Notes: generated by a model from the letters alone, not told the origin. Counted from the first letter of the stretch, positions 1 to 64,000 are shown. The stretch is 64,000 nucleotides of DNA from Candidatus Uhrbacteria bacterium (GCA_016188355.1 JACPHY010000016.1:66345-130344), one strand, 5' to 3'. Program-made: numbers and translations.

Positions 1-876
1 GAAGAGGTTGCCCGGCAACTCCCCGAGCTCCCGCAGGAACAACTGTTAATTGAACCCGTTGCTCGGGAGACTGCCGCGGCGATCGGGTACGCGGCGACCC
101 GTTTGTTCCACCGCGATCCGGAGGCGACGTTTGTCACCATCAATGCCGATGCGCATGTGGCTGATGTCGCTGCATATGAGCAGGCGATTCGGTCTGCATT
201 TGATTGTGTCGAGCGTGATCGTTTGGATGTAGCGCTGGTGGGGGTAGTGCCGGAGTATCCGGAAACGGGGTATGGGTACATAGAGCTTGCGGCCCCCGGA
301 GCGGAGAGCGGTGTCCCGACGATCGCGAGGCGCTTTGTGGAAAAGCCGGATCAGGCAACCGCAGCGGCGTATGTGGCTTCGGGGCGATATCTTTGGAATC
401 CCGCGCTCTTTACCTTCCACGCTGCTCGATTATTGGAGCGTTTTCGTGAGGTGCTGCCGCTGCACGCGGCAGCACTGCAGCGTATTGCGGATGCCCCCGA
501 AGGTCTGGATGTGCGTGCCGCGTTTGCAGAGATGCCTGCGGTTTCCATTGATTGCGGTATGATGGAGCATCTCGAGCAATTCGTCGTCGTTCCCGCGTCA
601 TTTGGATGGGCAGACATTGGGCACTGGCGCGCGGTGTATGAGACGCTTGCTCCAGGCCCGCGTGCCAACGTGGAGCGAGGCACGCATATTGGCGTGGAGA
701 GCCGCGGTAATCTCGTGGTTGCTCCGGAGGGAAAGATGGTGGTGACGTGCGGCCTCGAAGATTGCGTCGTCATCGATACGCCAGATGCGCTTCTCGTGTG
801 TCGACGCGATCATGCGCAGGAGGTGAAGCAGGCACTGGAGGAAATGCAGCGTCGTGGATTCACGCGGTATTTGTAG
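1..876 (+). CDS. Mannose-1-phosphate guanylyltransferase-like nucleotidyltransferase (5' partial; reading frame is open from base 1)
   Basis: Frame 1 is open from position 1 (EEVARQLPELPQEQLLIEPVARETAAAIGYAA...) and continues into the ORF at 103..876. C-terminal cupin-like region is typical of ManC/GMP family. Stop TAG at 874-876. Confidence 0.7.
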   Translation, partial: EEVARQLPELPQEQLLIEPVARETAAAIGYAATRLFHRDPEATFVTINADAHVADVAAYEQAIRSAFDCVERDRLDVALVGVVPEYPETGYGYIELAAPGAESGVPTIARRFVEKPDQATAAAYVASGRYLWNPALFTFHAARLLERFREVLPLHAAALQRIADAPEGLDVRAAFAEMPAVSIDCGMMEHLEQFVVVPASFGWADIGHWRAVYETLAPGPRANVERGTHIGVESRGNLVVAPEGKMVVTCGLEDCVVIDTPDALLVCRRDHAQEVKQALEEMQRRGFTRYL

Positions 877-878
877 AT

Positions 879-1988
879 ATGTACTTGCACGGACCTATTC
901 GCCATCCGCAGGGGATTTTGGGATATGAGCAGCGTCGGAAGCGGTCGCCGTGGTTGTTCGTGTTCGCCGTGCTCGGCATAGTGGCGTTCGCGGCGTCCGG
1001 TGTGTTTGTGCGGTCCATGTTCCAGGGTCAATATCCGGCAGCGATGACGCGTACGGTGGAGATTCCAGCGGATCGTGATGGCATCATTCGCGCATTACAG
1101 GAAGCGGGCGTGTTGCGATATACGGCCGCATTTCGTGTGGCGCTTGCTGCGCAACGACGAGGCCCGTTTCCTGGTCAATATGAGGTGGATGCGCGTTCTA
1201 CTGCCTGGACGCTTGCGCGCCAGTTCACGAGCGCACCGCCTCGGCGCGAGCGTGAAATTCGGGTCCTGGAGGGATGGAATATCCGTGATGTCGTGGCCTA
1301 TTTCGAGCGTGAGGGTATTGCCCGTGCCGATGCGGTCTTCTCCCTCGTCGGAATGCCGGCACTGGATTATCGCACCGCAGAATCCAATGTGGAACGTCCG
1401 ACGCATTTTTCGGTAGAGGAGTTCCCCTTGCTGAGCGAGAAACCGGTTTTTGTGAGTCTCGAAGGGTATCTTTTCCCCGATACGTATCGCATCTACGCAG
1501 ATGCACCCCTGGAGGAAATCATCCGGAAGATGCTCATGAATACCGAGCGTCGTTTTACACCGGACATGCGTCAGGAAATTGCCCGTTCGGGAAGAACGAC
1601 GCACCAGGTGCTGACCATGGCCTCCATCATCGAGGCCGAGGTGAGTCGATCGGAAGATCGGTCGATCGCCGCTGGCATTCTTTGGAAGCGCCGCGATCGG
1701 GGGATGCGGCTGCAGGTGGATTCGACGGTGAATTACCTGACCGGGAAACATGATCCACGGGTGACGCTGGGGGATACGAAAATAGATTCCGCATACAATA
1801 CGTATCAGTACCCTGGATTGCCGCGAGGACCGATCAGCAATCCGGGCATGGATGCCATTGTGGCGGCGCTGCGTCCGAAAGAGTCACCGTACTGGTTTTT
1901 CTTGACGACCAAAACAGGGGAGACCATCTTTTCGCGCACATGGGAGGAGCACAGCGCGAATGTACGGAAGCACCTAGATTCGAAGTGA
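879..1988 (+). CDS. mltG: Endolytic murein transglycosylase MltG (YceG-like)
   Basis: ATG at 879 immediately after the upstream stop. N-terminal TM helix (WLFVFAVLGIVAFAASGVFV), then a YceG-like domain (…YPGLPRGPISNPG…). Same frame as the 747..1988 ORF. Confidence 0.75.
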   Translation: MYLHGPIRHPQGILGYEQRRKRSPWLFVFAVLGIVAFAASGVFVRSMFQGQYPAAMTRTVEIPADRDGIIRALQEAGVLRYTAAFRVALAAQRRGPFPGQYEVDARSTAWTLARQFTSAPPRREREIRVLEGWNIRDVVAYFEREGIARADAVFSLVGMPALDYRTAESNVERPTHFSVEEFPLLSEKPVFVSLEGYLFPDTYRIYADAPLEEIIRKMLMNTERRFTPDMRQEIARSGRTTHQVLTMASIIEAEVSRSEDRSIAAGILWKRRDRGMRLQVDSTVNYLTGKHDPRVTLGDTKIDSAYNTYQYPGLPRGPISNPGMDAIVAALRPKESPYWFFLTTKTGETIFSRTWEEHSANVRKHLDSK

Positions 1989-2060
1989 TCACGAATAGTG
2001 TTCGATATCAAAAGGATGACCCCACCCATGCATGTGCGGGTGGGGTCAGATAGTGTTCGG

Positions 2061-2678
2061 TTATGGTTCCCGCGCGCAATCGATGTGCGGCTGCTCGAAT
2101 TGTGGTCGATGCGCCTCCCAGACGCGCGCGTGGTCTTCGGCGAAGAGCTCCCAGATCACTTCGTCGTGGTAGCTGCCATCACGGAAGAACTGGAGTCGCC
2201 GCCGTCCCGCCTCATGGTATCCGCATTTCTCGTGGATGCGATTGCTCCCGACGTTCGGGGCAAAGGCGGAAGAGTTGATTTTCCGGAGATTGAGGCCGGT
2301 GAATGCGTACCGGAGTAGCAGCATGACCGCCTCGAATCCGTACCCATTCCGCCAATGTTCCTTGGCTCCGATGACCCAGCCGCTCGTTCCGGTGCGGTCA
2401 AGCCAGTCGATGTCATGGACGCCTACCGTCCCGATGTGCGTATCGTGCTCGCGGAGCACGAGCGCGAACACGTGGTGCGTTGTCGGACGTTCCTTTGCGA
2501 CATCCGCGACCCAGGATGCTTCTGCCGGGTACGGGATGTGCGTGTGTCGCAGGAGCCAGCGCGTGACTTCGGGATCGTTCATCCAGAGATAGCATCGTTC
2601 GGTATCGGTGCGCGGATCGAGTGGTCGGAGGTAGCATCGTGGTCCGGTTCGGAATTGCGGCTGGATGATGTTGGTCAT
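2061..2678 (-). CDS. GNAT family N-acetyltransferase (RimJ/RimL-like)
   Basis: Start chosen at MTNIIQPQF (rc ATG at 2678). Acetyl-CoA binding region …VIGAKEHWRNGYGFEAV… SD-like AGGAAC lies 7 nt upstream on the minus strand. The longer 458-aa ORF upstream is non-homologous GC-frame extension. Confidence 0.65.
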   Translation of the reverse strand: MTNIIQPQFRTGPRCYLRPLDPRTDTERCYLWMNDPEVTRWLLRHTHIPYPAEASWVADVAKERPTTHHVFALVLREHDTHIGTVGVHDIDWLDRTGTSGWVIGAKEHWRNGYGFEAVMLLLRYAFTGLNLRKINSSAFAPNVGSNRIHEKCGYHEAGRRRLQFFRDGSYHDEVIWELFAEDHARVWEAHRPQFEQPHIDCAREP

Positions 2679-2726
2679 GGACGTGTTCCTTTCGTCGCCG
2701 GGAATGGCATGCGAGGCAGAACGTAA

Positions 2727-2759
2727 AACGCCCCGGCGTTCCTGCCTCGCCGGGGCGTT
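2727..2759 (-). terminator. Perfect 12-bp GC-rich hairpin (AACGCCCCGGCG-N9-CGCCGGGGCGTT) with a TTTTACGTT tract on the minus-strand side
   Basis: Inverted repeat seen directly. On the minus strand it is followed by a U-tract. It lies between a small minus ORF (2783..2989) and the GNAT gene, so it may be a terminator or attenuator. Confidence 0.4.
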
Positions 2760-2987
2760 GGGACACGGACGGGACGCACGTTTTAGGAGCGGCCCACCAC
2801 CCGGGAGAAGGAGGAACGGGGAACCAAACCCGCTGCGGAATATGCAGCGAATTCGTTCTTCATGATGGTCAATACGGGTGGGTGGCACATATACAATGCG
2901 TGCAGCGTACCACTGGCTGGCAGGGTCGTCAAGGACACGGCACAATGAAAGTCGTGCGCGGTATGGTCTCCATGAAATGCAACATGC

Positions 2988-5072
2988 ATGTCGATTCACT
3001 ACGCCAGTGAGCTCAATCCAGAGCAATGGGAGGTGGTGCGCCACGGTGATGGGCGGTGTCTCGTATTGGCGGGAGCGGGAAGCGGCAAGACGCGCACGGT
3101 GGTGTACCGGGTGGCCTATTTGCTCGAGCAGGGGGTGCTGCCGCAGGAGATTTTGCTGCTTACCTTCACCAATAAGGCAGCGCGGGAGATGTTGGAGCGA
3201 GTGGAAACACTGCTCGGTCGTCACCCGGCGGGGCTTTGGGGTGGAACGTTCCATCACATTGCCAGCCGGGTGCTTCGTCGCTTTGCCGCGCAAGTGGGAT
3301 ATTCGTCCAATTTTACGATTTTGGATGAGGAAGATACGCACGATCTCCTGCGTGCCTCGGTCAAGGCGCTCGGTATTGATACCACCGCGCGTCGATTTCC
3401 TGCGCCAGCCGTTCTGCGTGCAGTCATGAGTTTTCACAAAAATGCGCAGCGTCCGTTACCTGAGGTCCTTGAGGAGCGAAATGCAAAATTTGCACCACTC
3501 GCTCCCGCGATCGAAAACGTGATGCGGCATTACGACGCGCGAAAGCGTGCATCGAATGCCATGGATTTTGATGATCTCCTCCTGCATTTTTTGCAGGTGC
3601 TGCAAGCACCCGGGATTGCGCATTCATTTGCGCAGCAGTTCCGGTATGTGTTGGTGGACGAGTTCCAGGACACGAATCGTCTTCAGGCGGAAATAGTGTC
3701 TTGCCTTGCAGCGGCGCACCACAATCTCTTGGTGGTGGGTGATGATGCGCAATCGATCTATTCGTTCCGTGCCGCCGAAGTGGCGCACATCCTTCAGTTT
3801 CCGCAGCAGGCGCCGGGGACGCGCATGTTCCGCATTGAGACGAATTACCGTTCTACGCCGGAGATTCTGGATGTCGCGAATGCGGTGATTGCGAATAATG
3901 TGGAGCAATTTCCGAAGACGCTGCGTCCGGTGCGGGCGCGTCGGGTGCGTCCACAGCTCGTGCAGGCAACGAGCATGGAGGAAGAGGCGCGATATATTGC
4001 AAAACGCATCCTGGAGCTCCGCGATCAGGGAGTGCCACTCTCGGAGATTGCGGTGCTTTTCCGGGCGACCCACCTCTCTGAATTCCTCGAATTGGAGCTC
4101 ATGAAGCGCGATATTCCTTATGATTATCGCGGCGGCGTACGTTTCTTCGAGCGTGCCCATGTGAAGGATGTGCTCGCATTCCTGCGCATCCTTTCGAATC
4201 CGGCGGATATTGCCGCCTGGCTGCGGGTGCTGCAGCTCCAGGAGGGTATTGGCGATGCAGGGGCGGGCGATATTGCCGAGCGCATGCGATCCATGGCGAC
4301 GGCACAATCGGGTGCAGCGTGGATCCCGTGGCAGGTATCGGGGACGACACTGGTGTTGCCTCCGCGTCTCGAGCGCGGGTGGGACGCATTCTGCCGGATG
4401 GCGGGGCCGCTCCAGGCGATGGGAGATCCGGCGATATTGATTCGGGCACTGGTGCGCGGCAGTTACCGAGATCATGTGGAGGCAACCTATCCGAATGCGT
4501 CCGAGCGATTCGAAGATATTGAGCAGCTTGCGGTGTTTGCGGAGCAATACACGGATGTGGCTGCGTTCCTTGCGGACATGTCCCTGCAGGAGCGTTTTCG
4601 CGCAGAGCGGGTTGGCCCAAATGCATCAGAGCGCGAACGGGTGGTGCTCTCCACGATCCATCAGGCGAAGGGGCTCGAATGGCACGCGGTATTTGTGATG
4701 GGGCTCAATGCGAATACCTTTCCGAATCGTCGCTCCGTGCTCGAGGAGGGGGGGATCGAGGAAGAGCGGCGACTGTTTTATGTTGCGGTGACGCGCGCGC
4801 GTGACGTGCTCGCGTTGACGTACGCGCTCGCCGGGGGGCGCGATGCTGGATTCTTGGCAGCTCCCTCCATGTTTCTCCAAGAAATCGATGCCGGACTCCT
4901 CGAGCCTATTGCGGTGGGACGTCCGTTGGGGACGACTGCGTGGCATCGGCCGTCGGCGTCGCGTGCGATTACTGATTCGGATGACCCGATCATTGTGTTG
5001 GATGCACAGGGAGAACGCATGCCCGCGCCGCAGCGGCCGAGGAGTTTTTTGCGGGATGTGGATGACCTCTAA
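2988..5072 (+). CDS. uvrD: ATP-dependent DNA helicase UvrD/PcrA family
   Basis: Walker A GAGSGKT. Family motifs FTNKAAREM, DEFQDTN, VGDDAQSIYSFR, VLSTIHQAKGLEWHAVFV, LFYVAVTRAR. Confidence 0.9.
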   Translation: MSIHYASELNPEQWEVVRHGDGRCLVLAGAGSGKTRTVVYRVAYLLEQGVLPQEILLLTFTNKAAREMLERVETLLGRHPAGLWGGTFHHIASRVLRRFAAQVGYSSNFTILDEEDTHDLLRASVKALGIDTTARRFPAPAVLRAVMSFHKNAQRPLPEVLEERNAKFAPLAPAIENVMRHYDARKRASNAMDFDDLLLHFLQVLQAPGIAHSFAQQFRYVLVDEFQDTNRLQAEIVSCLAAAHHNLLVVGDDAQSIYSFRAAEVAHILQFPQQAPGTRMFRIETNYRSTPEILDVANAVIANNVEQFPKTLRPVRARRVRPQLVQATSMEEEARYIAKRILELRDQGVPLSEIAVLFRATHLSEFLELELMKRDIPYDYRGGVRFFERAHVKDVLAFLRILSNPADIAAWLRVLQLQEGIGDAGAGDIAERMRSMATAQSGAAWIPWQVSGTTLVLPPRLERGWDAFCRMAGPLQAMGDPAILIRALVRGSYRDHVEATYPNASERFEDIEQLAVFAEQYTDVAAFLADMSLQERFRAERVGPNASERERVVLSTIHQAKGLEWHAVFVMGLNANTFPNRRSVLEEGGIEEERRLFYVAVTRARDVLALTYALAGGRDAGFLAAPSMFLQEIDAGLLEPIAVGRPLGTTAWHRPSASRAITDSDDPIIVLDAQGERMPAPQRPRSFLRDVDDL

Positions 5073-5078
5073 AAGAAT

Positions 5079-6599
5079 ATGACGACCACGATTCGTTCAG
5101 CGCTGGGCGCATTGGGGGCTGGGGTATTGGTGACGCTGTTCTGGCAGATGTTTGTGCCATCCCTGCTAGGGCATGCAGATATATTTAGCGTAGGATGGTC
5201 GTATTTCCTCCTTGGATGTCTCGGGGTGCTCTTGGGACTCGCCGCGTGGTTGCGGCGATCGATTTGGGGATGGCCGCTGCTGCTGGCAGCGCCCATTGTA
5301 TTGCTGGCGATTGATGTGGCGCTCTATGCGAATCCCATTGGTGATTTTTGGGCGGGCATGGGCGGCATCGGGTTGTTGTTGGTGTTTGGATATTGGCTGC
5401 TCACCGAGCGCGCGTCGTGGACGGAGATGGGTTGGGTGGTGGGAGGTGAGGTGATTGCCGCGGGGCTTCGTACGATCCGCGGAGTCGCTGCGCTTTTTCG
5501 CACACTCGTCCTCCCTGGGGGAGAGCGTCGATGGGCGCGTGAGGTGTTGGTGGGTGTGTTGCTCGCCATCCCATTCCTGCTTCTGTTTACGGCGCTTTTC
5601 GCGAGCGCAGACGCATCCATCGAGCGGGCCATTACTCGATTGATTGACGAGGCAACGCTGGAGACGCTCGGGTTGGTGATTCGACGTACGGTGGTGGCGC
5701 TCCTGGTCGCCGGTTATCTGGGATCGTTGCTCCTCCTTCCGCGTCCGTTTTCGACAGGATCGGGAAGGGTGCGGGAGATTCGTCCGACGGTGGTGACCAC
5801 TTTTTTCCTCCTGCTCGATATATTGTTCGTGGCATTCGTGGTGTTTGAGGTGGTACAGCTCGTACGCATGCGGGGTGCGTTGGAGCAGACGTTCGTGCTT
5901 TCGGCGGTCGCGCGTCGAGCGTTTGTGGAGCTCGTGGTGGCGAGTTTGTTCGCGTATGGATTGGGCGTGCTCTGGTATCGGGTATTCCCCGAAGCGGCGA
6001 ATGATCGTGCGGGACGCCGCGCACGGGGGATGTTGATCGGATTTTTTGGCGCAACGATTGGAGTTGCAGGCATTGCGATGGCGCAGGTGCTGCAGTATAC
6101 GGCGGCGTATGGGCTTACGCGGATGCGCGTGTATGCGTGCAGCATGATTATTGCGATCACGCTCGGCATGGTGGTCATGTTGCGTGCCGCGGCTCGTCGC
6201 GTACCGTTCCTCCGACTTGGTCGGTGGTTGAGCGTGGGAATGATCGCGGCATTTGTGGTGATGATGACATTGCCGGTCGATCGATTGGTTGGCGAATGGA
6301 ACGTGCGTCGACAAGCGAAGCATCCCACGGTCCCGTTAGATGTGGATTATTTCCGACAGGATCTCTCTCTGGATGCAATGCCGGCGCTCGCGCGATACGC
6401 GCGAACCGATGCGGTGGCGCGAGCGTGGATTCTCGGTACGCGCTGTCGTGTCGTCGAGGATTTAGATCCGCAGTATTGGGATAGGCAAGTAGATAACGAG
6501 CAGGTATTGTCCGCAGATTGGCGCGCTTGGAACTACTTCGCATACCGATGGTGTGCGCAGCTGCCGCAATTGAAAGAGGAATTGCGTGCGCTGCCTTGA
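5079..6599 (+). CDS. Polytopic integral membrane protein, function unknown
   Basis: At least 10 hydrophobic helices. Starts 7 nt after the uvrD stop. No recognisable catalytic motif. Confidence 0.6.
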   Translation: MTTTIRSALGALGAGVLVTLFWQMFVPSLLGHADIFSVGWSYFLLGCLGVLLGLAAWLRRSIWGWPLLLAAPIVLLAIDVALYANPIGDFWAGMGGIGLLLVFGYWLLTERASWTEMGWVVGGEVIAAGLRTIRGVAALFRTLVLPGGERRWAREVLVGVLLAIPFLLLFTALFASADASIERAITRLIDEATLETLGLVIRRTVVALLVAGYLGSLLLLPRPFSTGSGRVREIRPTVVTTFFLLLDILFVAFVVFEVVQLVRMRGALEQTFVLSAVARRAFVELVVASLFAYGLGVLWYRVFPEAANDRAGRRARGMLIGFFGATIGVAGIAMAQVLQYTAAYGLTRMRVYACSMIIAITLGMVVMLRAAARRVPFLRLGRWLSVGMIAAFVVMMTLPVDRLVGEWNVRRQAKHPTVPLDVDYFRQDLSLDAMPALARYARTDAVARAWILGTRCRVVEDLDPQYWDRQVDNEQVLSADWRAWNYFAYRWCAQLPQLKEELRALP

Positions 6600-7320
6600 C
6601 GCGGGACGTCTTCGGTGCGATAGTGTGCGCGCGGTGACCGGTGTCACCGCAGGAGGTTTGTGTATCATGTGGGATTCCCAGATGGTTCCCTCGGAATGGT
6701 TCCCATCCGGTACGGCATTTCGATTTCTCCTGACGCGGTCGGTGGCACTGGACGTCGTGGTCCACGCGTTTGGCGATTCGGTTGCGGATTGCATCACGAA
6801 GGGCGCAGTAGCGGTGGTGGTGCGCTGTAATCCAATGATGCGCTCCTGGTCGGTGGAGTGCGATCGTCCGTTGGAGCCGTTTCACATGTTCACGGGATAC
6901 GATCCCGATACTGACTTCACCGAGTTTCTCCTGGTGCGGTCCACGTCGCTCCCGAAGGACTGGTCGCTCTTGCCGCTCCGTGATGGTGCGCCCGCGTTTC
7001 GGACGCGATTCATGCGCTGGGAGCGTTGTGGTGCCCAGCGCCATGTGTTGGATGGTGATTCCGATGATGCAGTACTGACACTCGGCGAACTCGCTGATTT
7101 CGCGGCGGCTCAGCTTGCGTTGTCCTTGGAGCATGGTGCCACAGAGGTGTTGTTCGAGTTGTATCCCGGGGAGGCCACTCTCCAGATAGGGAACAACGCA
7201 CCCTCGGCGCCATCCTCGCATTCGATCCATCGGGCGCGCGCAAACGCGCAGCAGTTCCTGTCGATGGATCTCGAGTCGTTCTACCGATCGCACGGTGCCC
7301 CACCCGCGGGAATTGCCTAA
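6586..7320 (+). CDS. Hypothetical protein (start possibly at M 6667)
   Basis: ORF with protein-like composition. A strong hairpin terminator follows immediately at 7324..7352. No family recognised. Confidence 0.4.
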   Translation: MRCLDAGRLRCDSVRAVTGVTAGGLCIMWDSQMVPSEWFPSGTAFRFLLTRSVALDVVVHAFGDSVADCITKGAVAVVVRCNPMMRSWSVECDRPLEPFHMFTGYDPDTDFTEFLLVRSTSLPKDWSLLPLRDGAPAFRTRFMRWERCGAQRHVLDGDSDDAVLTLGELADFAAAQLALSLEHGATEVLFELYPGEATLQIGNNAPSAPSSHSIHRARANAQQFLSMDLESFYRSHGAPPAGIA

Positions 7321-7323
7321 GCG

Positions 7324-7352
7324 GAAACCGACGCCCACACGGCGTCGGTTTC
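7324..7352. terminator. Hairpin GAAACCGACGCC-cacac-GGCGTCGGTTTC
   Basis: Perfect 12-bp inverted repeat 4 nt after a stop codon, ending in TTTC. It precedes mutY. Confidence 0.55.
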
Positions 7353-7370
7353 TCATGTGTCCCGCGATGC

Positions 7371-8390
7371 GTGTACGATGGGTTCGATATGCCCGAACGG
7401 TCGACGGTCCCTCCCATCGAAAAGTTGCGTGCGATGTCAGCACGGCGCACTGCATTGTTGGCGTGGTATAGGGAATACGGCCGCCATGACCTCCCTTGGC
7501 GGCATACGCGCGATCCGTACGCGATCCTCATCTCGGAGGTGATGCTCCAGCAAACGCAGGTGGATCGGGTGCGATCGTATTGGGATGCTTGGATGCGGCG
7601 ATGGCCTACGGTACAGGCGCTCGCGCGGGCGCGGCGAGGGAGCGTGATTCGTGCGTGGGCGGGACTTGGATATAATCGTCGCGCGGTGTACCTGCATCAG
7701 TGTGCGCAGTATGTCACGACGCATCCGTGGTGGGGGGAATTGTTTTCCTATTCGCACGAATTAGCGAGTAGGAGTGTGGGGAATCGGGGATTCAGTGATG
7801 CGGAGGATGTAGAGATGGGGGCGTTGATTGCGGGTGTGCGCGGAGCGTGCGCAATGTGGCGTGGTGCCGTATTGCAGAAACGAATAACAAAAATTGCACG
7901 GATGTTGGAGGAACTTCCCGGCATTGGTCCGTATACGTCTCATGCGCTCCTCGCCTTTGCGTGGAATCTGCCCGCTCCCTGCGTGGACACGAACATTCGG
8001 CGCGTCCTCGCGCACATCATTTACCATCGGCCCGACATCATGGCCATGTCTGTTCCCGAGGTGATGCGGCTGGCTGCTCGGGTCATTCCTCCCGATTACG
8101 GTCGAGAATGGAATTATGCGCTCATGGATTACGGGGCACTCGTTTTTCAGGCGCGGCATGTACCCAATCGCACGAAGCGCGTGGTGGCCCCATTCAAAAA
8201 TTCCACGCGATACTGGCGGGGACGTATCGTGGCGGTGCTGCGGGAACATCGTCGGCCGCTGCCGCCCGCCGTGGTGCGTCAGCGTCTGCGCGTGCTCGGC
8301 GAGTGCACGGAAGATGTGGATGCGTTGCTGGTGGCATTGGTTCGCGATGGAGTGCTTGCACAGCATGACGCCGGCTTTTCGCTCGCATAG
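7371..8390 (+). CDS. mutY: A/G-specific adenine DNA glycosylase MutY
   Basis: HhH-GPD motifs (LPGIGPYTSHALLAFAW). Fe-S cysteine region. The C-terminal NUDIX-like MutY domain is present. N-terminus WYREYGRHDLPWR is typical. Confidence 0.85.
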   Translation: MYDGFDMPERSTVPPIEKLRAMSARRTALLAWYREYGRHDLPWRHTRDPYAILISEVMLQQTQVDRVRSYWDAWMRRWPTVQALARARRGSVIRAWAGLGYNRRAVYLHQCAQYVTTHPWWGELFSYSHELASRSVGNRGFSDAEDVEMGALIAGVRGACAMWRGAVLQKRITKIARMLEELPGIGPYTSHALLAFAWNLPAPCVDTNIRRVLAHIIYHRPDIMAMSVPEVMRLAARVIPPDYGREWNYALMDYGALVFQARHVPNRTKRVVAPFKNSTRYWRGRIVAVLREHRRPLPPAVVRQRLRVLGECTEDVDALLVALVRDGVLAQHDAGFSLA

Positions 8391-8397
8391 GAAATGA

Positions 8398-8427
8398 AAC
8401 ACCTCCGCCAATCATGGCGGAGGTGTT
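8398..8427. terminator. Bidirectional hairpin AACACCTCCGCC-aatcatg-GCGGAGGTGTT between convergent genes
   Basis: Perfect 12-bp inverted repeat between the mutY stop (8390) and the IMPase stop (8439). Confidence 0.55.
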
Positions 8428-8438
8428 GGCGGTCATGA

Positions 8439-9353
8439 TCAACCGCGAAGCGCGCGCAGCATGCGTTCGTGCGTCTCCTGGTCGCGCGCGACGAGGAGTT
8501 GAGGAATTTTCTGTTCCGGAAAATCGAGGTAGCTCGGGATGGGGCCTCCGGTGAACGTGCTCACGATGCCACCGGCTTGTTCCACGATCCATGCCATCGC
8601 ACCCCAATCAATGAGCGGTGCGTTTGTTTTAGCGACACCCGCGATGTTTCCGGTGAGCATGTCATGCGCGGAGAGCGCCCACTGCGGTGTGGGGTGGCGG
8701 TCGTATTCTTCGATCGTCACCACATCGAATTGGGCGCGGAGTTGCTGTTCGGTGGACGGATCGCAACCCTCCAAGAAGAGGCGATTCGCTTGCGATTGCT
8801 CCGTGGTGAGCGGTGATTCCTCGCCGAGGAGCGATGACTGCAGCATCGTGAATGCGCCTTCTCCGGCGATGGCGTAATACGCGCGTCCGAATGCGGGCAG
8901 GTACACCACCGCGGCGACGATGTCGGGGCCATGCGTCAAGGTGCCGATCACATCGAAGTGGGGGAATCCTTCACGGTAGAATCGGGTCCCATTCACGGGA
9001 TCGAGCCAGAAGACGTGCTCGGCATCCGGTGGGAAGTAGCGCAGGTTGAGGGAATGTTCGGCTTCTTCTGGAGCGAATCGCACCGGAATTCGTTCTCCGA
9101 GCAGCGTGACCTCGAAGAGTGTCTGGATGGAGAGGTCGGCATCGGTGAGTGCGGCAGCGAAGAGATTGCGCACTCCTTCCTTATCGCGTGATCGGATGCG
9201 GGATTGGACGGCGAGCGCATACTCGCCTGCGGCAATGAACGTGGGGAGGAGACTTCGGATGAATCGTCCGTATTCGATGGGCACGGGGCTTCCTTTCTTG
9301 CAAAGGGCGAACAACCTGCACCGATCCTCGCACGGGAAGGAGATCGGCGTCAA
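8439..9353 (-). CDS. Inositol monophosphatase / FBPase / CysQ-family phosphatase (paralogue 1)
   Basis: IMPase signature WLDPVNGT(R/K)xY. C-terminal …WGAMAWIVEQAGG… Its start overlaps the malic enzyme stop by 4 nt (ATGA). Paralogue of 10938..11807; both end in …ALRG. Confidence 0.75.
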   Translation of the reverse strand: MTPISFPCEDRCRLFALCKKGSPVPIEYGRFIRSLLPTFIAAGEYALAVQSRIRSRDKEGVRNLFAAALTDADLSIQTLFEVTLLGERIPVRFAPEEAEHSLNLRYFPPDAEHVFWLDPVNGTRFYREGFPHFDVIGTLTHGPDIVAAVVYLPAFGRAYYAIAGEGAFTMLQSSLLGEESPLTTEQSQANRLFLEGCDPSTEQQLRAQFDVVTIEEYDRHPTPQWALSAHDMLTGNIAGVAKTNAPLIDWGAMAWIVEQAGGIVSTFTGGPIPSYLDFPEQKIPQLLVARDQETHERMLRALRG

Positions 9354-10501
9354 TGCGCTCGGGATGCGCGTGCAACCGCACGAGCGACGGTGGGAACCAC
9401 CTTTGGATCAAAGAGAGAGGGAATGATGTGTTCTGGGGTAGGACGCGACACGAGACGGGCCAGGGCGTGCGCTGCGGCGATTTGCATTGCCTCGGTGATT
9501 CGTGGAGCGCGTGCGGTAATGGCACCGCGGAAGATCCCTGGATACGCGAGTGCGTTGTTCACTTGATTGGGGAAATCGCTGCGTCCGGTGCCTACGACGC
9601 CTGCGCCTGCGGCACGGGCGAGGTCGGGCATGATTTCCGGGATCGGATTGGCCATGGCAAAGATGATGGGTTTCGGCGTCATGGTACGGACCATGTCTGG
9701 GGTGATGATGCCGGGCTTCGAGACGCCAATGCACACATCTGCCCCCACGAGCGCATCGGCGAGGGTGCCACATCGGTTTTGTTTGTTGGTGTGTGCGAGG
9801 AGTTCGCGTTTTGCGGGATAGAGGTCTGACCGTGCGTCACAGATGAGGCCGTGCGAGTCGATGAGGAGACAGTCGTGGACATGAGGCGCGAGGAGCTTCG
9901 TGATTGCGGTTCCTGCGGCTCCCGCGCCGATGATGACCACCGTGAGCGTGCGGAGTGATCGTTTTGTGGCGCGACACGCATTGAGGAGCGCAGCAAATAC
10001 CACCACTGCGGTACCGTGCTGGTCGTCGTGCATGACGGGGATACCGAGATCCTGCAGTTGCTCCTCAATGGCAAAGCAGCGCGGCGCAGCAATATCCTCA
10101 AGATTCACTGCGGCGAACGAGGGCGCGATGGCGCGTACCGTCGCAACGATTTCATCTACGTTTTGCGTGGCGAGGCAGATCGGGAATGCCCGGAGACCAG
10201 CGAAGGTCGAAAAGATGGCTGCCTTACCCTCCATGACCGGGAGTGCGGCGCGTGGACCAATATCGCCGAGGCCGAGAACCGCCGAACCGTCGGTGACGAT
10301 CGCCACGGTATCGCCAGCAATGGTGTAGCGCCGTACCTCCTCGGGATGTTCCGCGATACGCATGCATGCTTGTGCGACGCCCGGGGTGTAAGCGATGGAG
10401 AGATCGCGGCGCGATCGAAGCGGGAGTTTCGAGGTGATGCGCAATTTGCCGCCTCGATGTGCAGCGAGAATGGTGGCGAGTGCAGAGTGGGGGCGTGACA
10501 T
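9350..10501 (-). CDS. NAD(P)-dependent malic enzyme (short bacterial form)
   Basis: Malic enzyme motifs: LSIAYTPGVA, VTDGSAVLGLGDIGP, Rossmann GAGAAG, VFAMANPIPE. Confidence 0.85.
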   Translation of the reverse strand: MSRPHSALATILAAHRGGKLRITSKLPLRSRRDLSIAYTPGVAQACMRIAEHPEEVRRYTIAGDTVAIVTDGSAVLGLGDIGPRAALPVMEGKAAIFSTFAGLRAFPICLATQNVDEIVATVRAIAPSFAAVNLEDIAAPRCFAIEEQLQDLGIPVMHDDQHGTAVVVFAALLNACRATKRSLRTLTVVIIGAGAAGTAITKLLAPHVHDCLLIDSHGLICDARSDLYPAKRELLAHTNKQNRCGTLADALVGADVCIGVSKPGIITPDMVRTMTPKPIIFAMANPIPEIMPDLARAAGAGVVGTGRSDFPNQVNNALAYPGIFRGAITARAPRITEAMQIAAAHALARLVSRPTPEHIIPSLFDPKVVPTVARAVARASRAH

Positions 10502-10576
10502 AGAGAGCGGAAGAGGTCATTGCGTACTCTCTGAGCGTTTCATGGGGAATTGTGGGTCGTCAATGATATATGAAAC

Positions 10577-10600
10577 AACCCACGCCGCGTGGCGTGGGTT
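10577..10600 (-). terminator. Hairpin AACCCACGCC-gcgt-GGCGTGGGTT downstream of a small minus-strand ORF
   Basis: Perfect 10-bp inverted repeat. The minus-strand side is followed by a GTTTCATATAT tract. It separates the small ORF from the malic enzyme gene. Confidence 0.5.
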
Positions 10601-10607
10601 GTGCTAG

Positions 10608-10916
10608 CTAGCGAATGAGCTCCATGCGCGTGTCCCCATTCGCGATGAGGAGCACCGGGAACGCATCTCGGAGTGTCGTGACGAGCTTGGGGGGGACGGA
10701 GAGCATGACGACTCCAAGGGAATTCAGGGTACTGAATTGGGGGTCGAGGTCCTTTGGTCCGTGCTCCTGGAGCCATGCGGCGAGCAAGGATTGGATTGCC
10801 GCAGTTTCGTCTGCTCGCGTGGCGCATTTCGTTTGTCGTTGCGGCGCATCCGGATGGTTTCGGTCATACATGGCGACGAGACAGACGGTAGCGGCGGGTG
10901 GACTGGTGGGGGACAT
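10608..10916 (-). CDS. Small hypothetical protein (102 aa)
   Basis: ORF between two minus-strand genes with its own downstream hairpin. No family recognised. Confidence 0.35.
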   Translation of the reverse strand: MSPTSPPAATVCLVAMYDRNHPDAPQRQTKCATRADETAAIQSLLAAWLQEHGPKDLDPQFSTLNSLGVVMLSVPPKLVTTLRDAFPVLLIANGDTRMELIR

Positions 10917-10937
10917 GGGACATCTCCTTTGGGATGG

Positions 10938-11807
10938 CTATCCGCGGAGCGCGCTGATGATACGTTCGTGCACCGCGCGATCGCGGGAGCAGACGAGTCC
11001 GGGAATGCGCTGATCGGGATAATCGAGATAGTTCGGAATAGGATTGCCCGCGAAATCGCTCACGCATCCTCCCGCATGCTCCACGATCCATGCCGCCATG
11101 CCAAAATCGAGGAGCTTTGCGCGGGGCTTCACGATCGCCGCGGCATCACCAGCAAGAACGCTCGGCACGCCGTACCGCCATTGCTGTGGATTGGGACCTG
11201 GATACGTGGAACACGCGATGGTGTTGCCGTCCGCACGGAGTCTGGACATCGCCGCCGGATCGATGTGTTCGTCCCAGACAGCGATCGCGGTGCTCTCCGG
11301 GCGGAGCCGTAGTGGCTGTCCGCCCGTCGGGAGCGAGAGGGAGAGACCTTTGAGTGAGTCGAGGAGATGGATGCTGCGGGGGCCGGACAGTCCCTCCACC
11401 ATGACATACGCGCGTCCTTGGTGTGGCATGCAGTACACGCCCGCGACGATGGTGTCACGACGGAGCAGGGTGCAGGCGATACCGAAGTACGGAATGCCGT
11501 CCGCGTAGTACTTGGTGCCGTCGATCGGATCGAGGAGCATCATGTGATTCGCGTCGGATGGGAAGTAGCCAATATTGAGGGAGTGCGCTGCTTCCTCAGG
11601 ATCGAAGCGGATCGGATAGCCGGCGCTCAGGAGTTCGACCTCGAAGAAATTCTGGACCGAGAGATCCGCGTCGGTGAGCGCGCGGGTGAACGGATTGCCG
11701 CCTTTCTTTTCCGGTTGCAGTCGTACGCGGGATTGGATGGCGACGGCGTACGATCCTGCAGTGACACAGCAGCGGAGGAGGTGATTCACGAAGTTGATGT
11801 AGTTCAC
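10938..11807 (-). CDS. Inositol monophosphatase-family phosphatase (paralogue 2; GTG start)
   Basis: LLDPIDGTKYY motif. Aligns along its length with 8439..9353 (…AVAIQSRV…, …WIVEHAGG…, …ALRG). No in-frame ATG near the start; GTG at 11807. Confidence 0.7.
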   Translation of the reverse strand: MNYINFVNHLLRCCVTAGSYAVAIQSRVRLQPEKKGGNPFTRALTDADLSVQNFFEVELLSAGYPIRFDPEEAAHSLNIGYFPSDANHMMLLDPIDGTKYYADGIPYFGIACTLLRRDTIVAGVYCMPHQGRAYVMVEGLSGPRSIHLLDSLKGLSLSLPTGGQPLRLRPESTAIAVWDEHIDPAAMSRLRADGNTIACSTYPGPNPQQWRYGVPSVLAGDAAAIVKPRAKLLDFGMAAWIVEHAGGCVSDFAGNPIPNYLDYPDQRIPGLVCSRDRAVHERIISALRG

Positions 11808-11828
11808 GACTTCTTGCTTTCTCGCGTT

Positions 11829-13058
11829 TCAGGGTTGCGGATGATGCTCGGCGGTTTTCGCCACGAGCGGCGCGATGCACTTCATGTTGAGGAGCACGAT
11901 GCCGAGCGTGAGCACGCCTGCTCCGAGGCTCATGCCGAGCTGGAGGGCACTCGGGAGGCTCGTAAATTGTTCCCCCCACGCCGTGCGGGCAATGGCGTAC
12001 GCAGTAATGCCGCCGAGCGGAACATCGACAGCACACATGAGTCGGATTTCCGTATGGACGAGTCGCACGAGCAGGACGAAGAACTTCCCGAGCGCGATCG
12101 GCCAATGCCAGAGGAGGTGCGAACCGATCGCCCAGAGGCACCGGAACGACCAACGGACGATCGCGCGGAGTGCCTGCCCATAGAGCAGGATGGGCGCCCA
12201 CCAAGGCTGCAGGGAAAACGGATTACTGAGGAGATCCTGCGCGCGCATTTGGCGCTCGAAGGTGCGTGCGTCTCGCCCGATCTCTTCGCGGAGTGCGCGA
12301 AGTTCCGGGTCTTGCGCGTCGGTGGCGGGCGGCACATCCATTGCGGCGCGCCGGAGCGTCAGCCGATCTGCCCACCGTTCCGTCCACGTTTCGTTGCCGA
12401 GGATGCCCACGAAGATGCTGGGAAGAACCCAGAGGACGACCGCCCAGAGCACCGCGGCGAATACGGCAACGCCCAGCGGGCCGAATGCGCCGAACACGAG
12501 ACCGCCCAACGGGCAGGCGACGGCGATCGCGATTCCGCATCCGACAAATACCATGTAGGCTCGATTTGCTATTTTTCCTGGGAAGTCTCCCGGTGGTGCA
12601 TCGGTCGAGGCGATGCCGATGAACAGGACGAGGATCGGGATAATCCAGGGGAGATACCACCCACCCATCTCTGCTCTCATCCAACCGCCAGCTGCGGAAA
12701 ACGCGGGGACGTTCGGTACGGCGAGCGAGTAGGCGATCCATCCGGCCGCGATGGCGACCACCACGGAGTACCAGAACATGGGGCGGAACCCACGGAAGAA
12801 GGTGCGTAGCCCGCGGCGCGAGGTGGACATCGCGGCGGCGACATTCGGCATCGTTTCTCTGGCCACCTTCGGAATCGCCGCGACCACCGCGCCGGTATGC
12901 GGACCGACGTATCCAATGATTGCGCCGAGGACGATGCTGATCCCGAGGGCGGGAATCGCACCGAGCGCGGGAACGAGCGTGAGCATGCTGAGGTACACGA
13001 GCGCGCCGCCACCCACACCCGTGGCGACGACGTTGACCATGCGCGGATTCGGGTGCAT
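11829..13058 (-). CDS. Integral membrane protein, function unknown
   Basis: Start at MHPNPRMVNV (rc ATG 13058) with GGAGGG SD 3-4 nt upstream. Multiple TM helices. The longer ORF N-terminus is extension. Confidence 0.55.
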   Translation of the reverse strand: MHPNPRMVNVVATGVGGGALVYLSMLTLVPALGAIPALGISIVLGAIIGYVGPHTGAVVAAIPKVARETMPNVAAAMSTSRRGLRTFFRGFRPMFWYSVVVAIAAGWIAYSLAVPNVPAFSAAGGWMRAEMGGWYLPWIIPILVLFIGIASTDAPPGDFPGKIANRAYMVFVGCGIAIAVACPLGGLVFGAFGPLGVAVFAAVLWAVVLWVLPSIFVGILGNETWTERWADRLTLRRAAMDVPPATDAQDPELRALREEIGRDARTFERQMRAQDLLSNPFSLQPWWAPILLYGQALRAIVRWSFRCLWAIGSHLLWHWPIALGKFFVLLVRLVHTEIRLMCAVDVPLGGITAYAIARTAWGEQFTSLPSALQLGMSLGAGVLTLGIVLLNMKCIAPLVAKTAEHHPQP

Positions 13059-13231
13059 AGACCCTCCTTGGTTCTGTTGTGAACGAACCGTACGATCTGG
13101 CGCAACTGTAGGGGGAGCGACATCTGCTGTCAATGGGAGCGGCGGAGGCACGGTGTCTTCGTTTCTGTGTGGTTCGCGTTGCATTCGTCCACTGCGTTGA
13201 TGGCGCGAATGCGGTACGATGCGAATGTGCT

Positions 13232-14383
13232 ATGCGTCACCTCACCGTCTCTGAATTTTTGCAGGGCATCAACGACGTGCTCTCCGGAGTTCCCGCACTC
13301 ATTGAGGGCGAGGTTTCTGGTTTTGCAATTCGCCAAGAACGATGGGTCTTCTTTTCCCTGAAAGACGCTTCGGGAATCGTGGACTGCTTCATGCCGATTT
13401 GGAAGTTGCGACACGAAGTTGCGGATGGCATGCTCGTGCGCATTGCGGGAGTGCCGGGCGTGTATGCAAAATCTGGCCGATTTCGCATCACAGTGGAAGC
13501 ACTGGAGCCGGTGGGTGAGGGGAGTCTTCGTCGTGCGTTTGAGCTCCTCAAGCAGAAACTAGAACAAGAGGGAGTCTTTGCGGCTGCGCGCAAGCGATTG
13601 CTCCCCCGGTTCCCATCGCGGATTGGTCTCATTGCTTCATCCGAATCGGCAGCGTACACCGATTTTGTTCGCATCTTGAAAAACCGCTGGGGTGACGTAG
13701 AGATCCTGGTGCAGGACGTGGCGGTGCAGGGAGCGGATGCCATTGATGATATTTGCGGAGCTTTTCGGTGGTGGAGTACTGCGCGCGGTGATCGTCCCGA
13801 GGTGCTCGTGCTCATCCGTGGAGGAGGTTCACTCGAAGATATCCAGGCGTTTAATGCGGAGGCTGTGGCGCGCGCCATCTTTGCATCACCGATCCCCGTG
13901 GTGGTCGGTGTGGGTCATGAGCGAGACATTACCATTGCGGATTTGGTTGCAGATCTTCGCGCATCCACGCCATCGAATGCCGCGGAGCTTGTGGTCCCCG
14001 ATCGACGGGAAATTTTGGCGGCGATTAATGGACATTCGGAGGGCATGGCAATGACGCTGCGGATGCGTGTCGCGCGCTGTCGGAGTGCGGTGGATCGTTT
14101 TCTCTTTCATGGCACCGCGTTCGCGCATGCTCGTCTCGTCCGTATTGATGCACTGGTGCATGGTATCGCACACCGCGCGCGGCTGCGGATGATGGAGACA
14201 CGGACGCGGATCGATGGGGCCGAGCGGCTCCTCGAGAATTTGAACCCCCTCCGTATGTTGGCGCGTGGGTATTCGCTAACATGGGTGCGAGGCCGATTGA
14301 TTCGTTCCGCGAATACCGTGGCACGCGGTGATGTGGTCCACACGCGTTTTAGTGACGGAGCAATCGACGCAGTGGTGCAATAA
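13232..14383 (+). CDS. xseA: Exodeoxyribonuclease VII large subunit XseA
   Basis: N-terminal OB fold (MRHLTVSEFLQGINDVL…EGEVSGF…). Central catalytic region. Followed by xseB. Confidence 0.85.
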   Translation: MRHLTVSEFLQGINDVLSGVPALIEGEVSGFAIRQERWVFFSLKDASGIVDCFMPIWKLRHEVADGMLVRIAGVPGVYAKSGRFRITVEALEPVGEGSLRRAFELLKQKLEQEGVFAAARKRLLPRFPSRIGLIASSESAAYTDFVRILKNRWGDVEILVQDVAVQGADAIDDICGAFRWWSTARGDRPEVLVLIRGGGSLEDIQAFNAEAVARAIFASPIPVVVGVGHERDITIADLVADLRASTPSNAAELVVPDRREILAAINGHSEGMAMTLRMRVARCRSAVDRFLFHGTAFAHARLVRIDALVHGIAHRARLRMMETRTRIDGAERLLENLNPLRMLARGYSLTWVRGRLIRSANTVARGDVVHTRFSDGAIDAVVQ

Positions 14384-14438
14384 TCCGCTATCCACAAGGT
14401 ACGGATGCGTAGGAGTGTGCGACAATGCACGTCACGGT

Positions 14439-14696
14439 ATGACCAAGCGGAAAACAACATTTGCAGAAGCATTTGGCGAGCTCGAGGCCATCGCGCGATG
14501 GTTTGAGCGTGACGCGGTTGATATCGAGGAGGGGCTCGAGAAATTCGAGCGTGGTATGGCGCTCGCGAAGGAACTCCGGCAGCGCCTCACCGATGCGGAG
14601 GTGCGCATCCAGAAGATTGAGGAACGTTTCGCGCCTCCGGAATCACCCGACCGCGCGGATTGCGACCCCACCACCACGGAGCCTCCGTCATTTTGA
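14439..14696 (+). CDS. xseB: Exodeoxyribonuclease VII small subunit XseB
   Basis: MTKRKTTFAEAFGELEAIARWFE…LEKFERGMALAKELRQRL is the canonical XseB helical hairpin. Confidence 0.8.
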   Translation: MTKRKTTFAEAFGELEAIARWFERDAVDIEEGLEKFERGMALAKELRQRLTDAEVRIQKIEERFAPPESPDRADCDPTTTEPPSF

Positions 14697-14699
14697 GAT

Positions 14700-15518
14700 A
14701 TGGAAAGAATTCTTGTTTTTGATATTGAAACGCAGAAGGAGTTTGCGGAGGTGGGCGGCGCGCACAATCGTCATTTACTGGGGGTTGCGGTCATCGGTTG
14801 TTACGATTCCGGAACGGATACGTACCTCACCTTTGAAGAAAAAGAGGTGCTCGCATTCGGAAAATTGCTCCGCGCCGCAGATTTGGTGATTGGTTTTAAC
14901 AGCGAGCACTTCGATCTCCCGGTGCTCCAGCCGTATTTGCCGTTCGATACATCGAAAGTGCCCTCACTCGATCTCATGAAGGAGCTCGAGCGGCATCTGG
15001 GGCATCGCGTGTCTCTGGATTCGTGTGCGGAGGCGACGCTCCAGCAGAAGAAATCTGGTGATGGTCTTCAGGCGATTCGATGGTTCCGTGAGGGAAAAAT
15101 TGATCAGGTGAAGAAATACTGTTTGGATGATGTCCGCATTACGCGAGAGCTGTACGAGTACGGGTGTCAGCATGGGCAGGTGTATTTCATGGGGAAGGAT
15201 GGAGCGAAGCGCGCGGTCCCTATTGCTTGGGGTTCGGGGCCGGGGAAGAAAACTCCGGTACGTACCGTGCTCGAGGAGGCACTGCGCCGTGGGCAGCGTG
15301 TGGAGATCGAATATGTATCTACGATGGCCGCGGAGGGTGAGGATCATCGGAATCGGCGGAAGATTGATGTACTGAGCGTGCATGGTGATGTCGTAGATGC
15401 GTACTGTCATCTTCGGAAGGATACCCGACGCTTCGCGATCGACCGCATCACTGACATCGTACTCCTGAGCGAAACCACGGATGCCGCATTGCGGATGGGG
15501 CAACATGCGCTCCTCTGA
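14700..15518 (+). CDS. DEDDy-type 3'-5' exonuclease (RNase H-like fold) fused to a C-terminal WYL domain
   Basis: Exo I VFDIET. Exo II GFNSEHFDLPVL. Exo III YCLDDVRITRELY. C-terminus RVEIEYVS…RKIDVLSVHGDVVDAYCHLRKDTRRFAIDRI fits the WYL domain pattern. Starts 4 nt after xseB. Confidence 0.65.
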   Translation: MERILVFDIETQKEFAEVGGAHNRHLLGVAVIGCYDSGTDTYLTFEEKEVLAFGKLLRAADLVIGFNSEHFDLPVLQPYLPFDTSKVPSLDLMKELERHLGHRVSLDSCAEATLQQKKSGDGLQAIRWFREGKIDQVKKYCLDDVRITRELYEYGCQHGQVYFMGKDGAKRAVPIAWGSGPGKKTPVRTVLEEALRRGQRVEIEYVSTMAAEGEDHRNRRKIDVLSVHGDVVDAYCHLRKDTRRFAIDRITDIVLLSETTDAALRMGQHALL

Positions 15519-15619
15519 GCGCGATGCGTCTTGACGGTTGGGGCATGTTTGCGTACGCTCGTCGTACGTTGTTCTTTGTATTGGTATTGCGTGATGCCTG
15601 ATATCAGGCGGGAGGATCC

Positions 15620-16279
15620 ATGCGACGACCGATTCGGCGGATCATGTTCTGGGATTATAACGGGACATTGCTCCACGACTGCATGTACGTGTACGAGGGT
15701 TACGTGCACGTGTTCCGACGATTTGGAATCGCGCCGCCTCCATTCGAGGTCTGGCGAGATCAGGTGGTGCCCGCATATCCCACGTTCTACTGGGAGTGTG
15801 GAATTCCGTGTTCCGTATCCGGTGAGGAGATCAACGCGCTGCTCCTCGAGGCGCTCGCCACGATCGCGCCGCCACTCCCGTTTCCCGATGCAGTAGAGGT
15901 AGTGCAGCATTGCGCATTCGCGGGGATTACATGCATCGTGGTGAGCGGATTCCCGAAGGACCACATTATTGCGACACTCGACCGCTTGCAGTTTCGTGCG
16001 TGTTTTGCGGATGTGGTCGGCACGATTGCGCAGAAGACGCTCACGCTCCAGCGGTACCTTGCTGCATTTCAGTGCGCCCCCCACGAGGCGCTGCTCGTGG
16101 GCGATACGGTGTTCGATGCGGAGGCAGCGCATGCCGCATCCATTCCCTCCTGTATCTGTCCGCGAAGTGGCTACCATCCGCGCGATCGCATCGAGGGCGC
16201 GCGAGCACGCATCCCGAGTATGACGATTGTTGAGGATCTGCATGCAGTGCTGCGGCACGTTTTTGAGGAGGATAGTTGA
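15620..16279 (+). CDS. HAD-superfamily hydrolase (phosphoglycolate phosphatase-like)
   Basis: Motif I MFWDYNGTL (DxD-like). Motif IV VGDTVFDAEAA. Overall HAD size. Confidence 0.55.
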   Translation: MRRPIRRIMFWDYNGTLLHDCMYVYEGYVHVFRRFGIAPPPFEVWRDQVVPAYPTFYWECGIPCSVSGEEINALLLEALATIAPPLPFPDAVEVVQHCAFAGITCIVVSGFPKDHIIATLDRLQFRACFADVVGTIAQKTLTLQRYLAAFQCAPHEALLVGDTVFDAEAAHAASIPSCICPRSGYHPRDRIEGARARIPSMTIVEDLHAVLRHVFEEDS

Positions 16280-16287
16280 GGATGCAC

Positions 16288-16319
16288 GGAGGCGAGCGCA
16301 TCGCCTCCGTTTTGCTGTT
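16288..16319 (+). terminator. Rho-independent terminator GGAGGCGA-gcgca-TCGCCTCC + GTTTTGCTGTT
   Basis: 8-bp GC stem plus U-tract, 9 nt after the HAD stop. Confidence 0.65.
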
Positions 16320-16524
16320 ACGAGGGCGGTATTGACGGTGTACCGTCGGGTTGGTACGTTAGAGATCCACGCCGGAGACAGCGGCCGCCGATCTCCCGAA
16401 ACGGATTTCGGCTTAATCTGCCGCCGAGGCAAAGCTCCCACTCGCATTTGTGAGTGGATGGTCGATGCTTTGACGTGCCGGCGGGCACGTTATTTTGTTT
16501 GGTCGAATCATTCGACGAATTTGC
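16320..16524 (+). promoter_or_regulatory. Structured 5' leader of the rplJ-rplL operon (putative L10 leader / attenuator)
   Basis: About 200 nt of non-coding sequence before rplJ with several hairpins: CCACTCgcatttgtGAGTGG, and ACGTGCC-ggcg-GGCACGT followed by TATTTTGTTT at 16473..16500, 24 nt before the rplJ ATG. Position matches the autoregulatory L10 leader known in many bacteria. Confidence 0.45.
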
Positions 16525-17076
16525 ATGCCAAAGACGAAAGCACAAAAAATGGCGATTGCGGAAGGACTGTCGGATCGTCTGCGACGCATGTCGGGAGCGG
16601 TCATCGCAGATTTTGGAGGTCTCAAAATGGAGGAATTCGATGCGTTGCGCGCAAAGGGTCGCGCGGAACAGTGCGAGTACATGGTCGTGAAGAAGACGTT
16701 GTTCACGCGCGCGCTCCAGGACGCAGGCATGGCGTTCGATGCATCGAGCATGGCAGCGGGCGTTAGTGTGCTCCTGGGATTTGCGGATCCCGTTGCACCC
16801 GCAAAGCTCGCAAAGACGTTCGCAAAGGATCATCCTGCGCTTCGGGTGCTGGGTGGATTCTTGCGGGAGGATGCGGCAGTGCGCGTGTTGACGACCCAAG
16901 AAACCGTTGCGCTTGGTTCGCTCCCGAGCCGCGAGGTACTCATTGCACGGGCGGTAGGTAGCATCGCTGCTCCGCTTCGAGGAATGCTCGGTGTGCTCCA
17001 GGGCAACACCCGGAATCTCGTGGGCGTCCTACAGGCAATCGCGCAGGCAAAGGCTGGGGCAGCGTCGGCATCATAA
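16525..17076 (+). CDS. rplJ: 50S ribosomal protein L10
   Basis: [19 protein letters not shown]…[21 protein letters not shown]… is typical of L10. Confidence 0.9.
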
Positions 17077-17093
17077 ATGGTATTCATTGCAAT

Positions 17094-17501
17094 ATGGCAG
17101 ACGATCAGAAGGTTGAGGTCCCCGAGAAGTTTCAGGGCATCGTGACCGCGATTGAGCAGCTCAATGTCTTGGATCTCGCGGAGCTCGTGAAGGTACTTGA
17201 GGCGAAGTTCGGGGTATCCGCGGCGGCTCCGGTTGCCATGATGGCGGCTCCGGCGGCAGGTGGCGCGGCGGCAGAAGCAGCGGAGGAGCAGTCGGCGTTC
17301 TCTGTAGAGCTCACCGCGGCAGGCGATAAGAAGATTGACGTAATCAAGGCGATCCGCGCGCTCTCGGATATCGGTCTCAAGGACGCGAAGGATCTCGTGG
17401 ACGGCGCCCCGAAGATGATCAAGGAGGGCGTCCCCAAGGCGCAGGCGCAGGAGTGGAAGAAGAAGCTCGAAGAAGCGGGAGCGAAGGTGACGCTCAAGTG
17501 A
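17094..17501 (+). CDS. rplL: 50S ribosomal protein L7/L12
   Basis: Ala-rich hinge and the C-terminal domain …[50 protein letters not shown]. Confidence 0.9.
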
Positions 17502-17612
17502 TCACGTCGCAACAGAAAAATAGTTTCCTTCCCGACGTGATCATCCTGAGGATCTGCAAGATCCGAAGGATCTCACCCGACCCGACGTGATCATCCTGAG
17601 GATCTCACCCGA
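17499..17612. repeat. Tandem direct repeat (2 x 25 bp CCCGACGTGATCATCCTGAGGATCT at 17531 and 17581; 50-bp period, second copy carries an 18-bp deletion) with nested inverted repeats
   Basis: Seen directly. Also TGATCACGTCG (17499) / CGACGTGATCA (17533) inverted repeat, GGATCT/AGATCC palindromes, and GGATCTCACCCGA twice. Sits where rpoB normally follows rplL. Confidence 0.7.
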
Positions 17613-17766
17613 TGAGATGGAACGTTCGGTCTCAGGGTCGTCCTGCTCGAGCGGAGCGCGCGGAGTTTTCCGCACGACATGAGAGAAGCAGCAACCGTGC
17701 CATCGAGGCACGGTTGCTGTGTTTTGGCAACGAAGCGCCCCACTCATCGAGGAGTGGGGCGGACGG

Positions 17767-18939
17767 CTATGCGACCGAAGTGGTGGCGGGAAGCTCGAGC
17801 ACAGGCGCGGATCGCGAGAGGAAACGTTCGATCGTCGCGTCGATCGTGTGGGTATTGGTGCCGTCGTGTGATGACGCCGCGAGGGCGGCCTGGATGCCTG
17901 CGTGGAGCAGCGCGTCGTGTATTTGGCTGCCGAATTGTGCGGTGCGGTGGAGAATGGTTCCGGTGGATTGCTCGAGCGCAGCATGGAGACGCACCCCGAG
18001 TGCATCGTCGGCGGCCTCCACCCGTGCGAGGCGTTCGTATTGGACGATGTCCTCGATTTCTGGGGCGAGTCCCCGGATGTATGCGCGGCACTGCTCGTAG
18101 AACGTCCGTATTGCGGCGATCGATTGTTCGAGGCGCTGCCGTTTCTCTGCGAGGCTCTTACAGCGGAGCTCGGCGCGATCGTATGCCTCCGTCACCGCGC
18201 TCGGTGCGAGATCGCCGGCTGCTGCGGCGCGTGCGCGGAAGTGCGCGTGTACCTCTTCCGCAGTCGTGAGCTCCTGCTGGATGGTCGCGAGGAGCCGTGT
18301 GAGTTCGCTGCCCTCGCCGACGAGATCCGCCTCTTCCTCGGCGACGATCCCGAGAAGCACCGAAGGGAGTGCGGCAACAGGGTTGCTGATGTCCTGGGGC
18401 GGTGCATGTAATCGGCGATGGAGCTCCGCTCGCGTTGCGGCAATGACGCGCGGGATGCGGGGTTTCCCGTAGGAATGCAGAGCAACCCCCAGGCAGAGTG
18501 GCCAGAGTATGAGCAAGCACCCCACACCAAATCCACTTTCGACTGCGTCGTTTGATACTGATCGATGTAGTAAACGGTACAACTTGAAGAAGTTCCAGCT
18601 GGTCAAGCTCAGTAGGAGTCCGCCAGTTGAGAGGAGTGCCCATAGGGGAGGGTTTGCCAGGGCCGCGAAGGCAACGGTGGCCCACAATGCACTGCCGCCT
18701 ATGACGCCTCGTGACACGAGAGTTGCATCCTCGCGATCGACGGGTGCGCCGATTGCTCGGAGTTCCTGGAGGAACGGCGATCGTTCGGGTGGGTCCTTTT
18801 TTGCGCGCTGGAGCAGTACCGGCACGGATGATGACGGCGAGATGCGCGATGATCGTTTTGTCATGCAACCTCCTCGTTCCCGGGAGACGGGGTTTGGAAG
18901 GAACGACCGCACCGTAGCATGCACGTGCGGGTGCGTCAA
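17767..18939 (-). CDS. Hypothetical membrane / coiled-coil protein (start may be MTKRSS at 18864)
   Basis: Two TM helices then an Ala/Arg/Glu-rich helical region. A 4-nt ATGA overlap with the upstream gene suggests an operon. Confidence 0.5.
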   Translation of the reverse strand: MTHPHVHATVRSFLPNPVSRERGGCMTKRSSRISPSSSVPVLLQRAKKDPPERSPFLQELRAIGAPVDREDATLVSRGVIGGSALWATVAFAALANPPLWALLSTGGLLLSLTSWNFFKLYRLLHRSVSNDAVESGFGVGCLLILWPLCLGVALHSYGKPRIPRVIAATRAELHRRLHAPPQDISNPVAALPSVLLGIVAEEEADLVGEGSELTRLLATIQQELTTAEEVHAHFRARAAAAGDLAPSAVTEAYDRAELRCKSLAEKRQRLEQSIAAIRTFYEQCRAYIRGLAPEIEDIVQYERLARVEAADDALGVRLHAALEQSTGTILHRTAQFGSQIHDALLHAGIQAALAASSHDGTNTHTIDATIERFLSRSAPVLELPATTSVA

Positions 18940-21170
18940 TGGGATTCCGAAGGCTTCGGGGGGACAATGGCACTCACCGTATCGTCGTGGAGGATGTAGA
19001 GCGAGTCGCCATTTGGATGAGGGAGGATGCGGCGGAGTTCCCGGAGTGTGTCGGATTGGATTTGGCCGATGAGTTCACCGACTACGGAAATAGCAGCAAT
19101 GCGGCCATCGGTAGAATCCCCAACATAGATGGTGCCGCCATCCATTGATGCGGCAATGGTGGGTGCGGTATGGAGTGGAGGATCGACGTCGCCCAGGAGG
19201 CGTACCTCTTTCCGTCGACCGTTCACGTACTCGGTGAGCGTCCCATCGCCTGCGCCGATGATGGTGGCAGTTTTCGTCATCCACATGCTCGTTCGACTGG
19301 TGACCGAGGAGTTGGTCTGGGCGAGGACTGCTGTGCCACGTCCAAATCCCGCTGCGGTGCGTGCGTGGCTGGTGATGGTGCCGTTCGGATGGAGCAGCTG
19401 GAGACGTCCTCGCACCATGAACGCGTCGAGAATGATCGCGGGCGGCTGCTCGATGGTCACGGTGGTCGCGGCGCCGGTTTGGGTATCCACGGTCACCCCG
19501 TGCCCTTGGCGGTCGAGGAGCATCAGCCACCGATCATTGAGGGCCAACGTCCGGAATATGGTGAGGGAGGGTTTGGGGGTGATTGCGCGCACGGTCACGG
19601 CATTTGTTTTTGGTTGGAGGAGGGCAAATTGACCCCCATCCGCGGCAACGATAACCAATTGTTGCTTCAGGAGTGCGATATCGCCGAGTGGACCAATGGG
19701 TGGCGTATTTGCACTCGGGTAGATGGTGAGCGGAGTGGAGAGACGAGTGAGGAGCCGAGCACGATCGAGCGCGGCGCGAAGTTCGCGATCCAATACCGCT
19801 GCGCGTTCCCGACGAGCGCGGGTGCTCGTCGGGACGGTGGCGAGGTAGCCGATGGCGTCCTGGAGTGCGACGCGTGCGGTTGCGCGATCGCCAAAGAGGA
19901 GTCGTGCTTCTGCATTCGATCGCAAATCATCAATACGAGCGATCGTGGTGTTGTATGTTGCAATTTCCTGCTCGCCTAAGCGCCGGCGCCAGAGCGCAAT
20001 GGTTGAACCGCTAAAGAGTATAGCGAATATGCACGCGAGCAGGAGGAGTATGCGACTCGAGCGAGGGAGTGTGTGGTATCGTGTGCGAAGTGCTTGGGCA
20101 TGCGCATGCGCATGTCGGATGATCTGAGCAGGCGCGTAACGGGCAATGAGCGTGCGACGATCGGTCCGGAGGAGCCGGATGCCTTGCCGGGTGAGGAAGA
20201 TGGCGCTACGGGCAACGGTCACGCCAAAGATGCGTGCAGCGTCGAGGAGCATCGCGGTTCCACTGCGCAACGCGAGCCGAATGGTGCGCACCGCCAGTTG
20301 GAGTGCGGTGGTGCCTCGATGGGAGGATGTGCGTTTGGTGGCTGTGCGAAGACGGCGCGGGGTTCGCTGGAGGAGCGCGGCGAGCGTGATGTGTGTCTGA
20401 CGGAAATATTCGCGAAATGCGGGTCCGAGTTTCGGGGTGAGGAATCGTTCCGTGGATGCGGCTGTTTCGAGGAATGATTCCATGGATGCGTGCGAGTGCG
20501 GTGGCGTTGCGGGAGGATTCCCCTGGAGGAGAACCAGCGCGCCAAGTGCGGTGCGGATCGCCTCAGCGTGACGTCGGAGCGCATCGATGCCTTCCGGAAG
20601 GGGACGGTGCGCAAACATGGGGCGAAGCGTGGTGTCGGGAAGCGCAGTGGTCCCTGGGGGGGCGGTGACCAGGAGTACGTCATTGGTGTGGATGATGCCA
20701 TCCAGGACATGATCAAAGTGCAGTAGGGGTGTGGCGGGTTCGGACGTGGGTTCGGTGATGCGGGTGATGTGCAAGTGTGCGGCATCCCCACTGAGCACGC
20801 GCACGAGTATTGCGCCGGTGGCGGCACAGCTGATGCGGGTGGTGGCATCCTGATCCACTGCGATGCCGCACCACGCGGCGGTAATGGCGGGAAGTTTGGG
20901 CAGCGCGCGGAGCTCTCCATTGAGTCGTTGCACGAATGCGGTGAACCAATCAGCTGGAGTAGCCGCTTCCGTAGTTAGGGCGATATTCTCCATGACCACC
21001 GCAACGCGATCGAGCGGGGTGTGCTGGTGAGGATCGGGGACCGTTTCGGCATGAAGGACGGCAAGAAAGAGCGCAGGGTTCGGGTGGAATGCGCGGATGG
21101 CGACCCTCATGATGCTGCTGGTGGTGACGCGGTGCGCATCCGATCCGGAGAGCGCGATGGCATCGGGCAT
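18936..21170 (-). CDS. Large hypothetical membrane protein: cytoplasmic N-domain, central TM helix, extracytoplasmic beta-propeller-like C-domain
   Basis: Single strong TM (ILLLLACIFAILFSGSTIALW). C-terminal repeated DGG/NGT-containing strands. Start uncertain (MPDAIALSG at 21170 or up to 21263). Confidence 0.5.
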   Translation of the reverse strand: MPDAIALSGSDAHRVTTSSIMRVAIRAFHPNPALFLAVLHAETVPDPHQHTPLDRVAVVMENIALTTEAATPADWFTAFVQRLNGELRALPKLPAITAAWCGIAVDQDATTRISCAATGAILVRVLSGDAAHLHITRITEPTSEPATPLLHFDHVLDGIIHTNDVLLVTAPPGTTALPDTTLRPMFAHRPLPEGIDALRRHAEAIRTALGALVLLQGNPPATPPHSHASMESFLETAASTERFLTPKLGPAFREYFRQTHITLAALLQRTPRRLRTATKRTSSHRGTTALQLAVRTIRLALRSGTAMLLDAARIFGVTVARSAIFLTRQGIRLLRTDRRTLIARYAPAQIIRHAHAHAQALRTRYHTLPRSSRILLLLACIFAILFSGSTIALWRRRLGEQEIATYNTTIARIDDLRSNAEARLLFGDRATARVALQDAIGYLATVPTSTRARRERAAVLDRELRAALDRARLLTRLSTPLTIYPSANTPPIGPLGDIALLKQQLVIVAADGGQFALLQPKTNAVTVRAITPKPSLTIFRTLALNDRWLMLLDRQGHGVTVDTQTGAATTVTIEQPPAIILDAFMVRGRLQLLHPNGTITSHARTAAGFGRGTAVLAQTNSSVTSRTSMWMTKTATIIGAGDGTLTEYVNGRRKEVRLLGDVDPPLHTAPTIAASMDGGTIYVGDSTDGRIAAISVVGELIGQIQSDTLRELRRILPHPNGDSLYILHDDTVSAIVPPKPSESH

Positions 21171-21279
21171 ACCCAAGACGGTAGTGTGGCGGATCCTGTT
21201 TCTTGTTGGTTGTGTCTGACTAGTATACCGTGAGAAGGGAAAGTGTGGCGTTGTTCGATGCACGATTCATCTGACTTGC

Positions 21280-21897
21280 ATGCTCGAACACCTCTTTGGT
21301 TCACGAACGCGCGTCAAGTTGCTCCGGGTGTTTCTGGGAAACCCGGGTTCCTCGTATTTCGTTCGCGAGCTCGCACGAAAAGTGGGCGCGCAGATTCATG
21401 CCGTCCGAAGAGAGCTAGAGAATTTAGAGCGCCTTCGGATCATTCGTGGTGCCGCACAACCAGAGGCATCCGCTGCAGAGCTGCGTGCGCAGTTGCGAAA
21501 ATACTACACACTGGAAGAGAGTTTCTTTCTCGTCAATGAGCTCCGGGCGCTCGTTTTGAAGTCCCAGTTTCTCCTGGAAGAGGACTTTACCCGACGCGTG
21601 CGTCAGCTCGGAGAGATTCGATACTTCGTGCTTCTTGGGTCTTTTGTGGGGGCGACCGATGCCTCCGTCGATGTGTTTATCGTGGGGCGGTTGAATCGTA
21701 ATCGATTGGCGGAGTTGATGGCAGATTTTGAGCGTGAGTTGGGGAATCCGCTCAATTACGCGGTTCTCACTGATCGTGAGTTTGAATATCGTTGGAAGGT
21801 GGGTGATCGATTTCTGTATGGCATTCTCGACGGGAAAAAGGTCGTCGTCATTGACGAACTTACGCCTGCCGGACGGGAAACGCCCACTGCGGCGTGA
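21280..21897 (+). CDS. Winged-helix DNA-binding protein with C-terminal nucleotidyltransferase-like region
   Basis: MLEHLFGSRTRVKLLRVFLGNPGSSYFVRELARKVGAQIHAVRRELENLERLRII is a wHTH. The C-terminal part (…RYFVLLGSFVGATDASVDVFIVG…) resembles minimal nucleotidyltransferase folds. Confidence 0.55.
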   Translation: MLEHLFGSRTRVKLLRVFLGNPGSSYFVRELARKVGAQIHAVRRELENLERLRIIRGAAQPEASAAELRAQLRKYYTLEESFFLVNELRALVLKSQFLLEEDFTRRVRQLGEIRYFVLLGSFVGATDASVDVFIVGRLNRNRLAELMADFERELGNPLNYAVLTDREFEYRWKVGDRFLYGILDGKKVVVIDELTPAGRETPTAA

Positions 21898-22273
21898 GGG
21901 GTCCATATCCTGGAGCGTGGATCCCACCGGAGATCCGGCGGTGGTGACGCTTCGCGTGGGTGAGGAGATATGGTCTGCGGAGGTGTCGCTCCTGCATCGC
22001 GCACCTCCAGGAGCATTGCTGCGAACAATGCAAGTGCTCGCTCGCCGCGCTCGCATTCAGTTGTTGGACGCGCAGCGCATTGCGATCATTCCCGGACCAG
22101 GACGATTCAGCGTCCTACGGTCCGGAGTGGTATTGGCGAACGCACTGAGTTGGGCGAGTGGGGTGCAGTTGCAGAGTCATGGGCGATCAGTGCGCATCGT
22201 TCGACCGGAGTACGGACGGGAGCCGCATATACAAATTCCTCAGTCCGTCCGTGTGGATAACGAAATGCGTTGA
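21898..22273 (+). CDS. tsaB: TsaB/YeaZ-like protein, N-terminal half only (about 125 aa; start codon unclear, no in-frame ATG after the upstream stop)
   Basis: …IAIIPGPGRFSVLRSGVVLANALSWASGVQL matches the TsaB GPGSFTGLRIG…A…L…IPL region. Only about half the usual length. Confidence 0.45.
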
Positions 22274-22372
22274 GTGGTGGGCATGCGCTATACTGTGGAT
22301 GTCGTGATCCACAAAGGTCGCGCGCTGTGGGTATCAGCGCAGCAGGATTTGAGTAATTAATCGTACATCTAC

Positions 22373-23062
22373 ATGCCGCAATCCAGTGTGACCACGTGGG
22401 TTGACCTCCTCGTGGCATCCGTCCAGAATCTCTGGGCAACATTTTTTGAATTCGTTCCTCGTTTTCTGGGAGCGGTCATTGTCTTCGTGATTGGCTGGGT
22501 GATTGCGTCCGCATTGGGGAATGTCGCCCGTCGGGTGGTTGAGTTCACCCAAATCGATCGGGTCGTTGAAAAGCTCAATATCCACAAGGTGTTCGAGCGT
22601 GCGGATGTGGAGCTTTCCATCGCAAAACTCATCGGTTGGCTCGTGCGATGGTTCCTGATCGTCGCGTTTCTTATCGCGGCAGCAGATATTCTCGGCTGGC
22701 AGCAGGTGACCGAATTCCTGCGTGAGGTGGCGCTCTACATTCCGCAGGTGTTCGTTGCGGTGATCATCCTCGTTGCGGGAATGGTGGCAGCGGATTTCGT
22801 GCACCGAGTGGTTGCGAATGCGGTGCGAACGACTGGATTATTGAGCCCGCACTTTGTGGCCGGGGTAGCGAAGTGGGCCATTCTGGTGTTCAGTGTGCTG
22901 GTAGCGCTGGACCAGCTCGACATCGGACGGACGTTGCTGAACACCCTCGTGCAAGGATTCGTAGCGACCATCGCTATCGCCGCAGGACTCGCCTTTGGTC
23001 TGGGAGGAAAGGAGCATGCTGCAAAGTTTCTCGACCGTTTGCGAAAAGATTTGTCGGGTTAG
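22373..23062 (+). CDS. Small-conductance mechanosensitive channel-like / conserved-TM-helix-repeat membrane protein
   Basis: Repeated TM helix modules (…VIVFVIGWVIASALGNVARRVV… and …ILVAGMVAADFVHRVVANAV…) as in MscS-like TM_helix repeat proteins. Confidence 0.55.
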   Translation: MPQSSVTTWVDLLVASVQNLWATFFEFVPRFLGAVIVFVIGWVIASALGNVARRVVEFTQIDRVVEKLNIHKVFERADVELSIAKLIGWLVRWFLIVAFLIAAADILGWQQVTEFLREVALYIPQVFVAVIILVAGMVAADFVHRVVANAVRTTGLLSPHFVAGVAKWAILVFSVLVALDQLDIGRTLLNTLVQGFVATIAIAAGLAFGLGGKEHAAKFLDRLRKDLSG

Positions 23063-23121
23063 TGCGGTGCGGGGGTAGGAAGCGGGTGGGTTGCCCCCAC
23101 CCGCTTCCATTTTTTTGCAAA

Positions 23122-24684
23122 ATGCGGTACGGTACCGCTGCTTCCACGCGAATCGTCTTGGGTATGTTGCCATTGCCTACGACCACTGCATTGCGTCGCA
23201 CACGTATTTTTCGCGTATTTGAAATGATCCCAGGAGCGGTCCTGTGGTCGACGTTTCTCGTGGGACTGGTGCTTTCCTTCGTGCGCCCGCTCTGGGTGGT
23301 GCTCTTCATGGTCTGTTTTAGTTTTTACTGGCTGCTCCGAGTTATTTATTTTGTCGTGTACGTCTCGGTGGCATGGCGTCGATTTCGGAGAGAGTCGCAG
23401 CGCGATTGGTTCGCGCAGCTCCATGCGGAGGATGCGACGGACGCGTGGAAGCGGGTGCATCATCTCATTTTCCTGCCCACCGTACGGGAATCGACCGAAG
23501 TATTGCGGCAGACGTTCCGTGCGTTGGCCGCAAGCACGTACCCGAATGACCGATGTACGATTGTGCTGGCCGGAGAAGAGCGGGCGGGACGCGATGCATT
23601 CCTCGAGCGCGCACGTGTGATCCAGGAGGAGTTCGGCGGAATCTTTGATATCGTGGTGACCGTGCACCCGAGTGATTTGCCGGGTGAAGTGGTTGGCAAG
23701 GGATCGAATCTCCATTTCGCAGCGCAACAGGCGATTACGCATATGGATGCGCGTGGCATCCCCCACGAGAACATCATCGTGTCCGCGTTTGATGTGGATA
23801 CGGTCGTGCATCCACAGTACTTTGCCTGCCTCACGTGGACATTCCTCCATCATCCAGATCCCCTGCGGACGAGCTATCAACCAGTTGCGCTCTACAGCAA
23901 TAACATGTGGGAGTCGCCCGCATTTCTTCGTGTCGCGGCATTTGGGACGACATTTTGGCTGCTCACCGAACTCGTGCGTCCGGATCGGTTGTTCACATTC
24001 TCCTCTCATGCGATGCCGCTTCCCGCGCTTTTGGATGTGGGATTGTGGGAAAAGGATATCGTGACCGAGGATTCTCGCATTTTCCTCCAGGGTTTTATTC
24101 GGTACGGTGGTGCGTACACGGTGACCCCGTTGTTTGTTCCGGTTTCCATGCATACGGCGAAAGCGGAAACCCTTTGGGGGAGTGCGGTGAATCTCTACAA
24201 ACAGCAACGGCGATGGGCGTGGGGCGTGGAGCACTTCCCGTACATGTGCTGGCACTTTTTTCTCGGGTCGGGACGCGCGATTCCTTTGGGAAAAAAGGTG
24301 AAGTATTTGTGGAACTTGAGCGAGGGTATGTACTCTTGGGCATCCGCTCCGATTCTCCTGTTCCTGTTTAGTCGTCTCCCGCTCAGCGTGATTCATGGCA
24401 GTACTGCGGATGCGACGGTTCTCGCACAAACCGCTCCTTTCGTCTTGCAGTGGCTCCTCGGCATTGGCATGCTCGGCATTATGGTGTCTGCGCTCTTTTC
24501 GTTGCCCCTTATGCCGCCGCGGCCCGGAGCGCGTCATCCGTTGACGATACTGGGATTACTCCTGCAGTGGACGCTCCTGCCGGTGACCTTGCTGGTGTTC
24601 GGTGCGATTCCGGCGGTAGAGGCGCAGACGCGGTTGTTGCTTGGGAAGTATTTAGGTTTCTACGTCGCGGAAAAGAGTCGGTAA
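23122..24684 (+). CDS. Family 2 glycosyltransferase, membrane-embedded processive type (cellulose-synthase-like)
   Basis: Q(Q)xRW motif (YKQQRRWAWG). DxD-like SAFDVD. N- and C-terminal TM helices. Confidence 0.8.
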   Translation: MRYGTAASTRIVLGMLPLPTTTALRRTRIFRVFEMIPGAVLWSTFLVGLVLSFVRPLWVVLFMVCFSFYWLLRVIYFVVYVSVAWRRFRRESQRDWFAQLHAEDATDAWKRVHHLIFLPTVRESTEVLRQTFRALAASTYPNDRCTIVLAGEERAGRDAFLERARVIQEEFGGIFDIVVTVHPSDLPGEVVGKGSNLHFAAQQAITHMDARGIPHENIIVSAFDVDTVVHPQYFACLTWTFLHHPDPLRTSYQPVALYSNNMWESPAFLRVAAFGTTFWLLTELVRPDRLFTFSSHAMPLPALLDVGLWEKDIVTEDSRIFLQGFIRYGGAYTVTPLFVPVSMHTAKAETLWGSAVNLYKQQRRWAWGVEHFPYMCWHFFLGSGRAIPLGKKVKYLWNLSEGMYSWASAPILLFLFSRLPLSVIHGSTADATVLAQTAPFVLQWLLGIGMLGIMVSALFSLPLMPPRPGARHPLTILGLLLQWTLLPVTLLVFGAIPAVEAQTRLLLGKYLGFYVAEKSR

Positions 24685-24685
24685 T

Positions 24686-26662
24686 ATGACCGCGCATCGT
24701 ATTCGTTGGTATCACTTCGGCGGCCTCGTCCTCATGATCGCTTTTGTGTTGGCGGCGATCGTGTTCGTGCGCGCTACATCGGACATGGTGCAGGCACGGC
24801 GCGATGTTGCGCTCGTGCGCCAGACGCTGTCCCGCGCGGGTACCGAATGGCGGAATGAGGGAATGCGCGCGCTGCCGCGTATTGCCGAGGAACTTCGTGA
24901 TGCCGAAGATGCGATACAGCGCACGCACGCACTCCTCACGACGTATCGGCCCTTGGGGGTAGTGCCGCTCCTCGGGGAGGATGTGGTATTTGCGACACAG
25001 ATGACCACATCCGCCGCAACCATGATCACTGCGGCGCGACAAATGGTGGCAGTCGCACAGGACGGCGCCCTCCTTTTCGACCAATTTCGTGATCGATCAC
25101 CGCGTGATTTGACGCTCCGCGAGCGAACCTCCATTGCCTTTGCGCTGACCGGAGGCATCACGCGTATGCGTGTTGGGGTGACGGCGATTGCGCAGGAATT
25201 AGAGGCACTTTCGCGATTGCGGTGTCCGCGCTTCGCTGCTCGCGCGGTGACGTGTACTGCGTCGGGCATGTTGGATGTGGAGGGAGTATTCGGCTCCACG
25301 CTTCAAGAATTCCGCGGTATCGAACAGCGGGTCGCTGCTGCGTTGCGGAGTGCGGATGCGCTCGCATCGCTCGTCGGCGCTGCAGGCCCCACCGATGTGC
25401 TGGTGCTGCTGCAGAATAACACCGAACTTCGACCTTCCGGTGGTTTCTTGGGAACATACGGATTGATGACCGTCCATCATGGCGAAATCGTGCGCATGAT
25501 GACGGACGATGTGTATACGCTCGATCGTGCAGCAGCAGATCGCCTCCACATTGCACCGCCAGAACCATTTCGTCGGTACGGGATCGCGCCGTGGTGGTTC
25601 CTCCGTGATGCGAATTGGTCGCCCGACTTTTTCGTGTCCGCAACGCAGGTGCTGGATTTCTATCGTCGTGAGGGCGGTCCGGGGTCGCCGACGATCGTCA
25701 TTGGCATCACGCCCACCTTTGCGTCCGCGCTCCTGCGTATCGTGGGTCCCGTGACCATCCAGGGGGTACGATTCACCCCCGAGCACATTGCCGATGAACT
25801 CGATTTTCAGGTCGAAGTCGCATATGCGCGCAAGGGGATTCCCACGGCGCAGCGAAAAGCAATTATTGCGCCTCTCACCCAAACCGTCGTGGATCGATTG
25901 AGCGGGATTCCATTTCGATCCTGGGGTCCCGTTCTGGAGAGTGTGCGGACGGCGGTGCAGGAACGACATTTGGTGATTGCAGCGGTGCATCCGCAAATTC
26001 AGGAAGCACTGGATGCGGTGGACGTGACCGGCCGCGTGCGTCCGCTTCCGGTCGGCACGGATGGCCTTCTCGTCGTCGACGCAAATTTGGGGAGCCTGAA
26101 GACGGATCCGTTCGTGGAGCGTTCGTACCGATATTCCATCACACCGGCGGGGAGCGGGTATCGCGGTCGGCTGGATTTGCGCTACCGCAACACCGGGACG
26201 TTCACCTGGAAGACGAGTCGATATCGTACCTATGCGCGAATGTATTTGCCGCAGGGGACGCATATTCGAGAGGTGCGGGGGGCAATGCAGGGGGATCGGT
26301 CCGGCGCACCGGGCACTGTGGACCAATCTGAGGAATTCGACCGAATGGTCGTGGGTGCATTTCTCAGTGTGGAGCCGGGAACGGCACGAACGCTCACGAT
26401 CGAATTTGATCTCGCGCCAGCAATTGTGCAGCAGATTCGGTCTGGCCGATATACCCTTGTGGGGCAAAAGCAGCTCGGTACGATCGCGACGCCGTTGACG
26501 CTCGACCTCCGCTTCGGTACACCTGTGAGAGCGGCGAGTCCACCGGAAGTTCGTTCCGCCTGGGGAGATGATCGGTATGTACTGACGACCGATCTTCGCA
26601 TCGATCGTACGTGGAACGTACGGTTGGACTCGGCTACACTGCCATCGGCAGCATTGCCCTAA
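24686..26662 (+). CDS. DUF4012-domain protein (N-terminal TM anchor)
   Basis: LLQNNTELRPSGGFLGTYGLM is the hallmark DUF4012 motif. Starts 2 nt after the GT2 stop. Confidence 0.7.
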   Translation: MTAHRIRWYHFGGLVLMIAFVLAAIVFVRATSDMVQARRDVALVRQTLSRAGTEWRNEGMRALPRIAEELRDAEDAIQRTHALLTTYRPLGVVPLLGEDVVFATQMTTSAATMITAARQMVAVAQDGALLFDQFRDRSPRDLTLRERTSIAFALTGGITRMRVGVTAIAQELEALSRLRCPRFAARAVTCTASGMLDVEGVFGSTLQEFRGIEQRVAAALRSADALASLVGAAGPTDVLVLLQNNTELRPSGGFLGTYGLMTVHHGEIVRMMTDDVYTLDRAAADRLHIAPPEPFRRYGIAPWWFLRDANWSPDFFVSATQVLDFYRREGGPGSPTIVIGITPTFASALLRIVGPVTIQGVRFTPEHIADELDFQVEVAYARKGIPTAQRKAIIAPLTQTVVDRLSGIPFRSWGPVLESVRTAVQERHLVIAAVHPQIQEALDAVDVTGRVRPLPVGTDGLLVVDANLGSLKTDPFVERSYRYSITPAGSGYRGRLDLRYRNTGTFTWKTSRYRTYARMYLPQGTHIREVRGAMQGDRSGAPGTVDQSEEFDRMVVGAFLSVEPGTARTLTIEFDLAPAIVQQIRSGRYTLVGQKQLGTIATPLTLDLRFGTPVRAASPPEVRSAWGDDRYVLTTDLRIDRTWNVRLDSATLPSAALP

Positions 26663-26674
26663 CGACCACGCCCT

Positions 26675-27682
26675 GTGTTTTCTTCTAAGGTCGGCATCGA
26701 TCTCGGCACGACGAACGTGCTCGTCTACATACCGAAGCGGGGGATCGTCATTAACGAGCCCTCGGTGGTTGCGATTTCCGTACTCGATAAGAAGATTCTC
26801 GCGGTCGGGCGCGAGGCGAAAGAGATGCTCGGGCGGACCCCGGACACCATCATCGCGTCGCGTCCGTTGAAGGACGGGGTTATTGCTGATTATCGGACCA
26901 CGGAAACCATGATTCGATATTTCATCAATAAGGCGCTTGGTGGATTTCGCATCATTCGTCCGGAGGTCATGGTATCCGTCCCTGGGGGCATTACGTCCAC
27001 GGAACGTCGCGCGGTGATTGATGCGACGCTCGCCGCAGGCGCAAAGGCGGCATACATCATTAAGGAGCCGATCTGCGCAGCGATTGGAGCGGACATCCCG
27101 ATCGGAAGTGCATCGGGGCATATGATCGTCGGGATCGGCGGCGGAACGGCGGAGATCGCCGTGCTCGCCCTGGGCGGCATCGTGACTTCGCGTTCGGTTC
27201 GCATTGGGGGCAATCGATTGGATGCATCCATTCAGGAACACATTCGTCGTAAGTACAGCCTCGCCATCGGGGAGCGTACTGCGGAGGATATCAAAATCGG
27301 CGTCGGGTCGGCGCTCTATCTCGAGGACCGTCTGCAGATCGATGTGCGCGGGCGCGATATGATCAGTGGTCTGCCCAAGACTATTACGGTGAGTTCTGAT
27401 GATGTGACCGATGCCATTCAGGTTGATCTGCAGGGTATCATTGATGCGGTGAAGGAGGTGTTCCATGAGACGCCACCGGAACTCGCGGCAGATATTGTGG
27501 AGCGGGGGATCGTGATGTCGGGAGGAACTTCGCTGCTCCGCAATATCGATCAGCTGCTGAGTCGTGCCACTGGTGTGCCCACCCGTGTCGCCGATGATTC
27601 ATTGCTCTGCGTGGCAAAGGGGACGGGCATCGCGCTCGAGAATTTGGAGGTGTACAAGCGTGCGCTGATCGGTACACGCTGA
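26675..27682 (+). CDS. mreB: Rod shape-determining protein MreB
   Basis: VGIDLGTTNVLVY…, …DIGGGTAEIAV…, and …SGGTSLLRNIDQLL… are actin-fold signature segments. Confidence 0.9.
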   Translation: MFSSKVGIDLGTTNVLVYIPKRGIVINEPSVVAISVLDKKILAVGREAKEMLGRTPDTIIASRPLKDGVIADYRTTETMIRYFINKALGGFRIIRPEVMVSVPGGITSTERRAVIDATLAAGAKAAYIIKEPICAAIGADIPIGSASGHMIVGIGGGTAEIAVLALGGIVTSRSVRIGGNRLDASIQEHIRRKYSLAIGERTAEDIKIGVGSALYLEDRLQIDVRGRDMISGLPKTITVSSDDVTDAIQVDLQGIIDAVKEVFHETPPELAADIVERGIVMSGGTSLLRNIDQLLSRATGVPTRVADDSLLCVAKGTGIALENLEVYKRALIGTR

Positions 27683-27689
27683 AGACTGT

Positions 27690-28157
27690 ATGGCTACCAT
27701 TGGGGCGTTCGGGGTCATTTTTGATGCGGATGGTCGTGTCCTGCTCTGTCATCGGACCGATCGGGATCTTTGGAATCTTCCTGGGGGTACTATGGAATCC
27801 GGCGAGGTGCCATGGATGACCGTGATCCGGGAAGTGGAGGAAGAGGTCGGAGTGCAGGTAGTGGTTGAGCAGTGGTCGAGCATTTCTTTTAAGCCGCAAA
27901 ATGATGATTTGGTGTTCACGTACATCTGTCGTGTGGTGGGTGGCGCATTACGTACATCGGCGGAAGCGGACGAGATCGCCTATTTTCCGGTGGACGCCAT
28001 TCCCGAGAACACCTCTCCTCGTCAGGTGGAGCGCATCCGGCATGCCGCGCGAGATCGGGCAACCTGTGTGGTGAATGTGCAGTCACCCACAACGGAAACA
28101 ACCATCGCGCGTGCGTTCGGTGCACAAACCGCGACCGCGGATTGGCCGCGTGTATGA
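27690..28157 (+). CDS. NUDIX hydrolase
   Basis: Nudix box GGTMESGEVPWMTVIREVEEEVGV. Confidence 0.8.
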   Translation: MATIGAFGVIFDADGRVLLCHRTDRDLWNLPGGTMESGEVPWMTVIREVEEEVGVQVVVEQWSSISFKPQNDDLVFTYICRVVGGALRTSAEADEIAYFPVDAIPENTSPRQVERIRHAARDRATCVVNVQSPTTETTIARAFGAQTATADWPRV

Positions 28158-28363
28158 TCGAAACGCTCGTCAGTGAATTGGTGGGCCAGTTACTGGTGGA
28201 CCCGGTCATTCGTTGGCCGGGTGCGTTGGTCATATGGATGATGAAGGGCGGGCGGACGTCATTTTGGAAGGAAGAGGTCGCCCGTCATCCGCGAAGAAAT
28301 TTGTTGGTGGGTATGGGGCTCGACGTCGGCATTCTGGCCGTAGTCGCCTGGTATTTTTTGTAG
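28142..28363 (+). CDS. Small membrane protein (73 aa), hypothetical
   Basis: Two hydrophobic segments. Overlaps the NUDIX 3' end by 16 nt. Co-directional in a tight block. Confidence 0.35.
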   Translation: MAACMIETLVSELVGQLLVDPVIRWPGALVIWMMKGGRTSFWKEEVARHPRRNLLVGMGLDVGILAVVAWYFL

Positions 28364-28367
28364 CGGT

Positions 28368-29513
28368 GTGCTCATCGCCATCGATGCGTCGCGAGCGGCG
28401 GAGCCCCAAAAGACCGGAGTTGGATGGTATTGCGTGCATCTCCTTCGTGCGCTCCAATCCGTGATCCCGAATGACGTTCGGGTTCGGTTGTATTCGGATC
28501 GACCGCTGCCACCGGAACTGCGGCAGCTGCCCGCGCACTGGGAGGAACGAACCCTTGCCTGGCAGGTGCCGCTCCCATCGCCAGGAGCGGGGTGGCGCAA
28601 GCGGTTGCCGTTGTGGTCGCAGATCCGTTTTGCGATACAGGTGCTTCGCGACCGTCCGGAGGTTGTTTTTATTCCGGCGCATGTTATTCCGGATTTGTTG
28701 GCCGTGTATCGTACGCAGTGCCATACCGCGCCGCGCATCGTCACCACGGTGCATGATGTGGCATTCCGATCACATCCCCATACGTATCCGGCGCGCGAGC
28801 GATGGTATGCGGATCGCGCAACTCGTCTGGCGCTGCGCGCGGCAGATACGGTGATCGTTCCGACGGAGGCAGTGCGGGAAGAGGTGATGCGGTACTACGG
28901 TGCATTCGCAGCGCGTATCGCGGTGATTCCGCACGGGGTGGTGACTCGGCCGTTGGGGGGGGAGCAGCGGTGCGCATCACGGGATCCATTTTTGTTATAC
29001 GTGGGTCGGCGAGAACGCAAGAAAAATGTTGCCCGCATGGTAGATGCGTTTTCTCGTATTGGCGCAGAGTTTCCGCAACTGCGTTTCGTATTAGTGGGTC
29101 CCCCGGGATACGGATACGAAGAGGGAGAGCAGGCGATGGCGCGATCGCCGGTTCGAGATCGCATCCTGGTGCACGGATGGATTCCACCGGAGCAGTATGA
29201 TGTGCTTCGGGCGACTGCAGACGTATTGTGTTTCCCGACGCTGGCGGAAGGATTTGGGCTCCCTATGCTGGAGGCGATGGCAGTCGGCACGCCCGTCCTC
29301 ACCAGTCGTGGGGGCGCGCATGAGGAGGTTGCCGGCGATGCCGCGGAACTCGTGAATCCGTGGGATGTGGAATCCATTGCCCACGGCCTTCGACATCTCC
29401 TGTCCAGTACTGCGCTTCGGGATGTATATCGTGCACGGGGACGATTGCGGGCATCCGGATATACCTGGAATCGCGCGGCGCGAGCAACTTGGGACGTGCT
29501 CCGGGCGTATTGA
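28368..29513 (+). CDS. GT4 (group 1) glycosyltransferase
   Basis: C-terminal …LLYVGRRERKKN…, …FPTLAEGFGLPMLEAMAVGTPVL… EX7E-type retaining GT-B signature. Confidence 0.8.
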   Translation: MLIAIDASRAAEPQKTGVGWYCVHLLRALQSVIPNDVRVRLYSDRPLPPELRQLPAHWEERTLAWQVPLPSPGAGWRKRLPLWSQIRFAIQVLRDRPEVVFIPAHVIPDLLAVYRTQCHTAPRIVTTVHDVAFRSHPHTYPARERWYADRATRLALRAADTVIVPTEAVREEVMRYYGAFAARIAVIPHGVVTRPLGGEQRCASRDPFLLYVGRRERKKNVARMVDAFSRIGAEFPQLRFVLVGPPGYGYEEGEQAMARSPVRDRILVHGWIPPEQYDVLRATADVLCFPTLAEGFGLPMLEAMAVGTPVLTSRGGAHEEVAGDAAELVNPWDVESIAHGLRHLLSSTALRDVYRARGRLRASGYTWNRAARATWDVLRAY

Positions 29514-29552
29514 TAACTGGTGGCGAGACGCGGACATGCATCTGTCGTGTTT

Positions 29553-29588
29553 TGTTGGCTTGACAACAGATTTGGTGGCGCGTATGAT
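29553..29588 (+). promoter_or_regulatory. Sigma70-type promoter (TTGACA-17-TATGAT) overlapped by palindrome TGTTG-GCTTGA-CAACA
   Basis: -35 TTGACA at 29560..29565. 17-nt spacer. -10 TATGAT at 29583..29588, about 30 nt before the TrmB-like ATG. The inverted repeat 29553..29568 overlaps the -35. Confidence 0.55.
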
Positions 29589-29618
29589 TATTCTGCAACC
29601 TTTCACTTCGCGCGGTGT

Positions 29619-30413
29619 ATGCACCCCATTCTCGAACGTGAACTGCAGAAGTTGGGACTCACGGAAAAAGAAACGCGAGTGTATCTTGCGGCGCTCGAAC
29701 TCGGTCCGCAGCCGGTGCAGGATATTGCTCGGAAAGCAGGAGTGAATCGTGCCACGACTTACGTGATGATCGAGAGCCTCACCCAAAAGGGGCTCATGAC
29801 CTCGTTTGAGCGCGGCAAGAAACGGCTGTTCAATCCGGAGCATCCCGATCGTCTCCTCTCCATGATTCGGGTAAGAGAGCGAGAGTTGCAGGAGCAAGAG
29901 CGAGAATTCTCGCAATTTTTGCCGCAGCTGCGTGCAATTTCCTCGTCCTCGGGGGAGCGTCCGCGTGTGCGATTTTTTGAAGGTCCAGAAGGACTTCGTG
30001 CGATCCGTGAGGAAATTTTAGCAACCGAGGCATCAGAAATGTGGGCGGCGATTGAGTTTAAGGAGTTGCCGCACGTCCTCTCGCCTGCGGAAAATGATGA
30101 GTTTGAGCGGCGACTCGCGGAGCGTGGCGTGCGGCAGTATGTGTTGTGTACAGGAACAATTGCTCCGGATGCGGTACAGAAACACATGGAACGATATCCG
30201 AACTTTTCCCTTCGGAGCGTCCCTGTGGATCGTTTTCCATTTACGGGAGAGGTGACCGTGTTCGGAAATAAGATTTTTGCTTTCTCGCATCGTGGAAAGT
30301 TGATTGGCGCAGTCATAGAGAGCGAAGAAATTGCGAAGATGCTTCGTTCGGTGTTCCAGCTCGCCTGGGAGGGTTCCCAGCATGTGGGCGCCACTGAACC
30401 TGCGAAGAAGTAA
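29619..30413 (+). CDS. TrmB-family transcriptional regulator
   Basis: N-terminal HTH ILERELQKLGLTEKETRVYLAALELGPQPVQDIARKAGVNRATTYVMIESLTQKGL plus the TrmB C-terminal domain. Confidence 0.7.
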   Translation: MHPILERELQKLGLTEKETRVYLAALELGPQPVQDIARKAGVNRATTYVMIESLTQKGLMTSFERGKKRLFNPEHPDRLLSMIRVRERELQEQEREFSQFLPQLRAISSSSGERPRVRFFEGPEGLRAIREEILATEASEMWAAIEFKELPHVLSPAENDEFERRLAERGVRQYVLCTGTIAPDAVQKHMERYPNFSLRSVPVDRFPFTGEVTVFGNKIFAFSHRGKLIGAVIESEEIAKMLRSVFQLAWEGSQHVGATEPAKK

Positions 30414-30439
30414 TGCAGAACATTACGGACAACGATCAT

Positions 30440-30475
30440 CCCCCACAGTGTTTGTACTGTGGGGGTCGTTGTTTG
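30440..30475 (+). terminator. Rho-independent terminator CCCCCACAGT-gtttgt-ACTGTGGGGG + TCGTTGTTTG
   Basis: Perfect 10-bp stem with a U-rich tail 27 nt after the TrmB stop. Confidence 0.7.
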
Positions 30476-31029
30476 ACGAAGAGGCTGTGGCGCAAGGAGC
30501 GTGCGGTGCTGGGTGCGCGGGTGCGCGTGTGGTATCGCCGTCACGAGGGGACGGCTAGTTGAGTGCGGTGCGTGCGACTCGGGAGCGAATCGGACGCGGG
30601 ACCGTGTCGGATGTCTTCGGCGACGCCGAAGGGCATCCGATGTCCACGTCCGGTCGGGACGAGCATCCGCCGAGTCCGGCGGCCGATGCGCATCGCCAGG
30701 CCGGCGTCTGCTTTGGTTGCGGCGCGTCCGTGGGGGAGGGCGGAGTGATCCTCCCATCCCACCGCACATGCCCGAATCGGCTCGGTGCCTCTCGTCGCTC
30801 ATTGACGAACATGGGAAACCTCCTCTCTGCACGAGGAGACGCGGTCGTGCTTTCGATGCCACACGCTACCTCGTTCACTCGCGCGAAGCCTGACTCTCGA
30901 CCAGGTAAGGTGCGAATGGAGTCATGGATTGCACTCGTACCGTAGCGCATGCGTGGTTATCCTGTCAAGTGTTGCCGACGTTTGTGTATACGTTATTTGC
31001 TCATTATGGCCAATATTGTCATGCTGTTG

Positions 31030-31058
31030 TTGACATTATCGGCGCTATCTGCTACGTT
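31030..31058 (+). promoter_or_regulatory. Sigma70-type promoter TTGACA-17-TACGTT upstream of the tmRNA-like element
   Basis: -35 at 31030..31035. -10 at 31053..31058, 11 nt before the GGGG 5' end at 31070. AT-rich UP-like region 30990..31029. Confidence 0.5.
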
Positions 31059-31069
31059 GCGCACCAATT

Positions 31070-31179
31070 GGGGACGATCGGCTTCGACGGTGGATGGAGG
31101 TGCTCGAATGGAGCGCTCCGGCATCGCTCGCCGCGGTGCGTATCTGCCGGACGCGGGTTCGACTCCCGCCGTCTCCATC
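31070..31179 (+). ncRNA. ssrA: tmRNA (ssrA)-like tRNA-like domain; unusually compact (about 110 nt), no tag ORF detectable
   Basis: 5' GGGGACGATCGGCTTCGACGG matches the tmRNA 5' acceptor + D-loop-analogue consensus. 3' GGACGCGGGTTCGACTCCCGCCGTCTCCA matches T-arm + acceptor. The 7-bp acceptor pairing has a G3-U70 wobble and A73 discriminator (alanine identity). There is no stop codon in any frame across the 65-nt middle segment. Confidence 0.5.
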
Positions 31180-31416
31180 GGATCGTGGGGGAACCTTCCG
31201 GTTTCCCTCCCGTGCCCCCTTCCCTCCAACCAGGTCACTTGCTCCCTCCGTATGTGGGGTCGGGCAAAGCCCTTCTTCCCCCACATACTCCGGTCGCTGC
31301 GCTCGGGATCGGATGGGGTCCATGATGGGCATCTTGAGGAATCCTCTTGTTTGGATTCCTCTTTTTTATTCCATGCACACGGGTTGTTTTGGTATTTGGT
31401 ACGATACAGGAAACGT

Positions 31417-32352
31417 ATGGTCGAACCCATTGGCCACGATGCGATACTTCGGGCGTTTGATCGCATGATTACGGGCAACCGCTTGGGGCATGCCTATCTT
31501 TTTGTTGGCCCTACGGGTGTGGGAAAAACGACCGTCATGGATTGGATTGCGCATCGTCTCTGGTGTGTGGACTTGATCATGCAGCCAGATGGCTATCGAG
31601 TGCCGTGTGGCGTGTGCGCGACGTGTCGGGCAATCAGTCAGGGGACGCACCCGGATATTCGTCGTGTGGTGGGTGATGCGGATGGGGTGGATGCGATTCG
31701 AGAATGGCGCACCGCATTGCAACGGACTTCGTTGTTTTCCGGGTGGAAGATTGGTATGGTGGAGAGTGTTGATGCGTTGTCGGAGTCCGCGGGGAACGCG
31801 ATGCTCAAGATGCTCGAGGAGCCGCAGGAGCGGACCCTCCTGCTCCTCACCGCTCGGCATGCGCGCGCGCCGCTCGCGACGATCGCGTCACGATGTGCAC
31901 TGGTGCAATGCCACCGGATGCCCGCGGCGGTATTGGAGCGCGTCATGCGGGAGCGCGTGGATGATCCAGAGGTTGCCGCAAACTACGCACAAGAGGCGGA
32001 GGGGTGCCTGGGACGCGCCGTGCGGAGGTGTCTCCCCGAGGAGCGTGCGCGCGAGGCGCAGGAAGATGTTGCGATGCTGTTTCAGGGGAGCATGGTCGAT
32101 CGTTTGCATGCGATCGAGCGCGTGCTGCATGCAGCACCGGAACATCGGGAGGCGGTACGCGCGGAATACGTTCAGATCATTGATCGCTGCCGGCAGTACG
32201 CGCGGATACTGGTGCGGAGAGAGGCGGGCCATCCGCATCGTGTCGCGGCGTTGCTCCCCTGGTTGCGGGTGTTGGCGCAGGGAGAGCGGTATGTGGCGGC
32301 GCATTGTCCTCCGCGTACATTTTTAGAAACATTGAGCGCTTGCTATCCGTAG
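31417..32352 (+). CDS. holB: DNA polymerase III delta' subunit HolB
   Basis: …GNRLGHAYLFVGPTGVGKTTV… Zn-module C-x-C…C-x2-C. …LKMLEEPQERTLLLLTA…IASRC is the clamp-loader signature. Confidence 0.8.
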   Translation: MVEPIGHDAILRAFDRMITGNRLGHAYLFVGPTGVGKTTVMDWIAHRLWCVDLIMQPDGYRVPCGVCATCRAISQGTHPDIRRVVGDADGVDAIREWRTALQRTSLFSGWKIGMVESVDALSESAGNAMLKMLEEPQERTLLLLTARHARAPLATIASRCALVQCHRMPAAVLERVMRERVDDPEVAANYAQEAEGCLGRAVRRCLPEERAREAQEDVAMLFQGSMVDRLHAIERVLHAAPEHREAVRAEYVQIIDRCRQYARILVRREAGHPHRVAALLPWLRVLAQGERYVAAHCPPRTFLETLSACYP

Positions 32353-32357
32353 TTTGC

Positions 32358-33428
32358 ATGCCATCTATGCGATCCGTTTTCCGTGTGGTTGGTTGCATGA
32401 GCTTGTTGGTGTTCCTGGGTGCGGGGTGCATTACGATTAGCGGAACTGGGAAGAAGGCGGATGGAGGACTCTTTGCCTCCGCGAATCGTGGCGAACAATG
32501 GGCGCAGCGGGGGAGTATACCAACCACGACAGGCACGCCACGCTCCATGGCGAATACGGATGTACGCATGATGGTACAGGACCCGCAAGATCCAAAGGCG
32601 CTCTACGTGTCTACGGATGCGAGCGGTGCATTTTATTCCTGGGACGGTGGAGCGGCGTGGTGGTCGTTTGGCGGTCCGCTCGGACAGGGCACGGTGGAAT
32701 TGGTTGCCGTGCATCCGCGGGAAAAGTGCACGATCTATGGAGTTGCGGGACCGAAGATTTTCCGGACCTCGGACTGCTTGCGGAGTTGGCAATCGAGCGA
32801 CTTTGACTTCGCGGTCACCGCATTCGCCATTGATCCGAGCGCTCCCGCCACCATGTATGCCGGAAATGCGCGCGGCGATATCTTGAAGAGCGTTGATGGC
32901 GGACGCGGCTGGCGGGCGGTGTTCCGGGTGAACAACCCCATCACCAAGATTCTTGTGCCGTCTTCAGGTGATGCGGCTGCACCGTCGGTCATCTACGTGG
33001 CGACACGATCGAATGGACTACTGCGGAGTTCGGATGGCGGAGCATCGTGGCAGGAGTTGCGCACTGCATTTGATCAATTCTCTGGCGCATTGGAATTCCG
33101 AGACCTCGTTGCCGCGCCGGCGACACCGGGTACGCTTTTCCATGTGTCGAAGCATGGCATTCTCCGTTCGATGGACAGGGGAACGACATGGGATGCATTA
33201 ACGCTCATTACGGCACCCGGAACGGTAGACATTCTCGCGTTCGCGGTGAATCCAAAGAAGAGTGACGAGTTGATGTACGCCACTGCGTCGACATTCTATA
33301 AGACCAATGATGGTGGTCGGGTGTGGGTATCGAAGAAGCTGCCGACTGCTCAGGCTGCGAGTGCGTTGCTTGTGGATCAAGTCGATGGTAACCTCCTCTG
33401 GCTGGGTGCGCGACGGGTGAAGAAATAG
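32358..33428 (+). CDS. Lipoprotein with BNR/Asp-box (Ycf48-like beta-propeller) repeats
   Basis: Signal peptide + lipobox LVFLGAGC. Repeated S-x-D-G-G-x-(S/T)-W motifs (WDGGAAWW, SVDGGRGW, SSDGGASW, SMDRGTTW, TNDGGRVW). Confidence 0.6.
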   Translation: MPSMRSVFRVVGCMSLLVFLGAGCITISGTGKKADGGLFASANRGEQWAQRGSIPTTTGTPRSMANTDVRMMVQDPQDPKALYVSTDASGAFYSWDGGAAWWSFGGPLGQGTVELVAVHPREKCTIYGVAGPKIFRTSDCLRSWQSSDFDFAVTAFAIDPSAPATMYAGNARGDILKSVDGGRGWRAVFRVNNPITKILVPSSGDAAAPSVIYVATRSNGLLRSSDGGASWQELRTAFDQFSGALEFRDLVAAPATPGTLFHVSKHGILRSMDRGTTWDALTLITAPGTVDILAFAVNPKKSDELMYATASTFYKTNDGGRVWVSKKLPTAQAASALLVDQVDGNLLWLGARRVKK

Positions 33429-33462
33429 TTCGGATTTTTTGATGGAGCACCGTTGTACTGGT

Positions 33463-34011
33463 ATGACGCTAGATTCCTATCGTCCAGAATTTGAAAAAGT
33501 AGTGACGCATTTGGCGCACGAACTCGGCAGCGTGCGTACGGGACGAGCGACGCCGGCGCTGGTAGATGGAGTGGTCGCGGAAGCCTATGGGTCGCAGATG
33601 AGTTTGCAGCAGCTCGCGACGATCACCACCGTGGATGCACGGACGCTGCTCATCGATCCGTGGGACAAGACCGTGCTGAAGGAAATTGAGAAAGCGATTC
33701 GTCTTGCGCAGCCGTCCTTGAATCCGGTGAGTGACGGGAAGATGCTCCGCATTCCCATGCCGCAACTCACGGAGGAGGCGCGGAGAGATTTGACGAAACT
33801 CATTGGCCAAAAAGTGGAACAGGCGAAGCAGGGGATTCGGAAGATTCGTGACGATGCGCGTACCGCTATTCTTGCGGCGGAGCGAGCAAAGGAATTGGCG
33901 GAAGATGACCGGTATCGACTCCAGAAGAAACTCGATGAACTGACGGAGGAGTACGCCGCGAAGTTGAAGGAGTTCGGGGAGAAGAAGGTGGCAGAAATCA
34001 TGACCGTATAG
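33463..34011 (+). CDS. frr: Ribosome recycling factor
   Basis: …LIDPWDKTVLKEIEKAIRLAQPSLNPVSDGKMLRIPMPQLTEEARRDLTKL… is canonical RRF. Confidence 0.9.
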   Translation: MTLDSYRPEFEKVVTHLAHELGSVRTGRATPALVDGVVAEAYGSQMSLQQLATITTVDARTLLIDPWDKTVLKEIEKAIRLAQPSLNPVSDGKMLRIPMPQLTEEARRDLTKLIGQKVEQAKQGIRKIRDDARTAILAAERAKELAEDDRYRLQKKLDELTEEYAAKLKEFGEKKVAEIMTV

Positions 34012-34026
34012 CGGGGGCAGGGGCGA

Positions 34027-34070
34027 AGATCCTCCTGATCGTTTTCGCGATCGGGAGGATGCGTTGTTTC
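34027..34070 (+). terminator. Long hairpin GATCCTCCTGATCG-ttttcg-CGATCGGGAGGATG + CGTTGTTTCC
   Basis: Near-perfect 14-bp stem with a U-rich tail 16 nt after the frr stop. Confidence 0.6.
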
Positions 34071-34150
34071 CTGATGCGGGTTTGTGGTGGGGCGTTCGGT
34101 TGCGCAAATGACCAACGCTCGGTACGCTGATGGTCGGTATTCGTTGTACT

Positions 34151-35491
34151 ATGGATGACCGAATGGAGAAATTGATTTCGCTCTGCAAACGGCGTGGTTT
34201 CGTGTTCCCCAGCTCCGAACCCTATGGTGGTGTCGGTGGATTTTATGATTTCGGTCCGCTCGGTGTGGAGCTGCGCAATAACATCAAGCGCGCGTGGTGG
34301 AGGCGAGTGGTGCAGGAGCGTGAGGACATGATGGGATTGGAGTCCTCGCTCATCATGCATCCAAAGGTGTGGGAAGCATCCGGGCACATCGCACATTTTT
34401 CTGATCCGCTCATTGATTGCCGACGGTGCAAGTTTCGATTCCGTGCGGATGAAGTGCCGATGGTGCCTGGTACGCCACCGGCGTGTCCGCAGTGCAAGAG
34501 CGAGGATCTGACGGATGCGCGCCCCTTCCAGATGATGTTCAAGACTTTTGTGGGTCCGGCAGAGGATACGGCTTCCACTGCATTCCTGCGACCCGAAACG
34601 GCACAGGGGATGTTCGTCGATTTCCCCGTGCTCCAGAGTATTGCGCGCAAGAAGTTGCCGTTCGGTGTCGCGCAGATCGGGAAAGCGTTCCGCAATGAGA
34701 TCACCCCAGGGCAACTCCTCTTCCGTCTCCGTGAATTTGAACAGATGGAGATTGAGTATTTCGTGCGACCGGATGATGCACCGCGCGCATTTGAGGAGTG
34801 GCTCGCGTTTATGCGGGACTGGCTTCGGGTCTGCGGTATTGCGGAGGAGCGCGTTGTTTTTCACGAAATTCCGGATGGCGAACGCGCGTTCTATAGTTCG
34901 CGGACGGTGGACATCGAATATCAGTATCCCTTTGGACAAAAGGAGTTGTACGGACTGGCGAATCGCGGCTCGTACGATCTCGAACGGCACGCGGCGATAT
35001 CGAAACAGGATTTCACGTATTATGATCAGGAAGCGAACGCGCGATTCTTGCCGCACGTGATCGAGCCTACGTTTGGTCTTGACCGAACCGTACTGGTGGT
35101 ATTGCTGGAGGCGTATCACGAGATCGAAGGGGGACGAACGACCACGACGGAGTCCAATAAGGAGGTGGAGGTGGTCCTGAAGCTGCCAAAAGAATTCGCA
35201 CCATACAAGGTTGCCGTATTGCCGCTCTCCAAAAAGGAGCCGCTCATGCAGGAGGCGCGCCGTATTACGCAGGAATTACGGAAGCGATGGATGGTGGCAT
35301 ACGACGATGTGGCCTCCATTGGTCGGCGCTACCGACGGCAGGATGAGATTGGCACGCCGTATTGTGTGACCGTTGATTTTGCCTCCGTAGAGGATCACTG
35401 CGTGACCGTACGTGATCGAGATTCCATGCAGCAGGAACGTATCCCAATCGCAGAACTCTCCGCGTACTGCGGTAGTCGACTGCCCGTGTGA
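34151..35491 (+). CDS. glyQS: Glycyl-tRNA synthetase, alpha2 (class II, eukaryote/archaeal-like) type
   Basis: …LCKRRGFVFPSSEPYGGVGGFYDFGPLGVELRNNIK…, …FRNEITP…LFRLREFEQMEIEYF… and the anticodon-binding C-terminal domain. Confidence 0.9.
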   Translation: MDDRMEKLISLCKRRGFVFPSSEPYGGVGGFYDFGPLGVELRNNIKRAWWRRVVQEREDMMGLESSLIMHPKVWEASGHIAHFSDPLIDCRRCKFRFRADEVPMVPGTPPACPQCKSEDLTDARPFQMMFKTFVGPAEDTASTAFLRPETAQGMFVDFPVLQSIARKKLPFGVAQIGKAFRNEITPGQLLFRLREFEQMEIEYFVRPDDAPRAFEEWLAFMRDWLRVCGIAEERVVFHEIPDGERAFYSSRTVDIEYQYPFGQKELYGLANRGSYDLERHAAISKQDFTYYDQEANARFLPHVIEPTFGLDRTVLVVLLEAYHEIEGGRTTTTESNKEVEVVLKLPKEFAPYKVAVLPLSKKEPLMQEARRITQELRKRWMVAYDDVASIGRRYRRQDEIGTPYCVTVDFASVEDHCVTVRDRDSMQQERIPIAELSAYCGSRLPV

Positions 35492-35494
35492 TCA

Positions 35495-35528
35495 CCAATG
35501 CCCCTCCGCTACCACGGAGGGGCATTGG
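35495..35528. terminator. Perfect 14-bp hairpin CCAATGCCCCTCCG-ctacca-CGGAGGGGCATTGG
   Basis: Starts 4 nt after the glyQS stop. No clear U-tract (followed by TTGCGG). Confidence 0.5.
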
Positions 35529-35561
35529 TTGCGGTACAATGGACTTGTTCTGCAGCATTCT

Positions 35562-36065
35562 ATGCGCGCATCGCTTCGTTCAATTTGGTTTCGGAATGCT
35601 ATTTTTGGAGTAGAGGACAGTCTCATTTCCACACTTGGGCTCCTTGCGGGTCTTGCGGTAGCGGACGCGGAACGGGCAACCATTATCCTCACGGGAGTGG
35701 TGCTCATTGCGGTGGAGGCGTTCTCTATGGGCGTAGGCAGTCTGCTCTCGGAGCATTCCGTGGAGGAGCTCGAATCACGTCGTACGCTTCCGATGCGAAA
35801 GGCGGCAAGTGGGGGAGCGGTGATGTTCGTGTCCTACGTGGCTGCGGGATTTATTCCGCTTGGGCCATATGCGATATTTCCGGTGTCGCACGCGCTTTGG
35901 TATTCAGTGATCGGTACGCTGGGCGCGCTCTTCGTGCTCGGCGTTTTGGTTGCTTGGGAATCGCGTACCCGCATGATTCGGCACGGGTGCGAGATGCTGC
36001 TCTTTGGTGGTGCGGCGATCGCGGTAGGCATGATTGTGGGAAGGCTCGCACAGATCGCGATGTGA
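35562..36065 (+). CDS. VIT1/CCC1-family (DUF125) putative iron/manganese transporter
   Basis: …FGVEDSLISTLGLLAGLAVA…ILTGVVLIAVEAFSMGVGSLLSE… plus the C-terminal TM helices typical of VIT family. Confidence 0.65.
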   Translation: MRASLRSIWFRNAIFGVEDSLISTLGLLAGLAVADAERATIILTGVVLIAVEAFSMGVGSLLSEHSVEELESRRTLPMRKAASGGAVMFVSYVAAGFIPLGPYAIFPVSHALWYSVIGTLGALFVLGVLVAWESRTRMIRHGCEMLLFGGAAIAVGMIVGRLAQIAM

Positions 36066-36090
36066 TCGGTCATGGTGGTGCCGTGGTATA

Positions 36091-37857
36091 ATGAGATCTG
36101 TGCGTATCACCAACTGGGACATTTTTCACGTGCTGCTGCGGCATGCGCTGCGGCATCGATGGGGCGCATTGGCGACGTTAGCCGGAGCGAGTATTGCGGC
36201 GGTACTCGAGACAACGGTTCCTTGGTACTACCGTCAGTTTATTGACGTGCTCGGCGCGACCATACCTGGGATTTCGGCATCCGCAGATGCATTTCGCATT
36301 CTCGGGATTATTATTTTTCTCAATTTCGGTGCTTGGTGTGGACGTCGCTTGCAGGGCTTTGCATCGAGTGAGTTTCAGCCACGAGTCATGGCGGATTTAG
36401 AGCGAGAGAGCTTCTCGTATGTGCTCGGGCATTCGTACAAATTTTTTTCCGATGCATTCGCCGGTTCGCTGGTACGCAAGGTACATCGCATCAGCCGTGC
36501 ATTTGAAGTTATCGTGGACGAGGTGCAGTACCAATTTCTTCCGCTCGCAATCATACTGATCGGCGCAACCATCGGTCTCGGATTGCGGCATCCGACGTTC
36601 GCGATAGTTTTCGTGCTTTGGGCGGCCATGGTACTTGTTCTGAACTATGTTGCTTCTCGTTGGAAATTACGAATTGATGTCCAACGCGCAAGTGCTGACT
36701 CGGCGGTTACCGCAGCGCTTTCCGACGCGCTCACCAATGCAATCACCATCAAACTATTCACCGGAGCGTCATACGAAACAGATCGATTCGGCGCTGCGAA
36801 AGATACATGGCGCACGCTCCAGTCTTGGGCGTGGCGTCGGGGAGAAATCATCAGCTCCGTACAGGCAGCGCTCATGATGGGCATTGAGTTCGGCTTCTTG
36901 GCATGGGGGTTGTCGCGATGGTCACAAGGGCTGCTTTCCGTGGGGGACATTGTGCTCATGCAGGCATACCTTGGAATTATTTTTGGTAAGTTGTGGGACA
37001 TCGGACGTTCCTTTCGGCACATGGTAGAGGCGCTGGCCGATGCGCGCGAAATGGTAGAAATTCTTGAGCTGCCGCATGATGTTCGTGATCAGCGCAGCGC
37101 AAAGCCGCTTCGCGTCAAGCGGGGCGGGATCGTATTTCGTGACGTTTCGTTTTCATTTCAAAAGAAGCGCGTGGTGTTGGATCATTTCGTACTCTCCATT
37201 GCACCGCAAGAAAAAGTGGCCCTGGTGGGTCCATCAGGAGCGGGGAAGTCGACGATTACGAAGCTCCTGTTCCGGCTTCATGATATTTCGAGCGGATCAA
37301 TTCTCATTGATGGTCAGGACATCGCGAAGGTCACGCAGGAGAGTTTGCGCGATGCGATCGCGCTGGTGCCGCAGGAGCCCATCCTGTTCCATCGGACGCT
37401 CATGGAGAATATTCGATACGGGCGCCGAGATGCAACGGATGACGAGGTTATTACTGCAGCACGACAGGCGCACTGTGATGCATTTATTCGTGCGTGCCCG
37501 CAGGGGTACGAGACGTATGTGGGCGAGCGTGGCGTGAAGTTATCGGGTGGCGAGCGTCAACGCATTGCCATTGCGCGTGCCATCCTCCGCGACGCGCCAA
37601 TCCTCGTCCTTGATGAGGCGACCTCCAGTCTGGATTCCGAGTCCGAGCAGCTCATTCAAGATGCGCTGCGGGTGCTCATGGCACGAAAGACGGTCATGGT
37701 GATTGCGCATCGACTCTCGACCATCATGCTCATGGATCGGATCGTGGTCGTGGAGGCGGGCCGGGTCACTGCGACCGGCACCCACGAAGAACTGCTGGCC
37801 GGCCGAGGTACCTATCGGCGACTCTGGGACATACAGGCGGGCGGATTCATTGCATGA
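36091..37857 (+). CDS. ABC transporter, fused permease/ATPase (MsbA-like exporter)
   Basis: Six-TM domain, then Walker A GPSGAGKST, signature LSGGERQRIAIARA, Walker B ILVLDEATSSLD, H-loop IAHRLST. Confidence 0.85.
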   Translation: MRSVRITNWDIFHVLLRHALRHRWGALATLAGASIAAVLETTVPWYYRQFIDVLGATIPGISASADAFRILGIIIFLNFGAWCGRRLQGFASSEFQPRVMADLERESFSYVLGHSYKFFSDAFAGSLVRKVHRISRAFEVIVDEVQYQFLPLAIILIGATIGLGLRHPTFAIVFVLWAAMVLVLNYVASRWKLRIDVQRASADSAVTAALSDALTNAITIKLFTGASYETDRFGAAKDTWRTLQSWAWRRGEIISSVQAALMMGIEFGFLAWGLSRWSQGLLSVGDIVLMQAYLGIIFGKLWDIGRSFRHMVEALADAREMVEILELPHDVRDQRSAKPLRVKRGGIVFRDVSFSFQKKRVVLDHFVLSIAPQEKVALVGPSGAGKSTITKLLFRLHDISSGSILIDGQDIAKVTQESLRDAIALVPQEPILFHRTLMENIRYGRRDATDDEVITAARQAHCDAFIRACPQGYETYVGERGVKLSGGERQRIAIARAILRDAPILVLDEATSSLDSESEQLIQDALRVLMARKTVMVIAHRLSTIMLMDRIVVVEAGRVTATGTHEELLAGRGTYRRLWDIQAGGFIA

Positions 37858-38105
37858 GCGCCATGCTCGAAAAGCACCCACCAGCGCATTGCTGATGGGT
37901 GCCGTGGATCCGCTACGCGCGAGTGACCATACGACGGCGCTTCGCTGTTTTTGGCATGGGGACTTTTGGTTCGTGCTCGCGCCTCCGGGGCGTCAGTGGT
38001 GAGGAAGATCTCCCGGAGAGCGTTGGCGAACTCCTCGATTGCAGGTAATGCCTTGTGCTCGAGTATCTCGTCGTGTGGCTGCAGCCGTTCGGCGAGCTCC
38101 TCCAT
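37812..38105 (-). CDS. Small hypothetical protein (97 aa) divergent from arsR-family gene
   Basis: rc ATG at 38105 preceded by AAGGA 9 nt upstream. N-terminal 50 aa helical-looking. Overlaps the ABC 3' end by 45 nt. Confidence 0.3.
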   Translation of the reverse strand: MEELAERLQPHDEILEHKALPAIEEFANALREIFLTTDAPEARARTKSPHAKNSEAPSYGHSRVADPRHPSAMRWWVLFEHGAHAMNPPACMSQSRR

Positions 38106-38180
38106 CGCTTTTCCTTAGTGGTGTGGACCGAATTCAAGTAGTGGCTTCTTTTTTGTTTTTGGTTGGGGGTGCCCAATCTC

Positions 38181-38196
38181 TTATTCGTACGAATAA
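38181..38196. promoter_or_regulatory. Perfect 16-bp palindrome TTATTCGTACGAATAA (putative operator) upstream of the ArsR-family gene
   Basis: About 22 nt upstream of the ArsR ATG. TATACT -10-like hexamer follows at about 38205. Near-identical copy at 58873..58886. Confidence 0.55.
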
Positions 38197-38217
38197 ACGA
38201 ATGGAAGTATACTATGC

Positions 38218-38538
38218 ATGAGGTGGGCGGAGCTTTTGTTTTTGATGGCACATGATATGAATGATGCACGACTGCGGGATGCGACGCGTACGCTGAAGGC
38301 ATTAGCGAATGATCGGCGGTTATGGATTGTGCGGGAGCTTGCGCGGGAGAAGGAGCTTACGGTGGGGGACATCGCAAAGCGAATTAAGCTATCCTACAAA
38401 AGCACTTCGAAGCACCTGCAGAAGCTCTCCGAAGCAGAGTTGCTGCATCGCGAGCAGCGATCGCTGGAGGTGTACTGCTCGCTCGACCGGCGGAATGCGC
38501 TGCTGCAGGCGCTCCTCCCGCACCTCCCCTCGATGTAG
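38218..38538 (+). CDS. ArsR/SmtB-family transcriptional regulator
   Basis: …LKALANDRRLWIVRELAREKELTVGDIAKRIKLSYKSTSKHLQKLSEAELL… is a winged HTH of the ArsR family. Confidence 0.75.
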   Translation: MRWAELLFLMAHDMNDARLRDATRTLKALANDRRLWIVRELAREKELTVGDIAKRIKLSYKSTSKHLQKLSEAELLHREQRSLEVYCSLDRRNALLQALLPHLPSM

Positions 38539-38700
38539 TCGGCATGCATGGAGAGTGCCCACCATTTTTGTACGCTTTGGAGTCGTTTCTTGCGAAACGA
38601 CGCATTTCGGCATGCCGCGACATGACTCATGATCATTGGGTGTGGAGGAATGCAAGATATCCATTAGCTATCATGGAAGTATACAAATGACGGGGTTTGG

Positions 38701-39444
38701 ATGTCTATGCAAAAATATCGGGCGACCATGCTGGTGTGCTTCACGCCCCTCGTGACGCTCGCCACATTTGCGATTGAGTATGCGCTTGCGGCGTTCGTTT
38801 TCCTTCGGTATGGGCATCGTCCATTTGGGCGTCTCGTGAGCGTGGTACTGCTCCTCCTCGGTACCTTCCAGTTGGCGGAGTATCGGATCTGTCTCGGGGA
38901 CCGTACGGAGTTGTGGACGGTGATTGGATGGATGGCAATTACCCTGTTGCCGTCCGCGAGTGCGCATATCGCTGCTTGGGTGACGCGACGGACGACACTG
39001 CTCGTTCCGATGCTCCATGCGGTTGCCGCGATATTTGCGGGCATTATTCTCTGGCGACCCGCGGTGGTCCAATTGGGAACCTGTACGGGTAAATTTGTGA
39101 CCTTTTCCTATCACAGCGCGTTCGGCGCGGCGTATTCCCTCTACTATGGCGCAGGTCTGGCAATCGCGCTCGCGTGGCTGATTGCGGCGCTCGTTACCAA
39201 GTCCGGTCATCGATCGCTCGTTGGGTGGACGCTGGTGGGGTACTGTTCCTTCCTGGTCCCCGTCGGCGTGCTCACGGTATTTTCCTTGATTACTCGGATG
39301 AATGTGCCGTCCATTTTGTGTGGATTTGCCGTACTGCTCGCGGTGATCCTTACCGTTCGCGTGGTGCCGCTGGAAGCGCAGCTGCGTCAGACGGTTCGCG
39401 CACATCGGCGTACGCGTGCCCCGCATGCATTCCGTACTTCGTGA
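38701..39444 (+). CDS. Integral membrane protein, hypothetical
   Basis: Seven hydrophobic helices. Co-directional downstream of the ArsR-family gene. Confidence 0.5.
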   Translation: MSMQKYRATMLVCFTPLVTLATFAIEYALAAFVFLRYGHRPFGRLVSVVLLLLGTFQLAEYRICLGDRTELWTVIGWMAITLLPSASAHIAAWVTRRTTLLVPMLHAVAAIFAGIILWRPAVVQLGTCTGKFVTFSYHSAFGAAYSLYYGAGLAIALAWLIAALVTKSGHRSLVGWTLVGYCSFLVPVGVLTVFSLITRMNVPSILCGFAVLLAVILTVRVVPLEAQLRQTVRAHRRTRAPHAFRTS

Positions 39445-40138
39445 TCTCCGCGCGGAACTCCGCGCGGCTGCATGTCCGGCAAGGGCGGCCATTGCGCAGC
39501 GTTTTTTTCAAACGGGCGTTGGCGGGTATGCGGAGGGTGATCAATTTTTTGGTATTCGGGTTCCCGTGCTCCGGCAGCTCGTTCGTCGATATCGCAACCT
39601 CCCCATCGCTGCGGTGGAGGAGTTGTTCTGTTCGCCAATGCATGAGGAGCGGTTTCTTGCGATCAATATCTTAATCGATCAGTACCGTCGCGGAGATGAC
39701 CGTGCCCGAATGCGGATCGTGGACTGCTATCTCCGCAATATCGCGTACGTCAACAATTGGGATCTCGTCGATGGTTCTGCGCATCATCTCCTGGGAGCAT
39801 TGTTGGTGACACGGTCGCGTCGAATATTGTATCGGTTGGCGCGCTCCAGAAATTTTTGGAAACGAAGAATCGCCATTGTGGCAACCATGGCGTTCATCAC
39901 GCGTGGCGAATATGCGGATACGTTTGCGATCGCGCATATCCTGCTTCGCGATCCGCATGATCTCATCCAGAAAGCGGTCGGATGGATGTTGCGAGAGGTG
40001 GGGAAGCGTGCACGTCCTGCGGAGGAGGAATTTTTGCGTGCGCACTACCGGGAGATGCCGCGTACCATGCTTCGGTACGCGATCGAGCGTTTTCCTGAGG
40101 CGCGTCGTCAGGCGTATCTCCGGGGCACGGTCACGTAG
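39425..40138 (+). CDS. DNA alkylation repair enzyme (AlkD/AlkC-like HEAT-repeat glycosylase family)
   Basis: …AQRFFQTGVGGYAEGDQFFGIRVPVLRQLVRRY…NNWDLVDGSAHHLLG… matches the DNA_alkylation (AlkD-like) family pattern. Confidence 0.65.
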   Translation: MHSVLRDLRAELRAAACPARAAIAQRFFQTGVGGYAEGDQFFGIRVPVLRQLVRRYRNLPIAAVEELFCSPMHEERFLAINILIDQYRRGDDRARMRIVDCYLRNIAYVNNWDLVDGSAHHLLGALLVTRSRRILYRLARSRNFWKRRIAIVATMAFITRGEYADTFAIAHILLRDPHDLIQKAVGWMLREVGKRARPAEEEFLRAHYREMPRTMLRYAIERFPEARRQAYLRGTVT

Positions 40139-40158
40139 CCATGCCTTATTGGGTGGTG

Positions 40159-41448
40159 CTACGCCGCAACGGAGGAAAGGGTTGGATAGAGTGGGTACGC
40201 ATCCGCGATTGCGCGGATGGTTGCTTGGGTGCGATGGAGGAGGAGTGCGTCATCCGGGCTACGAAGGACTTCCGCGATGCACTGGCCGATGGTGCGCATG
40301 TCTTCCGGGGTGTAGCCTCGGGTGGTGAGGGCGGGGGTGCCGAGACGGATACCGGATGGGTCGAATGGTTTTCGTGGATCGTTCGGAATCGCGTTGAAGT
40401 TCACGGATATCCCGATTCGGTAGAGGGCCTCCGCGGCGATGCGCCCCGTGGTGCCGAATGGGGTGACGTCCATGAGGAGGAGGTGGTTGTCGGTGCCTCC
40501 GGTGATAAGCCGGCCGCCAGCGGCCGCGAGTGTTTCAGCGAGTGCGCGGGCATTTTCAATAATGCGCTGCGCATAGGTGCGGAATTCGGGTTGTGCGGCC
40601 TCGTGGAGCGCTGCCGCAATTGCGGCGGTTTGATGGTCATGCGGTCCCCCTTGGAGTCCCGGGAATACGGCGCGATCGATGAGCGAGGGGAGATGGTCGC
40701 GCGTGCGTTCGGGCGGCGCTTTCAGCGGATCGGAGGGTAATCCATTGCAGAGAATCATGGCGCCGCGCGGCCCGCGGAGCGTCTTATGGGTGGTGGTGGT
40801 CACGACGTCGGCATGGCCGACGGGGGAAGGATGGGCATCGCCCGCCACGAGGCCAGCAATGTGCGAGATATCCGCCACGAGGAAGGCATCTACCTCACGC
40901 GCGATGGATGCGAGTTTCGCGAAGTCAATGATTCGGGGATACGCCGTGGCACCGCAGAAGATGAGTTTCGGGCGTTCGGTACGCGCCTGCGTCGCAATCG
41001 CGTCGTAATCGAGCCACCCCTCGGCGTTGGTGATATAGGGGACGGAACGGTAGTAGATGCCGGTGGCGCTCACCTTCCATCCGTGGGTGAGGTGCCCGCC
41101 GTACCGGAGGTCGAGCCCCATGATGGTATCTCCCGGATGGAGGAGGGCGAGACATACCGCAAGATTGGCCGGAGATCCGGAGTACGGCTGCACGTTGACA
41201 TGGGAAACATGAAACAACTCGCGAGCGCGTGAGCGCGCGAGTTCCTCAATGGCATCGATGATCTCGTTGCCGCTGTAGTATCGTTTTCCCGGGTATCCTT
41301 CCGAGTATTTATTCGTGCACACGCTGCCGGTTGCCGCGAGCACCGCCGGAGAGACGTAGTTTTCGCTCGGGATCATCGCGAGCACGCGCCGTTGGCGATC
41401 CAGCTCTTGATCGAGGAGCGGAGCGAGTTGTGCATCGATCGTGTGCAT
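40159..41448 (-). CDS. glyA: Serine hydroxymethyltransferase
   Basis: …MIPSENYVSPAVLAATGSVCTNKYSEGYPGKRYYSGNE…, …TTTTHKTLRGPRGAMIL… PLP-lysine motif. Start at MHTIDAQ (rc ATG 41448); the upstream ORF extension is non-homologous. Confidence 0.9.
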   Translation of the reverse strand: MHTIDAQLAPLLDQELDRQRRVLAMIPSENYVSPAVLAATGSVCTNKYSEGYPGKRYYSGNEIIDAIEELARSRARELFHVSHVNVQPYSGSPANLAVCLALLHPGDTIMGLDLRYGGHLTHGWKVSATGIYYRSVPYITNAEGWLDYDAIATQARTERPKLIFCGATAYPRIIDFAKLASIAREVDAFLVADISHIAGLVAGDAHPSPVGHADVVTTTTHKTLRGPRGAMILCNGLPSDPLKAPPERTRDHLPSLIDRAVFPGLQGGPHDHQTAAIAAALHEAAQPEFRTYAQRIIENARALAETLAAAGGRLITGGTDNHLLLMDVTPFGTTGRIAAEALYRIGISVNFNAIPNDPRKPFDPSGIRLGTPALTTRGYTPEDMRTIGQCIAEVLRSPDDALLLHRTQATIRAIADAYPLYPTLSSVAA

Positions 41449-41470
41449 GGGAAGGAGGGGGACGGGTGAC

Positions 41471-41650
41471 TCATGGTTGCTTCTGCGGCAACGGAATGAG
41501 TCGGACCACATTGAGCCCGAGTAGGAGAACAAGGAGACGGACCGCGAATCGGATGCCGCCATGCTCAATACCGCTCACGACATCATCAAAAATCGTGATC
41601 GGGATGAGAATGATGAAAACGAGGACAACGTAGCGGAGCCAGCCAAGCAT
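41471..41650 (-). CDS. Small hydrophobic protein (59 aa), hypothetical
   Basis: MLGWLRYVVLVFIILIPITIFDDVVSGIEHGGIRFAVRLLVLLLGLNVVRLIPLPQKQP. Two TM-like segments. 22 nt upstream of glyA on the same strand. Confidence 0.3.
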   Translation of the reverse strand: MLGWLRYVVLVFIILIPITIFDDVVSGIEHGGIRFAVRLLVLLLGLNVVRLIPLPQKQP

Positions 41651-41824
41651 ACATGGGGCTCCAGTCGACCGACCACCGACTACACGTGCGCGCTGCGATG
41701 GTCGCAGCGCGGTAGTCTGCAGTCGGACAACCGGAGGAAGAGTACTCGCTCTTGGGTTGTGCTACGCTTCGAACGTAGCAGTTGCATGGACATTCGTCAA
41801 GCTGCGGACAACGCAGGGTGGGGT

Positions 41825-43162
41825 ATGAATATCGCACAACTACGCGACGCGTATCTGATTGGGATCAAGGGGGCCGGAATGACCGCGCTCGCCATTATTT
41901 TGCGCGAGCGCGGTGTGCGGGTGACCGGGTCGGATGTGCCGGAGCGATTTGCCACGGATGCGGTGCTCGCGGCACGGTCGATTCCGGTTCATGCCGGATT
42001 TGCCGCGTCGCATGTCCCCCCGACGACGGATGTGGTGATTCGATCGACCGCATATGGAGATGCGCATGTGGAGGTGCAGCGTGCGCGATTGCTCGGACGA
42101 ACGGTGCTGACGTATCCGGAGGCCGTGGCATCCCTCTTCAACTCCGGACGGGGGATCGCGGTGTGCGGCAGTCACGGCAAATCCACCACGACCGCACTTT
42201 TGGGATTTGTACTCGCCGCGGGCGGATATGATCCGACGGTGATCGTGGGTGCCGTGGTGCCGCAATTTGAGGGGAATGCGCGGGTGGGGCATTCTGCATA
42301 CGTGGTCCTCGAGGCGGATGAGTATCAGAATAAGCTGGCGCATTACCAGCCGTTCGGCGTGATCCTTACGAATATTGAGTACGACCACCCGGATTTTTTC
42401 CCGACGCCCGCATCGTATGTGGATGCGTTCCGTGCCTTCGTGCGTCGCATTCCGGCCGATGGATTCTTGGTGGCGTGCACGGACGATCCAGTGGTTGCCG
42501 ATGTCGTGCGCGATGCGCGCTGTGCGGTGATTCCTTACGGGCGGTCGCAGGGCGTTCCCGAGGATTTGCATCTCCAATTAGTGGGAGCGCATAATGCGGA
42601 AAATGCGTTGGGCGTACTCGCGGCTGCCCTGCATCTTGGGATGTCGCGCACCGATGCGCTCGCAGCGATTGCTGCATTCACCGGCACGCGACGTCGGTTC
42701 GAGATCATCGGAACGGCCGCGGGGAGTACGGTGATCGATGACTATGGGCATCATCCCTCCGAGATTCGTGCCACGTTAGCCGCAGCGCGTACGCGGTATC
42801 CCGGACAGCGTATCCTCTGCGCCTTCCATGCGCATACGTTCAGTCGCACCGTGGCGCTCAAGGATGGTTTTGCCGCTGCCTTTCGTGACGCAGACCAGAC
42901 ATACGTCATGGATATTTTTGGATCTGCGCGTGAGCCGCACGGAGGTATCACCGCGGCGGAGCTCGCGGCGGCAATTGCGGTGCAGAGTCCGGCGGTGGCG
43001 AGTGGGAATGTCGCCGAAACGACTGCCGTGCTCCTCCGTGATGTTCGTCCGGGGGATGTGGTCATCTGCATGGGTGCCGGAGAGAATGATCATGTTGCCC
43101 GAAATGTAGTGACGGGATTGCAGATGCGCGCATCAGGAGACGAGCCGATGCGCGCGCGGTAA
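41825..43162 (+). CDS. murC: UDP-N-acetylmuramate--L-alanine ligase MurC
   Basis: …AYLIGIKGAGMTALAIIL…, …IAVCGSHGKSTTTALL…, and the Mur ligase middle and C-terminal domains. An alternative start lies at 41786. Confidence 0.85.
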   Translation: MNIAQLRDAYLIGIKGAGMTALAIILRERGVRVTGSDVPERFATDAVLAARSIPVHAGFAASHVPPTTDVVIRSTAYGDAHVEVQRARLLGRTVLTYPEAVASLFNSGRGIAVCGSHGKSTTTALLGFVLAAGGYDPTVIVGAVVPQFEGNARVGHSAYVVLEADEYQNKLAHYQPFGVILTNIEYDHPDFFPTPASYVDAFRAFVRRIPADGFLVACTDDPVVADVVRDARCAVIPYGRSQGVPEDLHLQLVGAHNAENALGVLAAALHLGMSRTDALAAIAAFTGTRRRFEIIGTAAGSTVIDDYGHHPSEIRATLAAARTRYPGQRILCAFHAHTFSRTVALKDGFAAAFRDADQTYVMDIFGSAREPHGGITAAELAAAIAVQSPAVASGNVAETTAVLLRDVRPGDVVICMGAGENDHVARNVVTGLQMRASGDEPMRAR

Positions 43163-43172
43163 TGGGAATGCT

Positions 43173-43850
43173 ATGTTGCCGATTCGCGATCACGAGCGTC
43201 CGTCCACCGTGCCGATCGTCACCATCGCGCTGGTCGTGGTGAATGTCTTCGTATTTGTGCAGGAGCTGCTCGCTCCGAATCTCGACGCGTTCATCCGGCA
43301 GTGGGCACTCGTGCCCGCGGCCATGGACCTCACCCGTCCCGCGTCGCTCCTCCCATTACTCACGTCGCAATTTTTGCATGCAGGGTTTGCGCATATTGCG
43401 TTCAACATGTGGTTTCTGTGGATTTTCGGGGACAATGTCGAAGCGGCGTTGGGGCGATTCCGATTTTTGTTCTTCTATCTCCTCTCCGGAGTGGTTGCGG
43501 CGTTGGTGGAGCTGCCGTTTATTGCGGGCACGAATATCCCCATGCTCGGAGCATCCGGTGCGGTTGCGGGGGTGTTGGGGGCGTACTGGGCGTGGTTTCC
43601 CCGGCATCGGATTGACGCACTCGTGCCGGACCTCTTCATTGGATTCCCGATGCGCGCCACGCTTCCGGCGGGCGTCGTGCTCCTGTTTTGGTTTGTCGGA
43701 CAATTACTAAATGGTGTTGCTTCGGTCGCGACTGGCACTGCGGCCATTGGCGGGGTTGCCTTTTGGGCGCACATTGGCGGGTTCGTATTCGGTTGGTCGG
43801 TAGCGCGGATGATTGGCATGCATCGCGGAGTTCGCGTGATTCGGCAATAG
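43173..43850 (+). CDS. Rhomboid-family intramembrane serine protease
   Basis: …FLHAGFAHIAFNMWFLWIFG…GASGAVAGVLGAY… with catalytic GxSG and a downstream His-containing helix. Confidence 0.8.
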   Translation: MLPIRDHERPSTVPIVTIALVVVNVFVFVQELLAPNLDAFIRQWALVPAAMDLTRPASLLPLLTSQFLHAGFAHIAFNMWFLWIFGDNVEAALGRFRFLFFYLLSGVVAALVELPFIAGTNIPMLGASGAVAGVLGAYWAWFPRHRIDALVPDLFIGFPMRATLPAGVVLLFWFVGQLLNGVASVATGTAAIGGVAFWAHIGGFVFGWSVARMIGMHRGVRVIRQ

Positions 43851-43862
43851 GAGGAGCCCTCT

Positions 43863-44867
43863 ATGGAGTACCCCACGATACTGGCAGAGCGATTTGGGCC
43901 GCGGTTTCGCACGCAAGAGCCGATGCACGTGCATACGAATTTTCGTATTGGGGGACCGGCGCAGTACTACGTCGAGGCGCGATCGGTGGATGAGGTGCGC
44001 GCGACTATTGCGTTCGCCACGCAGCAGCGTATCCCTTGGGTCGTTTTCGGCGGGGGATCGAATACATTGGTTGCCGATGCGGGGTTTCCGGGAATCGTGA
44101 TCCAGCTCGCCAATCGTGAGGTGACCATCTCGGGTACGCAGGTAACGGCGGGCGCCGGAGCAATTACCGCTGCCGTTGCGCGACAAGCGGGAGAAGCCGG
44201 TCTGACGGGATATGAGTGGGCGGTGAGTCTTCCGGGAACGATCGGCGGAGCCGTCCGAGGAAATGCGGGGTGCTTTGGAGGGGAGACGAAGGACGTGGTC
44301 CGGGAGGTACAGGTGCTCCGCTGCTCCCGTGCGGGGGAGTGGCAGATCGACGTGCTGCCTGCGGCGGATTGTGGATTTCGGTATCGTCATTCCATATTTA
44401 AAGAACAGTCGGAGTGGGTGATTGTCGCGGCGGTACTTGCGCTTGCTCCCGGAGATGCCGCGCAGAGTCGCCAACGCATGGCGGATTATTTGGCACGGCG
44501 AAAAGCAAAGCAGCCGCTCGAGCGCCCCAGCGCGGGCTGCCTTTTTACGAACGTCGAGCTGCATCGGCTGACGGAGGCGCAGTGCGCGCAACTGGATGCG
44601 GCAACGGGCGGCACATGGCGGGCGGTGGCGCACGATGGCCAACTTCCGACCGGTTGGATTGTGGAGCAATCGGGTTGCAAGGGACTCCGGGTCGGGGATG
44701 CGATGATTTCGGAGAAGCACGGGAATTTTGTCGTGAATCTCGGCCATGCGACCGCTGCGGACGTTATGACGTTATCTGACCTCGTACGGGAACGGGTACG
44801 CGCCGCGTGGGGCATTGATCTCCATGAAGAGGTACAGCGGCTGGGCGATGGAGCGTCCGCGCATTGA
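43863..44867 (+). CDS. murB: UDP-N-acetylenolpyruvoylglucosamine reductase MurB
   Basis: FAD-binding …TNFRIGGPAQYYVEA…VFGGGSNTLV…, and …GYEWAVSLPGTIGGAVRGNAGCFGGE…. Confidence 0.85.
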   Translation: MEYPTILAERFGPRFRTQEPMHVHTNFRIGGPAQYYVEARSVDEVRATIAFATQQRIPWVVFGGGSNTLVADAGFPGIVIQLANREVTISGTQVTAGAGAITAAVARQAGEAGLTGYEWAVSLPGTIGGAVRGNAGCFGGETKDVVREVQVLRCSRAGEWQIDVLPAADCGFRYRHSIFKEQSEWVIVAAVLALAPGDAAQSRQRMADYLARRKAKQPLERPSAGCLFTNVELHRLTEAQCAQLDAATGGTWRAVAHDGQLPTGWIVEQSGCKGLRVGDAMISEKHGNFVVNLGHATAADVMTLSDLVRERVRAAWGIDLHEEVQRLGDGASAH

Positions 44868-45703
44868 CCTGCGGCGCGGGTTGTGAGAGAAGGGAGAGGC
44901 GGAAGGAGTCTGGTCGCATGGGTCGAAAACAGAAGATACGGATTGGACGTCGCGTGGGCGCGCATCGGGAAATGCTGATGAGCCGGGTGCGCCGCTACTA
45001 TGGGGAAGAACGGGTGGCGGATGGACTTCCCGAGATGCTGGACGATGACCTGCAGCGGCAGTACACGGAAGCGGCGATGGCGATTTATCGGCAACCGTGG
45101 GCGACGGAGGAAGAGCTGGAGCGCATCAATGATCGACTCGCCCCGCACTGGCTTTCCGGCATGCATTGGGATGATTTGCATGGCGCCGTGCTCGTGGAAC
45201 TTGCGTGCCAGATAGCGGCATCGCGACCGAAGCTGGTGCTCGATGCGGGCTGCGGAGTGGGATTGGATAGTGTGTTCCTTGCGCTCCAGTTTCCGGACGT
45301 GCAGTTCGTGGGCACGGATCTCTCCGCGCGGATGATCGGATATGCCCAAACACGGGCGCAGCGGAGGCAGAGAAGGGTGCAGAATGCACGGTTCCTGGTT
45401 GCGGCCCATCGGGAGCTCCCGGCATGTTTTCCGGATACGCGATTCGATATGGTAGTCACCCATGGATCGTGTGTGTATGTGGATGCGGATCACCTCGCGC
45501 AGCACTGCGCCGCATTTGCCGCGGTGCTGCGTTCCGGGGGGCAGTGGTTTACGGAAATGCCCTTCGAACAGCCGCCAGATCATTTTCTCGGAGCGATCAC
45601 CGCGCTTGCGCCGCAATTCGATCTTCCGAACGGAAACGCAATCCGCACGCTCCGTCTGCACGGCGAGGAAGTCTGCTGGAACGCGGTGTTTCGTCGGAAG
45701 TAA
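44864..45703 (+). CDS. Class I SAM-dependent methyltransferase
   Basis: Motif I LVLDAGCGVGLD. An acidic residue after beta-2 (…FVGTDLS…). ATGA overlap with murB (an alternative start lies at 44918). Confidence 0.6.
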   Translation: MTCGAGCERRERRKESGRMGRKQKIRIGRRVGAHREMLMSRVRRYYGEERVADGLPEMLDDDLQRQYTEAAMAIYRQPWATEEELERINDRLAPHWLSGMHWDDLHGAVLVELACQIAASRPKLVLDAGCGVGLDSVFLALQFPDVQFVGTDLSARMIGYAQTRAQRRQRRVQNARFLVAAHRELPACFPDTRFDMVVTHGSCVYVDADHLAQHCAAFAAVLRSGGQWFTEMPFEQPPDHFLGAITALAPQFDLPNGNAIRTLRLHGEEVCWNAVFRRK

Positions 45704-45721
45704 TTCCGTGTGTCGCTCGCT

Positions 45722-45755
45722 AGCGCGCGGCCCCTCGAGGCCGCGCTTTTCGTAT
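45722..45755 (+). terminator. Rho-independent terminator AGCGCGGCC-cctcga-GGCCGCGCT + TTTCGTAT
   Basis: GC-rich stem followed by a U-tract 19 nt after the methyltransferase stop. Confidence 0.65.
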
Positions 45756-45955
45756 CCATTGCCAGGACGTCGTCCCCGTGGCATCCTACCCCCATATGTC
45801 CCGTTCTCGACTTCCGAAGAGCATCCGCAAGTACCTCCGTGCGGAAAAGTCGCGCATTCGCCATACTTCGGATCGAAACACAGCGGAAATGTCCATCCGT
45901 GCGTTGATGGCGAAGTATCTCCACGACCCCCGTCGTGGTATGCTGAAGTAGTTCT

Positions 45956-46807
45956 ATGGCACAACCTTCCTCACGAACCTCCGATTATCGGGGGGAGGGG
46001 GGAGAGCGGGATCTCCGCCCCTACTTTTTCCGGCGAGAGGAAACCGACGTGCTCCGAGAAGCGCTTGAAGAGCTGCTCGTGCATCGGGTTGCCACGCGAT
46101 CGCAGGAGTCCGCGCGTGGATTTGAACGCGAGGTGCTTCGCGAACAGCGGCAGACGCTCTTCGCGTATGACACCGCAATGCAGCATCTCTTCCATGGGGA
46201 CGTAGATGCATTTTGTGCGGCGCTTGATGACCCGCGATTGATGCATGAGCGGCTTGCAGCAATGTACCGATCGCTGCACGAGCATCCCGGTACGGAAGAT
46301 GCGGCGTCTTGGCATACCCGGTGGCAAGAAGAGCACGCGGAGCATCATGCGTGGGGGACCGCGCAGGAGCAGAGTGCCCCACCGGAACATGTGCCTTCGC
46401 TTGACGACGACCCCGTATACGACCTCGCATTCCGATGGTCATGCCGCGTCGATCGTTGGAGTCGTCGATTATACCTCGACCAGCGCGTGCACGATCGAGA
46501 CCTTTTTCGGGTGGTGGTGAATGCCGCATTGATCCCCGCGAAAGTCGCATTCGGTTTTTCGGGAGCTCTGGATCATGATGCTTCGGGGATGGAGGCGGCG
46601 CTCATTGGGTACCGTCAGGCCGCGATTTTCCTCGTGCGCGTACTCGAGTCGCTTGCCAATTGTTACGGGAAGCGCGTGGGGCGCACGCCCATGGTGCATG
46701 AGCTGCTGGACGAGGGGCGAGAACTCCTCGCGGACATTGAGATGAAAATTGCAGAAATTGAATCCCACTTGCGACACCGTGGTCGTTCTCGACCGTCACA
46801 TGGGTAA
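45956..46807 (+). CDS. Hypothetical protein
   Basis: 283-aa ORF with helical, charged composition, followed by a terminator at 46827. No family recognised. Confidence 0.45.
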   Translation: MAQPSSRTSDYRGEGGERDLRPYFFRREETDVLREALEELLVHRVATRSQESARGFEREVLREQRQTLFAYDTAMQHLFHGDVDAFCAALDDPRLMHERLAAMYRSLHEHPGTEDAASWHTRWQEEHAEHHAWGTAQEQSAPPEHVPSLDDDPVYDLAFRWSCRVDRWSRRLYLDQRVHDRDLFRVVVNAALIPAKVAFGFSGALDHDASGMEAALIGYRQAAIFLVRVLESLANCYGKRVGRTPMVHELLDEGRELLADIEMKIAEIESHLRHRGRSRPSHG

Positions 46808-46826
46808 TTTTTGGGAGATGACGCAC

Positions 46827-46860
46827 AACGACCTGCCCATTCGGGAGGTCGTTTTGTGTT
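46827..46860 (+). terminator. Hairpin AACGACCT-N-AGGTCGTT + TTGTGTTTCATTG
   Basis: Stem plus U-rich tail 20 nt after the stop at 46807. Confidence 0.55.
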
Positions 46861-46885
46861 TCATTGCGGCAAAATTTGGAAATTC

Positions 46886-46930
46886 TTGACGGAGCTAGGA
46901 ATTTTGCGTTAGGATTCGGATATTCCGAAT
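46886..46930 (+). promoter_or_regulatory. Putative promoter (TTGACG -35 at 46886) and 17-bp perfect palindrome ATTCGGA-TAT-TCCGAAT (46914..46930) upstream of the Rrf2 regulator
   Basis: Seen directly. The palindrome sits between the -35 and the first gene of the isc-like operon, the position expected for an autoregulatory Rrf2/IscR-type operator. Confidence 0.45.
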
Positions 46931-46969
46931 CTCCACTTGGATTTTTTCTCGACTGGTTTGGTTGCTCCT

Positions 46970-47464
46970 ATGGAAACTCTGGAAATCCCCTCCGAGACCA
47001 CGACGCAGGCGCCTGCAGAGCTTGCTCGGTATTTTCGCATTTCGAGCCGCACGCATCACGGTATCGTGTTTGCGGCGGAGCTCGCGCGCGCGACGGCGCA
47101 CGAACGACCGGTGGCCATTGTAACCATTGCGGATCGCATGGGGCTTTCGGCGGGATATCTCGAGGAGCTTGCGCGGTGCCTTCGTGAGGGTGGCATCATT
47201 CGTGGGTCCCGAGGACGGCACGGCGGGTATCGACTCGCGAAATCTCCGGAGCGGATAACGATGGGGGAGTTAGTGCGCCTCCTCGATGGTCCGGTGCTGC
47301 TGGCGCACTGCCAGGATACGGGCATCTCCATGCCATGTCCGGCGCAGGCGTCTTGCGCGAGCCGCTTCTTCTTCCATCGTCTAAAGATGGTGATTGATCG
47401 GGAATTGGATGCGACCACACTCGCAGATCTCTTTGCTGGAGAAGGATCACATCGGAGCGTATGA
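46970..47464 (+). CDS. Rrf2-family transcriptional regulator (IscR-like, with Cys cluster)
   Basis: …ARYFRISSRTHHGIVFAAELAR…IADRMGLSAGYLEELARCLREGGIIRGSRGRHGGYRLA… with C-x5-C-x5-C near the C-terminus. Confidence 0.75.
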   Translation: METLEIPSETTTQAPAELARYFRISSRTHHGIVFAAELARATAHERPVAIVTIADRMGLSAGYLEELARCLREGGIIRGSRGRHGGYRLAKSPERITMGELVRLLDGPVLLAHCQDTGISMPCPAQASCASRFFFHRLKMVIDRELDATTLADLFAGEGSHRSV

Positions 47465-48768
47465 TGTTGCCCGAGGCTTCACCACGAAACGTTTATCTCG
47501 ATCACGCTGCAACGACACCCATGGACGCACGGGTGTTGGATGCCATGCGTCCGTATTTTATTGAGGAGTACGGGAATCCGTCGTCGCTCTATGCGGCGGG
47601 TCGACGGGCAAAGGAAGCCATGGATGATGCGCGTCGCCGGGTTGCGGCAGTGCTCCAGTGCAGCCCCGAGGAGCTGGTATTTACCGGGAGCGGAACGGAG
47701 AGTGACAACATGGCGCTGCTCGGTGTCGCGCGGCACTACCGCCCCCGAGGTAACCACGTGCTCGTTTCTGCGATTGAGCATCATGCCGTATTGCATGCGG
47801 CGGAGCAGCTCCGGAAGGAGGGATGCGCCGTCGATCTTCTGCCGGTGGATTCGTATGGTGTCCTCGATCCCCTGCAGGTGCGTTCTGCGCTTCGGCCAGA
47901 AACCTCGATTGTTTCCGTCATGCTGGCGAATAACGAAATTGGCACCATCGAACCCATCTCGGCGATTGCACGCGTCATTCGGGAATGGAAGCAGGAGCAC
48001 GATCGGAAGCCAAATGATCCGCCATTCCTCCATACGGACGCCTGTCAGGCAGCAGGTGTGTTGCCGCTCCACGTGTCGAAGCTTGGCGTCGATCTCCTCA
48101 CCATGAACGGCGCAAAGATCTACGGACCAAAAGGAACCGGATCGCTCTACGTGCGTCGCGGCGTGCGGCTGGAGCCGCTCGTATTCGGTGGTGGGCAGGA
48201 GCATCGGTTGCGTTCCGGTACGGAAAACGTGGCCGGGATTGTCGGATTTGCGACCGCGCTCGAAATCGCGGAATCCCTGCGCGTGACCGAATCGGCGCGC
48301 CTGCAGGTGCTCCGGGATGCGCTGATCACGGGGATCATGGAGCGTATTCCGAAGGTGGTGCTCAACGGCCACCCTACGGAGCGTTTGCCGAATAATGTGA
48401 ACGTGTCCGTGCTGGATATTGAGGGAGAAGCGATGCTGCTCTATCTCGACGCGCACGGCATTGCTGCGGCGACGGGATCCGCGTGTGATTCGCAATCCCT
48501 CGATCCTAGTCACGTCATCCTGGCGATTGGACGGCCGTATGAATATGCGCACGCGAGTATTCGATTCACGTTAGGGCGATCGACCACGGCGACGGATATC
48601 GCCTACGTACTCGAAGTATTGCCGGGTATCGTCGAGCAATTGCGGAAGATTTCACCGGTCCGCCTCGCGCTCCATGAAGAGCGTCGCGTGGTGGGATCAG
48701 GCGGAACCCCGGACACGTCGCGCGCGTTCGTGGGCCAAGGACGGCCACATTGGGAGGGGCGGAAATAA
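47461..48768 (+). CDS. iscS: Cysteine desulfurase (IscS/NifS class)
   Basis: …VYLDHAATTPMD…, PLP Lys in …NGAKIYGPKGTGSLYV…, active-site loop …SGSACDSQSLDPSHV…. Confidence 0.9.
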   Translation: MMLPEASPRNVYLDHAATTPMDARVLDAMRPYFIEEYGNPSSLYAAGRRAKEAMDDARRRVAAVLQCSPEELVFTGSGTESDNMALLGVARHYRPRGNHVLVSAIEHHAVLHAAEQLRKEGCAVDLLPVDSYGVLDPLQVRSALRPETSIVSVMLANNEIGTIEPISAIARVIREWKQEHDRKPNDPPFLHTDACQAAGVLPLHVSKLGVDLLTMNGAKIYGPKGTGSLYVRRGVRLEPLVFGGGQEHRLRSGTENVAGIVGFATALEIAESLRVTESARLQVLRDALITGIMERIPKVVLNGHPTERLPNNVNVSVLDIEGEAMLLYLDAHGIAAATGSACDSQSLDPSHVILAIGRPYEYAHASIRFTLGRSTTATDIAYVLEVLPGIVEQLRKISPVRLALHEERRVVGSGGTPDTSRAFVGQGRPHWEGRK

Positions 48769-48778
48769 TCATAGCCAT

Positions 48779-49456
48779 ATGGATGGGACGAAACCGGTGA
48801 CGACACGGGACATGGCGGGATCTGCCGTCGTCAATCAACATACCGGGGAGAAGTGGGTCTATTCACCCATCGTGAAAGACCATTTTTTCCATCCGCGCAA
48901 TCTCCTCCTCGAGGATCCGAAGGAGGGGGAGTTTGATGCGGTGGGCATGGTGGGGTCGCCCGCGTGTGGCGATGTGATGAAAATTTGGATTTCTGTGGAT
49001 CCGATGACCGAGCGCGTGACACAGATGAAGTGGCAGACCTTCGGATGTGGTTCCGCGATTGCATCGACGTCGATGTTCTCCGTCATGGTGACGGAAGATG
49101 GTGGCATGCGTCTCGTGGATGCGTTGCGGATTAAGCCGCAGCAGGTCATGGAGCGGCTCGCGGGATTGCCGGATCGGAAAATCCACTGCTCCGTGTTGGC
49201 GGACAAGGCATTCCGAAAAGCCGTGAATGAGTATTTTCGACTCACCGCACAACATGAGCGCGTTATGGTGGAGGGAGCGCGGGTGATGGATGCGCGACTC
49301 CACATCACCGATCACGATATCGAAGAGGCGGTGCTGGAAGGGGCGCAGACCTTGGAGGAGGTGCAAAAGAAATTGAAGGTGGGTGTCGGTGATCCGGAGG
49401 CGATACCTGCCATTGAGGAGCTTATCCGGTTCTACAAGGAAAAGTACTTTGGTTAG
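48779..49456 (+). CDS. Fe-S cluster scaffold, IscU/NifU N-terminal domain with C-terminal extension
   Basis: …VKDHFFHPRN…GSPACGDVMKIWISVD…QTFGCGSAIASTSMFSVM…KIHCSVLADKAF shows the three conserved scaffold Cys. Confidence 0.8.
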   Translation: MDGTKPVTTRDMAGSAVVNQHTGEKWVYSPIVKDHFFHPRNLLLEDPKEGEFDAVGMVGSPACGDVMKIWISVDPMTERVTQMKWQTFGCGSAIASTSMFSVMVTEDGGMRLVDALRIKPQQVMERLAGLPDRKIHCSVLADKAFRKAVNEYFRLTAQHERVMVEGARVMDARLHITDHDIEEAVLEGAQTLEEVQKKLKVGVGDPEAIPAIEELIRFYKEKYFG

Positions 49457-49466
49457 CACGGCATGC

Positions 49467-49709
49467 ATGGACACCGCATCACCCACCATTCGAGCACAAG
49501 TGGAGGCGATCCTCGAGGAGGTTCGTCCGAATCTGCGGGCGCACGAGGGCGATGCACGGCTCGCTGATGTTGATGATCAGGGGAACGTCACGCTGAAAAT
49601 TGAGGGCGCCTGTCGCGGGTGTCCGATGTCGGCGTTGACGTTCGGACTGGGCGTTGAGAAAATGATTCGGGAACGCGTGCCCGAAGTGAACGAAGTGTAC
49701 TATTCCTAG
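49467..49709 (+). CDS. NifU C-terminal (Nfu-type) domain protein
   Basis: …LEEVRPNLRAHEGDARLADVDDQGNVTLKIEGACRGCPMSALTFGLGVEKMIRERVPEV… with a CxxC motif. Confidence 0.65.
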   Translation: MDTASPTIRAQVEAILEEVRPNLRAHEGDARLADVDDQGNVTLKIEGACRGCPMSALTFGLGVEKMIRERVPEVNEVYYS

Positions 49710-49720
49710 CGCAATGTGGT

Positions 49721-49957
49721 ATGGCGAGAATCGCAAAGATCGTGATTGATCGGGATCTCTGTATTGGTGCGGCATCGTGCGTCACGATCATGCCGACCGT
49801 GTTTCAACTGGACGAGGAAAATAAGGCGGTGCTCGTGGCGGGGAGTGATGCGCAATGGGAGGATACGGAAACGGTTCTCATGGCTGCACAATCCTGTCCC
49901 ACGAAGGCGATTTTCCTCTACGACGAGGCAGGCAATCAGCTGTACCCCGAATCGTAG
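49721..49957 (+). CDS. Small ferredoxin (single [3Fe-4S]/[4Fe-4S] cluster type)
   Basis: …IVIDRDLCIGAASCVTIMPTVF…AQSCPTKAI: C-x4-C…CP pattern. Confidence 0.65.
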   Translation: MARIAKIVIDRDLCIGAASCVTIMPTVFQLDEENKAVLVAGSDAQWEDTETVLMAAQSCPTKAIFLYDEAGNQLYPES

Positions 49958-49959
49958 GT

Positions 49960-50253
49960 GTGCAGCAAATTGCAACCATCGCGGAACTCGCGCGTATTCC
50001 CTGGAAGGAGTTCGTGTATCGCGGCCGGCCGGCGATCCTTGTGCAGAGCGAGGACGAGATTCGTGCGTTCTACAATATCTGCACGCATGATGGGGGGTGT
50101 TGTGCGCTGATTGGTCGTGATTTGGTCTGCGAATCGCACGGCGCCCGTTTTAATCCCGTAAGTGGAAAGGCGCTCTCTGCGCCGGCGCCCATGGGTACCT
50201 TTCTCACAAAAATTTCTGTTCGGATCGAAATGGGCGCAGTCTTCGTTGATTAA
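49960..50253 (+). CDS. Rieske [2Fe-2S] domain protein (GTG start inferred)
   Basis: …FYNICTHDGGCCAL…CESHGARFN… CxH…CxxH Rieske ligands. No in-frame ATG after the ferredoxin stop, so GTG at 49960 is proposed. Confidence 0.55.
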   Translation: MQQIATIAELARIPWKEFVYRGRPAILVQSEDEIRAFYNICTHDGGCCALIGRDLVCESHGARFNPVSGKALSAPAPMGTFLTKISVRIEMGAVFVD

Positions 50254-50264
50254 TTAATGGTGCT

Positions 50265-50897
50265 ATGGAACATACTGCATCGAGTACTTCGTACGAGCCA
50301 AAGCCGCTCCCATTCCAGCAGAGTTTGATTGGTATTTCCGAGAAGGCGATGCAGATCCACCATGACAAGCTGTACGCGGGGTACGTGCAGAAGATGCAGG
50401 AGATCGGCGAGAAGCTCAAAGTCATGTGCGCGAACGGCGTCGGTCTCGACTCCGCGAACGCGACCTATTCCGAACTTCGTGCACTTCGGGATGGGGAGAC
50501 ATTTGCCGTGAATGGCGTCTACCTGCACGAGTACTACTTCAACGTCCTTGGTGGAAATGGGAAACCGGAGGGATCGCTCGTGGATGCGATTGTGGCGAAG
50601 TACGGGACGCTCGAGCAGTTTGTGGCATTTTTTTCCGCAACGGGAATGGCGGTTCGTGGCTGGGTGGTGCTCGCGTGGGATACGCACGCCGGTCGATTGA
50701 AAATCTACGGCGCGGATAGTCACAACCAGGGTGGCGTGTGGGGGGCGATGCCGATCATTGTGCTCGATGTGTACGAGCATGCGTATTTCATGGATTACGG
50801 ATCGGATCGAAAGAAATACATTGAGGATTTTTGGACGAACATGAATTGGGCTGCGGCCACTGCGGTGTACGAGCGTGCGCGGGGGACGGTGCGGTAG
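50265..50897 (+). CDS. sodA: Fe/Mn superoxide dismutase
   Basis: …IHHDKLYAGYV…, …WGWVVLAWD…, …VLDVYEHAYFMDYG… metal ligands H, H, D, H present. Confidence 0.9.
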   Translation: MEHTASSTSYEPKPLPFQQSLIGISEKAMQIHHDKLYAGYVQKMQEIGEKLKVMCANGVGLDSANATYSELRALRDGETFAVNGVYLHEYYFNVLGGNGKPEGSLVDAIVAKYGTLEQFVAFFSATGMAVRGWVVLAWDTHAGRLKIYGADSHNQGGVWGAMPIIVLDVYEHAYFMDYGSDRKKYIEDFWTNMNWAAATAVYERARGTVR

Positions 50898-50971
50898 CCC
50901 ATGTGGTGGGAGGATCGTACGGGGTGCCGGGGTGTGGTAGACTGAGAAAGTCTCTTGTTTCCCATAACCAT

Positions 50972-51508
50972 ATGATCCACGTCGGTCAATCAGCTCCTGC
51001 GTTTGCGCGGGTCACGGCGTATCAGAGGAATTATGAGGGATTCCGGCAGGTGAGTCTCGCGGATTATCGCGGAAAATGGGTAGTGCTATTCTTCTACCCG
51101 CGCGATTTTACGTTTATTTGCCCAACGGAGATTGAGGGATTTGCGCAGCAAGAGGAGGCATTCCGAAAGCTCGGCACGGAAATTCTTGCGGCGTCCACCG
51201 ACTCGGAATGGAGTCATCAGGCATGGTTCACCACCGATCCACGACTCCAGCAGGTCGCGTACCCGGTGCTTGCCGATACGAATCATCGCCTCGCGCGTGA
51301 GTACGATGTGTACAATGAGGAAGCGGGTCTTGCCGAGCGCGGGCTCTTCATTATCGATCCACAGGGAGTGGTGCAGTATGCGTTGGTGAGCGCGGGCGCA
51401 GTGGGTCGTTCGGTGGAGGAGACATTGCGCGTCGTGCAGGCGCTGCAGAGCGGCGAACTCTGTCCCATCAATTGGCGACCAGGGCAAAAGACACTGGGGA
51501 AGGCGTAG
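50972..51508 (+). CDS. 2-Cys peroxiredoxin (AhpC/Tsa family)
   Basis: …LADYRGKWVVLFFYPRDFTFICPTEI… peroxidatic Cys motif. A resolving Cys is present near the C-terminus. Confidence 0.85.
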   Translation: MIHVGQSAPAFARVTAYQRNYEGFRQVSLADYRGKWVVLFFYPRDFTFICPTEIEGFAQQEEAFRKLGTEILAASTDSEWSHQAWFTTDPRLQQVAYPVLADTNHRLAREYDVYNEEAGLAERGLFIIDPQGVVQYALVSAGAVGRSVEETLRVVQALQSGELCPINWRPGQKTLGKA

Positions 51509-51536
51509 GTGCATTGCGAATATACGGATCCGTTTC

Positions 51537-51764
51537 GTGATGTTGCAGGAGCATGCATATATGGATCCCTACGAAAAGTACATCGCATCCAATCCGTCGA
51601 AGTGTATCGTTTGTGGCAGCGCCTTCGCCTCGGAGCGATCGGCGATTACGAAGGAGTTCACTGGAGAGTACTACTCGTTCTGTTCGTCGAGCTGTCTCGG
51701 GACGTTTGAGGCAGATCCAGAAAAGTTCGTGCGATTTGAGGAGGAAGAAGAGAACGGTCACTAG
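51537..51764 (+). CDS. TRASH/YHS-like metal-binding domain protein (75 aa)
   Basis: C-x2-C-x22-C-x3-C (CIVCG…FCSSSC) with an acidic C-terminal tail. Confidence 0.55.
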   Translation: MMLQEHAYMDPYEKYIASNPSKCIVCGSAFASERSAITKEFTGEYYSFCSSSCLGTFEADPEKFVRFEEEEENGH

Positions 51765-51851
51765 TGGGGGCGCATGTGGAGGAATGCCCTTGCATCATCA
51801 CTGCGCCGCAGCGTACGCTGAATGCTGGTCCATGTAACGTGTAACGTGTCT

Positions 51852-52091
51852 ATGGCACCGCAGATTACTGTTTACTCGACTCCGTCCTGTCCGTATTGCA
51901 AGCTGGCAAAAGAATATTTGCACGCGAAGAATTTCGCATACACAGAAATCGATGTCGCGGCCGATTCGGAGAAGGCCGAAGAAATGATTCAGAAATCCGG
52001 TCAAATGGGTGTGCCGGTCATCGATATCGGGGGTACGATCATTGTGGGTTTCGACAAGCCGAAGATGAACGCAGCGCTCGGCATTGCATGA
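51852..52091 (+). CDS. Glutaredoxin (CPYC, NrdH/Grx-like)
   Basis: …ITVYSTPSCPYCKLAKEYL… and …GVPVIDIGG… thioredoxin-fold motifs. Confidence 0.75.
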   Translation: MAPQITVYSTPSCPYCKLAKEYLHAKNFAYTEIDVAADSEKAEEMIQKSGQMGVPVIDIGGTIIVGFDKPKMNAALGIA

Positions 52092-52111
52092 GCGGACGTC
52101 GTGCAGGAGAA

Positions 52112-52142
52112 ACGCCACCGGCGATATGATCGCCGGTGGCGT
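52112..52142. terminator. Bidirectional hairpin ACGCCACCGGCGAT-atg-ATCGCCGGTGGCGT
   Basis: Perfect 14-bp inverted repeat between convergent genes (+ stop at 52091, - stop at 52150). Confidence 0.55.
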
Positions 52143-52149
52143 GGTGTTG

Positions 52150-52992
52150 CTATGGGACGGGTTGCGCGGCGGCGACCTTCATGAACGGCGCGACGTCGTG
52201 CGCGATGATCGCGGCGAGTTCCATGAGGCAGCGCGCACCGGCGACCTGGTCGCGATCCGAAAGTTCTTGGGGCGCGAGCGCAATACCCGCCCGAACCTGA
52301 ATGCGCCAGAGATCTTCGCGGAGGCGATCGACGGATCCAGGCATATCTCGGAGATGCTCCTGGGAGAAGAAGCGGCGTTCCCATTCGTCATCCGCGGTCA
52401 TTTGCTGCCAGCCATCCCACGTCAGCGCTCCGGTCCCGGTGCGGAGGTGTGGGGAGTTTTCGCGGAGTGCATCGAAGAGCATGGGGATCGCCATGAGCAT
52501 GCGGTGCGATGTGAGGAATTCGTAGTACCCGATGCGCATCGCAAGGAGCGCGAGCAGTTGTCGGAGGTCACGATGGTGGGAGGTGTGTCGCTCGTGCGTG
52601 CATGCGATGAATTCCGCCAATCGATGGAGATCCTGCCCGTTGAGGCGTGACACGTGTCGGGGATTGCTCGTGAAAAAGACGAGGAGCTTGGTGCTGGCGT
52701 TCATGTGCTGGAGCAGCGATTTGTCGGTCGCGAATTGCCGAACGAGCACTTGCCGTGCGAGGAGACGTTGTTCCTCGTCCCAGAGTGCGGGCGTTGCTTG
52801 GCGCGTTTCGTCACCGACGCGCATGAGGAGCGTCATGCTCCCATCGTCCTTTCGGCGTCCGATCTGCATGAGGAGTCCCGCGACGATGTCGTGGGGTGTT
52901 GCGGGGTTTTCGAGCATTGCGGCCAATTCGGGGATGGTCAGTGTCGGGCGGGTGGTGCGTGCATCGGATGATGACATCGTCGTTTCGGCCAT
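52150..52992 (-). CDS. Hypothetical protein (280 aa)
   Basis: ORF with plausible composition flanked by hairpins. No family recognised. Confidence 0.45.
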   Translation of the reverse strand: MAETTMSSSDARTTRPTLTIPELAAMLENPATPHDIVAGLLMQIGRRKDDGSMTLLMRVGDETRQATPALWDEEQRLLARQVLVRQFATDKSLLQHMNASTKLLVFFTSNPRHVSRLNGQDLHRLAEFIACTHERHTSHHRDLRQLLALLAMRIGYYEFLTSHRMLMAIPMLFDALRENSPHLRTGTGALTWDGWQQMTADDEWERRFFSQEHLRDMPGSVDRLREDLWRIQVRAGIALAPQELSDRDQVAGARCLMELAAIIAHDVAPFMKVAAAQPVP

Positions 52993-53124
52993 GAGGGTGC
53001 TCCATTTCTTGCGCCCCTATGTTCGAGGGAGCGCGGAGTACGTTGGGAAGGCGCGTCCCTGCTTTACCGCATTGACGCACGGGGACCGTATCAGAGGAGT
53101 TGTGGATCGTCAAGAGGGGCAAAA

Positions 53125-53150
53125 CCCCAGCCGGTGAGCTGGGGTACGTG
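53125..53150 (-). terminator. Hairpin CCCCAGC-N6-GCTGGGG with TTTTGCCCC on the minus-strand side
   Basis: Located 15 nt downstream (minus sense) of the stop at 53165. Confidence 0.5.
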
Positions 53151-53164
53151 TACGTGAGGGGTGT

Positions 53165-53611
53165 TTACTGGACGCTGTCCACGAGGGATTGGATTTCCGC
53201 GGCGTATCGGGTGTTCACCCATGCGATCGCCCAGAGCACGCCGCACGTCCACCCGGAATGCCAGGCGATGCGGAATCGTTTCCTTGAGGGATATCCCAGG
53301 AACGAGACGAGTGCGAGCGCACAATTGATTGCCGCAAGCCACTTGAAGAAGGGAAGGAATGCCTGGAAAATTTCCAGGTCCAATTTCGCGAGCATGATCG
53401 CGAGACTCCACATCATGGCGCGGAGTTCCGTAATGAGATCCCAGATTATCCAGAGGAGGAAGAGCGAGATTGTGGCGTTTTGGAGCAGTTGCCCTGCGCG
53501 ACGCCAGGACCATCGTTCCCGAAGCGCATCGAGTTCCTCCGCGACGACGGCGATCCATCCGAGATCGATCGGGAGGAATGATTCCAGCTTCGCCTTCACG
53601 AGGATGAGCAT
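53165..53611 (-). CDS. Small integral membrane protein, hypothetical (start uncertain)
   Basis: Hydrophobic helices (…ISLFLLWIIWDLI…, …FLPFFKWLAAINCALALVSFLGY…, …WTCGVLWAIAWV…). Longer ORF forms would overlap the upstream terminator. Confidence 0.4.
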   Translation of the reverse strand: MLILVKAKLESFLPIDLGWIAVVAEELDALRERWSWRRAGQLLQNATISLFLLWIIWDLITELRAMMWSLAIMLAKLDLEIFQAFLPFFKWLAAINCALALVSFLGYPSRKRFRIAWHSGWTCGVLWAIAWVNTRYAAEIQSLVDSVQ

Positions 53612-53695
53612 TGATTGTTTGGGAAGGGGCACATCGTCCACGCGGAGAGCATGCCATGATACGCCGCGCGTGTCGAGTGCTGGGGAGAATGAAAA

Positions 53696-53726
53696 GGCCC
53701 CCAACCGAATCGATCGGTTGGGGGCC
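53696..53726 (-). terminator. Perfect 13-bp hairpin GGCCCCCAACCGA-atcga-TCGGTTGGGGGCC with a U-tract on the minus-strand side
   Basis: Follows (minus sense) the stop at 53748. Minus-strand tail TTTTCATTCTCC. Confidence 0.6.
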
Positions 53727-53747
53727 TGAGATGTATGGGTTATCGCG

Positions 53748-54743
53748 TCACACCCACTCCTGATCGGAGGCGATCTGATGGTGGATCGAGGCAAGGATCC
53801 GGATCAGTGCTTGTGCGCAGGCGGTGATGTCGTGATCCTGAGAGCCTCCCACCTCGGCGCACAGCGCGAGGATGCGATGCTGATCGACCTCGAAGCTGTT
53901 GCGCTGCTTGAGGACCCCCCGGGCAGCGTCCGCGATGGTCAGCTGGGTTCCGTGGGGTGGCAGCGTGAGGAGCGTGGTGATTTCGAGTGGCGAGCGCCCT
54001 TCCGGGAACCAGGTGAGTCCGTCCGAGAACTTCTTGTGCGGCCAGATACCGCGTACGTGCTCCGCGAGCCACTGGTAGAGGAGGGGAACTGCGTCGTGAT
54101 CGCCGTTGCCGAGACACGCGAATCCGCGAGCGTGTACGAGCGCACGGAATGCGATTGCTTCGTCGGGTTCGCTAGTATCACCGGGCATGCGGAGTATCTC
54201 TTGCGTGGCGCAATCGCGATCACGTGCACGGACGCCCTGACGGAGTCGTTGCTCGAGGAATTGCTGCACCTTCGTGAGGTCCTGAGAACCGAGTCCGCGT
54301 ACGTGCTGTTCGGTAGCGGCGTAGAAGGCGGTCAGGTGTTGTTTTGCGTTGATGATCGCCGCCGACATCGCCCCGACGTGATCGTCCTTATCCAGGCGGG
54401 AGCGGTAGTATTTGTGGTGCCATTCCGTGATGGGTTCGAGGCCGTACCGCGCGAGCGTTGTGCGAGCTGCCTCGCGGAGGCGTCGGTCGGGTTCCTGGAT
54501 GTCCGTTTCGGAGCCGATCTCGGTGAGAAATCCAGCCATCTGGAGGAGTCGCTCATGGGTATGCTGGACGGGGGAGCATGTTCCGTTCCACGGAATTTCT
54601 GCGGATCGACTCGCGTGGATGAAGCCGATTCTGCTCTCGTAGTCCCCGTAGCGTCGATAGCGGTCTCGCAGTTCATCCCAGGAGATGCGCGGCCGCGACA
54701 GTTCCGAGGGTTTCGGCTGCCGTCGGGCATGTGCAGTTGCCAT
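53748..54743 (-). CDS. Hypothetical protein (332 aa)
   Basis: Start MATAHARR (rc ATG 54743) with AGGAG 7 nt upstream. No family recognised. Confidence 0.5.
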   Translation of the reverse strand: MATAHARRQPKPSELSRPRISWDELRDRYRRYGDYESRIGFIHASRSAEIPWNGTCSPVQHTHERLLQMAGFLTEIGSETDIQEPDRRLREAARTTLARYGLEPITEWHHKYYRSRLDKDDHVGAMSAAIINAKQHLTAFYAATEQHVRGLGSQDLTKVQQFLEQRLRQGVRARDRDCATQEILRMPGDTSEPDEAIAFRALVHARGFACLGNGDHDAVPLLYQWLAEHVRGIWPHKKFSDGLTWFPEGRSPLEITTLLTLPPHGTQLTIADAARGVLKQRNSFEVDQHRILALCAEVGGSQDHDITACAQALIRILASIHHQIASDQEWV

Positions 54744-54888
54744 GTTCCCGCTCCTTTGTGCGCGCGTCGTTATTTCGAAACGCGCAGATTGGGAATGTGC
54801 AGTTCCCTGCATCCGGCAGGTACGGATCCCATGTGCTGCGTGATACGCTGTACGCGAGACGAGCGTACGGTACTACGAATTTTATTTT

Positions 54889-55566
54889 ATGTCAAGTCAG
54901 GAACAATCGGCGCGAACGCGCGCTGTCGCCGTTATTCGGGTTTTGCGGCGGGAAACTGCCGCACTTCCAAAGCCAATGGGTACGACCATGGTGTTCGAGC
55001 GACGGACGTTGTTCCAGTTGCTCGTGGCGACCATTTGCTCCGCGCAGACGCGGGATGTGGTGACGTACCCAGTGATGCGGCGGTTGTTTCGAACGGTCCG
55101 AACACCAAAAGAACTCATCGCGATTTCCGAGGACGCACTCGCGCAACAGCTGTATCCGATCAGTTATTACCGCACGAAAGCGAAGCATCTCCGGGCGATG
55201 AGCCACATGCTCATCGACCAATTTGATGGACAGGTGCCGACCACGATGGCAGAGCTCCTCACATTGTCCGGTGTCGGCAGGAAAACGGCGAATCTGGTGT
55301 TGGGGGAGGGAATGGGTCAATCGGAGGGCATTTGCGTTGATACGCATGTACACCGCATTTCCAATCGCCTCGGCGTTATTCGGACCAAAACGCGGGCGGC
55401 TACGGAGCGTGCGCTCATGCGCATCCTGCCGAAAAAATATTGGACGCTTTGGAATCCTTTGCTCGTGATGTGGGGGCAGAACATCTGTGCGCCGATTTCT
55501 CCGAAATGTTCGCAGTGTGCCATCCGGCCATGGTGTGCGCGGCGAGGGGTGACGGTGAGCCGATGA
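54889..55566 (+). CDS. nth: Endonuclease III (Nth)
   Basis: HhH-GPD …LLTLSGVGRKTANLVLGE…, catalytic Lys/Asp, and C-terminal [4Fe-4S] C-x6-C-x2-C-x5-C (…CAPISPKCSQCAIRPWC). Confidence 0.85.
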   Translation: MSSQEQSARTRAVAVIRVLRRETAALPKPMGTTMVFERRTLFQLLVATICSAQTRDVVTYPVMRRLFRTVRTPKELIAISEDALAQQLYPISYYRTKAKHLRAMSHMLIDQFDGQVPTTMAELLTLSGVGRKTANLVLGEGMGQSEGICVDTHVHRISNRLGVIRTKTRAATERALMRILPKKYWTLWNPLLVMWGQNICAPISPKCSQCAIRPWCARRGVTVSR

Positions 55567-55584
55567 GGTGAATACAAAAGTTGA

Positions 55585-55613
55585 ACACCCCGACCATTGC
55601 TGGTTCGGGGTGT
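55585..55613. terminator. Bidirectional hairpin ACACCCCGA-N11-TCGGGGTGT between convergent genes
   Basis: Perfect 9-bp stem between the nth stop (55566) and the minus-gene stop (55622). Confidence 0.5.
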
Positions 55614-55621
55614 CCGTTCGT

Positions 55622-56218
55622 TCATGCGAACATCCACGTGCTGCGGACCCACGTCCACAGGCGCGTGAGCGGTCCGGCGGGACGCTCGTGCGCCTGCGTC
55701 CGACGGTGCCGCTCGCGGTAGAGGGGGTCGGCCAATGCGTGGCAGTCGCGGAGGCGGTCCGAGTACCAGAGCCGCCTGCGGGGGTCGGCGCTCGCGCCGT
55801 TGTCGAGCTCCCACCGGATGTGGGCGATCGTCCTCCCCACCACCTCGATCAGCAGATGGAGCTCATCGGTCGCCCGCGTGCGCGCGAGCGCCGCTGCCGA
55901 CACGTTGCGCATCTGGAGCTCCGACCTCAGCCCCATGCACTCCCACTCAATTCGCTCGCCGTGCTCGCCCTGGAGCTGAAACCGACCGCTGTGATCCGTC
56001 GTCGAGAGGAACGACAGCTGATCGGTCAGATCTCTTGCCGCGAACGTGTCGATGTGGCCGTACGGGTTCTTCCCGAGGCGTCGGAGCGCCTCGCACAGAC
56101 GATCGCACGCCTCCCGTTCCCGATTCGCCGCATCCCACTTCCTCGGGAATGCCCTCGCCTTGTTTTCGTTGCCGGTGTTGACGACCGTCGGAGCCTCACT
56201 CCCAATCATTGCGTCCAT
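55622..56218 (-). CDS. Hypothetical protein (198 aa)
   Basis: ORF ending at a hairpin and starting at the AT-rich island. No family recognised. Confidence 0.4.
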   Translation of the reverse strand: MDAMIGSEAPTVVNTGNENKARAFPRKWDAANREREACDRLCEALRRLGKNPYGHIDTFAARDLTDQLSFLSTTDHSGRFQLQGEHGERIEWECMGLRSELQMRNVSAAALARTRATDELHLLIEVVGRTIAHIRWELDNGASADPRRRLWYSDRLRDCHALADPLYRERHRRTQAHERPAGPLTRLWTWVRSTWMFA

Positions 56219-56269
56219 GGTCCCTCGCTCCTTCTTCTCGCGAATCCTTCGCGAAGAAATCCATTTGGA

Positions 56270-56420
56270 AGATACGTTGACTTGTACCTCACTGGTACAA
56301 GTATATTAATGACATAAAATGTAATTTTTGTCAAACATAAAATACTGTATTTGGCTAAATTTACATATAAATTTAGGAATACACTACAGGACATAAATGG
56401 CGTTCTGTTCAGTCCTCGCG
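56270..56420. promoter_or_regulatory. AT-rich island with palindrome CTTGTACC-tcact-GGTACAAG (56281..56301) overlapping a TTGACT…TATATT promoter-like pair, and three ACATAAA(A)T direct repeats
   Basis: Seen directly. Local base composition contrasts sharply with the GC-rich surroundings. Lies between divergent genes 55622..56218 (-) and 56495..56995 (+). Confidence 0.5.
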
Positions 56421-56494
56421 CCACAATCCGTTCGACGACTGTTGTATTTTGTGGTATCTTAGAGCAGATCTCTTCATGAGACGCGTCCTCACGT

Positions 56495-56995
56495 ATGCTC
56501 GTCCGTGATGTCATGCGAACCGAGATTGTGAGCGTGTTGGTGGGAACTAGTTGGCGGCAGGTGGCACAGCTACTCCTCACGCATCACATTAGCGGCGCGC
56601 CCGTGATTACCTCCGAAGGGCGCGTGATTGGCGTTGTTTCGGAGAAAGATGTATTTCGTGCGATCTATCCGAGTTATCAGGAGTGGTACGAAGGGCCGCA
56701 CGCGTTCACGGATTTTTTGGCGCTCGAAGAGGCCGCTCGTGTGGCGCCAGACAAACCAGTAGAGGAGTTCATGTCCACGCGTCTCGTCAGCGTGGAGCCG
56801 ACCACCCCGGTGCTGCAGGTGGGCGCGCTGATGGTGGCAACGGGAATTCATCGCGTGCCGGTGATCGAGCGCGGGAAGTTAGTGGGCATGGTTGGGCGTC
56901 GCGATATTTTCCGCGCGATTCTGCGCGTGCATTTTGCGCTCGAGGAGTCCAATGGCACGAAAACAACTACGGGCGCTCATGAACGGACGGGGTAA
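56495..56995 (+). CDS. CBS-domain pair protein
   Basis: Two CBS motifs (…VMRTEIVSV…HHISGAPVI…GRVIGVVSEKDV… and …FMSTRLVSV…HRVPVIERGKLVGMVGRRDI…). Confidence 0.7.
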   Translation: MLVRDVMRTEIVSVLVGTSWRQVAQLLLTHHISGAPVITSEGRVIGVVSEKDVFRAIYPSYQEWYEGPHAFTDFLALEEAARVAPDKPVEEFMSTRLVSVEPTTPVLQVGALMVATGIHRVPVIERGKLVGMVGRRDIFRAILRVHFALEESNGTKTTTGAHERTG

Positions 56996-57742
56996 TTGCA
57001 TACACCTATGCCGGGGCATCTCTCCATTATTGCGACCCCAATCGGCAATCTTGAGGACATCACGTTCCGCGCACTCCGGATTCTCCGTGAGTGCGATTGC
57101 ATCCTTTGCGAGGATACGCGCGTCACCGCAAAATTACTTGCCGGTCATGGCATCTCGGGTAAATCGCTCATTCGATTTGATGCATTTGCGACCCCGCGTA
57201 AATTGCATGCGGTGCTCGACGTGCTCCGTGCGGGGCAACACATCGCGCTCGTGAGCGATGCGGGAACTCCGGGCGTCAGCGATCCGGGCAATTTTCTGGT
57301 TGCTGCGGTGGTGCGGGAGCTTCCTGGGGTGGTCATTGATCCTATCCCCGGCGCATCGGCATTGACCGCGCTCGCGAGTGTGTGCGGAATTCCTACGGGG
57401 CAGTTCCTGTTCCTCGGATTTCTTCCCCTCAAGCAGCATCGCAAAAAGGCGTTGGAACGCATCGCGCAATCCGCAGAGACCGTTTTCTTTTTTGAGTCGC
57501 CGCATCGCATTGTGCGAACGCTTCGGGAGTTAGATCCGCTGCTTGGCGATCGCATGACGGTGCTCGGTCGAGAGCTGACGAAGCGCTTTGAAACGATCTA
57601 CCGAGGCTCGGCGCGGATGGTGCTCCATGAGCTCGAGCAGTCGAGCGGAAAAATACGAGGAGAGATTGTGGTGGCAGTGACCGGTTGCAAGAGTGGGCAC
57701 GGCCATGCCGAGCGTGCGCAGCCCGCGGAAGTGGCCTCATGA
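56996..57742 (+). CDS. rsmI: 16S rRNA (cytidine1402-2'-O)-methyltransferase RsmI
   Basis: …LSIIATPIGNLEDITFRALRILRECDCILCEDTRVT…ALVSDAGTPGVSDPG… is the tetrapyrrole-methylase-fold RsmI signature. Confidence 0.85.
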   Translation: MHTPMPGHLSIIATPIGNLEDITFRALRILRECDCILCEDTRVTAKLLAGHGISGKSLIRFDAFATPRKLHAVLDVLRAGQHIALVSDAGTPGVSDPGNFLVAAVVRELPGVVIDPIPGASALTALASVCGIPTGQFLFLGFLPLKQHRKKALERIAQSAETVFFFESPHRIVRTLRELDPLLGDRMTVLGRELTKRFETIYRGSARMVLHELEQSSGKIRGEIVVAVTGCKSGHGHAERAQPAEVAS

Positions 57743-58057
57743 GCTCAGGAGGAATGTCATGAGGAGGAGGTTGCGAATACGAGAGCGTCCGTTGGTTGGC
57801 GCGAAGATATTCTCGGGAGTATGAGTACGTTCGGGAGCATCAAGGCCAGGGTGGATCGTCGCCTCCTCCCGTTGACGCTCCGTTGCCTCTTGGACGTCAT
57901 CTTCAAATGTTCGGAGGAGTGTATCGAGCTTGAAGAGCAGGTCGTACCGATGCTCGATACGGGTACGGAGATCGGCGCGCGGATCTTCTTCCGCAAATGC
58001 GGCAGTTGGCCAGACGAACCAGCCGAAGGTGACGATGAGTGCGATGGACCCAGCCAT
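57737..58057 (-). CDS. Small secreted hypothetical protein (signal-peptide-like N-terminus)
   Basis: MAGSIALIVTFGWFVWPTAAFAEE… then charged helical region. Divergent from greA. Start uncertain. Confidence 0.3.
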   Translation of the reverse strand: MAGSIALIVTFGWFVWPTAAFAEEDPRADLRTRIEHRYDLLFKLDTLLRTFEDDVQEATERQREEATIHPGLDAPERTHTPENIFAPTNGRSRIRNLLLMTFLLSS

Positions 58058-58147
58058 TCGCCCGTACGTATGCAATGAGTGGCGCATATGCCCCATGAGC
58101 TTGCTGAGTACACATACGATATTCATCCACTGATTGTTTCGAGTAGT

Positions 58148-58657
58148 ATGCGCGTTCCGCAGCGACGTAGTGAGCGAGACCGTGAACTCCGTGAACGCGT
58201 CGATTACCATCTGACTCCGGATGCGATCGAGCGGCTCCAGCGTGAGTTGGCGGATCTCAAGGATCGGGCACGTCCGAAGGCAATTGCGGAAATGCAGCGG
58301 ACCTCCGAAATGGGGGACCGCTCAGACAATGCCGCATACACTACTGCAAAGGCGCAGCTCACCCGCATCAATTTCCGCATCCTCACGATCGAGGATCGAT
58401 TGAAATACGCAATACCCATTGCGCAGGGCGCGGATAGGTTCGGTCGTGTGCAGGTTGGCTCTCGGGTGACGGTACAGGTGCATGGCAGTGAGCGTTCGTT
58501 CGCGATTGTGGGATCACAGGAAGTAAACCCGGGGCGTGGTCGGATTTCTCATCATTCACCGCTGGGCGCGGCATTGATTGGCCGAGCGGTGGGCGATATC
58601 GTGCGGATCGAGGTGCAGGGTCGGAGTACGGAGTACTGTATTGTGCGAGTGGAGTAG
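58148..58657 (+). CDS. greA: Transcription elongation factor GreA
   Basis: Coiled-coil N-domain (…LTPDAIERLQRELADLKD…SEMGDRSDNAAYTTAK…) and FKBP-like C-domain (…SPLGAALIGRAVGDIVRIEVQGRSTEYCIVRV). Confidence 0.85.
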   Translation: MRVPQRRSERDRELRERVDYHLTPDAIERLQRELADLKDRARPKAIAEMQRTSEMGDRSDNAAYTTAKAQLTRINFRILTIEDRLKYAIPIAQGADRFGRVQVGSRVTVQVHGSERSFAIVGSQEVNPGRGRISHHSPLGAALIGRAVGDIVRIEVQGRSTEYCIVRVE

Positions 58658-58872
58658 TGGCAGATGTGGAATGGAGAGGGACGTGTAGCGCTCCTGATCA
58701 TTCGGGAGCAGGAACGTTGTGGCACTGTTTTGTATGGGGTGGATAGCTAGCTCGGTCTAGTTTATTGCGAGGGAAGCGACAAGAGAGATTGCTGGTTAGC
58801 GCTATTGGTTTTGGGAGGTTTTTGTTTCTGAAGAGATTCTTCGTGCGTTGTTTTCCGAGGGGCCATGTCTCC

Positions 58873-58886
58873 TATTCGTACGAATA
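58873..58886. promoter_or_regulatory. Second copy of palindrome (C)TATTCGTACGAATA(AG) about 100 nt upstream of metG
   Basis: 15 contiguous identical bases shared with the arsR-family upstream site at 38181..38196 (TATTCGTACGAATAA), with similar T-rich upstream context. Confidence 0.5.
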
Positions 58887-58987
58887 AGCGATTATGCGTG
58901 CGGTGCATCGGCCCGGGTGATGGCGATGCGAGCGATGTGATCGTTGCGATAGGAATCATGAGGTGATACGTTTGAGGGTCGAACGAC

Positions 58988-60538
58988 GTGAAATCTATGG
59001 CAAAGTTCTACTGCACCACGCCCATCTATTACGTGAACGACCGGCCGCATATTGGACATGCGTATTCCACGTTTGCCGCGGATGCGCTCGTCACGTGGCA
59101 TCGACTTTCTGGGGAGTCGGTGTTTTTTCTCACGGGAACGGACGAGAATGCACAAAAGAACTCCGAGGCGGCGGCGAAGCGGCTCGGGGTAACTCCTGCG
59201 GAGACCTCCCGTGCGCAAGTACAGGCGTACGTCGATGAGATGTCGGCGGTGTGGCAGCGTACGTGGGATACGTTGGGGATCCGCTATGACCGTTTTATTC
59301 GTACCACCGAGCCTGCGCACCTCCGTGGCGTGGAGCAGTTCATCGCCGCGGTGCAGGAACGGGGAGACATCTACAAGGGGACATATCGCGGATGGTACTG
59401 CGTGGGATGTGAGGCATTCGTCCCGGAGGGTGATCTGGTGGAGGGAAAGTGTGCTACCCATTTGCGCGTCCCGGAGCGGATTGAAGAGGAGAACTATTTT
59501 TTTCGTCTCGCCAAATACCGCGATGCGCTGCTCGCGCATATCGAACAACATCCGGAGTTCATTCAACCGGAATCGCGACGGAATGAAATCGTCGCGTACA
59601 TTCGTGACCACCTTGCGGATATCAGTATTTCGCGCCCGATGCGGAATTGGGGCATTCCGTTCCCCGGCGATCCCGCGCAGGCGGTATACGTGTGGTTTGA
59701 TGCGTTGGGGAACTATCTGACGGGCGTGGGGTATGGTACGGATGCAGCGCAGTTTGCGCAGTGGTGGCCCGCAGATCTCCATCTCATTGGAAAGGACATC
59801 ATCAAATTCCATTGCGCGCTCTGGCCGGCCATGCTCCTGAGTGCAGGCATTCCGCTGCCGCGGCGGGTGTTTGCACATGGATTCTTTACGATCGATGGGC
59901 AAAAGATGTCGAAGTCACTCGGGAATGTAGTGGATCCGGTCGTATCAGCGCAACGGTACGGATTGGATGCGCTGCGATTCTTTCTGTTCCGTGAAATTTC
60001 GTTCGGCGGGGATGGCGATTTTTCCGAAGCGCGTCTCGCGGAGCGTTACGCGGCCGAACTCCAGCACGGCATTGGCAACTTCGCCGCACGAACGATTGCC
60101 ATGGTGCGGAAATATACCGACGGGCGAGTACCGGCAATCGGGGATCGTAATCTCGTGGGGGATGTGTGGGCGCGATATGCGGATGCCTTCGATCGTGCGC
60201 AGCTCCACGAGGCACTTGCGATTGCAACGGAGCTTGTTCGCGTAGGAGATCAGCTCATCGAGCAGGAGCGTCCATGGGAGCTCGCGAAGCGTGGCGAAAC
60301 CGATCGGCTCCATCGTGTGCTCGGGGAGCTGGTGGAGCTGCTCCGGCATCTCGCGCTCCTCCATGCGCCGTTCACGCCTGCGACCACAGATCGCATTTTG
60401 ACGGCATTGGGTCAGGAGGATTGGCGTTCGCATGCGTGGACCGAGTTGCAGCAGTGGGGTCGCCGCACCGAAGGAGCGGTCCTCCGTGAACTGCCGCATC
60501 TCTTCCCGCCACTCGAAGGTGTGCCGGTGCGGGGATAG
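58988..60538 (+). CDS. metG: Methionyl-tRNA synthetase
   Basis: HIGH (…DRPHIGHAYSTFAAD…), Zn knuckle (…CVGCEAFVPE…GKCATHLRVPE…), KMSKS (…GQKMSKSLGN…). Confidence 0.9.
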   Translation: MKSMAKFYCTTPIYYVNDRPHIGHAYSTFAADALVTWHRLSGESVFFLTGTDENAQKNSEAAAKRLGVTPAETSRAQVQAYVDEMSAVWQRTWDTLGIRYDRFIRTTEPAHLRGVEQFIAAVQERGDIYKGTYRGWYCVGCEAFVPEGDLVEGKCATHLRVPERIEEENYFFRLAKYRDALLAHIEQHPEFIQPESRRNEIVAYIRDHLADISISRPMRNWGIPFPGDPAQAVYVWFDALGNYLTGVGYGTDAAQFAQWWPADLHLIGKDIIKFHCALWPAMLLSAGIPLPRRVFAHGFFTIDGQKMSKSLGNVVDPVVSAQRYGLDALRFFLFREISFGGDGDFSEARLAERYAAELQHGIGNFAARTIAMVRKYTDGRVPAIGDRNLVGDVWARYADAFDRAQLHEALAIATELVRVGDQLIEQERPWELAKRGETDRLHRVLGELVELLRHLALLHAPFTPATTDRILTALGQEDWRSHAWTELQQWGRRTEGAVLRELPHLFPPLEGVPVRG

Positions 60539-60556
60539 TTGGATCATGAACAGGAT

Positions 60557-60587
60557 AAAGGACTCCGGCATATGCCAGAGTCCTTTT
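60557..60587. terminator. Bidirectional rho-independent terminator AAAGGACTC-CGGCATATGCCA-GAGTCCTTTT
   Basis: 9-bp stem with an internal palindromic loop and a U-tract, between convergent metG and 60593..60832. Confidence 0.7.
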
Positions 60588-60592
60588 GGTGA

Positions 60593-60832
60593 CTAACGAC
60601 GCGGAATCTGCGCCAGGGCGCCGTTGAGGCGATCCTGACTCTTCTTGGAGAGCGCGCCGCCGGCGAGTACCCCGAGGAATGCGAGGAATCCGATGGCGCC
60701 GGCCAGGCGATCGATCTGCTTCACGGTGGCTGCGGCGTCATTGGTGCGTGTTGCCGTTTTGTAGCGTCCGACGGACGAGACGATCCTGCTCGCAATCATG
60801 CCCACGATGAGGGCAACGAAGAACGACTTCAT
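60593..60832 (-). CDS. Small membrane protein (79 aa), hypothetical
   Basis: MKSFFVALIVGMIASRIVSSVGRYK… and a second hydrophobic segment. 4-nt overlap with the upstream gene. Confidence 0.35.
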   Translation of the reverse strand: MKSFFVALIVGMIASRIVSSVGRYKTATRTNDAAATVKQIDRLAGAIGFLAFLGVLAGGALSKKSQDRLNGALAQIPRR

Positions 60833-61829
60833 GGGGTTGCTCCTTGCATCTGCGGGGTTGGTGCTGCCGTGGGTGGGGTGGCGGGTGGGGCCGATGGCGC
60901 CGCAGACGGTGCGGGCACCGCAGGCGATGCTCCGGCGGCACGCGTGGTGGTCGTCACGGGTAATGCTGTGGTCGTTCCCGTGGTGCCGTGTGCCTGATCG
61001 AGTGCACGTGCAACGAGGAGGTGGCGATCCGCGTACACCGCTGCGAGGTGCTCGGCATCCGCATCCCAACGTTCCGCCTGTGCGGTGAGGCGATCAATCG
61101 TGGTGCACGCCTTCCGATGTGCGTGCTCCGCGTGTGCGATCTGCCGTTTGCAGAGTTCCTCCTCGCGGAGCAGCTGCAGCCCCGGCGTGAGCCGTTGCAT
61201 GAGCAGGTGGACTAACCAGGCGATGCCTGCGGTGAGAAACATGAGCACGAGCGCGGCAGAGATGCCGTACATTGGAGAATCCGTTGTCGGTGCATCGGGT
61301 GCGTCCGCACGTACTTCGTCCGCGCGGAGGATGGTCATCGCGATCACGAGGAGGCAGTAGGCGATGAGGATGATGACGATGAGATGGCGCCGCAGGAAGA
61401 CCACGACTGGAGACGGAGGCACCGTCTGCGCGCCGGGATTCCATCGGCTCAGCTCCGCAGTTTGATGGGTGAGCACGATGAGCACTGCCGCAAACATGAT
61501 TCCGAAGACCGTGCGTTGCGGGTTCTCAATGCCCATGCTGTCGAGGAGCAGACTGCAGCTGATTCCCTCAACGAGGATGAGGATCCCGACCACCACCGCG
61601 AGCGGCCGCGGAGGCCAGTGCTTGATGAGCTCCTGCTGAATCTGCTCGAGGCGCTGCTGCAGGGGTGCCACATTCGGTGCGGGAGGCCGCGGCGGTGTCT
61701 TGGGACGGGCACCGAGCTGCGACACGGTGTACGCGGTGACTGCCTGAGTGGCGGGAATGTTGAGCAATGCGGCTTGCGTGGCATCGCGAACGATGCGGCG
61801 TTCTCGAAATGCGCGATTCTTCTTCATGG
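60829..61829 (-). CDS. Hypothetical membrane protein with Pro/Ala/Thr-rich C-terminal tail
   Basis: Start MKKNRAFRERR (rc ATG 61829). Three TM helices. C-terminus is low-complexity …TTTALPVTTTTRAAGASPAVPAPSAAPSAPPATPPTAAPTP. Confidence 0.45.
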
Positions 61830-62666
61830 CTGCTCCGTGGAGATCGGTGGGGGCATGAGTCGGGAGTGGAACGTGATATCGATGGCGCCGGCGGTGGCTC
61901 CTGCGGTTTCCCAGAGCGTGCGCACCTGCTGGAGGTGTGCGAGCGTCATCGGTGGACACCGCGGCGGCTGTGCGACGCGCGGTTCCACGAATATGAAGAC
62001 GAGGTGCGTGGCAGCGAGTGATCCGGGAGCGAACGCGCCGCGTCGTTGGAGTTTCCGGAGGAACCGATCGGGTGTCGGCAGTGGTCCGCATTCGAAGTCC
62101 CCGTAGTGCGGAGATACTTCCAGGGCATCCGTGAGGATGATGAGATGGCGCTCGGTTTCGGGAGGGAGGGACGGAGGGAGCGATTGCTGCGTGGTCCAAC
62201 TAGCGGTCTCCGCAATGGGAGAGTTTCTCCAGGCGCGCTGCTGTGCCACCGTCGACTGCAATGCAGGAAGGAGACGCGCGCGTTGCGCGGCGATGAACTG
62301 TGCGCGATGCGCCGCGCGGCTTCGGCGGTGACGTCGCGGCGGCGTGGTGCTTATGATGGTGCCGATTATGGCGGCGTCGAGTGCTCGGGCACCTTGCAGG
62401 GTGATACGGAGCATACTGCCGGGAGCGTCCGCGATTGCACCCAGGAGCGCATCGATTGCCGCGGCGTGGTAGTCGATGTTCCGACCGCTCGACCCCTCGG
62501 ATACATCGATGATGAGATCAATGGCGATGGGTCGTGGTGGTGGCGTATCGAACACGCCGACCTCACGTCCGAATTGCACGAGTGCATCACGTGATTCCGG
62601 CAGCGCAACCGCCGTACCAATACCGAGCACCGCAACGGCGGTGCCAATGCCCGTCAAGAGCTGCAT
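61824..62666 (-). CDS. Hypothetical protein with N-terminal TM anchor
   Basis: MQLLTGIGTAVAVLGIGTAVAL anchor then soluble domain (…IAIDLIIDVSEGSSGRN…). Overlaps the downstream gene start, suggesting an operon. Confidence 0.45.
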   Translation of the reverse strand: MQLLTGIGTAVAVLGIGTAVALPESRDALVQFGREVGVFDTPPPRPIAIDLIIDVSEGSSGRNIDYHAAAIDALLGAIADAPGSMLRITLQGARALDAAIIGTIISTTPPRRHRRSRAAHRAQFIAAQRARLLPALQSTVAQQRAWRNSPIAETASWTTQQSLPPSLPPETERHLIILTDALEVSPHYGDFECGPLPTPDRFLRKLQRRGAFAPGSLAATHLVFIFVEPRVAQPPRCPPMTLAHLQQVRTLWETAGATAGAIDITFHSRLMPPPISTEQP

Positions 62667-62678
62667 GGGTAAATCTCC

Positions 62679-63551
62679 TCATTCTGCTCCGGTGTGCACA
62701 GTGGAGCGATGTGTGGGCGATCGTGATTCCCCTGATCCGTGTGCATGAGTGCGCGCGGATTCTCGCCAAAGCACCTCAAACATTAAACGCATGATGCTGA
62801 CTAATGGTCCGCCGCGGAGAACGAGGCCGAACGTTTCGGTGGTGGTCCAGATGAGCGCTGCTTCATCTCCGTAGAGGTAGACCGAGCAGGGGAATGAGGT
62901 GTCCGGTGGAAGGAATTGGGTCGTCCGGAGCTCCTGGGCGTCGGTGGCGGCGAGGCGGGTGGCGTACGCATCGTGCCCGATGTAGAGCACGCGCGCGGCA
63001 ATTTGTCGCTCCAGTCGTTTCGGAATGTAGTAATCATCGTCGTATCCGGGGTTCTCCGGTGGATGGAAGTAATTCGAGAACTCGATGTAGCAATTTGTGG
63101 ATCCCACCGGCACCTGGAGCGTGCGTTCCGAGATTCGGTAGAACACATCGTCCCCGAGAAAGTAGAGGACATCCCCAATGGCCTCGGATGGACTGCGGGT
63201 GCCTGCAGCGCGGGTACGAGCGAGTTCGGGGATGAGCTCGGCAATGTTCCAGCGAAGTCGGGTGGCGCGTTTTTGTGATTCATGAGCAAGTTCCTCCAGT
63301 CGCGCAAGCGGGGCGGCATGGACGCGGCGCGCGCGTCCGCCGCCCTCCCATTCGAGGAGCCCGCGTTCTCTGAGCGCTTGAATGGCGCTGTACGCATGGA
63401 CGCGGTGAATGGTCGCAGCGGTGGCGAGTTCGCGCACCGTTGGCGCCTCAAGTTGCAGCGCGGCGAGATAGCAAGACGCTTCTGCGTGCGAGAGTCCTAA
63501 TTTTTCAAGGAGCGCGACAGTCGATCGGCGCGATCGTGCAGCGTTGCTCAT
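62679..63551 (-). CDS. TrmB-family transcriptional regulator (second copy in window)
   Basis: HTH …ALLEKLGLSHAEASCYLAALQLEAPTVRELATAATIHRVHAYSAIQALRERGLL… is the same fold as 29619..30413. Confidence 0.65.
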   Translation of the reverse strand: MSNAARSRRSTVALLEKLGLSHAEASCYLAALQLEAPTVRELATAATIHRVHAYSAIQALRERGLLEWEGGGRARRVHAAPLARLEELAHESQKRATRLRWNIAELIPELARTRAAGTRSPSEAIGDVLYFLGDDVFYRISERTLQVPVGSTNCYIEFSNYFHPPENPGYDDDYYIPKRLERQIAARVLYIGHDAYATRLAATDAQELRTTQFLPPDTSFPCSVYLYGDEAALIWTTTETFGLVLRGGPLVSIMRLMFEVLWRESARTHAHGSGESRSPTHRSTVHTGAE

Positions 63552-63650
63552 AAGGGTACGGCAAGGGACGCCATTGTAAATTTTTGTGCTATTGCAATCG
63601 ATTGTATCGAGTATGTTGATCTCAGTAAAGAGCAATCATGATCCCTTCAA

Positions 63651-63671
63651 TTGTAGTTGATCGAACTACAA
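63651..63671. promoter_or_regulatory. Perfect palindrome TTGTAGTT-gatcg-AACTACAA in the divergent TrmB-family / cvpA intergenic region
   Basis: Seen directly. Same TTGTA-N11-TACAA architecture as the palindrome at 56281..56301. Confidence 0.5.
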
Positions 63672-63721
63672 CTCAAAGGAGTTTCGATTCCTTTACGTCT
63701 GCGATACGATGGAAGAGCCAT

Positions 63722-64000
63722 ATGTCGCTTCTCGATATCGCACTACTCACCATTTTGGGAGGATTCGTGCTCTATGGATTCCTCCTTGGATTCATTCACG
63801 CGCTCGGCGTGGTTGTAGGTATTGTCATCGGCGCATATGTCGCGGGGCACCTGTTTAATCCCATCGCGTTGTATATTGCCACCTCCCTCGGATGGAGCTT
63901 GAACGTGCTGCGCGTGATCGTATTTTTGCTCCTCTTCGGCATCGTGAATCGTCTCGTCGGATTTGGTTTTTCGTTGGTGCACAAGTTGTTTCAGATGCTT
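63722..64000 (+). CDS. cvpA: CvpA-family membrane protein (3' partial, runs off window)
   Basis: MSLLDIALLTILGGFVLYGFLLGFIHALGVVVGIVIGAYVAGHLF… No stop before the window end. Confidence 0.6.
   Translation, partial: MSLLDIALLTILGGFVLYGFLLGFIHALGVVVGIVIGAYVAGHLFNPIALYIATSLGWSLNVLRVIVFLLLFGIVNRLVGFGFSLVHKLFQML

Follow-up and report, generated by a model that had tools for sequence, protein, structure and literature searches.

The only Fe-S cluster assembly genes of a Candidatus Uhrbacteria bacterium lie together with oxidative-stress defence genes in one block of ten co-directional genes (46970-52091), and the best reading of this block is an IscR-type autorepressed operon which captured ROS defence. 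The window analysed is a stretch of 64,000 nucleotides, and the host is a groundwater bacterium with a small genome of 1.06 Mb. The block encodes, in order, an Rrf2 regulator, NifS/IscS, IscU, Nfu, a 3-Cys ferredoxin (Fdx), a Rieske protein, Fe/Mn-SOD, a 2-Cys peroxiredoxin (Prx), a YHS/TRASH protein, and a YruB/Cp9-type glutaredoxin-like protein (Grx) (Table 1). An earlier note on this DNA had described such a same-strand cluster, and all ten domain assignments were upheld by Pfam and NCBIfam profile searches. It is reasonably probable that these genes make up one operon for housekeeping Fe-S assembly that regulates itself, and that the ROS-defence genes have come under the same control.

Table 1. 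Features of the Fe-S/antioxidant block and its flanks, in window coordinates.
Feature	Position	Strand	Remarks
Terminator-like hairpin with U-rich tail	46820..46860	+	5' boundary; after upstream 283-aa gene
Sigma-70-like promoter TTGACG-18-TAGGAT	46886..46915	+	same -35/-10 positions in relatives, TTGACA-17-TACAGT
CTAGGAATTT half-site in promoter spacer	46895..46904	+	kept in relatives (MAFFT alignment)
Perfect 8-3-8 palindrome GATTCGGATATTCCGAATC, candidate operator	46913..46931	.	overlaps -10 hexamer and predicted +1
Decayed orthologue ATATTCCGA-N7-CTTGGATTT of family operator	46920..46944	.	MAFFT alignment
Rrf2-family regulator, IscR-like	46970..47464	+	C114/C123/C129 invariant
NifS/IscS-type cysteine desulfurase	47461..48768	+	start overlaps Rrf2 stop by 4 bp
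IscU/NifU N-terminal scaffold	48779..49456	+	tail Cys-less and weakly BFD-like
Nfu (NifU C-terminal domain)	49467..49709	+	CxxC motif
Single-cluster ferredoxin, three Cys	49721..49957	+	C-x2-A-x2-C...CP; Fer4_13, Fer4_15
Small Rieske [2Fe-2S] protein	49960..50253	+	CTH...CESH; Pfam
Fe/Mn superoxide dismutase	50265..50897	+	
Typical 2-Cys peroxiredoxin, AhpC/Prx1 type	50972..51508	+	FICPTE, ELCPINW
YHS/TRASH small metal-binding protein	51537..51764	+	CxxC...CxxxC
Candidate secondary promoter TTGCAT-18-TACGCT	51790..51819	+	ahead of grx
Glutaredoxin-like redoxin, YruB/Cp9 family	51852..52091	+	CPYC
GC-rich hairpin, 14-bp stem	52112..52142	.	3' boundary; between grx and convergent downstream gene

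The desulfurase is a class-V aminotransferase (PF00266, 249 bits) whose nearest NCBIfam model is NifS (TIGR03402, 483 bits, under the cut-off of 530.75), and its sequence shows the SAC loop as well as the (A/S/H)K motif with its Lys. It is the only cysteine desulfurase in the genome, and no SufB was found there; thus, the block represents the genome's housekeeping Fe-S machinery. The scaffold (NifU_N, PF01592, 120 bits) has three ligand Cys in the motifs GSPACGD, FGCGSA, and HCSVLA, and Nfu matches the NifU C-terminal domain with 79.5 bits. Rather than a one-polypeptide, three-domain NifU with a Cys-bearing central [2Fe-2S] domain, the block has these parts split over two genes, and the central BFD-like stretch of IscU is sub-threshold (22.1 vs 26 bits) with zero Cys. 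In addition, none of the ten genes matched HscA, HscB, or IscA of the canonical ISC system in Pfam or NCBIfam. The three-Cys ferredoxin, kept next to IscU/Nfu class-wide, would be of the [3Fe-4S] type and probably donates electrons for cluster assembly. The Rieske protein (33.8 bits, Pfam) stands at the junction of two modules in this genome only; it is missing in the related genomes G002 and G004, in which no more than about 20 bp lie between Fdx and SOD.

Among the antioxidant genes, SOD has a clear Sod_Fe_C domain (89 bits) and a marginal Sod_Fe_N domain (26.3 vs a cut-off of 27), and the motifs IHHDKLY, LHEYYF, and DVYEHAYF presumably hold the metal ligands, as assigned from E. coli MnSOD. 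Prx belongs to the AhpC-TSA family (PF00578, 129 bits), with the peroxidatic Cys in FICPTE and the resolving Cys in ELCPINW. The YHS protein (TRASH clan, 32.8 bits in Pfam) is a possible metal chaperone. The Grx-like redoxin, with its CPYC motif, scores 101.1 bits against the YruB family model TIGR02196, over the cut-off of 88.55; Cp9-type redoxins of this kind reduce Prx, as in the cp34-cp9-cp20 operon (PMC3720550). No TrxR-like reductase gene lies in the block, and two such genes are located on other contigs (C3:24133-25026, 388 bits, over the cut-off, and C11:83298-84188).

The block is compact and clearly delimited. With start codons adjusted to the domain alignments, the intergenic gaps are, in gene order, -4, 10, 10, 11, -4/+2, 11, 74, 28, and 57-87 bp. 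Overlap or a spacing of at most 11 bp thus prevails throughout from Rrf2 to SOD, and gaps this small cannot accommodate a separate promoter for SOD behind the Fe-S genes. Both boundary hairpins are far more stable than expected by chance (5': -27.2 kcal/mol, z = -3.96; 3': -35.2 kcal/mol, z = -4.85; 0/200 shuffles as stable in either case). Inside the block, no strong hairpins were found, the internal gaps lack structure (z -0.33 and +0.37), and terminator-like matches do not exceed shuffle expectation (8 vs 6.1 +/- 2.8). The single transcription unit proposed in the earlier note is therefore backed by anatomy, namely a promoter at the front, hairpins only at the ends, and tiny gaps, but qualified by a promoter-like site before grx. 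This site may be a secondary promoter; a similar TTGCGT-16-TACACT occurs at the same place in G004, while G003 has none. The SOD-Prx gap contains an extended -10-like TGgTAGACT. Both the 74-bp SOD-Prx gap and the 57-87-bp TRASH-Grx gap could hold promoters, which counts against a single operon.

The region ahead of the Rrf2 gene has a conserved architecture: in at least six families, it holds a promoter whose -10 hexamer is overlapped or immediately followed by a 25-bp palindrome. The coordinate from which the cluster was previously counted, 46886, is that of the -35 hexamer of the TTGACG-18-TAGGAT site. In relatives, the family operator is AAATCCTAG-N7-CTAGGATTT (consensus AATYCCTAS-N7-STAGGRATT), and the motif is present in essentially one copy per genome. 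The operator region of the window is the outlier, since it retains only one intact half-site plus a decayed copy of this 9-7-9 palindrome, and the pattern CTAGG[AG]A?TTT has only two occurrences in the whole genome. What had been noticed before as an operator-like site is a different element, a 17-bp palindrome, ATTCGGATATTCCGAAT, at 46914-46930, which grows to the 19-bp 8-3-8 palindrome at 46913-46931. It is real and unique: a genome-wide search for further copies, which the earlier note had suggested, returned only this one in 1.06 Mb, and the next-best site, within a long open reading frame, differs at 3 positions. However, it is not the conserved operator, since its half-site geometry and sequence are unlike those of the 9-7-9 palindrome that relatives carry. 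The MAFFT alignment revealed no 19-bp palindrome at that position in relatives, and the element is lineage-specific. Because the genome as a whole has 0.03 perfect inverted repeats with arms of at least 8 bp per 60 bp, the 8-3-8 palindrome alone is only modestly improbable. The idea of a wider oxidative-stress regulon has to be abandoned, as neither the palindrome nor the operator motif has further copies in the genome.

The regulator itself is a confident Rrf2 protein (PF02082, 94.3 bits vs a cut-off of 30; TIGR00738, 81.5 vs 73.3). Its top structural match in the PDB is chain 4CIC (E 4e-20), which we take to be the C92/101/107S mutant of Thermincola potens IscR. The cysteine spacing C-x8-C-x5-C is identical to that of T. 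potens IscR, and seven orthologues from several families all retain C114, C123, and C129, three positions that align exactly with the three Ser of 4CIC. The three cysteines would hold an Fe-S cluster. Moreover, the Rrf2 gene is the first gene of the Fe-S block and overlaps the desulfurase gene by 4 bp, an order kept class-wide. The curated IscR equivalog cut-offs are not reached (TIGR02010, 59 vs 207.55 bits; NF008110, 48.7 vs 275); this shortfall and the decayed operator in the window both count against the single-operon reading. An RsrR-type regulator was considered and rejected, since RsrR chains match at only E 3-4e-8, compared with 4e-20 for T. potens IscR, and the protein has a three-Cys triad instead. 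Hence, of the "IscR/RsrR-like" label originally proposed, the IscR-like part stands (three Cys, E 4e-20) and the RsrR-like part falls (E 4e-8).

One may argue that this Rrf2 protein is a CymR-like cysteine switch, a thiol-based redox switch, or an RsrR-type switch, and that the operon tracks cysteine, thiol, or redox state rather than cluster occupancy. CymR is indeed the second-best NCBIfam model (79.7 bits), and CymR structures rank third and fourth in the PDB search. In addition, E. coli IscR has a conserved His 3 residues after the third Cys, which is absent here according to the orthologue alignment. The 8-3-8 palindrome would also fit inside the 11-3-11 format of RsrR class 1 sites (PMC5015018). 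Nevertheless, such a switch is very unlikely in view of the invariant cysteines matching the Ser positions of 4CIC, the far weaker PDB match to RsrR, and the position of the gene at the head of the sole Fe-S assembly operon, like that of iscR. Furthermore, CymR to our knowledge lacks the three-Cys triad, and the ligand set of RsrR is Cys2/Glu/His.

The order Rrf2-IscS-IscU-Nfu-Fdx-SOD-Prx-TRASH-Grx, without Rieske, is kept in G003, G004, and a metagenome contig (L053), and in the third sister genome, G002, as far as the contig end; the YHS/TRASH gene is retained in G003 and G004. Outside this family, SOD is immediately preceded on its own strand by Fe-S genes (IscS, IscU, or Fdx) at 12 of the 43 SOD-orthologue loci; among these are G053, which reads Rrf2-IscS-IscU-SOD-Prx, and loci having a different SufS/SufU-like system. 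A co-directional SOD-Prx pair occurs more widely (26/43 class loci), mostly without nearby Fe-S genes and often with Grx nearby, usually on the opposite strand, and it is a mobile two-gene module across the class. The "supercluster" of the earlier note is thus partly sustained: the Fe-S/SOD-Prx linkage is kept in the family and recurs in others, but it is a junction of two modules, of which Rrf2-IscS-IscU-Nfu-Fdx is class-wide and SOD-Prx(-Grx) stands alone in most relatives. Since SOD-Prx is found there without the Rrf2 operator, the two modules clearly need no shared control to function.

These observations lend some weight to another explanation, in which two or more units are merely adjacent through compaction or weak selection: Rrf2 to Fdx/Rieske, SOD-Prx-TRASH with its own promoter, and grx alone. 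The independence of SOD-Prx and the usual orientation of Grx at class SOD loci agree with it, as do the single-copy operator motif, which is absent from unlinked SOD loci, and the promoter-like sequences before grx (in the window and G004) and in the SOD-Prx gap. Insertions between Fdx and SOD mark the seam; Rieske is the insert in this genome, and in G003 it is an unknown ORF. We consider this explanation rather unlikely, however, because Rieske and SOD are 11 bp apart and Fdx and SOD are similarly close in G002 and G004; with junction gaps so short, a SOD promoter would have to sit within coding sequence. The search for terminator-like structures inside the block was negative as well. Moreover, the same-strand Fe-S/SOD join recurs in several families with two desulfurase/scaffold types, which argues for selection on co-expression.

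Under the preferred reading of an IscR-type autorepressed operon, the promoter at 46886-46915 probably gives rise to a single transcript of ~5.2 kb that starts at ~46922 and runs as far as the hairpin at 52112-52142. The Rrf2 cysteines would receive their Fe-S cluster from the operon's own NifS/IscU/Nfu, and the holo form, as the putative repressor in place of the apo form, would bind DNA over -10/+1, at the 19-bp palindrome, CTAGGAATTT-type half-sites, or both. A drop in cluster supply, or destruction of the sensor cluster by superoxide or peroxide, would lift repression, and more assembly machinery would be made together with SOD, Prx, and the Cp9-type redoxin. In E. coli, superoxide makes the IscR cluster less stable, and PiscR is up about 3-fold in a sodAsodB mutant (PMC12594620). 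Clearance of oxidants by SOD, Prx, and the redoxin would then allow the sensor to be re-loaded, closing the loop. The Grx-like redoxin of the operon may recycle Prx, drawing electrons from the product of one of the two TrxR-like genes elsewhere.

In comparison with known systems, the apparent Fe-S/antioxidant operon is no new kind of system but a neat, conserved version of an established design. It resembles the iscRSU arrangement of T. potens and other Clostridia, in which an Rrf2 regulator comes first, followed by the cysteine desulfurase and the IscU scaffold; the best solved-structure match and the cysteine spacing point the same way, and autoregulation through a promoter palindrome would be shared. 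The block here, however, continues with Nfu, the 3-Cys ferredoxin, Rieske, SOD, Prx, YHS/TRASH, and Grx, and its clade has its own operator consensus. As in iscRSUA-hscBA-fdx-iscX of E. coli, the Rrf2 gene heads the assembly operon and Fe-S-sensing autorepression is likely, and oxidative stress would be coupled to Fe-S supply as in the E. coli IscR regulon (PMC12594620). In E. coli, IscR exerts this coupling in trans, at suf and other promoters, whereas here SOD and Prx lie inside the operon and the genome has no other target sites. Also unlike E. coli, the cluster is without HscBA, IscA, and a [2Fe-2S] Fdx, and its Rrf2 protein falls well under the IscR equivalog cut-off. The NifS-NifU housekeeping system of the Helicobacter pylori type offers another parallel, with a NifS-closest desulfurase, NifU-type domains, and the role of the only Fe-S assembly machinery in a small genome that lacks SufB, but here NifU is divided between two genes, IscU, whose BFD-like tail has no Cys, and Nfu, and all scores are below equivalog cut-offs. 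The antioxidant part recalls cp34-cp9-cp20 of Clostridium pasteurianum in pairing a 2-Cys Prx with a small YruB/Cp9 Grx-like redoxin (TIGR02196), although the TrxR-like reductase is outside the cluster here and a YHS/TRASH gene lies between Prx and redoxin. Finally, the co-directional SOD-Prx pair is that of the CPR/Patescibacteria SOD-Prx(-Grx) cassette; a minority of other families show partial fusion of this cassette with Fe-S genes, whereas the family of the window fuses SOD-Prx behind the Fe-S genes with Grx co-directional.

Ten consecutive same-strand genes, from an Rrf2 regulator to a glutaredoxin-like protein, form a compact block in the window, and the list of the earlier note, which had put Fe-S assembly and oxidative-stress defence together here, was matched throughout in Pfam and NCBIfam. 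Once the start codons are set by the domain alignments, the intergenic gaps in gene order are -4, 10, 10, 11, about 0, 11, 74, 28 and 57-87 bp. Because the ferredoxin has only three cysteines, we infer that it is of the [3Fe-4S] type. In the SOD, IHHDKLY takes the place of the HHxKHH that is usual in Fe/Mn SODs, and the second ligand motif is LHEYYF. The window spans C17:66345-130344 of a 1.06-Mb genome, G000 (60% GC, 19 contigs, 92.5% complete). No SufB was found in G000 and there is only one cysteine desulfurase, so the operon is its housekeeping Fe-S machinery.

Features of the ten-gene block and its flanks, with positions in the window
Feature	Position	Strand	Basis	Remarks
Gene of 283-aa protein	45956-46807			
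Hairpin and U-tract	46820-46860			z = -3.96
Promoter-like site	46886-46915			TTGACG-18-TAGGAT
Spacer half-site	46895-46904			
8-3-8 palindrome	46913-46931			
Rrf2 regulator	46970-47464	+	Pfam/NCBIfam	
NifS/IscS-type cysteine desulfurase	47461-48768	+	Pfam/NCBIfam	
IscU/NifU_N scaffold	48779-49456	+	Pfam/NCBIfam	C-terminal stretch weakly BFD-like, without Cys
Nfu	49467-49709	+	Pfam/NCBIfam	
Fer4_13 ferredoxin (Fdx)	49721-49957	+	Pfam/NCBIfam	C-x2-A-x2-C...CP
Small Rieske protein	49960-50253	+	Pfam/NCBIfam	
Fe/Mn SOD	50265-50897	+	Pfam/NCBIfam	
Typical 2-Cys peroxiredoxin (Prx)	50972-51508	+	Pfam/NCBIfam	
YHS/TRASH-clan protein	51537-51764	+	Pfam/NCBIfam	
Second promoter-like site	51790-51819			TTGCAT-18-TACGCT
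CPYC glutaredoxin-like protein (Grx)	51852-52091	+	Above curated cut-off of YruB family (TIGR02196)	
Hairpin, 14-bp stem	52112-52142			z = -4.85

The block is bounded on both sides: a hairpin with a U-tract ends the upstream 283-aa gene, and a second hairpin lies between grx and the convergent gene. Inside the block, terminators do not exceed expectation, since a consensus scan returned 8 terminator-like sites against 6.1 +/- 2.8 expected, all within long ORFs, and the two longest internal gaps fold no more strongly than shuffles. One promoter-like site precedes the Rrf2 gene; another precedes grx, has a counterpart in the same-family genome G004 and none in G003, and may give grx extra independent expression. 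Judged by this anatomy, the block is probably one transcription unit. The 283-aa protein, which has no Pfam family and whose gene in the window is separated from the operon by the terminator-like hairpin, is conserved immediately before the operon in G002 and G004 and on two metagenome contigs, L053 and L054 (42-56% identity). An Rfam scan also matched P17, a Pseudomonas sRNA, at window 52113-52301 on the minus strand (25.1 bits versus a gathering score of 45); this sub-threshold match shares sequence with the terminator hairpin and with the convergent gene's 3' end, and chance is its likeliest explanation.

A search with a four-sequence Rrf2 alignment gave two genome loci and three metagenome loci, and gene orders in relatives were established by mapping the ten proteins onto fetched regions with tblastn. 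All genes except the Rieske gene occur in the order Rrf2-IscS-IscU-Nfu-Fdx-SOD-Prx-TRASH-Grx in G003 and G004, both from the window's family, and on L053, a 13-kb contig; the same-family genome G002 keeps this order up to its contig end, and L054 breaks off in IscU. In other families of the class, only Rrf2-IscS-IscU-(Nfu)-Fdx is kept. SOD was found in 198 of the 301 genomes of the class, and 43 orthologous SOD loci from outside the family (47-78% identity) were compared: Prx directly follows SOD on the same strand in 26 of the 43, and IscS, IscU or Fdx directly precedes it on the same strand in 12. These 12 include Rrf2-IscS-IscU-SOD-Prx (G053), IscS-IscU-SOD-Prx (G222) and IscS-SOD-Prx (G022), as well as three loci with a different, SufS/SufU-like upstream pair (25-29% identity). 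By these counts, two modules meet in the cluster, and their junction has arisen or been kept in several families; the most elaborate version is that of the window's family. The seam between the modules is the Fdx-SOD junction, where Fdx abuts SOD in G002 and G004, the Rieske gene intervenes in G000, and an ORF without assignment intervenes in G003. The SOD-Prx-redoxin-containing Fe-S operon is conserved in one CPR family, with partial forms recurring across the class. That SOD-Prx behaves as a module in the class favours a rival reading, in which the block consists of adjacent units that are transcribed separately; against it, the genes at the junction lie no more than about 20 bp apart and the same-strand fusion recurs, which leaves a single transcription unit the likelier reading.

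The G003-type operon, represented by L053, keeps its core gene order despite extra genes at two junctions: Nfu and Fdx are separated by an MNT-like nucleotidyltransferase gene (PF01909) and an uncharacterised ORF of 123 aa (L053 9086-9827), Fdx and SOD by an uncharacterised ORF of 131 aa (L053 10206-10601). Its IscU gene (L053 6861-8705, same as G003:C62) encodes 614 aa in one ORF, about 375 of them in an in-frame insert that begins CLAPDT, ends VHN and is followed by CGDV, which places the insert at the first cluster-ligand Cys. The Hint and LAGLIDADG domains of the insert suggest that this Fe-S scaffold carries an intein with a homing endonuclease.

The best solved-structure match of the Rrf2 protein is 4CIC (E 4e-20), which we take to be the C92/101/107S mutant of Thermincola potens IscR. 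The three cysteines of the window protein align exactly with the three serines of this chain, and they (C114, C123 and C129, spaced C-x8-C-x5-C) are invariant in seven Rrf2 orthologues, which makes a regulator that does not sense Fe-S very improbable. Weaker matches are CymR, E. coli IscR, NsrR and RsrR, and the protein falls far below the NCBIfam IscR equivalog cut-offs. We would call this Fe-S-sensing candidate IscR-like, of the Gram-positive type, and neither an IscR equivalog nor RsrR-like; the RsrR-like reading of the earlier note was rejected on similarity (E 4e-8 for RsrR versus 4e-20 for 4CIC) and on the three-Cys ligand pattern.

The palindrome that the earlier note described as operator-like is real; it lengthens to 8-3-8 and takes in the end of the -10 hexamer together with the predicted start site. 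As G000 holds 0.03 perfect inverted repeats with arms of at least 8 bp per 60 bp, the palindrome on its own is only modestly unlikely. More can be learnt from relatives: in G002, G003/L053, G004 and L054, the promoter reads TTGACA, N3, CTAGGAATTT, N3-4, TACAGT, N3-5, AAATCCTAG-N7-CTAGGATTT. The 25-bp palindrome of this layout, with the consensus AATYCCTAS-N7-STAGGRATT (AAATCCTAGGATAGAACTAGGATTT in G003), also precedes the Rrf2 gene in four other families (G040, G053, G024 and G011), where it covers the -10 or follows it closely, and it is essentially single-copy per genome. A 25-bp site of the 11-3-11 type is described as characteristic of full Rrf2 sites (PMC5015018). The window is an outlier among its relatives: it retains the spacer half-site CTAGGAATTT, a pattern that occurs only twice in the genome, and at the orthologous palindrome position it has ATATTCCGA-N7-CTTGGATTT, with both CTAG cores lost. 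The 8-3-8 palindrome consists of the old left half-site and sequence overlapping the -10, and its half-site spacing is unlike that of the family operator. When recognition helix and operator were compared for co-variation, the helix read SAGY in the window protein and SE[GK]Y in relatives, but SQRY in G011, which has the standard operator.

Genome-wide searches of G000 returned no further copy of the 8-3-8 palindrome and no match to the family operator at up to 3 mismatches, so the wider regulon implied by the earlier note finds no counterpart in either motif. The only near-copy of the palindrome, at C17:136696 with 3 mismatches, falls within a long ORF and was dismissed as chance. Second-site operator matches in G021, G011 and G222 adjoin unrelated or unknown genes and were not taken as regulon members. 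In G021, whose isc promoter is without the standard operator, a perfect palindrome resembling the Rrf2 operator, AATCCCCACGCAATGCGTGGGGATT (G021:C46:7357-7381; positions 2858-2882 of the fetched locus L103), lies close to a contig end, next to genes of unknown function and apart from the isc operon. The regulator of the window looks like a local autoregulator of a single operon rather than the head of a regulon.

The observation of the earlier note is thus confirmed, and its interpretation is supported in part, for a single operon but not for a wider regulon or an RsrR-like sensor: the locus is best described, from sequence, as a putative IscR-type autoregulated Fe-S operon with an absorbed SOD-Prx-redoxin cassette. 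The operon's own NifS, IscU and Nfu would load a cluster onto the Rrf2 protein, and holo-Rrf2 would act as a repressor over -10/+1. If clusters run short or oxidants attack, the sensor would be emptied and the operon de-repressed, yielding more assembly proteins along with SOD, Prx and redoxin; once these had removed the cause, the sensor could be loaded again. In E. coli, the IscR cluster is destabilised by superoxide, and PiscR is up about 3-fold in a sodAsodB mutant (PMC12594620). A wider reading, possible but less likely than not, is that an ancient single-target IscR-like regulator has a dedicated operator, AATYCCTAS-N7-STAGGRATT, in this class of ultra-small bacteria, and that the Fe-S operon took up the SOD-Prx cassette, itself mobile, several times over, and did so behind two different desulfurase/scaffold types. 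Such an operon would be a homeostat complete in itself, since any oxidant that breaks the sensor cluster would switch on the enzymes that clear it. The window's lineage would be caught in operator turnover, its former palindrome having decayed while a perfect one arose 7 bp upstream, and regulator and operator would be seen rewiring in nature.

Most CPR/Patescibacteria have not been cultured, and the group is commonly regarded as anaerobic fermenters; to our knowledge almost nothing is known of their gene regulation; a literature search on CPR, SOD and cysteine desulfurase found nothing relevant. In Proteobacteria the link between IscR and oxidative stress is well known, and the locus reveals no new biochemical or regulatory principle. 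It does give a regulator-operator pair testable in E. coli or in vitro, and an oxygen-protection hypothesis in which a 1-Mb genome protects its single Fe-S system by expressing SOD and Prx from that system's own autoregulated transcript. Moreover, the class offers unlinked, partly fused and fully fused versions, a series for operon growth by module capture.

Two thioredoxin-reductase-like genes lie on other contigs of G000, the main one at C3:24133-25026. No clear small thioredoxin was found in this genome, whose only thioredoxin-domain match (C3:20980-21234) is inside a 434-aa ORF 3 kb from the main reductase gene, so among small disulfide reductants the operon's glutaredoxin-like redoxin may be the principal one. 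In the cp34-cp9-cp20 operon of Clostridium pasteurianum, a glutaredoxin-like redoxin reduces Prx (PMC3720550), and the window likewise has a YruB/Cp9-family redoxin near a 2-Cys Prx.
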